IMG/VR virus record: IMGVR_UViG_3300037296_000407
Coordinates: 1 to 34,126 of that record
Source of the DNA: a virus
Lineage: Duplodnaviria; Caudoviricetes
Reading direction: 5' to 3' (one strand)
DNA length: 34,126 nt
Shown: in pieces, positions 1 to 34,126 of the stretch
How positions within the stretch are numbered: position 1 is the first letter of the stretch
How the letters are laid out: each line of letters starts with the position of its first letter
Notes under the pieces: generated by a model
What the model saw: the letters and a program-made list of their open reading frames with translations, nothing else
Databases searched by the model: none
Told to the model about the DNA's origin: nothing
Position numbers and translations under genes: made by a program

Positions 1-744
1 TTACTTTGTTATTGGGTCGAGCCTGCCTTTTTGGTCGCCGGCTTCGCTTGCTTTGCTTGTAAATACTCCGGCGGTTGTTGGTGGTGCCATTGTTGGGCTG
101 TGCTTATGGGTTGCGCACTCTGTTGCTATATCTTTAACTGTTGCCATTAGTTCTGATAGTAGTTTAAGCACGTTCTCGCCTTCGCTGCCTAACCATGTTT
201 TGGGGCTGCGGTGGTCTTGTTCTTTGGTTGCTATTACTTTGCGGGTTTCGCATTGTAGGTCGGCTAATTTGCCGATGATGTCTTTTAATGATTCGTCGGT
301 TTTGTTTTCAAAGTTGCCGTGCTCATCAATGTGTTGGTATACACCATCGCGTACTTGGGTGCGGGTTTCACCTTCTTTGATTGCGGGTAAGTCCCAACCA
401 AAGGGTAATACTGTTCTAATGAATGGTTTATCGGCTCGGCCGTATGCAAAGCCAATTTCTACAATTGAATTAATAGCCGGTGGTTCTAGTCGGCCTGCTT
501 TATCGCCTGCGCCTGGCAATGGTAGCGGCACGGCTTGAAGTGGTTTTGATTTAGTGTCTGTTCCGTTTTCGTCAATGAGCTGAACGTTAACAGCATAGCG
601 TGGGTAGAATGCATCGCTGCCGCGTTCGCCATCATCGGTTGGCAGTTCTGGCAATGCAACTACTCTGCCCCAGCGTGGTAAATGTAATTGGCCGGTTAGT
701 TCTGGAAACAACCGGCGCACAATTCTTAATATTGATTTTTCCAT
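1..744 (-). CDS. Baseplate spike / gpV-like protein
   Basis: ATG at 744 just after the upstream stop; OB-fold-like N-terminus (P..G..VEIGFAYG...PFIR) and C-terminal H-x-H (THKH) spike-tip motif; last gene of the tail operon. Confidence 0.75.
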   Translation of the reverse strand: MEKSILRIVRRLFPELTGQLHLPRWGRVVALPELPTDDGERGSDAFYPRYAVNVQLIDENGTDTKSKPLQAVPLPLPGAGDKAGRLEPPAINSIVEIGFAYGRADKPFIRTVLPFGWDLPAIKEGETRTQVRDGVYQHIDEHGNFENKTDESLKDIIGKLADLQCETRKVIATKEQDHRSPKTWLGSEGENVLKLLSELMATVKDIATECATHKHSPTMAPPTTAGVFTSKASEAGDQKGRLDPITK

Positions 745-746
745 CG

Positions 747-1436
747 TTACCAACTTATCGTCATGTTTGTGCCTTTAAACTCAACAGCGGTTATGCGTTC
801 GCCGTTGGCTATTACGTTTGGCCGTATCATTGGGGCTGCGGGTATTTTTGCGGTTTTGCCTGATTGATGATCGGTCATTAGTTCGTTGGCTATGGTTACG
901 GGTTTATCGTACCAAAACGAATCGGCATAGCTGCCAACAAAAACTTTGCCGTTGCCTTGTTGGTACCACACAAAATCAGCAATGCGGAACGCGCGGCCAA
1001 TGTTGTTTAACATGGCATAGCCTGAGCTATCAGAGTAAAAGCACGGTATAGCCGTATCAGCATAGGCTTTATCGGGTATAACAAATTCAACGCCTGTTTG
1101 CACTGTGATTTCTTCAAGCACTTGGCGCATAGTTGGGTGGCGCAGCATTACCGTTAAATTGTAAGCGAGTGATGCCGCCCATTCACGGCAAAATAGCGTA
1201 TACCAGCCATTTACGGCTGGCATTACACGTTCAACATAACCGTTAAATACGCGGTCAACCATATCGCCCCAACCAAGATCAACCGCAACCGGTGCTAACT
1301 TAGCCACACTTTGGTTAACGGTTATTTGGCAGTTGCCTGGCGTTGATGCTTGTAGCACTATCCAATGGTCTTTCATATCAACTTTGTTATCGTTGATATA
1401 AGTACGGGCAATAAAACGCGCATTGGCGGTAGTCAT
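747..1436 (-). CDS. Baseplate hub / gpD-like tail protein
   Basis: 229 aa; position before the spike gene as in HP1/K139-type phages; TAATG coupling to the upstream gene. Confidence 0.65.
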   Translation of the reverse strand: MTTANARFIARTYINDNKVDMKDHWIVLQASTPGNCQITVNQSVAKLAPVAVDLGWGDMVDRVFNGYVERVMPAVNGWYTLFCREWAASLAYNLTVMLRHPTMRQVLEEITVQTGVEFVIPDKAYADTAIPCFYSDSSGYAMLNNIGRAFRIADFVWYQQGNGKVFVGSYADSFWYDKPVTIANELMTDHQSGKTAKIPAAPMIRPNVIANGERITAVEFKGTNMTISW

Positions 1437-1927
1437 TATGCTGTTCTCAATGTTTCAAAGTTTTTTTGGAGATGATCACCAATATTTGCATATTGCACCC
1501 CGCCGCCGCCACCTTGCACATTGGCCGTTGCATCGGGTGTACGCTCTTCTACTTTTTGTGGCACTGAGCTGTATTCTGTAAGCGTAAAACTAATCGCCCA
1601 TTGTCGGGTTGTTTGCTGCTCTACCGCTTCAATTTTACTGCTAAAGCGCACCTGCTTAACACCCAGCGCACTGGCCGTGTGATTGCTAATGCGATAAATA
1701 GCACGCGCGCCACTTTCGGTGGCTTCAGCCATGTTAAACAATTCCGCTAAATGCTCAGCTTTGTTAAATGGCAATAAACCATTAACCGACAGCGTTTTAG
1801 CTTTTATACCTGTTTCGGCCACGTCGGTGCTTGAGCTTTGCCCGCTGGCATCTTCGCTGGCAAGCTCTTGGCTTGCCGTAATACGAAGTGACTTAAGGGT
1901 TATAGCTAAGGAGTTTAATGTAAGCAT
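1436..1927 (-). CDS. Baseplate complex / tail tube initiator-like protein
   Basis: 163 aa; D.SGQ.SST..AE.G.K.K motif typical of HP1-type tail genes; synteny. Confidence 0.6.
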   Translation of the reverse strand: MLTLNSLAITLKSLRITASQELASEDASGQSSSTDVAETGIKAKTLSVNGLLPFNKAEHLAELFNMAEATESGARAIYRISNHTASALGVKQVRFSSKIEAVEQQTTRQWAISFTLTEYSSVPQKVEERTPDATANVQGGGGGVQYANIGDHLQKNFETLRTA

Positions 1928-1936
1928 TTTTTAGCC

Positions 1937-2206
1937 CTAATTACTCAGTGGATAACGCGCTTTTATTTCGGTTACTTTGTCGCGCCATAGCGTTAAAGAT
2001 TCGGGTGTGCCGTCAAATTGTGCTTCCATGTATAGTGGGTCTGACTCTCGCTTGTATGCGGCTTCGCGCTTTACAATATTTTGGCTTAGCTCAAATTGCT
2101 GCTGATTTAATACAGATTCAATTTGCTCTTGGCCCATACCTAGCGCTTGCATATATTCAGCGCTTGTATCGTTGTGGCTTTCGCCTTTGTAGATATAATT
2201 GGACAT
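1937..2206 (-). CDS. Putative tail fibre assembly protein
   Basis: 89 aa directly after the fibre gene; R..AY..ESDPL...W..KV.EIKARYP motif. Confidence 0.55.
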   Translation of the reverse strand: MSNYIYKGESHNDTSAEYMQALGMGQEQIESVLNQQQFELSQNIVKREAAYKRESDPLYMEAQFDGTPESLTLWRDKVTEIKARYPLSN

Positions 2207-2223
2207 GGTTTTACCTTTTAAAT

Positions 2224-3768
2224 TTATGCAAAAAATGCAGGACGAAAACTGATTGATTTACTCGTATTTAATCGGTTGCTATCAACGTTCAGTGCTCCTA
2301 AACCGCAGATAACTCCAAGCGCCCATGTACCCCCTCTGATTGGGAATCTATACCCGTAATTTCGGCAATAAAGCTGGCCTTTCATTGTGCTTCCCGTTTC
2401 AGACTCAATAAGTAAACGGCGGAGCAACTCAATACCTTGATAGCTCTCAGATTTTGTCATTTCTGTTAAATTTTCAACACTTAAATAAGGGCCATTGTAC
2501 CCATTGTCTCCTATGTCCCCGTTACCATTCTCTCTTATGGTGTTAAGAACTGGAGCACCAGCACGTGTTTTTCCTGTATTAATAGAGATAGGCGAATCTA
2601 AAAACGCATCTAACGATTGCCAATCCTGCTCAATTTCAGCGGGGTTATTATCTAATGTTGTTACAATCTGCCCTTCATTAAGCACCATTTGGTCAAGCCA
2701 TTCCCATACATTACCTATTAAGTCTTGAACACCCCATTCAGAATGGTCATGAGACCATGTTGCAGGTCCTTTGCCGGTATCAGTCCTTCCTGTACCTGAC
2801 GTATCTCCGGGTACTCCATTATCCGCACGTCGGGCTGTTTCTATTTTATTTTCGTGGCTTTGACCATAGTTAGTATTGCCGCGCGGTACTGTGTTGTTGG
2901 CTAGTGACCACAGCGCTATTGCTGCCCATTCGTGAATACTCATTAAGTGCCAGCCCGTGCCTTTGTTATTACACAATGCTTTTGCTGTATCGTAGTCAAC
3001 TTCAGTTAGTGGCTGTACGCCGCCTACTACTGCACAGCCATTTTCGGCGGGTGATGCTAAATATTTTGCAATGAGTACTTCGCCAAGTTCTTCGCCATCG
3101 CGTAAAAACATTGTTGGTGTGCCAGTGCCTAGCTTTAGGTCTGCGCCGGTTCTATCTAAAATAGCTTGGTTTATGTCTTCGTAATTAAAGCGAGGAATGC
3201 GCACCATTACATTTTGGTTGCCTTGGTCATCAATTATTACGGTATTACGCCCGCCCGATGCGTTTTCAATTGCTTTTTTATACGTTGCCATTTGTAGTTC
3301 TAACGCGTCTATACGCGGCGTGTAGTCAAACATCCATGATTCTGCCGGTATTGTTATTTGCGAAAGTGCGGCAGCACCTGCAAATTGCAATACAAACGAT
3401 CGGTTATGTACGTTGTTAACGCCCGCTCTTTTGCGTTGCAGCGGCAAGTAATCAAGCGCAATTAGTGTGCCGTCGGTAGTAACTAGGCCTATCCAATTGT
3501 AATCAAAGTCGCCAACGTCTTGGTCTAGCACAACCGACCAGGCAACCGTGTTTTCGTCTACTTTACCGGCGGCATCTATATCGCGGCGGTGCATTATTTC
3601 TAGTTCAGCCGGCAAGCCTTGAGCTGGGTCGCGCGGTATGTTTTCGGTTATGCCTGGAACATTCGCTATTACAATTTCTTTTACTTCTAAACCTTGGTTT
3701 AGTAGCGTTTTGTCTGCAATGTACTGCGTACCTGCGTTTGTAATTATGCCTAGCACTGCGTCTGTCAT
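2224..3768 (-). CDS. Tail fibre / receptor-binding protein: N-terminal tail-collar (DUF3751-like) domain plus C-terminal Mtd-like CLec/FGE-sulfatase-fold domain
   Basis: N-terminal ITNAG and GDFDYNWIGL motifs; C-terminal GWHLMS..EW, G..DL.GNVWEW and RGG.W...G..AL.....R.....I.FRPA motifs. Confidence 0.85.
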   Translation of the reverse strand: MTDAVLGIITNAGTQYIADKTLLNQGLEVKEIVIANVPGITENIPRDPAQGLPAELEIMHRRDIDAAGKVDENTVAWSVVLDQDVGDFDYNWIGLVTTDGTLIALDYLPLQRKRAGVNNVHNRSFVLQFAGAAALSQITIPAESWMFDYTPRIDALELQMATYKKAIENASGGRNTVIIDDQGNQNVMVRIPRFNYEDINQAILDRTGADLKLGTGTPTMFLRDGEELGEVLIAKYLASPAENGCAVVGGVQPLTEVDYDTAKALCNNKGTGWHLMSIHEWAAIALWSLANNTVPRGNTNYGQSHENKIETARRADNGVPGDTSGTGRTDTGKGPATWSHDHSEWGVQDLIGNVWEWLDQMVLNEGQIVTTLDNNPAEIEQDWQSLDAFLDSPISINTGKTRAGAPVLNTIRENGNGDIGDNGYNGPYLSVENLTEMTKSESYQGIELLRRLLIESETGSTMKGQLYCRNYGYRFPIRGGTWALGVICGLGALNVDSNRLNTSKSISFRPAFFA

Positions 3769-4409
3769 GGTGTCTCCTTTGCGATACTAATGCCGCTGAT
3801 TTTGTTAATAAAACCAAACTTAATGTTGGCATTTATTTTGTTTTTGCCTGGAATGTTGGTTTGACTGGTTATGTGTGTGTGGTCGTGTTGAACCAGCGTG
3901 TTACCCGTTTTTAAAAATACATTTACTTTGTTATGAACGGCTAATTGATAGCGGCGACACGTGCGCCCGTACTGACGAATAATGTTTTCTATTAGTTGGC
4001 TTGATTGCGATAGCTCTGAGTCTATTAATTGCACTCTAATTACGTCCCAATCAACAAACTCTATGCGCTCATCAATACTGATAATTTGCACGCCCAGCTT
4101 TTTAAACATAAAGTGCCAGCCGTCTATGCTACCTGCGCCTTTTGCAAATTTAAGCGCGTATTTAACGCGAATACGGTATAGCTGTTCGGTTTCTTGTGGA
4201 ATTTGTTCTATATCACGTTCCCACGCTAATAAATGCACTAAAGCAAGCTCTGCTGTCATTGGGTCAAGTTGCGCAGTTGGCCATGCGAGTATTTCATTAA
4301 GCCGTTGCCAAAAAGCTATGCAACCAAGTCTAAATTTATCTAATTCGCTAAGCGGTTTTGCAAGCCAGTAAGGCAGCTTAATTAATGCGCTCCAATCAAT
4401 ATTAATCAT
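3765..4409 (-). CDS. Baseplate wedge / tail protein I-like
   Basis: W...QLDP.T....L..LLAWER.I and YGRTCRRY motifs; lies between gpJ and the fibre gene. Confidence 0.8.
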   Translation of the reverse strand: MINIDWSALIKLPYWLAKPLSELDKFRLGCIAFWQRLNEILAWPTAQLDPMTAELALVHLLAWERDIEQIPQETEQLYRIRVKYALKFAKGAGSIDGWHFMFKKLGVQIISIDERIEFVDWDVIRVQLIDSELSQSSQLIENIIRQYGRTCRRYQLAVHNKVNVFLKTGNTLVQHDHTHITSQTNIPGKNKINANIKFGFINKISGISIAKETP

Positions 4410-4411
4410 GG

Positions 4412-5605
4412 TTAGGCATTCCCATTGGTAACTGTAACGCCTGTTAGCCTTGGCACATTATTATCGCTGGTTATGTCGTTTTGACCCCAGTTTAATGATT
4501 CAATACCGCTAAATTCACGGTGTAATTCTTGGCCTAACCGGCTAAAGCTAAAACGGCTATTAGGTGCTGTTTTTGTGGCTGCGTAGTTGTTGTTTTCTCT
4601 AAATGCGCTGCGTATAAAGTTTTCAATATTTTCAAGCAGTGCGTTTACTTCCTCTGTAAGTAAGTTGTTTTTAGGGTAAACCGTTACGCTAATTGCATGA
4701 TCGGTGCCTGGTAATGCAAATATTTGCAGGTCGTCGCCATGGCCGTGGTATCCCTTGGCGTTTACGTGCTCGTTTAAGTCTGCAATTAATTGGGCTGATG
4801 GCTCGCCAGCATCTAATAAAATATAGGCATTTGCTGTGCCTGGTCCACGTGGCGCGCTGTGCTCAAAAAATATGTTGTTGGTATTTAACCCTGATTTTTC
4901 GGTTAATATTGCGGTGTATACCGCATCTATATGCCACGGCGCGGCGGCGGTAAACGCGTTGCGGGTACGGCTTTTTAGCTCTTCGTTTGTTTCGGCATCT
5001 GCACCTAGCTCTGTTAACCAGTCGGCATCGTTATTAACGCGGCCAATGCCTGTTACGCTTTCGGGCAAAATATGAAAATACCCTGCACCAAGGTTGTAGT
5101 CTTCGCCTGCATTTTCTGCAATTACAGGGGCTAAAACACTTAGTTCACCCTCTTGCATAATAACGTCAGTAGTTGTTTTTACACGGTAAGTTATACCGTT
5201 AATTTCATCGGTTTGGACTACTGTGCCTGCTGATATTAGCAAACTTGGGCCAAGGCTGGCGGCTCTGTAAAACGTTATGTTGCCTTTTGCTCTTTGGTTT
5301 TGCTTGCGGGTTAGGTCGTGCTCCCACGCTTTGGTTTCTATAAACTCGTCGTCGGTTGCGGTTTGCAAAAACATGTTGGGCAATATTTTATCTATGAGTA
5401 ATTTATTTACTATAAACGTAGCGGGCTTTGCTATAAGTAAAGACACTAAGCGCCAAAATGATGAATAAGACGAGTCGTTCTCTATTATGCTGCCTGCTGC
5501 GTCAACGTCCTGCCTAAATAAAGCAATCCACCCCTCTTCGGTTGTCGGTATACCTGCGTTTTCTACAATCTTTTTAAAATCAATCGTTGGGGTTAAGTCA
5601 GCCAT
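4412..5605 (-). CDS. J: Baseplate J/gp47 family protein
   Basis: 397 aa; A..AG..YNL, GAD.E..EEL..R and RGPGT motifs. Confidence 0.9.
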   Translation of the reverse strand: MADLTPTIDFKKIVENAGIPTTEEGWIALFRQDVDAAGSIIENDSSYSSFWRLVSLLIAKPATFIVNKLLIDKILPNMFLQTATDDEFIETKAWEHDLTRKQNQRAKGNITFYRAASLGPSLLISAGTVVQTDEINGITYRVKTTTDVIMQEGELSVLAPVIAENAGEDYNLGAGYFHILPESVTGIGRVNNDADWLTELGADAETNEELKSRTRNAFTAAAPWHIDAVYTAILTEKSGLNTNNIFFEHSAPRGPGTANAYILLDAGEPSAQLIADLNEHVNAKGYHGHGDDLQIFALPGTDHAISVTVYPKNNLLTEEVNALLENIENFIRSAFRENNNYAATKTAPNSRFSFSRLGQELHREFSGIESLNWGQNDITSDNNVPRLTGVTVTNGNA

Positions 5606-5940
5606 TATTGTGCCTCTATGATCAGTGATGAAATAGCGCCAAATTCGATGGTTTTAGCATGTACCCACCATTGGCCTTTTTGATTGCTGTTTTGCTGTAC
5701 TTTCACCGTGCCTGGCATAATGCGTAAATCATCTTCAACGAGTAATTGTATTTGCGTTTGGGTGTCGCTGGTTGCGCCTGTTCCTCTATCGCTTACGAGT
5801 AAGTTTGCAAGCCCGGTGTCTAAAATGGCGTGCACTATGTCTTGGGCTATTACGTCACGATCGGTTAAATACGTTGGGTTATTACCTGCATCTAACACCA
5901 CGTCGCCGTTTAGTATTTGTATGTCTCGGTAGGTGCTCAT
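5605..5940 (-). CDS. Baseplate protein (DUF2590 / gpW-gp25-like)
   Basis: IAQDI.HAI..GL and VE.D.RI.PGT motifs; lies between tape measure and gpJ. Confidence 0.8.
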   Translation of the reverse strand: MSTYRDIQILNGDVVLDAGNNPTYLTDRDVIAQDIVHAILDTGLANLLVSDRGTGATSDTQTQIQLLVEDDLRIMPGTVKVQQNSNQKGQWWVHAKTIEFGAISSLIIEAQ

Positions 5941-7937
5941 GCTTGCATTTCCACAAAGTTCATAAAGTTAGTTTCGCCTTTGGCTGGGTACACGTTTACT
6001 GTGCCTACCTGCGTTGATTTTTGCTGATTAGCGTTGCTAATTTTTTGCGTAATACCGCCCTTTTCTGCGCGGCTTTTTACTGGTTCAATGGCGGCAATGC
6101 TAGGTATTGCACTTGTGCTTTGCTTTTCACTCTGCTGGCTTTTAACATTTTCGGGCACAATTGGCTGAGCAAATGGCAATACGTTATTTGGCGCTGTTTG
6201 CTCGTACGGCATTAATGGCGTAGGCGTTTTTACATTGTCTGGCACGGCTGGCTGTGCAAATGGCACTACGTTATTTGGCACTGTTTGCTCGTACGGCATT
6301 ACTGGCACTTGTTGTATTGGTGCCTTAATGTTTTCAGGCACTGTGTTATCTATGGGTGCGATTTCTGGCGTTACTTCAATATCAACACCGGGGATCATGT
6401 TTAATTTTTCTATTATCCAGTCCATGGTGTCATTAAACATACCCTTAATGCCGCCCCATACGCTGCTAAAAATACCGCTAATAGCTTTTATCCAGCCCCA
6501 TTCGCTCATGGTTGCTTTTAGGTCGTCCCAGTAATAAATCAGAGCGCCAACGGCGGCTATTGCTAAGGTAATGCCTGCGATAATTAAACCAATTGGGTTG
6601 GCGTACATCACTAGGTTTACTGCGAACATAACTGCCCTTAAGGCGCTTAATCCCGATGTAAGCGCGGCATTAATACCAGCCCATGCCATAGCGCCCACAC
6701 CCCACGCAACCATAGCCATATTTGCTGCACCCATTATTAAAGTAAATAAACCGCCTGCAGCAACAAGGCCAAGTAACGCAACAGCGCCATAACCAATGTA
6801 TTTAGTAAGCGTTGGAAATTCTTCGGTAAAGGCCACTACACCGGTGCCCATACCAGCAATCATGCCTACAAAGTCGTTAAATACCGGCAGTATTGCCGTG
6901 CCCCACGCAGCACGAATAACAAACCAGCTTTGGCTTAGTCGCTCGCTTTGGTCGGTCATGCTAATGGCCATTTTTTCGGCTTGTTGCATGCCCGTAACAT
7001 CACCTAGGTCGTTTATTGATTTTCCTAGGCCATCAATGTCGTTCATTAGTAATTTTATAGTGCCTACGGCTTCTGCTGATCCAAATGCTTTTTTAAGTTC
7101 GTCGCCTTCGGCTACGTCTATGGTTTCGCCATATTTGCCTTTAATTTGGTTTAGTATGTCAACCATTGGCAGCATTGCGCCTTGGCTGTCGGTAAAACTT
7201 AAATTAAGGGCGTCTTGGGCTTTACCTACACCTGCTAAAAACGATTTATATTTTGTACCGGCTTCACTGCCTGACATAGTGGCTTGCAATGTGCCGAGTA
7301 TGGCCATTTGCTCGTTCATACCAATACCGGCGCTTGTTGCTTCAGCACCAATTGATGTAAACGCCGATGACATCTCAGCGCCCGTTGTTTTAAACGCTTG
7401 TACGGCTGTGGCCGTCATGCCTGTTAGCTGCTCAACCCACTGACTTTTACCCATGTCATTGGCTTGGTTTTTAAATATGCCATACATGGTGCCCATGTAA
7501 TTTGTAATCGTGCCTGCATCGGCTTTGGTAGCTGCGGCCAGTACGTTGCTTGATAGCGTGAACGCTGATAGGTCGGCATCGTTAAGCCCTGCTATGGCGC
7601 TTTGTATGTCGTAACTTGATTTAACAAATTCGGTAGACGATTTGCCGTACTTAAGCGCAAATTCGTATGATGTATCGGTAAGTTGTTTTAATGCTGATTC
7701 GCGCACGCCTAGCGATTTAACTTCGCCTAGTGCGCGGTCCATTTCTATGGCTGGCATGAGTGCGTTTTGTAGTGCATAACCACTGGCGGCAATACCCGCA
7801 ACGCCCGACGCCATTTTCATGGTGCCGCGTTGGTAGTCGTTGGTTAACCCATTAAGGCTACCGCTTATTTTAGCAATAGGCTTTGTTATTTGGTCAATCA
7901 TGCCAACGGTAAACATTAGCGGTTGCGGTAAACTCAT
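5937..7937 (-). CDS. Tail tape measure protein
   Basis: 666 aa, Ala/Gly-rich and helical; GSEAGT..K motif, hydrophobic segment with ANPIG. Confidence 0.93.
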   Translation of the reverse strand: MSLPQPLMFTVGMIDQITKPIAKISGSLNGLTNDYQRGTMKMASGVAGIAASGYALQNALMPAIEMDRALGEVKSLGVRESALKQLTDTSYEFALKYGKSSTEFVKSSYDIQSAIAGLNDADLSAFTLSSNVLAAATKADAGTITNYMGTMYGIFKNQANDMGKSQWVEQLTGMTATAVQAFKTTGAEMSSAFTSIGAEATSAGIGMNEQMAILGTLQATMSGSEAGTKYKSFLAGVGKAQDALNLSFTDSQGAMLPMVDILNQIKGKYGETIDVAEGDELKKAFGSAEAVGTIKLLMNDIDGLGKSINDLGDVTGMQQAEKMAISMTDQSERLSQSWFVIRAAWGTAILPVFNDFVGMIAGMGTGVVAFTEEFPTLTKYIGYGAVALLGLVAAGGLFTLIMGAANMAMVAWGVGAMAWAGINAALTSGLSALRAVMFAVNLVMYANPIGLIIAGITLAIAAVGALIYYWDDLKATMSEWGWIKAISGIFSSVWGGIKGMFNDTMDWIIEKLNMIPGVDIEVTPEIAPIDNTVPENIKAPIQQVPVMPYEQTVPNNVVPFAQPAVPDNVKTPTPLMPYEQTAPNNVLPFAQPIVPENVKSQQSEKQSTSAIPSIAAIEPVKSRAEKGGITQKISNANQQKSTQVGTVNVYPAKGETNFMNFVEMQA
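6141..6306. repeat. 87 bp (29 aa) tandem duplication in the tape measure C-terminus
   Basis: acgttatttgg at 6181 and 6268; peptide MPYEQT.PNNV.PFAQP.VP.NVK occurs twice, with a partial third copy. Confidence 0.9.
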
Positions 7938-8129
7938 TTACTTGCCCCCAAAGGCCTTGCACACAGCATTAGTGATTATGTTTTCTAGGTTTTCGCGCTG
8001 GTTTTTATACAACCAACCAGCGCGGGCTAGGTTTTGTTCGTCGTCTTGCTCATGTGGCAAAAAATGACGGCGTAAAATAAACAGTTGTTCAAGCTGATTC
8101 GAGTCGATTGAATCAATCAGCCCTTCTAT
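7938..8129 (-). CDS. Tail assembly chaperone -1 frameshift extension (gpE'/GT-like)
   Basis: Open frame without a proper start (IEGLIDSIDSNQLEQLFILRRHFLPHEQDDEQNLARAGWL...FGGK*), in the -1 frame after GTA AAA AAA TAG; its stop abuts the tape measure ATG. Confidence 0.85.
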   Translation of the reverse strand: MEGLIDSIDSNQLEQLFILRRHFLPHEQDDEQNLARAGWLYKNQRENLENIITNAVCKAFGGK

Positions 8130-8392
8130 TTTTTTACGGCAATTTCCAGTACTGGCGAAAACTCTGCTTTAAGCATTGACGCAATTTGCAGCTCAGAACC
8201 TGGTGAGCTTTCAAGTACCTTTTTAAGATCAGGTTTTTGCTTGTCGTCAATAGTGCGCATTACCATGTTGTGCGACGCTGCGGTCATTGAGCCGCCGCGT
8301 GCTACTAGGTCTACAAAGTCGCTGTGATCTTGCACTGTCATGTTAAAAGTAAAATCAGTACCGGCGATGGTTAATATAATTGCTTGTTTCAT
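8126..8392 (-). CDS. Tail assembly chaperone (gpE/G-like)
   Basis: 88 aa ending in VKK at a slippery A7 run; lies upstream of the tape measure gene. Confidence 0.85.
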   Translation of the reverse strand: MKQAIILTIAGTDFTFNMTVQDHSDFVDLVARGGSMTAASHNMVMRTIDDKQKPDLKKVLESSPGSELQIASMLKAEFSPVLEIAVKK

Positions 8393-8395
8393 GGG

Positions 8396-8641
8396 TTAAT
8401 CCTTAGATTTGGTTAATAGTCTTTCGAGTGTGTCAAATCCGTTTTGTAGTTGGCGCTCCATGCGTTCGGTTAATTTGTCAAAATCGGTTTTAGTGGCGTA
8501 GGTTTCGGCCACATGTGTTTTATGATCGCTTAGCTCTTTGGCCGTATCTTTATTTGCTCGGCTTATCGCCACAATAATGGGCACTAATACACTTAAAATT
8601 AATGCGGCTGTTGATATTGCAACCATGATCCACTGTGTCAT
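8396..8641 (-). CDS. Single-TM coiled-coil protein of the lysis cassette
   Basis: N-terminal hydrophobic helix followed by a helical charged domain; ATGA overlap with the holin gene. Confidence 0.6.
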   Translation of the reverse strand: MTQWIMVAISTAALILSVLVPIIVAISRANKDTAKELSDHKTHVAETYATKTDFDKLTERMERQLQNGFDTLERLLTKSKD

Positions 8642-9027
8642 TTTGCTACTCCTTTAATTTTTTCGACTGTCCTTAAACTTGCTAAGCCAAGTAATGCGAG
8701 TGTTAATTCCATCATTACATCGGTTGGTAGCTCTGGCGTTCCTGCCTCTGGCATAATCCATTGCAAAATTGGGTTTATTAAAAAGGTAAACAAAAAGCCA
8801 AAACCACACACCCATAGTAAAAAGGGGCGAGCACCTGCAACAAAAACAGAGCGGTGTTGTGCTGCATGGGTATTAGCTAGTGCTTGCATTAGCAGAGGTT
8901 TTTGCTTAATTTCTGCTAAATCGTTGCTTAGCTGCTGGCGTTCTTCGTCTGATGTAAATAACGCATCACCCGCTTTGCCAATCGCTTCAATTGGGTTGCC
9001 ACCCACTAAGTTTGATAACCAGCCCAT
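8638..9027 (-). CDS. Holin (3TM / GTA-holin-like)
   Basis: LFTSDEER, FVAG.RPF..W and LLGL..LRT.EK.KG motifs. Confidence 0.85.
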   Translation of the reverse strand: MGWLSNLVGGNPIEAIGKAGDALFTSDEERQQLSNDLAEIKQKPLLMQALANTHAAQHRSVFVAGARPFLLWVCGFGFLFTFLINPILQWIMPEAGTPELPTDVMMELTLALLGLASLRTVEKIKGVAK

Positions 9028-9029
9028 AA

Positions 9030-9587
9030 TTAGTGCCCTGCCTGTTTTAAGTAACTTGCTTCACGCCAGCGGCGCGTTGTGTATCGGTCGCCAAAATCAA
9101 CAAGTTCTCTGATCATGGCCTGCAAGTTTTGGGTTATGGCCGTGCGCCAAAAGTTGGGGCAACGCTTTGCTAAATCGCCATACTGAAACGCTACCGATGC
9201 AATCACGGTTTGCATGGGTTCTGGCAGTTGCTCAAACTTAATAGCTGAATGCTGGTTGTACTTTTTAGCTAATAGGTTGATTGACTCACACTTTACGCAT
9301 TCATCAATTAGCCGTGCTTCATCATCCGTAACGTTAAGCGGCATTAGGTTAAGTGCCATTTCAGCGTGTTCGCCGTGTTGCTCGCAATACGGTAATAACT
9401 TATCTATTAATTGCGGTTTAGCTTTGAACATACGCTCTAGGTCTTCGCGTGATCGCTGGCCAATATCAAAGCCAGTGGCAATGGTTACTCCAGATTTAGA
9501 GTTGGCTGCATCTGGCACATAACCGGTTAGCTGCGCGCCGCCTTCTAGTTCTGAAATAAAGCTGTAATTCACTTTGATATTGTTCAT
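9030..9587 (-). CDS. Endolysin, pesticin C-terminal-like muramidase
   Basis: FI..LEG...GYVP...SGVTIATGFD.GQ, QTVIASVAFQYG and RR.REA.YL motifs. Confidence 0.88.
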   Translation of the reverse strand: MNNIKVNYSFISELEGGAQLTGYVPDAANSKSGVTIATGFDIGQRSREDLERMFKAKPQLIDKLLPYCEQHGEHAEMALNLMPLNVTDDEARLIDECVKCESINLLAKKYNQHSAIKFEQLPEPMQTVIASVAFQYGDLAKRCPNFWRTAITQNLQAMIRELVDFGDRYTTRRWREASYLKQAGH

Positions 9588-9591
9588 TTTG

Positions 9592-9792
9592 CTACTCGCT
9601 TAACGATTGGCACGGTACACAACGCTGTACACCGGGTACTGCTTTGCGTCGTGCTTTTGGTATTGGGTCGCCGCAATCAATGCAATCCGTTGCACTGATA
9701 ACGCGGCTGTTGTTAATTCCTTTTAGGCGCTGATCGGTAAACCGTTTTTCAGCGCGTTCCTGTGCAATTACTAGGTGGTCTAGATCATCCAT
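9592..9792 (-). CDS. TraR/DksA C4 zinc-finger protein
   Basis: C..CG.PIP.ARR.A.PG...C..CQ. Confidence 0.92.
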   Translation of the reverse strand: MDDLDHLVIAQERAEKRFTDQRLKGINNSRVISATDCIDCGDPIPKARRKAVPGVQRCVPCQSLSE

Positions 9793-9804
9793 TTACTAAC
9801 TACC

Positions 9805-10254
9805 TTATTGCACTATGTTTTCAATTTCTTCGCTGCGCAGGTATGGCACACCGTTAATTTTCACAAAGTCTGGGTCGGTTACATCAAACGGAATTTTAAA
9901 CAGGCTGGCGCTGCCGCCTTTTTTGTCTATGTCTAAAATGTCGCTTAGCTTAATACGGCAACCAAAGGCCTCTACTTTCATTTCGTCTTGGCTGGTTTTG
10001 GCGTAAAACATAATGTCGAACGGTTCCATACCACGCCACGAACCGGCACTTTTTGCAGCATCCGATATAAGCGCAAAGTTACTTGCGTTAACCGATAGTT
10101 CGCCGCTGGCTGCTACGTCGCCATCTACAAAGCCGTCTGGTACGCCGCCTGTTTGGCTTACTGCGCTGTTGTCGGTAATGGCTAATGATGCTGTGTCAAC
10201 TTGGACCATAATGTCGCCCAAGTTCACGTTAAAATTCATTCCTGATAAACGCAT
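9805..10254 (-). CDS. Tail tube protein (DUF2597 family)
   Basis: ITDNSAV.QT.GVPDG.VDGDV and VT.PDFV.INGVPYL motifs; follows the sheath gene. Confidence 0.88.
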   Translation of the reverse strand: MRLSGMNFNVNLGDIMVQVDTASLAITDNSAVSQTGGVPDGFVDGDVAASGELSVNASNFALISDAAKSAGSWRGMEPFDIMFYAKTSQDEMKVEAFGCRIKLSDILDIDKKGGSASLFKIPFDVTDPDFVKINGVPYLRSEEIENIVQ

Positions 10255-10265
10255 GGTGAGTGCTC

Positions 10266-11372
10266 CTAGTTGCTGCTTAAATCAAACAAAATTTTTACGG
10301 TAATTTCTTTTGGGCTGTTGTACGGGCGCAGCACCATGTAAATAACCACGCTTTTATTGCTAGTCCATACAATTGTGATGTCGCCTTCAACCGGTGGCTT
10401 TATTTCACCAGGAAACTGCGTGCCTAAAATAGTGGTGCTTTTGCTCATGGCGCGTAGTGGGCGCATAAAATACGCTTTGTTTAGCTCAATGCTGTTTGGT
10501 GTTGAGTTAAGGGCGCGGTTGGCAATACGGCGAATAGCAAGTACACGCACTTCGCGGCTGGCTTTATGTGCTGGGCGTAAATGCTCAAGGTATTGGTAGT
10601 CGCCACCTGTTGCGTCTAGCGTTTGGGCGTCGCTCCAATAGGTGCCTTCAAAATCGCTGTACCACTGCGGCACACTCATGCGGTTATTGGCTAGTGTTTC
10701 TAATGTGGCTAATGATAGCGGGTCGCCTGTGCTATCAACCGGTGCTGCGCCTAGACCTAGTACACTGCCTGTTGCTACGCGCATTGGGCTGTCGGCAATA
10801 CTTACGCTGCGGTCGCATAATCGCCCTGCTAATACGCCTACGTTATTACCGTGTAATTGCGGTACGGGTACCACTAAATGCGCGGCAATATCGGCTTGCA
10901 ATGCAATGGTTGCGGCTTCATACGTTGACCATGTTTGTGTAGCTACATCAATACCTGGTACGGCAACCAATGCCGATACAAAACGGCCTAAGGTGGCTTG
11001 CAATGATGTTAGTTTGTCATGCAGGTCGGTTAGGCTGGCGCTGGTGTTTTGCTCGTTGCACACAACAATCATTTCAAAGCTTTGCACTTCGTTGGCGCGG
11101 TCAATTGCATCAACAATGGTCTCGGCTTCGGCAAGTGGGTAAGCCGCTGCAGTCCAGTTTTGGCCGCCGTTTAATTGCGCAGCAATAAGCTGATCGCGCA
11201 GTGGGCTGTCGGCAAATGTTTTTTGTAAATCGGTTTGCGCGCCAATGCTAAACAATTGGCTTTCTTCGTCTACTGAACCAGCACGGCCAACAAACAAGAA
11301 GTGTCTTTCAACACCTTGGATGTCGCCTTGCCCTAAATTCAGATTGTTAACTTGCACTTTACCTAGTGACAT
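10266..11372 (-). CDS. Tail sheath protein (DUF2586 family)
   Basis: VQVNNLN.GQG...VERHFLF.G and GVLAGRLC.R.V.IADSP.RV.TG motifs. Confidence 0.9.
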   Translation of the reverse strand: MSLGKVQVNNLNLGQGDIQGVERHFLFVGRAGSVDEESQLFSIGAQTDLQKTFADSPLRDQLIAAQLNGGQNWTAAAYPLAEAETIVDAIDRANEVQSFEMIVVCNEQNTSASLTDLHDKLTSLQATLGRFVSALVAVPGIDVATQTWSTYEAATIALQADIAAHLVVPVPQLHGNNVGVLAGRLCDRSVSIADSPMRVATGSVLGLGAAPVDSTGDPLSLATLETLANNRMSVPQWYSDFEGTYWSDAQTLDATGGDYQYLEHLRPAHKASREVRVLAIRRIANRALNSTPNSIELNKAYFMRPLRAMSKSTTILGTQFPGEIKPPVEGDITIVWTSNKSVVIYMVLRPYNSPKEITVKILFDLSSN

Positions 11373-11376
11373 TGGG

Positions 11377-12033
11377 TTATCCTCGTTTATTGAGTTGGTT
11401 TAAAATTTGTGCCAATTGCGCTTGCACGTTTTGCGGTGTGTCGCCTAAAAACGGGCGTGCTTTTACTGCTATTGGCCAGCTTTTACGGCTTTTTTGGCCG
11501 CGTAATTTACTTAAAACTAAGGTGGCTTTACCGTGGTTTAAGTTGGCTGTTATTTCTTTAATTGTGGCGCGGCGGTAGCCTTTGCCTTTTGCTCTGCGTA
11601 CTTTGTAACCTTCGGCCGATAGCGCTTTGGCTTGGCTGCGTGTACACGGTGCTTTGTAATTTGGTTTGCCATGAATACGTGCCATGCGGTTGGCGGTCAT
11701 TTGCTCGGTGCCACCTTCTTGGTGCAGTGCAGCTATTCGCCCAGTAAGTGCATTTTTATGCTTTAGCTCTAAGCGTTTACCCGCTTTTACGTAGGGCTCT
11801 AATGTTTTACCCATGCGCTTAAGCATTTTGGTTTTTTTGCCATCGGTGCGGCTTGCAAATTTATTGCCCTGCACAGTGGTTTGTGTTTTTAGCCTTTTGC
11901 GGGCTAGTTGGCGTTCATAACGCCCTAGTGTTTTAAGCAAGCGAACACGCTTAGCGTTTGGCAATGCCAATAGCTGCAACTGGTGTTTTGCGCTAAGCGC
12001 TTGGCTGCTGTTAGGGGTTATTACTAGGCTCAT
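11377..12033 (-). CDS. S: Virion morphogenesis / tail completion protein (gpS-like)
   Basis: Very basic; IAA.HQ.G and ARPFLG motifs. Confidence 0.85.
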   Translation of the reverse strand: MSLVITPNSSQALSAKHQLQLLALPNAKRVRLLKTLGRYERQLARKRLKTQTTVQGNKFASRTDGKKTKMLKRMGKTLEPYVKAGKRLELKHKNALTGRIAALHQEGGTEQMTANRMARIHGKPNYKAPCTRSQAKALSAEGYKVRRAKGKGYRRATIKEITANLNHGKATLVLSKLRGQKSRKSWPIAVKARPFLGDTPQNVQAQLAQILNQLNKRG

Positions 12034-12336
12034 TTAAAGTACCTTTACGCCAACGGTTATTTCGCTTTTGCCTTTGAATGTAATTTTTACACCAGGTGCG
12101 TTTTCGTCGGTGTCGGTTGTCCAGCCTGTATAGTAAATACCTTCGCCACCGTCGAACGAGCTTGTTGGGCCGTCGGTTTCGTGAACAAAAATAGGCACAC
12201 CCGCTTTGTTTTGAATGCGTAATGCAACACCTGGCGTTAACGGGTCGAACCCTGCTTGCTGGTTTAACAGTTCAAAAACATTGTTTTCAACGTTTGGCTG
12301 CAGTTTTATGTTTGGCCTATATTGCATGGTTAACAA
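12034..12336 (-). CDS. Hypothetical protein (100 aa, beta-rich); the start may be ATG at 12327
   Basis: ORF abutting the gpS start; no family recognised. Confidence 0.6.
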   Translation of the reverse strand: MLTMQYRPNIKLQPNVENNVFELLNQQAGFDPLTPGVALRIQNKAGVPIFVHETDGPTSSFDGGEGIYYTGWTTDTDENAPGVKITFKGKSEITVGVKVL

Positions 12337-12359
12337 TCCTATATTTAATAATTTTTAAA

Positions 12360-13589
12360 CTAAGCCCACAGCCAAGTGCCATCTTCTTGGCCTTGCTGTG
12401 TTTGCCCTGCAGTTGGTAAGTTACCGCTGTGATCAATATCTGTATTAGGTATAAAAGGCAGTGAAAGTAAATTGCCATTATTTAATTCGCGTTGACTAAT
12501 GTATTTAGTTTCATTCACTAAATATTCAATTGCAGGGGTTTTGTTAGTTGCATCCCAAGTAGCGCCATCAGTGGCAAAATTGTATGCAAACTTTTCAGCC
12601 CCTAAAGGCGCTTTAACTGATCTAAATTCACCGCCTGCACCATCATGGTACGACGCATAACCAGTAGATATAATTAAGTTATCTTTGTCGGCAAAGTAGT
12701 AGCTTGAGTTATCACCGCCAGTGTCTAGCTTGATAATGAAGTTAGGTTCAACATCAATTAATGTTGTACTGCGGTGCTCGCTATTATCGGTTTTGAATCT
12801 AAGCACGTCGCCACCTCCTCTGTACCAACTGCCATTTTGTACAGTAAATCCTAATGCTGAGCTTGGCGTTTTAATTGGCGTATCTGTAATACTCATAAAA
12901 CACTTACATTCAGTAGGTAGCACAGAACTAAAAACATAATTAACAAGCCTACGTAACCCATTAAAATTGGGGTGTGTAAAATCTAAGTAATAATCATCAT
13001 TTTTATGCACTTCTGTAGTTGCTTTTTTACCGCTTACATATACTGAATTTTCGAATTCAATAGGTAATGTTTTATACATAGCATCTAACAATGAGTTAGC
13101 CGGCGTGCCAGTTTCATTTGGCGATACGAATATAATTAGTGCGTCTGGCTTTGCTACTAAATATTTATTTAAACCCGCTATAATAAATGCCTTTACTTCA
13201 TTTACTGTTCTAGCACCTTGGTTTATACCTAGTGACATTTCTAAAATTGTCGTAGCACCGGTATCACTAGTTGCATCTATAGCCTCTTGCACTGTTGAAT
13301 TGCCATTATCTTGTGACCAGTTCATGGCACTTTGGCCACCGCTAGAATTCATAAATAAATCAAAGTTTATTTTTTCAAGTTGTGGTGCGTAATACTCACT
13401 AGAATCAAGCTCTCCACTTTTGCGGGTGCTATCGCCTGTAACTATGTACGTGTAAGGTGCTTCTGATTTTAAAGCGCTTAAAAATCGTTGCTGCAATGCT
13501 GAATGCCCTAGATCAATAAGTGCGTCTATCGCATCAACCATTTTCCCGGGAGTTACACCAACACGCCCTAGCTTTTTTAGTTCGTCCAC
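12360..13589 (-). CDS. SGNH/GDSL hydrolase-domain protein with a C-terminal beta-rich domain
   Basis: GDST block I, G-I-N block III, D-F-T-H-P-N block V; GTG start after a GAGGTG RBS; AT-richer than its neighbours. Confidence 0.8.
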   Translation of the reverse strand: MDELKKLGRVGVTPGKMVDAIDALIDLGHSALQQRFLSALKSEAPYTYIVTGDSTRKSGELDSSEYYAPQLEKINFDLFMNSSGGQSAMNWSQDNGNSTVQEAIDATSDTGATTILEMSLGINQGARTVNEVKAFIIAGLNKYLVAKPDALIIFVSPNETGTPANSLLDAMYKTLPIEFENSVYVSGKKATTEVHKNDDYYLDFTHPNFNGLRRLVNYVFSSVLPTECKCFMSITDTPIKTPSSALGFTVQNGSWYRGGGDVLRFKTDNSEHRSTTLIDVEPNFIIKLDTGGDNSSYYFADKDNLIISTGYASYHDGAGGEFRSVKAPLGAEKFAYNFATDGATWDATNKTPAIEYLVNETKYISQRELNNGNLLSLPFIPNTDIDHSGNLPTAGQTQQGQEDGTWLWA

Positions 13590-13741
13590 TTAATCACCTC
13601 ATTGAAATCTGTAATTACTACGCTTAGGTTTACTACACCCGTTGCAGCGCTATACCAGTAACTAGTCGGTGCGGGGAGTCGCTTATTGTTCTTATTTGCA
13701 AACCCTGCTTGCGCTAAAATTGGTGAATATAAACCGCTCAT
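13577..13741 (-). CDS. Small hypothetical protein (54 aa), not in the ORF track
   Basis: ATG overlaps the gpR stop (ATGA); MSGLYSPILAQAGFANKNNKRLPAPTSYWYSAATGVVNLSVVITDFNEVIKWTN*; its end overlaps the SGNH start. Confidence 0.6.
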   Translation of the reverse strand: MSGLYSPILAQAGFANKNNKRLPAPTSYWYSAATGVVNLSVVITDFNEVIKWTN

Positions 13742-14220
13742 GATTCACCTTTAATATTTAGGTCAACATCTTCGGCCACGCTAATTGGCGCTAGCGATAC
13801 GTAATAACGGGCGCCGTTAAATAAAACAGGGCCGTTGTCGGCGGGTATTAGCTCTATGTCGTCAATTAGTTGCACGTCAATTAATACGGTGGCGTTGTCT
13901 TTGCTTACTACGTCTATGTCTATTTCGGGGTCGTCTAGGCCGTATTCGTCACGTGGCCATTCGCTGTCGATTAAAAAGGCGCCCACCATTGCAAGTAAGT
14001 TGTAAGGATTTACTTTGCGGTGCGGGAATTTTTCTATTGCGATTACGGCGGTGTGTTTCCATTTAGCAACGGCGTAACCTTGTTGGCCTTTGTCTTCGCC
14101 GCTTATAATTAGTGTGCCGCGTTCTTGCCAGGCATCTATGTTATTAGTGTGAATAGCGCCTTTTAAACTGGTGTTTAAAAAGTCGGTTAGTTGCTGCAAT
14201 TGGGTAATTGTTTGGCTCAT
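13738..14220 (-). CDS. R: Tail completion protein (gpR-like)
   Basis: Follows gpL; acidic; L..L..FL, I.AWQE.G and EKFP motifs. Confidence 0.75.
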   Translation of the reverse strand: MSQTITQLQQLTDFLNTSLKGAIHTNNIDAWQERGTLIISGEDKGQQGYAVAKWKHTAVIAIEKFPHRKVNPYNLLAMVGAFLIDSEWPRDEYGLDDPEIDIDVVSKDNATVLIDVQLIDDIELIPADNGPVLFNGARYYVSLAPISVAEDVDLNIKGES

Positions 14221-14666
14221 AGCGTGTGCACTCCTGCGCGGCCAAGGCCAAGCAGTAAACGAATGCTGCGGTTTGATTGCGCTAATATTGCATCTTGCTG
14301 ATCAACGCTATCGGCCTTGTTGTTGCCTGCGTCTTTTTGGTCAACCGATGAAAAGTAGCCCATTAAATCTGAATGCGAACGGGCGTACACAGCGCCACGG
14401 TAAACGCTTTGCTGTGCGGTGCTAAAATTAGGCACGCCGTTTGTTAGGGTGAAAGCAACGTCCGTGTTGTCTTTCATAATGTATTTAAGTATTTGCTGTT
14501 GTACTTCTAGGGCGCTGCGGTTTAATGAGTCGGCAATAACAGACTCTTCGTAAAACTCAGGTATGCGGCGATGATCGCGAAACTCGCCAGTGCTTAGCGC
14601 TGGCCAGCCGCTTTGAGCATCTATTTCAATGCTGTTTTGTGCTGTTGCTTCAAATCCAAATGACAT
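14217..14666 (-). CDS. L: Head completion/stabilisation protein gpL
   Basis: GWP.L....F...RRIP and Y..AVYAR motifs. Confidence 0.88.
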   Translation of the reverse strand: MSFGFEATAQNSIEIDAQSGWPALSTGEFRDHRRIPEFYEESVIADSLNRSALEVQQQILKYIMKDNTDVAFTLTNGVPNFSTAQQSVYRGAVYARSHSDLMGYFSSVDQKDAGNNKADSVDQQDAILAQSNRSIRLLLGLGRAGVHTL

Positions 14667-14789
14667 ACCGCATACCTTAATGCTTACGTTTAAATAAATT
14701 AGGTTCAGTGCAGTTAGCGTCGACGCGGTTATTAACGGTCGCCCGTTAAACGCTCGGCTAGTGCACTGGAGGGTTGGGAGTAATGGCTA

Positions 14790-15518
14790 TTACTGAGCAT
14801 TTAGCTCGGCAATGGCTCTTAATCTCATCGCTATTTTGTTTCGTACTGTTTTAACTTGTGCGTGTTTATGTAGCTCTGCGGCTTTGGCTAAGTAGCCATC
14901 TGCTTGTTGGAGGCGCTGAACGTCGCCCACATGCGATGGCGAAACATCGCCGTTTTTGCTGCGCAGTAACGCAAGGCCTGCAAACTTGTAGTACTTAGCT
15001 GTAACTTGCTCAGGTAATTTCCATGTGTTTGCAACGCACTTAAACACTTGGCCAAAATACGGCTCAATGCTGTTGCCTTTTTCTGCTTGGGTGTCTGCCC
15101 AATCAAAAACAGTGTCAGCAATAAAACCAGGCCACTTGCGGCGTATGCTGTTAGCCATGGGCTGATTGAGTTCAATGGCTCTAAAGCCGAACTCAATACC
15201 ACGTCTGAGATTGCCAACGTCAAACAGCCACACAGTGCAATACGCGAAAATCGGGTTATCTTCATTTTGCTTTCCTTCTTTTGCTAAATAGTCATCAACT
15301 ATGGGCAACCACTTTGGCAATAACACATCACGTTTGTGGGCTATTTTGTCGGCGCGGGTTACATAGCTTTTTAAGCGTTTTAAGTCGTCTTCTAATTCAA
15401 TGAGCTGTAAGTGCAGGCTTGGGGCGTATTGCCCTGATCCTGTTACGCTTACTTTTTCGAGCTGTTTTTTGGCTCGGTTTTTTTCTTTGAATTGGAGGAG
15501 CTTTGCGCCGCCGACGGC
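14790..15518 (-). CDS. M: Terminase endonuclease (small) subunit gpM; the frame has no start codon upstream of its conserved N-terminus and is probably reached by a -1 frameshift
   Basis: Frame open from TGA at 15531-15533; contains SLHLQLIELEDDLKRLKS...DKIAHKRDVLLPKW, WLFDVG and AK.YKFAGL; the first GTG is only at 15326. Confidence 0.85.
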   Translation of the reverse strand, partial: AVGGAKLLQFKEKNRAKKQLEKVSVTGSGQYAPSLHLQLIELEDDLKRLKSYVTRADKIAHKRDVLLPKWLPIVDDYLAKEGKQNEDNPIFAYCTVWLFDVGNLRRGIEFGFRAIELNQPMANSIRRKWPGFIADTVFDWADTQAEKGNSIEPYFGQVFKCVANTWKLPEQVTAKYYKFAGLALLRSKNGDVSPSHVGDVQRLQQADGYLAKAAELHKHAQVKTVRNKIAMRLRAIAELNAQ

Positions 15519-16003
15519 TTTTTTAGCTCTTCAACCGTATCGGCCAAGGCGCTATTAGCGGCGTTAATGTCGTCGGCTTGGTAAGCTAGGTCGCTGGCTG
15601 CATCGCTTGCTTTATCTGCGGCACTTTCAATTTCACCTGCAGCATTGCTTGCGCTGTCTATGCTTTGGTTTAGATCGTCGGTTGCATCTTCAACATTTGA
15701 AACATCAACGCTTTCAATGTTGCCTTTGTCATCAAGGGTGACGTCTGCAACAGTGGTTTTGTCTTCGCCTTCAGCGGCAGGATCAAAACTCATGGTTACA
15801 TTAAAAAAATGAATGTTTTGGTCAACGTACTCTTGCGCTAGTTCAATGGCGTTTGATTCGTCGCAGCCTATCAACTGCGCGAGTAATTTAAGCGCGGTGT
15901 TTTGTGGGGTAATGGTGATTTGCGCATTACCCGTTGTAGCTTTGGTTTCGCCCGCGCTACCTTTAGCTAGGCGGCGTTTTCTAAAATTAGCAATGGCACT
16001 CAT
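15449..16003 (-). CDS. Acidic coiled-coil-like protein, probably the N-terminal part of a frameshifted gpM fusion
   Basis: 184 aa with an AAGG RBS; basic N-terminus and D/S/A-rich heptads; overlaps the gpM frame at CTA AAA AAG. Confidence 0.75.
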   Translation of the reverse strand: MSAIANFRKRRLAKGSAGETKATTGNAQITITPQNTALKLLAQLIGCDESNAIELAQEYVDQNIHFFNVTMSFDPAAEGEDKTTVADVTLDDKGNIESVDVSNVEDATDDLNQSIDSASNAAGEIESAADKASDAASDLAYQADDINAANSALADTVEELKKPSAAQSSSNSKKKTEPKNSSKK

Positions 16004-16030
16004 GGCATTTACCTTTTAATAAATGGGTTA

Positions 16031-16056
16031 ATTGCTAGGCGGTTAGGCCTAGCAAT
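16031..16056. terminator. Stem-loop after the capsid gene (attenuator or mRNA stabiliser)
   Basis: ATTGCTAGGC-ggttag-GCCTAGCAAT, perfect 10 bp stem; no strong U-tract. Confidence 0.55.
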
Positions 16057-16073
16057 GCGTTTACCAATCGCGC

Positions 16074-17102
16074 TTAAGCGTCTGGTGCTGCGCCAATGTT
16101 CATGGCGCTTTCGTCAACTGCGGCATACGCTTCAAACTCTTCAATTGCGTAGCCTTCGTTACGCCAGTATGAGTTTTCGTATTGCTTGCGGTCTTCTTCG
16201 TCTTTTGCTTTGCGGTGCGCGGTGCCTTTTTGCGTATAAATATGCAAGTTGCTTAAAATGGTTACTGCAATGCGTTTACCTGGGAAGAACGGTGGCGTGT
16301 ATGCGCGCATACCACCAATGTTTTTATCCATTTGCTGTGCGGCTACTTTTTCGCTTGGCTTGTCGGCTTGGTTCATCATGTGCGTTTGTGCAGTGGCCGT
16401 AAGGTCACTACCAACCAGTACAACTAGGCGCGGGTCGTTACGTAATGATGGGTGAATAAACGTATTTTTAAGCTCGGTAACAATGGCGTCTAGTGTTTTG
16501 TATTCGCCATCTTTAAGGGCTTGGGTTGCATCTGGGTTAAAGTAAATTGGGTCTGTCATGATTTGATCAGGGGCTTTTTCTTTAACGATTTGATGCCAGC
16601 CTTTGTTTACGTCTTCGCCATTTGGGTTAGCAATTGGGTCTGATGTTGCGGCAGCTGATACACCATTAAAGCCAACGCGCAGCATGTCGAGTGCAAAACG
16701 CAGTGTGCTATTTTGGTTAATGAGTTTCATGAACTCGTTTAAGTTACCGGCATTAGCCCATGTAGATAGCAACGCCCATGTTGTTGCTGAGCACGAATCG
16801 GTTTCGGTCAGTTCATAGGTATTGCCATCAACGCCTTGTTCTGATGTAAAACGACCACCCGCTTTACGGCCTGTTGCAATACCGTAGTTACCTACTTTTA
16901 CAACTTGGCCTTTAATTTGGTCTACTTGCATGGTGGTGATCATGCGCAGGAATTCGACCGACTCTAAAAGCGCGGCGCGCAGTTTTGTTTCCATTGGGTC
17001 TGAAATGGCAAATTTATGTGATGCGTCTCCCACACCAAATGTTTTTGCTAGTTGCGTTGAGTATGTTTTTATAAACCCAGCGGCTGTTTGATTTAAGTGC
17101 AT
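16074..17102 (-). CDS. N: Major capsid protein, P2 family
   Basis: F.I..P.ET.L, ALDMLRVGFNG.S.A, DVNKGW and L.NLHIYTQ.GT motifs. Confidence 0.96.
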   Translation of the reverse strand: MHLNQTAAGFIKTYSTQLAKTFGVGDASHKFAISDPMETKLRAALLESVEFLRMITTMQVDQIKGQVVKVGNYGIATGRKAGGRFTSEQGVDGNTYELTETDSCSATTWALLSTWANAGNLNEFMKLINQNSTLRFALDMLRVGFNGVSAAATSDPIANPNGEDVNKGWHQIVKEKAPDQIMTDPIYFNPDATQALKDGEYKTLDAIVTELKNTFIHPSLRNDPRLVVLVGSDLTATAQTHMMNQADKPSEKVAAQQMDKNIGGMRAYTPPFFPGKRIAVTILSNLHIYTQKGTAHRKAKDEEDRKQYENSYWRNEGYAIEEFEAYAAVDESAMNIGAAPDA

Positions 17103-17148
17103 GCGTTATCTCGCTCTGTTATGCATTAGTAAAAAGTAAACGTGGTTT

Positions 17149-18087
17149 TTAAGTCAGGCTTACGGTTTCGCCGCCTACTGGGTCTGGCTCTTGGCCGTTT
17201 TGCTCTTGGCTAAGGGCGTTAAATTTGGTTTCGATGCCGTCTACCTTTTTGCCAAAGCCGTCCATTTTGTCCATTAGCTGGCTAAATTGCTCAGCGGTTA
17301 CGCCTGTTGCTGGCTTATCACCTTCTGGCTCTACGACTGGCGATTTTTCTTCGCCTTTTGACGGGGCTTCTTCGCCTTTTTGCTTGCTGAATTTAGTTTC
17401 AAGGTCAGTCACCTTGGCTTCAATTCCTTCAAACTTGCCCATTAGGGCATCAAACTGTTCTTGTTTCATGGTGTCTTCCTCGGTGATGGTGATTTTATCT
17501 TGCTGATCGGCTGGTTTTTGCTTACCTGAAAACAGGTTGAAAAATTGCGAAAGTATTTTTAAGCCTTGCGCTTGCTCATCGGCTGTGATGTTTAGCTTTG
17601 GTTCGCTATTGGTGGTAATAAAGTCACTGTGTTGTAGCGCTTCAAGTTGGCTATATTCGTGATTTACTTCGTTATCACCAATAGAGAATTTTAGGCGGCT
17701 GGTGCCTGAACTGGCTGGCGAGTCGGTAACGGCAAGGCCTTGCAGGTAGCAACGGCCTTCGCTTTTGTAGTCGGGGTTTGGCTCAATCGACATAAACAGC
17801 TTTTGGCCGTCTTTGTTGGCAGCTAGTAGGTAGTCGTTAGCGGTAATTTTTACAAACAGGCGCAATTTGCCATCTTTTTTAGCGGCTTTTACTTCGTCAA
17901 CTTGGCCCCAGTTTTTGCCCTCGGTTGGGCCCCAGCTTGAACGAAAATGCTCAGGCCAAATAAGTGCTGTGTATTCGTCAACCGAATACGATGCGGCCAT
18001 GTCGTTAATCCATTCTTTTGAAATAATGCGACCGTCTACCGTTGCGCCTTCTGTTGCTGCAATTACCCAACCTGATTGCTTTGCCAT
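17149..18087 (-). CDS. O: Capsid scaffolding protein/protease gpO
   Basis: ATEGATVDGR.I, IW.EH and YL.GLAVTDSPAS.GT..LKFS motifs. Confidence 0.95.
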   Translation of the reverse strand: MAKQSGWVIAATEGATVDGRIISKEWINDMAASYSVDEYTALIWPEHFRSSWGPTEGKNWGQVDEVKAAKKDGKLRLFVKITANDYLLAANKDGQKLFMSIEPNPDYKSEGRCYLQGLAVTDSPASSGTSRLKFSIGDNEVNHEYSQLEALQHSDFITTNSEPKLNITADEQAQGLKILSQFFNLFSGKQKPADQQDKITITEEDTMKQEQFDALMGKFEGIEAKVTDLETKFSKQKGEEAPSKGEEKSPVVEPEGDKPATGVTAEQFSQLMDKMDGFGKKVDGIETKFNALSQEQNGQEPDPVGGETVSLT

Positions 18088-18121
18088 TACTTGCTTACCG
18101 CGTTACTTAATATTTAAACGC

Positions 18122-18240
18122 AGCATAGCCATAAAAAAAGGGCTGTTCACCTAGTTAGCTTTTTGCAAATTCCTATATTGGGGTTTTAGGAAACGTGAGG
18201 ATTTTTAAGCGGTTATAAGCTTGTTGTAAATGAATACACT
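18122..18240. promoter_or_regulatory. Divergent late promoter region with a central inverted repeat
   Basis: TTCCTA-N11-TAGGAA at 18170-18192, roughly equidistant from -10-like TATGCT (minus, 18122-18127) and TACACT (plus, 18235-18240). Confidence 0.5.
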
Positions 18241-18280
18241 GTACGCAGTTATCATTTTTATGAGCATATTGTAATACTAA

Positions 18281-20059
18281 ATGGCCTACTCTTCTGAAAT
18301 TCGTGAAGCCGCTAAGCGGCTTTATTTACGCCACCACACGCCCGACGAAATACGCGCGGAACTGGGGCTAACAAACAACCGTTTAATTTACTATTGGGCC
18401 GAGAAATACAATTGGCGCGATATGCTGCGCGAGGAAGATGTAGACGAAGCTATTGCACGGCGCATTTTAATACTTACCGACGTAAGCGACAAAACAGGCA
18501 ACCAAATAAAAGAGCTAGACATGCTGATAGAAAAGCACGTTAAGCTTAAAAAGCAGCGTGTTGATCAAGCTAAAAAAGCAGCCCAGGCTAACGAGCCACC
18601 AAGCACTAATAAAGGCGGTAACAAAAACAATAATAGCGAAGGGGGTAAAAGCAAAGGCCGTAAACGTAAAAACGATGTTAGCCATTTAACCGAAGAGGAT
18701 TTTGGCACCTGGTACGACTCGTTATTTGAATACCAAAAAACCATGCACGAAAATTTGCATCAACGTATTCGTAATATTTTAAAAAGCCGCCAAATTGGGG
18801 CTACTTATTATTTTGCGGGTGAAGCGTTTAAAAATGCGGTATTAACGGGCGACCCACAAATATTCCTCTCTGCGAGTCGTGCACAGGCTGAGGTGTTTCG
18901 TAGTTATATAATTGCTATTGCGCAAGAATTTTTTGAAATAGAGCTAACCGGTAACCCCATTACGTTACACACCGCCCATGGTGATGCTGAATTAAGGTTT
19001 TTAAGTACTAATAGCAAAACCGCGCAAAGTTACCACGGGCATGTTTATGTAGATGAATACTTTTGGATTGGTAAGTTTAACGAGCTAAACAAATTAGCCA
19101 GTGCTATGGCCACGCACAAAAAGTGGCGTAAAACGTATTTTTCGACCCCATCGACTAAAGCGCACCCTGCTTATACTTTTTGGACGGGTGATCACTGGCG
19201 ACAAGGCCGCGCTGAACGCGAAGAAATTGAGTTTCCGACCTTTGTAGAATTACGCGATAACGGCAGGCTGTGCCCCGATAAACAATGGCGCTATGTAGTT
19301 ACCATTGAAGATGCGCTGCGCGGTGGTTGTGAGCTGTTCGACATTGACGAGCTGCGCGACGAATACAACGCCGATGATTTTAATAACCTGTTTATGTGCA
19401 TTTTTGTGGACGATGCCGACAGTATATTTAAATTTAGCGACCTTGAAAAAGCCATGGTCGATGCCACACGCTGGCAGGATCACAAACCCAATGCGGTACA
19501 GCCATTTGGTAACCGCGAGGTGTGGCTGGGGTATGACCCTTCGCGCACCCGCGATAATGCCGCATTGGTGGTGGTTGCCCCACCCGAAAAAGCAGGCGAA
19601 AAATTTAGAATACTTGAAAAGCATTATTGGCGCGGTATGAACTTTTCGCACCATGTAAGCGAAATTCAAAAAATATACGCTAAGTACCGCGTTACTTATA
19701 TTGGTGTAGATACCACCGGCATTGGCGCGGGGGTGTTTGACTCAATAAGCACATTGTACCCGCGTGAAGCCACCGCCATACATTACAGCGTAGGCAGTAA
19801 AACCCGCTTAGTACTTAAAATGATAGACCTGATTGAAGGTGGCCGACTTGAGTGGGATGCATCCCATAAAGACATTGCTATGAGCTGCCTTTCAATACGC
19901 CGCACCAGTACCGACTCGGGCGGCGCCATAACCTTTAAAGCTAGCCGCGATAACACCATAGGCCATGCAGACGTATTTTTTGCTATTAGCCACGCTGTTA
20001 TTAACGAACCCCTTAACCATGCACATAAGAGAAAATCACGATGGACCATGCAGAATTAG
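18281..20059 (+). CDS. P: Terminase ATPase (large) subunit gpP
   Basis: N-terminal HTH; LKSRQIGAT Walker A, VYVDEYFW Walker B, GYDPSR and HAD.F.A motifs. Confidence 0.97.
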
Positions 20060-21093
20060 ACCAAAACGCTGAGCAGTTAACCCAGCAACCAGACGATCAG
20101 CAAGACGATCAACAAGGTAAACAAAATGCGCCCGTTGTGTTTGGCTTGCCTGAGCAAGTTATGCCGGATATGTGGCTAACCGATTACGACTCGCTTTTTT
20201 ATAACGATATGGATAATTACTGGGAGCCGCCAGTAGACCGCCATTTATTAGCCAACTTAACACGCCGTAATGCCCAGCACGGCGGCATAGTGCAAAGCCG
20301 TGCAAACATGGCCGCTAGCCGTTTTATTAGTGGTGGTATGAGTGCGCAGCAAGTACAAGCGGGGTTTTTAAACCTGGTGCAATTTGGTGATGTGGCTTTA
20401 TTAAAAATACGTAATGGCTTTGGGCAAATTGTAAGGTTGTTTCCGCTGCCTAGTTACCGTACTCGCGTTGGTGGTGATGGTGGCGCGGTAGTGCTTGAGC
20501 GAAATAGCCAAGTAAAAAAATACAAAAAGCGCGACATTATTTGGGTTCGCCAGTACGACCCAGTTCAGCAAGTGTATGGCTTGGCCGATTACTTGGGTGG
20601 CTTACAGGCTACGTTATTAAATGAAGACGCTACGCTATTCCGCCGTAAGTATTTTTTAAATGGTGCGCACATGGGTTTTATTATGTACGCGACTGATCCC
20701 AACTTAGACGTTGATGTTGAAAAAGATATAAAAGAAAAAATTCAAGATTCAAAGGGCGTGGGTAACTTCCGTTCGTTATTCGTAAACATACCCAACGGTA
20801 AAGAAAAGGGCTTACAAATAATTCCTGTGGGTAATTTTGAAAGTAAAGACGAGTTTATGAACGTTAAAAACGTATCGGCGCAAGATATATTAAACGCTCA
20901 CCGTTTTCCACCGGGCTTAGCAGGGATTATTCCGGCTAACAATGCAGGCCTTGGCGACCCGACCAAATACGATGCTATGTATTTTAAAAATGAAACTAAA
21001 CCGCTGATTAAGTTAATGATGGATGAAGTAGCGCGCGATCCTGAAATTGGCAGTAAGTTGCAGCTAAATTTTGATTTAGAGCCCAGCGCGTAA
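20041..21093 (+). CDS. Q: Portal protein gpQ (PBSX family)
   Basis: [30 protein letters not shown] and AHRFPP.L.G motifs. Confidence 0.96.
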
Positions 21094-21348
21094 AGCGTAA
21101 AACTTGCTATGCTGCGCATCGTGCGCTTTTATTTTTTCGACCTTCCCCGCTGTGACCTCAAGACGCTTAAGTGCTCTTGTTAAGTTGGGGCTTTTTACGC
21201 CATTAAGTAACGCGGCATTTGTTTTACCAATGCCGCGAACTAAGTAATCGCTAAGCGCCGACTTTATATCTTCACTGGTGCTTTTACCAAACGACAAAAG
21301 CATATCTAACCGCTCTTGGCTTTGTGACCCTTTATATAAATATTGCAT
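21076..21348 (-). CDS. PapB/FocB-like transcriptional regulator
   Basis: L..G......LL.......SE.I..AL.DYLV.G.....A....GV...N...AL.RL pattern. Confidence 0.75.
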   Translation of the reverse strand: MQYLYKGSQSQERLDMLLSFGKSTSEDIKSALSDYLVRGIGKTNAALLNGVKSPNLTRALKRLEVTAGKVEKIKAHDAQHSKFYALRAGL

Positions 21349-21367
21349 GCTAAAACCCTTAAATTAC

Positions 21368-21385
21368 TTATCACTTAAGTGATAA
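21368..21385. promoter_or_regulatory. Perfect 18 bp palindrome upstream of the PapB-like gene (putative operator)
   Basis: TTATCACTTAAGTGATAA. Confidence 0.55.
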
Positions 21386-21428
21386 TTAATTTATTTTAGG
21401 TATATTGCGGCTATTTGTAAATGCTTAT

Positions 21429-21462
21429 TTGTTATGCACAAATACACTGTATATAATGACAG
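21429..21462 (+). promoter_or_regulatory. ogr promoter with an overlapping LexA (SOS) box
   Basis: TTGTTA-17-TATAAT; CTGTATATAATGACAG (CTGT-N8-ACAG) at 21447-21462 covers the -10. Confidence 0.8.
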
Positions 21463-21493
21463 TTAATTTTTATGGCTTTATATTGGTGCGGTT

Positions 21494-21736
21494 ATGCGGG
21501 TAATGTGTCCGAATTGTGGAAGTAAAGCGACTATTTCATCAAGAGAAAATCAATCAACCCATGTAGCTGATCTCTATATTTCATGTAGTAACGTTAAAAA
21601 CTGTGGAGCAACGTTTGTAAGTACCTTAGCATTTAAGCATTACCTAAACCCACCCCGCCAAACAACGGTAGAACTTGCCGCATCATTACTTAAAAACTTA
21701 CCTCGGGAACAACAGTTAGAGTTAATTGGGCTTTAG
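21494..21736 (+). CDS. ogr: Ogr/Delta-like zinc-finger late transcription activator
   Basis: CP.CG.KA.I.S and Y..C....CG.TF motifs. Confidence 0.93.
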   Translation: MRVMCPNCGSKATISSRENQSTHVADLYISCSNVKNCGATFVSTLAFKHYLNPPRQTTVELAASLLKNLPREQQLELIGL

Positions 21737-21756
21737 CCATTTAAGTATTAGCCATT

Positions 21757-21785
21757 AAAAAAGCCCGCATTATGCGGGCTTTTTT
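21757..21785. terminator. Bidirectional intrinsic terminator
   Basis: A6-GCCCGCA-tta-TGCGGGC-T6 between convergent genes. Confidence 0.9.
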
Positions 21786-21796
21786 GTGGGTGTTGC

Positions 21797-22174
21797 TTAC
21801 TGTCGACGCGAGTTGTATGTTGACTGGTTTTGCTGTGGCGCATTTTGCGGCTGGTCATACTGCCCTTGATATTGCGGCGGTGCGTAACCTTGGTTTTGTT
21901 GGTTTTGGCTTTGGTGGTTTTGGTTATTATGTGCTTGGCCGTTCTGGCTTTCGCTTTCCCAAAAAATATATAATTTTAACGGGCCTTGTTGATTAATTGG
22001 CATTGTGTCGAGTTCTATTTCAATGCTATCGCTGCCGCCTTGGTTGCTGCTCGGCCATTTAGTGGCGCGGCCTAAAGTGGCGTAACGGTTTTTGGTTTCG
22101 TTGCCTTGCTGGTATTTTTCGGCAATACAAGCAACACGGCCTTTATCGAGTGGTTTGTTATTTTGTGGGTGCAT
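21797..22174 (-). CDS. Putative ssDNA-binding protein-like, with a Q/N-rich tail
   Basis: Beta-rich core (Y...GETK.RY..LG, I.LD..P) followed by a low-complexity Q/N/P tail. Confidence 0.5.
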   Translation of the reverse strand: MHPQNNKPLDKGRVACIAEKYQQGNETKNRYATLGRATKWPSSNQGGSDSIEIELDTMPINQQGPLKLYIFWESESQNGQAHNNQNHQSQNQQNQGYAPPQYQGQYDQPQNAPQQNQSTYNSRRQ

Positions 22175-22268
22175 AGTGCGTTTCCTTTTTGGTTAATGTT
22201 TTATTTAATGATTTGTGCTTAACAACTGAGTGGTACACCCAGTTGCGACGTTTAACGTTTGGTTTCAT
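22158..22268 (-). CDS. Small basic ORF (36 aa), not in the ORF track
   Basis: MKPNVKRRNWVYHSVVKHKSLNKTLTKKETHYAPTK*; GGTGA RBS; fills the gap in the operon. Confidence 0.45.
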   Translation of the reverse strand: MKPNVKRRNWVYHSVVKHKSLNKTLTKKETHYAPTK

Positions 22269-22271
22269 TGA

Positions 22272-22658
22272 TCACCATAATTCGCTTAATTCTTTTTCTA
22301 ACTGCTTTTGCGCTAAGCGCTCTTCTAACAGTTCGCGGGTTGACTTGCTGCGCTGCTGGTATTGCGGGCGCGGCTCTTGGTTTTCGTGGTGCGGCATTTT
22401 GGCCGGTGCGCTTGCTGTTTTTGGTGAAACAATTCGCGCCTTTTTATTGCGTGGTTTAGTTTCACCAGTTCGAACCTTATATTCTTTGCGCTCACAGCCA
22501 CAACCTTGAACTAGGCCTAAGTTATCTTTACGTACTACGCGAGTGGTGCCGCATACGCATTTACACATAAAATGCTGCACCCCTCGGTTGCGGCGGTCTT
22601 CGTTTAATACTGTCCAGTTGTTGAAAACGTCACCCGCTGTTACTTTACCTGTGGCCAT
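22272..22658 (-). CDS. CxCxCG-domain protein (HNH/AP2-associated N-terminal-type domain, no nuclease motif)
   Basis: G..F..WTV......MCKCVCG.......NL....GCGC. Confidence 0.65.
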   Translation of the reverse strand: MATGKVTAGDVFNNWTVLNEDRRNRGVQHFMCKCVCGTTRVVRKDNLGLVQGCGCERKEYKVRTGETKPRNKKARIVSPKTASAPAKMPHHENQEPRPQYQQRSKSTRELLEERLAQKQLEKELSELW

Positions 22659-22660
22659 GG

Positions 22661-22930
22661 TTACGCTCCCGCCAATAAACGTAGGCGCTTAAATAACAAT
22701 GCGGTGTTTTGTAATTGGTCTATTGTGATGCGGCGCCCATCGATGGCGATTACTTTTAGCTTTTCAACTGGGTATTGCTCTTCGATTACTGTGTAACGAG
22801 GATCACGTTTAATATTATTAATACATCGTGAGCCATTTGTTAGCGACTCGCCAAAGGCATGGCCTAACATTCTTGCTGTATAAAATAACCCTGTTGAAAG
22901 CATTTTTTCTGCTGCTGATTGAGTATTCAT
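22661..22930 (-). CDS. Hypothetical protein (89 aa)
   Basis: ATG at 22930 with a GGAG RBS, directly after gpA. Confidence 0.65.
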   Translation of the reverse strand: MNTQSAAEKMLSTGLFYTARMLGHAFGESLTNGSRCINNIKRDPRYTVIEEQYPVEKLKVIAIDGRRITIDQLQNTALLFKRLRLLAGA

Positions 22931-22938
22931 ATTTTCTC

Positions 22939-25900
22939 CTACGCCATTAAGTCGATTGACCACCAATCGTTACTGCTGATTGCTGATGCTTCGCCAGCTA
23001 GCACTAATCTAGCTAAATCTAAATCGCCGATAAGGTCGGCGTGGCCTTTACTAAATTGGGTGTTTGATGGGGTGTTACGCCCGTCAAGCTCTGAATACAT
23101 GTGCGCTAGGTCGTAAAGCTCGCGAGCGTATGCATAATGTTTGTCTGTTGGGGTTGGCTTAATAGTCGATTTTGGCGCTTGCATGTTTAGTTGCTCAAAG
23201 CTGTGTAGCTCGCGCTCTTGCATGTAGTACACGCGGTTGGCTTTAATAACGTTGCCGCCTTGGTTTAACTGCTTCATTTGAGCGCCAGTAAACATATTTA
23301 AGAGGTCATCGCATGGTTTGGCTGTTTGCTCGTCTACATTTGGGGTGTGTTTTTGGGCTTCGGTATTAGCTATATAGTCAATAGCGTGCTGGCGATGCTC
23401 TTTTTGCTGCGCTGATTCGTCCAGTACCACTAAATGGCCGTCTTTTATTAGGTAAATATGGCCGTTATTTCTAACCCGTTTACCCGCTAACAGATCCTTT
23501 TTAACGTTAATGATCTCTTTTGAAGTAAATCCGATCATGTCTAGCAATAATTCGTCTGTATGCCCTACAGCTAAAGGCGTACGATTATTCCCACTAGTCC
23601 AAGGTAGGTCGGCTGCGCCGACGTTGTTGGCATCCTGCCCACCAATAACGGCGGTGTTTTCTGCTGCTGCGGTGCCTATAACTTGCTTAGACCAGGTATG
23701 AACGCGAGTAACAAGCGTGCAAAGGCCAAAGGTGTCTTCAACGCCCTTTAGGGTTTTAGTAAATTCGGCATATTGATTGCCGTATTCGGTATGTTGGTAG
23801 GCAGGTTTAAAGCGTGCATCGCGGCCAATACCAAAGCCACCCATTAAGGTAACAAAGGTTTTAAAGTCGCCTTTGTCGGCGGCTTGGCGTATTTGCTCTA
23901 ACTGCTCGTTGCCTTGCACTTCTTCGCGCACTCGGCGCAGTTCGCGCCAAATAGTAATAGAGGGCGACTTTTGAAACTGAAACTGCCTAATGCCCCATGT
24001 GCTCGCCCATGCTTTAACTGGATTAACGGCTTGGGTTAGCTTTTCGCCTGTTTCTGCGTCGTACTCGTTTGCCAGTGCAAAGCCATCAATATTTTTACTT
24101 ACGTACTTAGCAACATAAGCCGCTGCGCCGCCTGTTTTTTTGCCATCTTTGCCAATTTGCGCCGGTAGCATTTTTATAGCGGTGTAGCGTGGGCTGCTCG
24201 GAAAGTAGTTTTTAACCGGTGCACGGGTGTACACCTTTTTAGATTTATTTAAACCCCAAATACGGCGCGCCTTTGTGTAGCGTGCGCGTAATGATTTGCG
24301 GTTTTTAAAACGCTGAAAAAATACTTCGCGGTCGTCGCGGGTAAAGTAGCGGCGTAATATGTGGTTAACTTTGTCGTAGTAACGGGTTGGCATCCATAAA
24401 AGCATGTGCCAGTGAGTGCAACCGTCTGCATGTGGTTCGGCTACACGAATACCAAAGTATGGTATTTCTTCGCGGTCTAATTTTGCGCGGGCCTGTGAGT
24501 AAAGCTTATTTAAATATAGGCTTGCATCTTTTGGCGTTGACCCATCCCACGTAGGTGAGTTTGCATGAAAACGGCTAGGCGCAGTAATGTTATAAAAGCC
24601 GCCTGTGTAACCCATTTCGTCGGCGAGTTCTTCGGTTTCGCGTATGCGTAGCATTAATTCGTTACGCATGTTTTCTGGGTTGGCAACGCCTGCTTCTACC
24701 GCTTTCATTAGCGATATAACATCGCTTTGCTCGTTTACTAATTCTAGGCTTTCTAGGTAGCGTTGGCCGCGTTCGCGATTGGTTGTGTATTCGGCAATTG
24801 CTTGCTTTGAACAATACGCACTTATGCCACGGCGTTTGGTGGTTTTAGCGCCTTTTTTATCAATGCTGTTAAATAGGTCGCGGCCTACTTCGCCTGTTGC
24901 AATTTCTAGGTGCTCTAGGTAGCGGCTGCGTACTGTTTTAAGTTTACGCGCCCACCACTTATGATCTTGCGCTTTTAAAAGTGCTACTTCTGCATCGGGT
25001 ATTGTTAAGTATTCGCTTTTTTCAGCAAATTGTAATTGCACCGTAAATTGTGCGGCGTATTCATTTACGCTTGCGTGTATGTCGGTTGCATCCCACGTGG
25101 GCTGCTCTTTTGCTAGGTCAGCTATTATTTCGGCTGTTTGCATTGCCAATACGTTTGCATGTTTTTTGGTTTTGTCGGCATTGGCTAATATGTGCCAAGG
25201 CAGCGGCATAGCATTAGTAATTTGCTCTAGTATTTTAAGGCGTGGCTTTAATGTTTTTACGGTACGACGTAACCAGTTATTTGCACTGTATTGAGCGCGA
25301 ATATTTGCGCTTGTGGGCTGTGCTTTTTGGTGCGGGTTTTTAGTGCCGCTAAAGTCGTAAAGTGCACGGCTTATTTGTATTAGTTCGTCTTTGCTTGCGT
25401 TGGCTGTGCTTTTTAGGCTGGTGTCGTATTTATTAATAAAGCGCTTAGCTACACGCATTTGCAGTGGCTTGGGTACTTTGCTTAAACATTGGTAAACAAA
25501 CTTAACTTCTTCAGCGTCGTCTATTGCGTTAATAACCGACATGGCTGAGCTAGAAACCTGATCGCCTACTTCTTGTTTTAAGTTTTGCTCAGTTAAAGGT
25601 TGTTTATTTTTTGCGTTGCGCTGCTTTTGTGCAAACTCCACATTTGTAGCAGTTTGGCGTACAAAGCTGGCTTGTATGCTGGGTGCGCGTTTACTTTCAA
25701 TAATGTCTTTTACAATAAAATTATGAATATTATTGTTATGCACTTTTTTAAGCGCGGCTTTAGCTGGTGCACTTATTTTAAGGTTAGTTACATCAATGCG
25801 GTGTTGTGCTGTTTTAAGCTCATCATAAAGCCAAGCGTTTGCTTTTTCGCTTGGGTTTATGGGCTCGTCTTTATACCAGGCGTTGCTAGGCGGGGTAATT

Positions 25901-26058
25901 TTAGCAAGGTACTGCTTAACCATTTTATATTGGGTGAACGCAGTAAAACGGCCAAGGCCGTTTATTAATGTTGTGCGGTGGTCAATGTCGTCAACGGCCT
26001 TAACCAAAGTTAAAGCCGCTTTACATACATCAAAGTTTACAATGGGCCACATGCTCAT
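22939..26058 (-). CDS. A: Replication endonuclease gpA (rolling-circle initiator)
   Basis: R.ELM.R, TAPSRFH, RVAEPHADG.THWH, Y.AKY.SKNIDG and WAS.WGIRQFQ motifs. Confidence 0.95.
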   Translation of the reverse strand: MSMWPIVNFDVCKAALTLVKAVDDIDHRTTLINGLGRFTAFTQYKMVKQYLAKITPPSNAWYKDEPINPSEKANAWLYDELKTAQHRIDVTNLKISAPAKAALKKVHNNNIHNFIVKDIIESKRAPSIQASFVRQTATNVEFAQKQRNAKNKQPLTEQNLKQEVGDQVSSSAMSVINAIDDAEEVKFVYQCLSKVPKPLQMRVAKRFINKYDTSLKSTANASKDELIQISRALYDFSGTKNPHQKAQPTSANIRAQYSANNWLRRTVKTLKPRLKILEQITNAMPLPWHILANADKTKKHANVLAMQTAEIIADLAKEQPTWDATDIHASVNEYAAQFTVQLQFAEKSEYLTIPDAEVALLKAQDHKWWARKLKTVRSRYLEHLEIATGEVGRDLFNSIDKKGAKTTKRRGISAYCSKQAIAEYTTNRERGQRYLESLELVNEQSDVISLMKAVEAGVANPENMRNELMLRIRETEELADEMGYTGGFYNITAPSRFHANSPTWDGSTPKDASLYLNKLYSQARAKLDREEIPYFGIRVAEPHADGCTHWHMLLWMPTRYYDKVNHILRRYFTRDDREVFFQRFKNRKSLRARYTKARRIWGLNKSKKVYTRAPVKNYFPSSPRYTAIKMLPAQIGKDGKKTGGAAAYVAKYVSKNIDGFALANEYDAETGEKLTQAVNPVKAWASTWGIRQFQFQKSPSITIWRELRRVREEVQGNEQLEQIRQAADKGDFKTFVTLMGGFGIGRDARFKPAYQHTEYGNQYAEFTKTLKGVEDTFGLCTLVTRVHTWSKQVIGTAAAENTAVIGGQDANNVGAADLPWTSGNNRTPLAVGHTDELLLDMIGFTSKEIINVKKDLLAGKRVRNNGHIYLIKDGHLVVLDESAQQKEHRQHAIDYIANTEAQKHTPNVDEQTAKPCDDLLNMFTGAQMKQLNQGGNVIKANRVYYMQERELHSFEQLNMQAPKSTIKPTPTDKHYAYARELYDLAHMYSELDGRNTPSNTQFSKGHADLIGDLDLARLVLAGEASAISSNDWWSIDLMA
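23578..23610 (-). other. Putative P2-type rolling-circle origin within gene A
   Basis: CCTTGGACTAGTGGGAATAATCGT (LPWTSGNNRT) sits where the P2-family ori lies (PW/RS-S-VNNC region). Confidence 0.65.
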
Positions 26059-26060
26059 TG

Positions 26061-26336
26061 TTACAACTCTATTTCCATTGGCTCGCCACCAACTTGCACA
26101 GCATTTAATGCAATGCTCATTTGGCTATAAACGCTTTCAAAATTAGCGTCGTCGTCAGCAATCAGTTTTACGATTGGTAGCAAGTCGGTTAGCGTGTCTT
26201 CGCACTGCATTAGCATGTGTACGGTGCTACGCTTGTTTAAAAGGCGAATTGTAAAATTGGCTTGCTCAATAGTGTGTAAAACAATATTTAGTATTAACTG
26301 TTTTTTAGATAGATCTTGGTCTTTGATAGTGGTCAT
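26061..26336 (-). CDS. Hypothetical protein (91 aa)
   Basis: AAGGAA RBS; part of the early operon. Confidence 0.7.
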   Translation of the reverse strand: MTTIKDQDLSKKQLILNIVLHTIEQANFTIRLLNKRSTVHMLMQCEDTLTDLLPIVKLIADDDANFESVYSQMSIALNAVQVGGEPMEIEL

Positions 26337-26355
26337 TTTTAGTATTCCTTTGGGG

Positions 26356-26664
26356 TTAAAACGGGATTCGTTGAAGGCGGTAATTTATGAGTATTTGATG
26401 AAAAACATCTACATGCTTTACGTTGTGATGATCTTGAATCATGTATTCTTTATATGAGTAGTTAAACCAAGCATCTGCATGCTCAGCCTCTTCTATTGTT
26501 TGTGAGTTAATGCAATCAAACCGCGCTGATATTTCAGGCGCGTATTTTTCAAGCTCTTCGGTTGCTATCTCGTGATCAACAGAAAACATCTTTCTAAAGT
26601 CCATTGATTTTTCACAATGAATTAAATACCTAAGTGCCTTTTTTGCTTTTGGGTGTATTTTCAT
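26356..26664 (-). CDS. Hypothetical protein (102 aa)
   Basis: TAATG coupling to the methyltransferase gene; AT-rich. Confidence 0.65.
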   Translation of the reverse strand: MKIHPKAKKALRYLIHCEKSMDFRKMFSVDHEIATEELEKYAPEISARFDCINSQTIEEAEHADAWFNYSYKEYMIQDHHNVKHVDVFHQILINYRLQRIPF

Positions 26665-27263
26665 TACTTCACTACTCCAAGCGCTGAAAATATCTTTCGG
26701 AACTCTGCGGTTCTATCACCAAGGTAAGTAATAAAACAGCCTTTTGGTGCGCCCTTTTTTACGTTGCCTTGCGCATCGTTAAAGTGTGTTCGGCCATCAA
26801 TAAAGCAGCTTAAACCTGCGTTTAATAACTTTTGGCACCATGCTTCTGAGCTATTAACAAAAGTGATGTTCATTGCTTCTTTAAAGTTACCTTGTGCATA
26901 TTGGTCTAAGTAGTAATCAATCCAATCGCCATTACTTGCTATATCCTCGGTAATGCAGTGGCCACGGTATTTACTGTAATTCGGGTCGTTACATACTTTT
27001 TTAACGCACTTTGGTTTGCAAGCTATTTCACCTTTATTAAATGGATGATTTAACCAAACCGTGTTTGCTATCCAATTTCGTGTTAATGCATCGTCTTCTT
27101 TGGTTAAGTAACACGTTGCTTTTACTGACTTGTTAGCCACAGCACAACTTGCTGGGTCTAAATCAATAACTGGAAACATTTGGTGTACATACTTCAAAAC
27201 TTTATCAGGCGTGTAGAACTCAACATTGCCACTGTCTTGGTTTATTAGCTGGTCGGGAGTCAT
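26664..27263 (-). CDS. Phage DNA N6-adenine methyltransferase (phage Dam-like)
   Basis: E.YTP, DLDPAS, T.EDD.L...W, and WLNHPF in place of NPPF/Y. Confidence 0.75.
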   Translation of the reverse strand: MTPDQLINQDSGNVEFYTPDKVLKYVHQMFPVIDLDPASCAVANKSVKATCYLTKEDDALTRNWIANTVWLNHPFNKGEIACKPKCVKKVCNDPNYSKYRGHCITEDIASNGDWIDYYLDQYAQGNFKEAMNITFVNSSEAWCQKLLNAGLSCFIDGRTHFNDAQGNVKKGAPKGCFITYLGDRTAEFRKIFSALGVVK

Positions 27264-27520
27264 GCTTGCACCTCTGAAAGTGCTTTTCTCAACATGCGAA
27301 TAGACTCTTCACAGCCACCAGTTGATTCAACCCAGCCAATGGTTTGCAGTATTGCATCCTTGAGTATTCGGTTGTTTTTTAACTCTTTTGAAAGGTTATA
27401 AGCCAAAACACGCACGTTATTTCTTGCGTGAACTACATGCTGTTTTTCCATGGCCGATTGTTTAACGCTCATTGTTGCGTTGTCACCTATTCTTGTAACT
27501 GACAATGTTGAAATAGTCAT
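27260..27520 (-). CDS. Hypothetical protein (86 aa)
   Basis: ATG at 27520; ATGA overlap with the methyltransferase gene. Confidence 0.6.
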   Translation of the reverse strand: MTISTLSVTRIGDNATMSVKQSAMEKQHVVHARNNVRVLAYNLSKELKNNRILKDAILQTIGWVESTGGCEESIRMLRKALSEVQA

Positions 27521-27522
27521 GA

Positions 27523-27909
27523 TCAACCCTTAGTAATTGTTAAATGTGAATAATTGGTATTGGCAGGCTCAACCGGTGCATGTTGCACAAATTTAGCGGG
27601 GGCCATGGCGTTAGCGTCGGTAAATGCTTTTACTAATTGCTCCATTTGCAAAATGGCCTTGTGTATTTTTAAGCGGGTTTCTGCATCAAAATTAGCAAAG
27701 CCACTTTCTAAATGATGGCGCTTTAAACCTGCTGCAAAACATACCAATGTGCGCTCTTGCGGGCTTAATACTTTGTTGTAAACGTACCCTGGCATGTGGC
27801 GCTCGCTGCCCATTAATGCTTTTATTTCGGCTAAGCCTTTTGGTATGTGGCGGCCGGTTACTGCCTTTGGTGGCGCTTGGTTTGGGTAGTTAATAGCTGT
27901 GTTTGCCAT
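27523..27909 (-). CDS. P2-like early protein (replication protein B-like)
   Basis: GL..I...M and R..VCFAAGL..HH motifs seen in P2-type early genes. Confidence 0.5.
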   Translation of the reverse strand: MANTAINYPNQAPPKAVTGRHIPKGLAEIKALMGSERHMPGYVYNKVLSPQERTLVCFAAGLKRHHLESGFANFDAETRLKIHKAILQMEQLVKAFTDANAMAPAKFVQHAPVEPANTNYSHLTITKG

Positions 27910-27911
27910 AA

Positions 27912-28184
27912 TTAATTAACTCCTTGCTGGCTGCGTGTTGCTGCATTTAGGTAATTAGTTGCTTGTGTTTTTAACCAGAAAACTGCTTTTTGTATTGTTT
28001 GGTACTCGTCGCCATTGCAATAAACTGGTAAGTCAAAATCACCAACACGCGCTTGAAACACTGGGTCAAAACCAAACACCGCTTTGCGGGTAGTAATTTT
28101 GCAGCTCAATAAATAGCGGCATTGCTCTGCTAATGTTTTAAAGCTGCTTAACGTTTCTCTGCTAAATACTTGGTAAGTGCTCAT
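27912..28184 (-). CDS. Hypothetical protein (90 aa)
   Basis: GGAGCAGGG RBS; part of the early operon. Confidence 0.65.
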   Translation of the reverse strand: MSTYQVFSRETLSSFKTLAEQCRYLLSCKITTRKAVFGFDPVFQARVGDFDLPVYCNGDEYQTIQKAVFWLKTQATNYLNAATRSQQGVN

Positions 28185-28194
28185 TTCCCTGCTC

Positions 28195-28470
28195 CTAGTT
28201 GTTTACTTGTTTGTTGCCGTAAATTTCCTGAAACTTCTCGCTGCCTAAACGCATAAACTCTTCAATATCAGCTTCAAGCCATACCACACGGCCGCTCGAT
28301 ATTTTATGTGTTTTAGGAAACTGCCCTTTATCCATCAACCGGTATAACGACGTGCGGTGCATGCCGCACTTTTGCGCTACGTCTGCAGGGCGTAAATAGC
28401 GGTCGTTTATTGTTACCACCTCACCGCGTACATTGCGGCGGTAATGATCTGCTGCGATTAACTGGCTCAT
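28195..28470 (-). CDS. alpA: AlpA-family regulator / excisionase
   Basis: RYLR..DV..KCG..R.SLYRLM..G.FPK......RV.W.E.DI; ATG at 28470. Confidence 0.9.
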   Translation of the reverse strand: MSQLIAADHYRRNVRGEVVTINDRYLRPADVAQKCGMHRTSLYRLMDKGQFPKTHKISSGRVVWLEADIEEFMRLGSEKFQEIYGNKQVNN

Positions 28471-28859
28471 GCTGCGTCTTCCTTTTGTATTTCTATAAAA
28501 TCCCCCTCTGTTTTGGTATGTTGCAAGTGCGAAATATTCACAAACCAAAACAAAGAGGAAAAACTCATGTCAAACCCAATCTTGAGCGACTGCATAAAAG
28601 CACTTTCAAACAGTCTTACACTTGCAAATGGGCTCAACCATCCAGTTGACGACTCAAAAGCAAAATGCTTATTTAAAGCACTCCACAAAAAAGGCATTGC
28701 CTTAAGTGAAGATGAAGTACTTTTACTGGCTATCGAAAACAACTGGCCTGAAAAACACGCCAAAAAGCTAGCCGACATAGCACAGCGCATTAACGATGGA
28801 CGGCGTGTTAAAATTGACCGCGAAACAAGCTGGGGTGAAACCACCTTAGAAAAAGCCAT
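28467..28859 (-). CDS. Uncertain 130 aa ORF antisense to the DUF1889-like gene, translationally coupled at both ends
   Basis: TAATG overlap with the upstream gene and ATGA overlap with alpA; ends KEDAA like Cro. Confidence 0.4.
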   Translation of the reverse strand: MAFSKVVSPQLVSRSILTRRPSLMRCAMSASFLACFSGQLFSIASKSTSSSLKAMPFLWSALNKHFAFESSTGWLSPFASVRLFESAFMQSLKIGFDMSFSSLFWFVNISHLQHTKTEGDFIEIQKEDAA

Positions 28860-28875
28860 TAAAAATCATCCATAA
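28567..28875 (+). CDS. DUF1889 (YoaC-like) protein, antisense within the early operon
   Basis: L...N...GL.HP.D.S.AK..FK.L...G and W....A.KL...A..I..G..V motifs; GAGG RBS; extended -10 TGgTATGTT at 28514-28522. Confidence 0.75.
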   Translation: MSNPILSDCIKALSNSLTLANGLNHPVDDSKAKCLFKALHKKGIALSEDEVLLLAIENNWPEKHAKKLADIAQRINDGRRVKIDRETSWGETTLEKAIKNHP

Positions 28876-29287
28876 AACGTGACTCGAACGGGTTAAAGTC
28901 ATCTTCCATCCAACGAACGGCTAACGTAAGTAGGCTATAAAGCGCATTTTCGGCGGCAGCTATATCAACGTTTAACTGCGCTTTATATTCTGTCGCTGCT
29001 AGTGCTGCCTTCTCTACTGTTGTTAACTCGCCATTAGTTTTTTTACTAAGCACGCTTGGCATATCAGATGCTAACCGCCCATCTATAAAACCAAGCAACT
29101 GCTGTTTAAATCCGTCTACACCACCATGACACGCAGCAAAGTAGGTGCGAATTAAGGCTGTGTGATAATCAAGCGCGGCCATACATACTTTTTCTGACGC
29201 AGTAAAACGCTCGTCTTCGCGCAATGCTTCTTCTCTAACGCTAATATCCATTACATCAATTGGGTCTACTTCAATTTCAGTGCTCAT
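28859..29287 (-). CDS. Hypothetical acidic protein (142 aa) with an internal repeat
   Basis: ATGA coupling to cro; FTASEKVCMAALDYHTAL resembles LTTVEKAALAATEYKAQL. Confidence 0.7.
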   Translation of the reverse strand: MSTEIEVDPIDVMDISVREEALREDERFTASEKVCMAALDYHTALIRTYFAACHGGVDGFKQQLLGFIDGRLASDMPSVLSKKTNGELTTVEKAALAATEYKAQLNVDIAAAENALYSLLTLAVRWMEDDFNPFESRFMDDF

Positions 29288-29502
29288 GCTGCATCTTCCT
29301 TGTCGGTTTTAACGTGGTCGGCTAGTAACTCTGCTACCGTTACTTGGCCGTTTGTTAGTTCTGAAATACGGGTAATGTATTTCGCCGGGGCTTGGCCGTG
29401 ACGACTAACCCAGTGATGCACAACTGATTGTTTAGTGCCTAAAACTGTGGCGAGCTTGGTTTGCCCTCCAATTATTTTTACTGCTTTATCTATGGCTGAC
29501 AT
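29284..29502 (-). CDS. cro: Cro-like repressor (YdaS/Cro family)
   Basis: AI.KAV...GGQ..LA..LG..Q..V..W; ATG at 29502 after GGAG; divergent from CI. Confidence 0.9.
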   Translation of the reverse strand: MSAIDKAVKIIGGQTKLATVLGTKQSVVHHWVSRHGQAPAKYITRISELTNGQVTVAELLADHVKTDKEDAA

Positions 29503-29519
29503 TTTAATCTCCAATAGCC

Positions 29520-29665
29520 TCTAACCACTTTTTTCTATAATACGATCTCTTTTGGTGGTTTGTAAACCACTATTTGTTGTATTTAGGGAATAAAACCAAT
29601 AATAGATATTTGACTGTAACCACTTAAAGTTGTGATAATCTATCTAAAGCACACTTAAAGTGTTA
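29520..29665. promoter_or_regulatory. CI/Cro divergent switch region
   Basis: TTGACT-18-GATAAT on plus and TTTACA-18-TATTAT on minus; repeated AACCAC motifs, two of them as ACCAC-N5-GTTGT. Confidence 0.65.
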
Positions 29666-29689
29666 AAAAATAAACCTTTTGGAGATAAT

Positions 29690-30310
29690 ATGGATATTGC
29701 AAACCGCGTTAAAAAGTTAAGGAAGGCACTAGATTTAACTCAATATCAATTAGCTGAGTTAGTAGGTGTCGCACAAAATTCAATTCAAAAACTAGAAAAA
29801 GGCGACACTAAAAACCCGCGCAATATAGAGTCGCTTGCTAGAGCGCTAAAATGCACCCCTGAATTTTTACAGTTTGGCATCAGCGAGAATATTAATAGCA
29901 ACGTTTCGCCAGGACCTACGCTTAAAGCAGCGGTGCCATTAATCAGTTGGGTGCAAGCGGGGGCGTGGTCTGAAATAAGTGAAATAAAAGAATATGATGC
30001 TGACCGTTATTTATGCCCTGTAAAATGCAGTGATCTAACGTTTGTATTGAAAGTGCAAGGCGTAAGCATGGAACCAAAGTTCCATGAAGGTGATTTAATA
30101 TTTGTAGACCCAGAAGCAGAGTGCATACACGGCTCGTACGTAGTAGCCCGCCTAGACGACGACAACCACGCCACGTTTAAGCAGCTCATTATTGAAAGCG
30201 GCCAAAAGTTTTTAAAAGCCGCCAACCCTAATTGGCCTGAACAACTAATACCAATAAACGGCAATTGCACCTTAGTTGGAAAAGTAATATTTACGGGCAA
30301 GTCGCTTTAG
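29690..30310 (+). CDS. cI: CI repressor, HTH plus S24 autopeptidase
   Basis: XRE HTH; VQAG cleavage site, G.SM.P serine and TFK lysine motifs; ATG at 29690 after GGAG. Confidence 0.94.
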   Translation: MDIANRVKKLRKALDLTQYQLAELVGVAQNSIQKLEKGDTKNPRNIESLARALKCTPEFLQFGISENINSNVSPGPTLKAAVPLISWVQAGAWSEISEIKEYDADRYLCPVKCSDLTFVLKVQGVSMEPKFHEGDLIFVDPEAECIHGSYVVARLDDDNHATFKQLIIESGQKFLKAANPNWPEQLIPINGNCTLVGKVIFTGKSL

Positions 30311-30329
30311 TTTACTAAATTACAGACAC

Positions 30330-30360
30330 AAAAAAGCCCGCACTTAGCGGGCTTGGTTTT
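30330..30360. terminator. Bidirectional intrinsic terminator
   Basis: A6-GCCCGC-actta-GCGGGC-ttggtttt between convergent genes. Confidence 0.85.
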
Positions 30361-30369
30361 ATTTGTTTA

Positions 30370-30993
30370 TTAAATCCATTTCTTTAATTTTAGCAGTATT
30401 ACTGCAGACTCTGAAAGTGACTGGTTTGCCGTTAATTTCTGATTTCCACCTAAATAAAACTCATCAAGTTCGGCGGTCAACTCTTTAGCGTATGGTTTTA
30501 GGTCATCCATACTTTTAATGTTATTCATAATTTTTGGCGAAAGCGTTTTCTCTGTCCAGAAATGCGCAAGAACGTTGGCAGAAATAGCTAACTTTTGATC
30601 GCTAGTATAACTTGCCCAATTTTTCCCATTCATTTCTCCATAACTTATTTTAATATTATGGACGTACCATTCTTTTTCGCTTTTCTCTTTTTGCTCTACT
30701 GCTATTGGTTTTGTTGTTGACTCAGAATCACTACCACCGCCAATTGCCGCGGCAATAATAATTAAAACTAACCCAAATATATTCGCTCCTTTTTGGGTTA
30801 TTTCTGCATGAGTCACGCCCTTTTCTTCTGACGATTTTTTATTTTTAGAATTAATTTTGTTGAGGATTGGCGGTATTAAAAAGCCAATCGCGAAAAAACA
30901 TATAATACCCGCCAGCACTTCCCCATTATCAAAATGCTTTCCTACACTCGCAATTGCCAATATACCTAACACCCAACCTATTACTTTAGCCAT
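30370..30993 (-). CDS. Membrane-anchored moron protein (about 3 TM segments plus a soluble C-terminal domain)
   Basis: Three hydrophobic segments in the N-terminal 85 aa; AT-rich; has its own upstream region. Confidence 0.75.
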   Translation of the reverse strand: MAKVIGWVLGILAIASVGKHFDNGEVLAGIICFFAIGFLIPPILNKINSKNKKSSEEKGVTHAEITQKGANIFGLVLIIIAAAIGGGSDSESTTKPIAVEQKEKSEKEWYVHNIKISYGEMNGKNWASYTSDQKLAISANVLAHFWTEKTLSPKIMNNIKSMDDLKPYAKELTAELDEFYLGGNQKLTANQSLSESAVILLKLKKWI

Positions 30994-31031
30994 GCCTAAT
31001 CCTTATATTTTCCATAATGTTGCAAAGGTAT

Positions 31032-31077
31032 AGATTAAGTTTTCATTCAGGTTTTAACAACCTGTGGATTTATACAG
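31032..31077 (-). promoter_or_regulatory. Promoter with an adjacent LexA box upstream of the membrane moron
   Basis: Minus strand CTGTATAAATCCACAG (31062-31077), followed by TTGTTA-17-TAATCT. Confidence 0.65.
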
Positions 31078-31096
31078 GTAATAAATTGCAGGCATT

Positions 31097-31125
31097 AAAA
31101 AGCCCGCTAAGTGCGGGGTTTGTTT
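31097..31125. terminator. Intrinsic terminator ending the aca2 operon
   Basis: A5-GCCCGC-taagt-GCGGGG-tttgttt; U-tract on the minus strand; overlaps the stop of the 201 aa gene. Confidence 0.75.
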
Positions 31126-31712
31126 GTTTTATACCAGCGCCTAAAATAGGCATTCATTGCGCTTCTATATTGCAAGTATTTATAGGGTTCTGCGCCTTTT
31201 AATTTTTTAACGTAATTTGACCGCCAAAGCTTACTGTATTCGTTTTGCTTTTGAATAAGCGCTTGCCGCTGCTTTTGTGGTAACGCATTTAAGCGCTTTA
31301 TTCTCATTTGATAACGCTTTTTCTCATAAAGTTGGTCTGCTAATTGCCTTTTTTTATGCCGCTGTTTGTTGTGATTGGGGTTTAACTCAATCAGTTTGTA
31401 ATAGCGCCGCTTGTGTTTTGCTTTGATTTGCTGGTGCTGGCATTCATCGGAACATGTATTGCGTTTAACTCCCCAGTCATCATTTTTAATGGGGGCGCTG
31501 CAAATTACACACGGGCCACGGCGGCACGTTTTGCACGCTGGTTTTTGGCCTTTAGTTAAAGCGCTTTGGTCAACGTCTAGTGTATTACCGCACAAGCATT
31601 GGCATTGCCACACTTTTACAAAATTACGGCCGTGCTTAACATGGCCAACAAGGCGAACTACACGCAGTGCATGAAATTTACAGCCGGTGTAGTCGGTTTC
31701 TAACCCTGCCAT
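31107..31712 (-). CDS. Cys-rich basic protein (CxCxCG domain, CxxC...CSxxC zinc ribbon, basic helices)
   Basis: WQCQCLCG, CKTC, CVIC...CSDEC; ATG directly after the aca2 stop. Confidence 0.7.
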   Translation of the reverse strand: MAGLETDYTGCKFHALRVVRLVGHVKHGRNFVKVWQCQCLCGNTLDVDQSALTKGQKPACKTCRRGPCVICSAPIKNDDWGVKRNTCSDECQHQQIKAKHKRRYYKLIELNPNHNKQRHKKRQLADQLYEKKRYQMRIKRLNALPQKQRQALIQKQNEYSKLWRSNYVKKLKGAEPYKYLQYRSAMNAYFRRWYKTNKPRT

Positions 31713-32066
31713 TTAAATTGTTTCTTCTACTCGCCATTTTTCGGCTTCGCGTTCGCACAAAAGCGCGGCGGCCACTGATTGTGCTAAGCGCCATTTTATG
31801 AGGCTTGCGCCTGTTTTGTTATAAAATTCATCGTAGTCGGCAAAATACTGATACATAGGATCGGTTTTGCTGTATTGCACTTGCAACATATCTAATCGCG
31901 TAAGCGCTAGCATTTGCATTGTTTGCTGTACGTCGCCTGGTATTGCGCGGTCGCCCTTCTCCCAGCGCTGCCATGTGCGCGGTTCGCAGTTGCCAATATA
32001 TTTTGCGGCTTCTGTTACATCTAAAAAAAGTAATGTGCGCAGTTGTTTTATTTCGTTGTTGTTCAT
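31713..32066 (-). CDS. aca2: Anti-CRISPR-associated protein Aca2 (YdiL/DUF1870 HTH)
   Basis: N.E....R.LL.LDV.EAA..IG....R.WQ.WE.G.R..P.DV...M and C-terminal WRL.QSVAA match Aca2; cognate operator upstream. Confidence 0.92.
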   Translation of the reverse strand: MNNNEIKQLRTLLFLDVTEAAKYIGNCEPRTWQRWEKGDRAIPGDVQQTMQMLALTRLDMLQVQYSKTDPMYQYFADYDEFYNKTGASLIKWRLAQSVAAALLCEREAEKWRVEETI

Positions 32067-32080
32067 AATTTTTCTCGCAG

Positions 32081-32104
32081 TAAAAAGCGGCGCTGTGGCC
32101 GCTT
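32081..32104 (-). terminator. Terminator-like hairpin between the candidate acr and aca2
   Basis: AAGCGGC-cacagc-GCCGCTT TTT on the minus strand. Confidence 0.6.
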
Positions 32105-32108
32105 GTTG

Positions 32109-32315
32109 TTATTTTTTCCAGAAAGCAAACTGCTCTTTGTACTTATGTTCGGCCTCTTTCCTTGTGATCGCTTGAGCATAATCTCTTTTATCAACAAACT
32201 GATCACGCTCCTTTTTTGTCTCGAAACGATGAAGGTCGTTTACACCTAATTCAGCACCAAACTGATTACACTCTGTAGCCTGTTCATCTTTGTAAATAGT
32301 CGTTGCATAAAACAT
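32109..32315 (-). CDS. Candidate anti-CRISPR/anti-defence protein (68 aa)
   Basis: Small charged ORF directly upstream of aca2, behind an Aca2-type promoter; no known Acr recognised. Confidence 0.7.
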   Translation of the reverse strand: MFYATTIYKDEQATECNQFGAELGVNDLHRFETKKERDQFVDKRDYAQAITRKEAEHKYKEQFAFWKK

Positions 32316-32317
32316 AA

Positions 32318-32414
32318 TATTCTCACTTTCTTTGAGTAGGCTCGACCCCTTGCCGAACCGTTAAATATATTATGGTCGCATTTGCGACCGATTGCAAGTG
32401 TTTTATTGAATTAC
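32318..32414 (-). promoter_or_regulatory. Aca2-type promoter/operator/5'UTR cassette, copy 1
   Basis: TTGCAA(32392-97)-17-CATAAT(32369-74); inverted repeat GGTCGCA-tt-TGCGACC at 32374-32389; UTR hairpin GGTTCGGC-aaggg-GTCGAGCC. Confidence 0.88.
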
Positions 32415-32425
32415 CTAAAAATTAA

Positions 32426-32803
32426 TTAATAAGCCTCTTGCACCATTTCTACTGAGCGAACCCACGCGCATACTAAGCCGCCTTTGGTGAATGCTTTGCC
32501 AAAAAACTTGCCGTTGCTTAAGTTTCTTTTTGCTTTTTCTAATTCGTAAGTTGCTTTGAATTCTTGTAGTCCGTGGGTATATGATTTTTTAACTGCGCGA
32601 GTATTTAGCGCTAAGCTACTAGATACTTTTGCAATGCGTCTGTTCATTGCGGCAAATAACACTTCATCAGCTGCATTGCTCGTTAATGATTTTATGATTT
32701 TTTTTAGCGACATTGACAAGTAAACGATATAGTCACCGCCGTTTTCAAGCTGGTATGCTTTAGCTAGTTTGTGTGCTGCTTTGAAGATTTCTGATTTAGT
32801 CAT
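32426..32803 (-). CDS. Candidate anti-CRISPR/anti-defence protein (125 aa, basic)
   Basis: ATG at 32803 at the same cassette position as the 68 aa gene start; begins MTKSEIFKAAHKLAK. Confidence 0.7.
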   Translation of the reverse strand: MTKSEIFKAAHKLAKAYQLENGGDYIVYLSMSLKKIIKSLTSNAADEVLFAAMNRRIAKVSSSLALNTRAVKKSYTHGLQEFKATYELEKAKRNLSNGKFFGKAFTKGGLVCAWVRSVEMVQEAY

Positions 32804-32806
32804 TTT

Positions 32807-32902
32807 TATTCTCACTTTGTTTGAGTTGGTTCGACCCTTGCCGAACCGTTAAATATATTATGGTCGCAATTACGACCAATTGCAAGCGATTTATTGAATT
32901 AC
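32807..32902 (-). promoter_or_regulatory. Aca2-type promoter/operator/5'UTR cassette, copy 2
   Basis: TTGCAA(32880-85)-17-CATAAT(32857-62); inverted repeat TGGTCGCAATTACGACCA; hairpin GGTTCGGC-aagg-GTCGAACC. Confidence 0.88.
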
Positions 32903-34126
32903 TTTTAAAATAAACTTTTCCCACACTTCTATACTTTGGCGTTTCTCTTTCATGTAATCGTATCTGTCGTAGTGAACGCTTGATACGTCAAACTTGTTAT
33001 GCTGCTGGAGTATGTCGCGGTTTATCTTATCTATGCCTGCTTTGCCCATAAGTGTTTTACATGTACGCCTTAAATCTCGCGGGTTGAAATGGGGCACGTT
33101 GTTTTTTTCACTCCAGCGTATTATTGCCATTCTTAATGTTGATACGTGGGCGGTTGCTGTTGGGTTGTCGCGATGCGGGAACATTTGCCCGGCTTTGCCG
33201 CTTTGCTGCATTAGCTCTTGTATTGTTGGTATTGCGGTTTCGCATAATGGCACTATGTGATCGCCCCGCTGTTTTACTTTTATTCGGCTTGCAGGAATTG
33301 TGAATGTTTTGTTTTTTATATCAAAGTCACTTACGTACGAGCCATAAACTTCGTTTACACGTTGGCCACCAAGTAACAATGCTAGTTTTATGTATTGGTG
33401 GGTGTAATAAGGTAGGTCGTCGGCATTCCATACTTTTTTAAGCTCTTCTTCGTTTAACCAGCGTTCGCCTTTGTTTTTTGGCGTTTCAAAATTTATGTCT
33501 CTGATGAAGTTGGTTTTTATATCGTAGTGATTTGGCTTTTTGTATTGCTCCGGTGAGTTATCAAAGTCGATAGCGAATTTTAATATGCTCATTAGTACGC
33601 TGCGAACTAGGCGAGCTTGTTCTTTAGCGCCGCGATTGTAAACACGGTAAATAATGTCGCGGGCCATATCTATTGTGAACTCGTCGGGCATTAAATCGGG
33701 CGCCATAAACGGGGTGAGGTTTCGCTTTATTAGCTTTTCGGTCCGGTCGATTGTTGATGCTGCCCAGCGAGTGCTTATGTATACGTTAAAATCATCAAGC
33801 ATTTGATGCATTGTTTTTTTAGCTGCTGATTCAAACTTGGCTTTTTGGTTTTGCAGGCGCTGTTCTTGTGGGTCGATATTGTCACTTAGCAATGCTGATA
33901 TTTTTGCATGTTTACTGCGCGCTGTTTTCAGATCAACAATTGGGTAGTTGCCAAGGCCTATCACTTTACGCTTGCCGTTTATATGATATTGAACGCGAAA
34001 CGTTTTAGCGCCCGATTCACTAACTCTTATTTGCAAGCGCCCTTCCCCATAATTACCTGATTCAGTTAATACATAGCGTTTTTCTTTTGCTTTAAGTGCT
34101 TTTATTGATTTGTCTGTAAAGTTCAT
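32891..34126 (-). CDS. int: Tyrosine integrase with an Arm DNA-binding domain (P4-like)
   Basis: N-terminal FTDK.I..LK, G.K.F, LG.YP..L..AR; catalytic GQR..E, RDLRRT, H and HYDRY motifs. Confidence 0.96.
   Translation of the reverse strand: MNFTDKSIKALKAKEKRYVLTESGNYGEGRLQIRVSESGAKTFRVQYHINGKRKVIGLGNYPIVDLKTARSKHAKISALLSDNIDPQEQRLQNQKAKFESAAKKTMHQMLDDFNVYISTRWAASTIDRTEKLIKRNLTPFMAPDLMPDEFTIDMARDIIYRVYNRGAKEQARLVRSVLMSILKFAIDFDNSPEQYKKPNHYDIKTNFIRDINFETPKNKGERWLNEEELKKVWNADDLPYYTHQYIKLALLLGGQRVNEVYGSYVSDFDIKNKTFTIPASRIKVKQRGDHIVPLCETAIPTIQELMQQSGKAGQMFPHRDNPTATAHVSTLRMAIIRWSEKNNVPHFNPRDLRRTCKTLMGKAGIDKINRDILQQHNKFDVSSVHYDRYDYMKEKRQSIEVWEKFILKVIQ

Follow-up and report, generated by a model that had tools for sequence, protein, structure and literature searches.

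The window, that is, the whole stretch of DNA analysed here, is a provirus record of 34,126 bases. Its gene set is of the P2 type, and integrase, repressor, gpA, portal, large terminase, scaffold O, capsid N, small terminase M, head completion L and HP1-like tail genes were recognised in it with Pfam and PHROG. The order O-N-M-L, with P-Q divergent, is the layout of the P2 family, and the gene for gpP, the protein with which gpM of this family acts in cos cleavage and packaging, is intact at 18281-20059. An open reading frame, ORF X, is inserted between N and M. Reading along the minus strand, the features of this region are as follows.

16074..17102, minus strand: major capsid gene N of the P2 family (PF05125, E 4e-98), upstream of X and in the same orientation
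16031..16056, minus strand: predicted 10-bp hairpin in the spacer between the capsid stop and the X start
15449..16003, minus strand: ORF X, 184 aa, pI 4.4, the zero-frame product, in no Pfam or PHROG family
15956..15997, minus strand: basic N-terminal helix of X (residues 3-16), conserved and weakly similar to the gpM N-terminal helix
15521..15691, minus strand: long Ala/Asp/Ser-rich helix of X (residues 105-161) with 7-residue periodicity, from AlphaFold and alignment, ending at the slippery site
15531..15533, minus strand: TGA that closes the gpM frame in the sequence, 6 nt before the heptamer
15518..15524, minus strand: slippery heptamer A_AAA_AAG, then CC, the predicted -1 shift site, conserved in the clade
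15498..15512, minus strand: GG(C/A)GG motif and, 7 nt on, a codon, CTC in the window, for which most relatives have ATC, a possible weak hairpin or rival non-canonical start
15464..15470, minus strand: second heptamer, A_AAA_AAC, not conserved
14790..15518, minus strand: coding region of the small terminase gpM, read in the -1 frame, with 242 aa downstream of the shift (PF05944, E 4e-28; phrog_74, E 1e-56)
14217..14666, minus strand: head completion gene L (PF05926), downstream of gpM

A spacer of 70 nt separates the end of capsid gene N (16074) from ORF X (16003). From 15530 to the TAA at 14790 (246 residues) no stop interrupts the gpM frame, which overlaps X by 82 nt and contains no ATG, GTG or TTG before the GTG at 15326, which is frame residue 69. 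In the frame of X, the codons CTA AAA AAG set the heptamer A_AAA_AAG (15524-15518), and a -1 shift at this point is predicted to yield an X-gpM fusion of 162+242 = 404 aa. A sequence-only reading of the window had described this arrangement, and its coordinates for ORF X, the gpM frame, GTG 15326, the TGA and the heptamer were all reproduced. It had also placed conserved gpM N-terminal sequence upstream of GTG 15326, where indeed the PF05944 match begins at frame residue 43 and the phrog_74 match at residue 20. The heptamer occurs 26 times in the whole window, so the motif alone means little and the case depends on relatives.

The -1 frame encodes a complete small terminase. It scores 98.4 bits against PF05944 (cut-off 29.4) over positions 1-130 of the 130 in the model, of which a protein started at GTG 15326 would cover only 27-130. 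The predicted structure of gpM (pLDDT 90.6) has a helix at residues 2-26, right after the junction, and matches a viral terminase endonuclease subunit in BFVD (E 5.7e-7); among solved structures in the PDB there was no match at E 0.001, only weak matches to helical repeats. By gpM the nearest annotated phages are the Pseudoalteromonas phages vB_Psp_PY3 (95% identity) and C5a (Catalunyavirus; 93%), with the next at no more than 46%, and both carry the same X and the same heptamer. Their GenBank records list X as hypothetical and a truncated terminase of 176-178 aa, with no frameshift annotated. These annotations are what speaks for the view that gpM is simply the short protein that starts at GTG 15326. 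Such a protein would lose Pfam positions 1-26 and residues that are invariant in this strongly conserved protein, such as APSLHLQ, and the position of the first start codon ranges, among relatives, from 18 to 117 codons inside the match, which makes this view extremely improbable.

The split frame might alternatively reflect an error in sequencing or a prophage gene that is dead and frameshifted, a concern raised by the window being a provirus record. The sequence-only reading had proposed a check of the reads for an indel error; none of the four runs compared lists an indel at the heptamer, and a contig of run X1 is identical over 14753-16200, with 0 differences; this contig possibly comes from the source sample and so is not independent. 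Contigs X21 and X24, from RNA libraries, align to parts of the region with 90-99% identity, which says nothing on expression. The alternative is already refuted by conservation, as gpM is strongly conserved and the same arrangement recurs across the clade described below, in about 110 distinct loci and in the isolated phages C5a and PY3.

Several other features of the window were noted in passing. The tail assembly chaperone gene (8392-8126, minus strand) ends in GTA AAA AAA TAG, with A_AAA_AAA at 8135-8129, and its -1 frame (to 7938) runs for 65 codons to a TAA that abuts the tape measure ATG, a classic G/GT-type site; C5a has the same chaperone A_AAA_AAA site, which its record leaves unannotated. 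Between tail completion genes R and S, which adjoin each other in C5a and PY3, the window has three ORFs of 54, 409 and 100 aa (13741-12034, minus strand). The 409-aa ORF matched nothing in Pfam, PHROG, NCBIfam or PDB sequences; it carries GDS and HPN motifs, which may mark a likeness to SGNH hydrolases, and it begins GTG GAC GAA CTA AAA AAG, an A_AAA_AAG heptamer whose -1 frame stays open for just 12 codons. A tail fibre gene (3768-2224, minus strand) includes a weak FGE-sulfatase-like domain (PF03781), a fold known from variable receptor-binding tips, and an endolysin of the pesticin C-terminal muramidase type (9587-9030, minus strand) lies beside a holin with 3 TM segments.

Conservation of the heptamer among related prophages

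Searches seeded from the frameshift clade itself collected 187 gpM loci, including the window, which reduce to 108 distinct gpM sequences. A gap in gpM identity to the window, at a cut chosen after the data had been seen, divides these into a clade of 92 loci (upper group, at least 56.7%) and an outgroup of 16 (48.8% or less). Within the clade, identity to the window ranges from 56 to 100%, and the named hosts are Pseudoalteromonas, Shewanella, Rheinheimera, Alkalimonas and Colwellia. The heptamer lies in the frame of X in 91 of the 92 clade loci, as A_AAA_AAG in 89 and as A_AAA_AAA in 2, and the sole exception (L059) is interrupted by a contig end. Conservation of the heptamer and the overlap in related prophages, which had been proposed as a check, is thus borne out. 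Since the loci are related, these counts are not independent and overstate the independence of the evidence.

The two groups differ in how gpM could be started. All 16 outgroup loci have their own ATG or GTG 28-32 codons before a conserved SLH anchor in gpM, and X is absent from every one of them. No clade locus has an ATG before the anchor, and the nine that have a GTG have it just 8 codons ahead. Likewise, a gpM start codon of its own by the capsid stop is present in 16/16 outgroup loci versus 0/92 in the clade. The landing point of the shift, 32 codons before the anchor, is where canonical gpM begins. The sequence-only reading had named two observations that would speak against recoding, and neither was made. 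One was a GTG at the GTC GGC GGC codon that acts as an independent start; none was found there, the commonest codons among 35 representatives being GTC (19), ATC (7), GTT (4) and ACC (2). The other was a single continuous X-gpM frame in relatives, which appeared neither among their loci nor in protein searches: there was no in-frame fusion among gpM-profile proteins of 463-2000 aa, a range that misses a fusion of 404 aa, nor among proteins of 323-2000 aa with X. As no relative has an in-frame fusion, there is also no natural proof that the fusion works.

Further loci were collected from other entry points. A survey seeded from Pfam, which took 16/16, 30/30 and the best 30 of 74 matches, recovered the frameshift type in 22 of 76 loci (6, 16 and 0 by set; 3 new); another 50 passed a loose test for a start codon located 15-40 codons ahead of the anchor, and 4 fell in neither class. 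Metagenome loci were of the frameshift type in 45 of 63 cases (19 new), with 17 canonical and 1 cut by a contig end. Among loci anchored on X, whose contigs are largely shared with the metagenome set, 68 of 70 show the arrangement and the other two end before gpM, so that X was never met without gpM behind it.

The arrangement is restricted to one clade of gpM. In a gpM tree of 41 frameshift and 15 canonical rows that kept the very long branch L073, the frameshift rows form one side with support 62/97. A quick tree gave support 97 for the same side, and a thinned tree of 21 versus 11 rows, without L073, L074, L098, L186 and L187, gave 99/95. The simplest reading of these trees is that the arrangement would have arisen once. 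One locus among the deepest branches of the clade (L107, identical to L211) has the smallest X, with 52 aa to the slip site, and a spacer of 8 nt after the capsid gene; it may resemble the ancestral state. In L021 (2444-3052) the X frame is broken mid-gene while the heptamer and gpM are intact, reflecting either an assembly error or inactivation. Distant gpM homologues in L196, L202, L203, L226 and L233 have longer basic N-terminal extensions, some of which are like the first helix of X.

The frame switch and the signals around it

If ribosomes change frame at the heptamer, the constraint on the DNA is expected to change frame there as well. Among 35 representatives with less than 90% identity and the same spacing, entropy at codon positions 1/2/3 of the X frame is 0.85/0.75/1.52 bits before the heptamer and 0.52/0.91/0.62 bits after it. 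The most variable codon position thus passes from the X frame to the -1 frame at the heptamer. Stop codons follow the same boundary: in the -1 frame they fall within the 8 codons before the site in 64/91 loci and within 8 codons from the site in 0/91.

The heptamer itself is maintained beyond what the amino acids of X call for. All 89 loci that have an X start carry A as the base preceding AAA, in the codons CTA, TTA, ATA, GTA and GCA for Leu, Ile, Val and Ala, against a background elsewhere in X of 41% A-ending codons for Leu, 7% for Ile and 24% for Val. Of the 105 other Lys-Lys pairs in X, only 4 create the heptamer. The second lysine codon is AAG in 89 of 91 loci, compared with 136/299 Lys codons before C, a context in which AAG is favoured in general (PMC5009743). 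Two variants narrow the site further. In L086 (Pseudoalteromonas obscura P94) X ends ATA AAA AAG TAA, with the stop directly after the heptamer, and 8 loci have a -1 frame that becomes open 3 nt ahead of the heptamer; the L086 stop and these late-opening loci confine a family-wide shift to a window of about 10 nt. In L066 (2872-3069) about 17 extra codons, open in both frames, lie between the heptamer and the gpM start region. We regard the A kept across four amino acids, along with the L066 and L086 variants, as the strongest single points in favour of the predicted shift.

The heptamer is followed by CC in 83/91 loci, and PMC5009743 gives CC after the site as the most shift-prone context. 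A Shine-Dalgarno (SD)-like patch 17-23 nt upstream has a mean of -2.9 kcal/mol with a peak at -22 to -18 and is strong in some loci; the signal in the window is weak (-2.4 kcal/mol). Downstream, RNAalifold found no conserved 3' structure (2 pairs, -0.3 kcal/mol), mean z values were -0.15 to -0.47, and a search for a stem-loop or pseudoknot 5-9 nt downstream returned weak hairpins in shifting registers only. The GC-rich GCCG-tcgg-CGGC hairpin that had been put forward as a stimulator does not hold up, as its stem starts inside the heptamer, pairs perfectly in 13 of 41 representatives and shows no covariation. Of the A_AAA_AAC noted further on, its presence at 15470-15464 stands and its conservation does not: it is kept in 25/91 loci and in 6/41 representatives, and we rejected it as the main shift site.

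A second conserved element does not fit such a simple account. At the Ile codon lying 26 codons ahead of the anchor, ATC is used in 86/91 loci and 38/41 representatives, compared with 105/529 (20%) of the other Ile codons in gpM, and 7 nt upstream of it the GG(C/A)GG motif forms the strongest anti-SD duplex of the region, with a mean of about -5 kcal/mol. No consensus RNA structure was found at the motif and ATC region. This conserved pair is unexplained by frameshifting and counts against a simple frameshift account; the ATC bias may stem from Ser-Ser in X or from a weak hairpin. It could also be taken to mean that gpM starts independently at the near-invariant ATC, with GG(C/A)GG as its ribosome-binding site and X as a separate gene, and such a start would cost only 2-6 residues relative to canonical gpM. 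However, it would leave the invariant heptamer unexplained, and the codon is CTC in the window and in 2 relatives. Just upstream, the residues G-G-A show conservation in the -1 frame, with variation at the wobble position of that frame, no -1 stop interrupts the stretch from the heptamer to ATC in 91/91 loci, and L058, L066 and L095 have lost GG(C/A)GG but retain the heptamer. We consider an ATC start very improbable. A scan of the coding strand for promoters and terminators found nothing at the X/gpM junction.

The same fusion would also result if RNA polymerase rather than the ribosome slipped on the run of 6 A at the site (7 in two loci) and changed the number of A residues in the mRNA. Polymerase slippage usually needs longer runs. 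At this site the run is kept to 6 A followed by G, exactly in register with the codons, and is not lengthened, which fits tRNA re-pairing, and a contig from the RNA library of one relative crosses the site with no indel listed, although contigs drop rare variants. Transcriptional slippage thus appears very improbable.

The conserved heptamer in the register of X, the frame switch at that point and the lack of a standard start codon support the reading of this locus as a programmed -1 frameshift, with X and X-gpM as its predicted products. That the same phage carries a classic A_AAA_AAA site at its tail chaperone gene also speaks for it. From this comparative evidence, gpM is very probably made as a 404-residue X-gpM fusion by programmed -1 ribosomal frameshifting, likely as the only source of the small terminase.

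ORF X and its upstream spacer

Beyond Pfam and PHROG, NCBIfam also returned no family for X. Its own family, delineated by a profile search, comprises about 40 clusters at 50% identity with lengths of 72-249 aa whose match extends outside the repeat region; further matches to the profile are to low-complexity helix only, and the gpM domain is present in 0 of the best 150. The length of X to the slip site varies from 52 to 227 aa across relatives. Two parts are constant, the basic helix at the N-terminus and an acidic helix, rich in Ala, that has a 7-residue periodicity and ends in Lys-Lys; the middle is optional. AlphaFold models the window's helix 105-161 at low confidence (pLDDT about 56-70, pTM 0.25), and this helix is likely a coiled coil. 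A fold search in the Atlas, in which the query was not the model of the window's own X, gave no match (TM 0.44 at most). Compared by hhalign, the N-terminal helices of X and gpM score 10.7 and 9.6 (E 0.04-0.06), while 15 other gpM segments score 4.5 or less, which suggests that the X helix could be a duplicate of the gpM N-terminal helix.

Database names for X proteins are hypothetical protein or methyl-accepting chemotaxis protein. We rejected the latter, since the window's X is without a Pfam or NCBIfam match and has no MCP signalling domain. We likewise rejected a tail assembly chaperone, as X lies in the head operon and matches no chaperone family, and the true chaperone of the window is encoded at 8392-8126. 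We tentatively propose, at somewhat less than even probability, that X is a head-assembly or packaging helper that binds the fusion by way of the Ala-rich helix common to both and has a second, gpM-like basic N-terminal helix. An alternative is that X serves mainly as a translational leader; the conservation of its two helices argues that X does more than this.

The spacer between capsid and X also has a recurrent feature. A strong hairpin, differing in sequence from relative to relative, is predicted in nearly all representatives (median spacer energy -21.3 kcal/mol); it is doubled in L035 and absent from the 8-nt spacer of L107. No U-run follows it in the window. The hairpin may uncouple X from translation of the capsid gene or stabilise the capsid message.

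The proposed mechanism and its relation to known systems

In the mechanism that we propose, ribosomes would start at the ATG of X, and most would stay in frame and release the 184-residue X, while a fraction would shift to the -1 frame at A_AAA_AAG and make X-gpM. Re-pairing of lysine tRNAs at A_AAA_AAG sites is well established; here they would re-pair from A_AAA_AAG to AAA_AAA and leave the junction L-K-K-A-V-G-G. Because no conserved stimulator accompanies the site, the shift is probably a minority event. A minority shift would fix a high ratio of X to X-gpM, as in lambda G/GT and P2 E/E+E'. One could imagine, as a rather doubtful extension of this model, that X and X-gpM in a fixed ratio co-assemble via the shared coiled coil, and that the gpM-like helix of X occupies or guards the docking site of gpM and so times packaging or shields the terminase from P4-like satellites, making this a lambda G/GT-like system on the packaging machine.

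The mechanism is of a known kind. No report of its use for the small terminase gpM was found in the literature searched, which was mostly open access and excluded supplements. The main text of PMC3711429 does not contain the word terminase, and its supplementary tables of frameshift clusters could bear on novelty; two papers that discuss C5a (PMC10612066 and PMC10232697) do not mention such a frameshift in the portions at hand. The reading would add the terminase to the tail chaperones as a target of programmed frameshifting in tailed phages, in about 110 distinct prophage loci, and would correct annotations in which gpM is truncated and X is a hypothetical or chemotaxis protein. Since synonymous edits at one site could alter the level of gpM in a cultured phage such as C5a, the site would offer a direct handle on how much small terminase a phage of the P2 type requires and on the role of the N-terminal helix of gpM.

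Several known systems resemble this locus in part. Canonical gpM proteins (PF05944, phrog_74), such as those of K139, phiO18P and ESSI-2, belong to the same family and occupy the same place between N and L. However, they start at an ATG of their own that lies only a few nt from the capsid stop, whereas in the clade 150-770 nt with the hairpin and X intervene and a slippery site replaces the start. The E. coli dnaX site, which shifts about 50% of ribosomes, cuts its product short, whereas the shift here extends it and no conserved stimulator was found. It has the same A_AAA_AAG with Lys-Lys decoding (PMC5009743). The only terminase recoding in the accessible part of PMC5009743 is that of Streptomyces phage Hau3, for which translational bypassing linked to a UUA codon was proposed; Hau3 is an unrelated phage, and bypassing differs from a -1 shift between two overlapping genes. 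Programmed frameshifting is well known for phage tail genes, and the closest likeness is to lambda gpG/gpGT and P2 gpE/gpE+E', in which one start codon serves both a short product and a -1 extended product. The ratio of G to GT in lambda, 30:1, matters (PMC5009743), and P2-like E/E+E' sites are without predicted hairpins and do not need 3' structure (PMC3091744). Unlike lambda G/GT-type proteins, X matches no chaperone family, and the -1 frame here is not a short extension but an entire packaging gene of the head operon, one that otherwise stands alone.

Follow-up and report, generated by a model that had tools for sequence, protein, structure and literature searches.

Two small open reading frames (ORFs) of 125 and 68 aa lie directly upstream of a 117-aa helix-turn-helix (HTH) gene in a phage genome, with the integrase adjoining and all genes on the minus strand, raising the question of whether they belong to an anti-CRISPR operon of the acr-aca2 type and which defence they might inhibit. 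A sequence-only reading had described this layout, which the ORF listing bears out, and had proposed that both genes encode new inhibitors of host immunity. Here, we follow up this proposal computationally.

Results

A discrete insertion behind the integrase

The window, by which we mean the whole 34-kb phage contig analysed here, carries capsid, portal, terminase, tail and replication genes of the P2/HP1 type. The records closest to it are the Pseudoalteromonas phages PY3 and C5a, and the named source of near-identical Aca2 and 201-aa proteins is a Pseudoalteromonas genome. PY3 matches the window at 32905-34126 (integrase, 94%) and at 31024-31081 (58 nt, 91%), and because these matches are separated by 15 nt in PY3 and by 1,823 nt in the window, we treat the locus as one discrete insertion that includes a 201-aa gene. 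The cassette runs from a control unit through the 125-aa gene, a second control unit, the 68-aa gene, aca2 and the 201-aa gene to a terminator (Table 1), and is, judged from its sequence, an acr-aca2-type insert that follows the integrase in a P2-like phage of Pseudoalteromonas. The last codons of the integrase (window 32891-32904) come from the insertion, the end of the protein differs from that of PY3, and the integrase stop codon sits within the sequence upstream of promoter 1. A circular permutation relative to a related locus, L036, was considered and dropped, no terminal repeat being present.

Table 1 Coordinates of the cassette in the window and of candidate genes in related loci.
Feature	Record	Position	Strand	Remarks
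Whole inserted cassette, 3' of integrase	window	31082..32904	-	1.8 kb (1,823 nt); PY3 comparison
Integrase	window	32891-34126	-	adjoins cassette; ORF listing
Promoter 1	window	32857..32885	-	TTGCAA-17-CATAAT; Aca2-type operator palindrome 32862-32877 (one mismatch); before 125-aa gene
Two 5'-UTR hairpins (Aca2 RNA-motif type)	window	32811..32847	-	before 125-aa gene; -14.5 kcal/mol, z -4.1
125-aa candidate	window	32426-32803	-	ATG start (129 aa from upstream GTG); pI 9.85
Promoter 2	window	32369..32397	-	TTGCAA-17-CATAAT; perfect operator palindrome 32374-32389; before 68-aa gene
Two 5'-UTR hairpins	window	32322..32359	-	before 68-aa gene; -14.3 kcal/mol, z -2.8
68-aa candidate Acr, unnamed family	window	32109-32315	-	pI 6.7, net charge 0
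GC-rich hairpin and U-run between 68-aa gene and aca2	window	32082..32104	-	inspection
aca2 (117 aa, HTH)	window	31713..32066	-	PF08965, solved Aca2 chains
201-aa basic Cys-rich protein, third cassette gene	window	31107..31712	-	pI 10.13
Terminator-like hairpin closing the cassette	window	31088..31117	-	computed from sequence
165-180 aa family member	L001	4428-4925
165-180 aa family member	L006	4296-4838
165-180 aa family member	L036	2825-3340	reverse
165-180 aa family member	L039	3198-3713
Slot Acr candidate	L004	1216-1485
Slot Acr candidate	L005	3692-3961
Slot Acr candidate	L006	3571-3954
Slot Acr candidate	L043	1874-2236	reverse
Slot Acr candidate	L015	2208-2447

Some genes elsewhere in the window are recorded here in passing. 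A 120-aa DUF1889 ORF (28513-28875, plus strand) runs in the opposite direction to the early genes and is overlapped by a 130-aa minus-strand ORF. A 207-aa membrane-type protein adjoining the repressor (30370-30993, minus strand), found in C5a (78% at the DNA level) and absent from PY3, possibly acts in superinfection exclusion. A tail fibre gene (2224-3768, minus strand) contains an FGE-sulfatase-like domain, a fold that occurs in targets of diversity-generating retroelements; no reverse transcriptase was found among the 49 window ORFs scanned.

The HTH gene encodes Aca2

The 117-aa protein scores 67.4 bits against PF08965 (cut-off 23.8) and matches solved Aca2 chains at E-values of 2e-19 to 1e-16, compared with 1e-7 for YdiL, which places it with Aca2 as originally proposed. 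It is nearest to the Aca2 proteins of loci L001 and L036 (tree support 81/88). The DNA-contact residues of Aca2 (R30, Q33, Y34, W35, and R39 or D39/R40) are recognisable in it: R30, Q33 and W35 are kept, as is D45, which presumably has a role in RNA binding, and R34 and D39/R40 replace Y34 and R39 of ZF40 Aca2. The accessible text of an earlier study notes the D39/R40 form for Shewanella and Vibrio Aca2, and describes contact between Tyr34 and the T at position two of the operator half-site (PMC8633003). Arg34 is present in 18 of the 19 Aca2 proteins that we examined, Tyr34 in ZF40 only; all 17 operators directly 5' of the slot gene (the gene immediately upstream of aca2) in loci with an Arg34 Aca2 have G at the second half-site base, and ZF40 alone has T. 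Residue 34 and the half-site may form a specificity pair (Arg34 with GGTC, Tyr34 with GTTC), which we regard only as a lead because a single contrast amounts to a single event. Two further loci, L012 and L013, have aca2 without a small gene or operator in the 400 nt upstream.

Two control units precede the small genes

The regions 5' of the two small ORFs are copies of one block (79 nt at 89% and 31 nt at 90% identity, at a spacing of 488-489). In both promoters, a 16-bp palindrome fills the spacer between the -35 and -10 boxes and touches the -10 box, the IR1-type arrangement of acr-aca2 operons; the inverted repeats reported from the sequence are thus real palindromes, one perfect and one with a single mismatch. 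Allowing at most one mismatch, the palindrome pattern occurs at four places in the 34-kb window, two of which are these operators. The description of the promoters as near-consensus sigma70 sites needs qualification, as both score 9/12, the lowest passing score, reached by 13 sites against 8.2 ± 3.0 in shuffles, which is within chance. We accept them because the block is duplicated and conserved in related loci, not on the consensus match alone.

Each unit also has a leader with two predicted 5'-UTR hairpins, as in acr-aca2 operons, a feature that the sequence-only reading missed while correctly noting the promoter and inverted repeat. None of 200 shuffles folds as stably as the leader before the 125-aa gene, and two of 200 do so for the leader before the 68-aa gene. 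The same two-hairpin fold is predicted for the ZF40 leader and for 10 related units, and the loop-closing pair of hairpin 1 varies on both sides with pairing kept (C-G, G-C, A-U). According to the available part of a recent study, Aca2 binds two leader hairpins of this type, blocking translation (PMC13551039). The window units are 75-85% identical to seven units before acrIF9 or acrIF10 and 83-90% identical to two first-gene units. The proposed resemblance to the acrIF8-aca2 operator of ZF40 also holds, the blocks being 63-65% identical with the palindrome in the spacer; promoter and operator of the ZF40 unit have been tested experimentally (PMC6765145, accessible text). For both small ORFs, the spacing between leader hairpins and start codon equals that in acrIF9 and acrIF10. 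A hairpin with a U-run, like that between the 68-aa gene and aca2, is found 5' of aca2 in 14 of the 16 related loci inspected and is absent in L008 and ZF40; from its sequence, it is likely a leaky terminator. Scans with the promoter pattern gave further real units in 4/11 genome matches and 2/3 metagenome matches, the rest being dropped as they were without a leader. We consider Aca2 regulation of the cassette very probable on these sequence features.

The slot before aca2 is commonly occupied by type I-F inhibitors

To place the cassette among its relatives, we compiled 18 further loci in which a gene stands immediately 5' of aca2, found through Aca2 or promoter similarity. Loci without a slot gene (L012, L013) and duplicates (L016-L019, L031, L058) were left out, and the remaining loci are not fully independent, with close pairs L009/L010, L001/L036 and L003/L030. 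In 13/18 loci the slot is filled by AcrIF8, 9, 10 or 11, all type I-F Acrs: AcrIF9 in six (one by a PDB match at E 7e-41, five by clustering), AcrIF10 in five (three by NCBIfam, two by clustering), and AcrIF11 and AcrIF8 in one each; the occupant is unnamed in the other five. The twin-unit layout occurs in three of the 18 (L001, L036 and L039), where a 117-118-aa gene bearing the N-terminal module discussed below comes first and acrIF10 second. Together with the leader hairpins, this supports the earlier assignment of the operon to the acr-aca2 type.

Two by-products of the census are listed in Table 1. Five unrelated, unnamed genes directly before aca2 in other loci are each an Acr candidate, and in four loci the position immediately 3' of aca2, taken in the window by the 201-aa gene, belongs to an unnamed family of 165-180 aa.

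The 68-aa protein represents an unnamed family

The 68-aa protein has four relatives at 50-88% identity, and of 1.84 billion representatives, 37 are picked up by its family profile, four longer fusions being part of the family. Residues Y3, L28, R30, F31, R37, D38, F63 and W66 are conserved. None of the 10 representatives looked up carries a name, and the Atlas gave unnamed clusters only. No match was obtained in Pfam, PHROGs, NCBIfam or PDB sequences, libraries that do not include every Acr, nor to the AcrIF8/9/10/11 slot proteins; tblastn of this ORF and the 125-aa ORF against 50,697 phage records was equally negative. The predicted structure (pLDDT 84) is a small alpha/beta fold without a significant fold match in the PDB; a resemblance to RRM domains (best Z 4.6 in VIA) was judged to reflect a common arrangement. 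Within the scope of these sequence and fold searches, this ORF was not recognised as a described Acr, in line with the earlier reading. The protein is neutral, as opposed to acidic AcrIF10 (pI 4.05). Acidic domains on three homologues (P0044, P0067, P0069) were considered as AcrIF10-like, and an extension on P0062 as an RHH regulator; neither idea found support in Pfam, NCBIfam or PDB.

A context search for the family was negative for all 113 candidate stretches of viral contigs and for all 401 genomes. The neighbourhood check suggested earlier did yield one homologue in context, through a pattern search: in a 4.3-kb locus of a T7-like phage it lies among small genes before the integrase and RNA polymerase, and no aca2 is present in that locus. 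There (L045 1623-4257), the integrase directly precedes the RNA polymerase, and palindromes precede the homologue upstream of it.

We regard the 68-aa protein as quite likely to be an anti-defence protein of some kind, and give a specific action on type I-F systems even chances, both estimates being drawn from sequence comparison. The cassette could alternatively be Aca2-regulated with one or both genes countering a non-CRISPR defence such as restriction-modification, abortive infection or nucleotide signalling. Aca-regulated genes include many non-Acr kinds in the accessible text of PMC13551039, among them methyltransferase, Mom, PAPS-reductase and helicase genes; moreover, the T7-like early region holds a 68-aa homologue without aca2, and Csy3 is present in only one of the four genomes with related cassettes. 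Against this, all 13 named slot occupants are type I-F Acrs, and AcrIF20, which shares the module of the 125-aa protein, is a tested type I-F inhibitor (PMC7648647, part available), leaving a non-CRISPR role for one or both genes rather unlikely in our estimate.

The 125-aa protein joins a shared module to a separate C-terminal part

The 125-aa protein has thirteen near full-length relatives at 39-99% identity, including one at 99%. Its model (pLDDT 92) shows three helices followed by a beta-rich part. No Foldseek match at E<=0.001 was found in PDB or BFVD, and the best VIA match (Z 7.1) is confined to the N-terminal helices, in a search that barely covered the C-terminal part. Scans of family and PDB sequences gave nothing significant except the unnamed phrog_12732 (residues 1-57). 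No full-length relative was recovered in genomic context; nine viral loci and 2/401 genomes match mainly via the N-terminal portion. Residues 1-42 form a helical module; in the 35 sequences that bear it, what follows falls into 14 unrelated C-terminal groups.

This module is shared with AcrIF20. In hhalign, residues 1-42 align with a probability of 96%, and no shuffle out of 100 that keeps the first eight residues reaches the score; for residues 9-42, 5/100 shuffles do so, and an HMM comparison of residues 9-42 with one AcrIF20 sequence is not significant (220/500 shuffles). Locus L062 encodes AcrIF20.1, a module bearer with the sequence given in the supplement of PMC7648647, as far as that was available. 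The module is also present in Gp111 of streptococcal phages (17.2 bits, 0/300 shuffles), and Atlas neighbours of the 125-aa protein carry the corresponding family PF07410; the 125-aa protein itself stays below the Pfam cut-off for PF07410, and its best relative reaches 13.2 bits against 27.1. In phage TP-J34, the Gp111 gene lies behind a promoter, directly before acrIIA6. The accessible text of PMC8934645 reports a near-identical Gp111 (orf1) as toxic in E. coli, with no Cas9 inhibition seen, so that of two tested module bearers one (AcrIF20) is an Acr and the other, being toxic, gave no clear answer. The statement that this ORF is not recognised as a described Acr accordingly needs qualification, its module being shared with AcrIF20 while its C-terminal part has no match beyond chance.

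We asked whether the 125-aa protein could be a distant full-length homologue of AcrIF20 and hence no new family. A whole-length hhalign alignment (88%, E 3e-6, 110 columns), whose score is reached by 2/100 shuffles, and the similar lengths (125 and 121 aa) with a colinear C-terminal stretch point in this direction. However, the retrieval of AcrIF20 depended on the eight initial residues that both proteins share, and without them the similarity falls to chance level (residues 9-125, 29/100 shuffles); with two AcrIF20 sequences, residues 43-125 and 80-125 are matched by 14/100 and 5/100 shuffles, respectively. As the module also occurs with so many unrelated C-terminal groups, we consider full-length homology improbable. 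Treating the 125-aa protein as a module with a C-terminal part of its own, we lean towards an anti-defence function on the comparisons above; inhibition of type I-F in particular is a tentative possibility.

In five loci (L020, L022, L023, L025 and L026), a module gene is followed by an HTH-like gene, with a promoter palindrome in four of the five, and this is a possible unnamed aca-type cassette; the gene 3' of the module gene is recognised as HTH in L020 and L027, and weakly in L026.

A third gene follows aca2

The 201-aa gene starts at the base right after the aca2 stop codon. The sequence-only reading had named the two small genes as candidates, which we retain, and had overlooked this one. 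Homologues occur in two of the retrieved loci, each time within an aca2 cassette: after aca2 in the acrIF11 locus L008 (43-45% identity) and before the first unit in the acrIF10 locus L036 (68%). The protein matches DUF2116 and the N-terminal part of an HNH nuclease weakly.

The strongly basic nature of the 125-aa and 201-aa proteins (Table 1), together with the toxicity of Gp111 in E. coli and its lack of observed Cas9 inhibition (PMC8934645, accessible text), would fit early host-takeover or toxic accessory proteins that are tightly repressed in the lysogen, rather than immune inhibitors. Yet known Acrs occupy the slot in related loci, and PY3, though closely related, has no such cassette, as would be expected if the cassette were dispensable cargo directed against host defences; we judge this explanation quite improbable. 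Spurious or decayed small ORFs, a reading for which only their size speaks, are scarcely credible: homologues that span the whole length and keep both ends are found at identities of 88% to as low as 40-50%, the models of both proteins are confident, and the start-to-leader-hairpin distance is as in acrIF9 and acrIF10.

Discussion

Our analysis favours, with moderate confidence, a cassette in which Aca2 likely represses two promoter-leader units and the 68-aa and 125-aa proteins are likely immunity inhibitors, the target of the former being most likely type I-F. By analogy with ZF40 work, both promoters would fire upon phage entry and the small proteins would accumulate first, with the hairpin and U-run before aca2 lowering read-through into it. 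Aca2 dimers would then occupy the two operators as well as the hairpin pairs of the two leaders, shutting down transcription and translation. The 68-aa protein would putatively bind the Csy complex or Cas2-3 via a conserved surface and, unlike AcrIF10, would not be an acidic DNA mimic; in the 125-aa protein, a distinct payload directed against host defences would reside in the C-terminal part.

The cassette thus offers two, probably three, well-supported candidate families of immune inhibitors from a marine Pseudoalteromonas phage, and Pfam's function-less Gp111 family becomes tied, via the shared module, to acr clusters in two phyla. The module occurs in AcrIF20 and in streptococcal Gp111, and in Proteobacteria and Firmicutes it is joined to a dozen or more unrelated C-terminal domains. 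A speculative extension, to which we assign a small chance, is that the module acts as a general leader of counter-defence proteins, directing different payloads to one shared target in the host, and that all three cassette genes represent new inhibitor families; if true, anti-defence genes could be sought with the leader module as a new bait. A literature search covering few subscription papers turned up no description of the 68-aa and 125-aa families, nor of the module as an anti-defence feature.

Previous studies give a range of expectations for genes in such positions. In the available parts of these papers, hit rates for such neighbours extend from 9/9 candidate families tested upstream of aca5, all inhibiting type I systems (PMC7648647), down to 9 families from ~30 candidates (PMC8934645). 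In the latter study, orf1-17 next to acr genes showed no inhibition of three Cas9s, a result that says little on orf1, which is Gp111 and was toxic.

Among known systems, the acrIF10-aca2 loci of Shewanella and Plesiomonas prophages (L001, L036, L039) resemble the window in gene order, in Aca2 (62-72%) and in their units (82-90%), and L036 also has the 201-aa gene. They differ in having AcrIF10 in the second slot, where the window has the 68-aa protein; their first gene shares the module, but its C-terminal part clusters apart from the 125-aa protein, with the 125-aa family profile extending to residue 108 of the L039 protein. The acrIF8-aca2 operon of ZF40, as far as described in the accessible text of PMC6765145 and PMC8633003, is similar in its Aca2 (39% identity), 16-bp palindrome, two-hairpin leader and location near the integrase. 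It has, however, the half-site GTTC with Y34 rather than GGTC with R34, one unit rather than two, other cargo, and no hairpin with a U-run before aca2.

AcrIF20 (PMC7648647, part available) resembles the 125-aa protein in its ~40-residue N-terminal module, length, basic pI and first place in an acr cluster, whereas its C-terminal similarity is not significant and it belongs to aca5 loci of Pectobacterium. Gp111/PF07410 of Streptococcus thermophilus phages shares the module and its position as the first gene behind a promoter before acrIIA6, but has another C-terminal part, a Gram-positive host and no aca2.

Finally, multi-motif Aca2 loci with several DNA/RNA motif pairs before neighbouring genes, as in the window, are described in the available part of PMC13551039, so twin Aca2 motif pairs before unnamed genes are already published. 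Over half of the 450 Aca-regulated genes reported there are unannotated, and the window ORFs may be among them; the text of its supplement, searched apart from gene lists and figures, does not mention Pseudoalteromonas, AcrIF20 or Gp111. The type of system is therefore already known, and the cassette is one more example of it, with new candidate genes.
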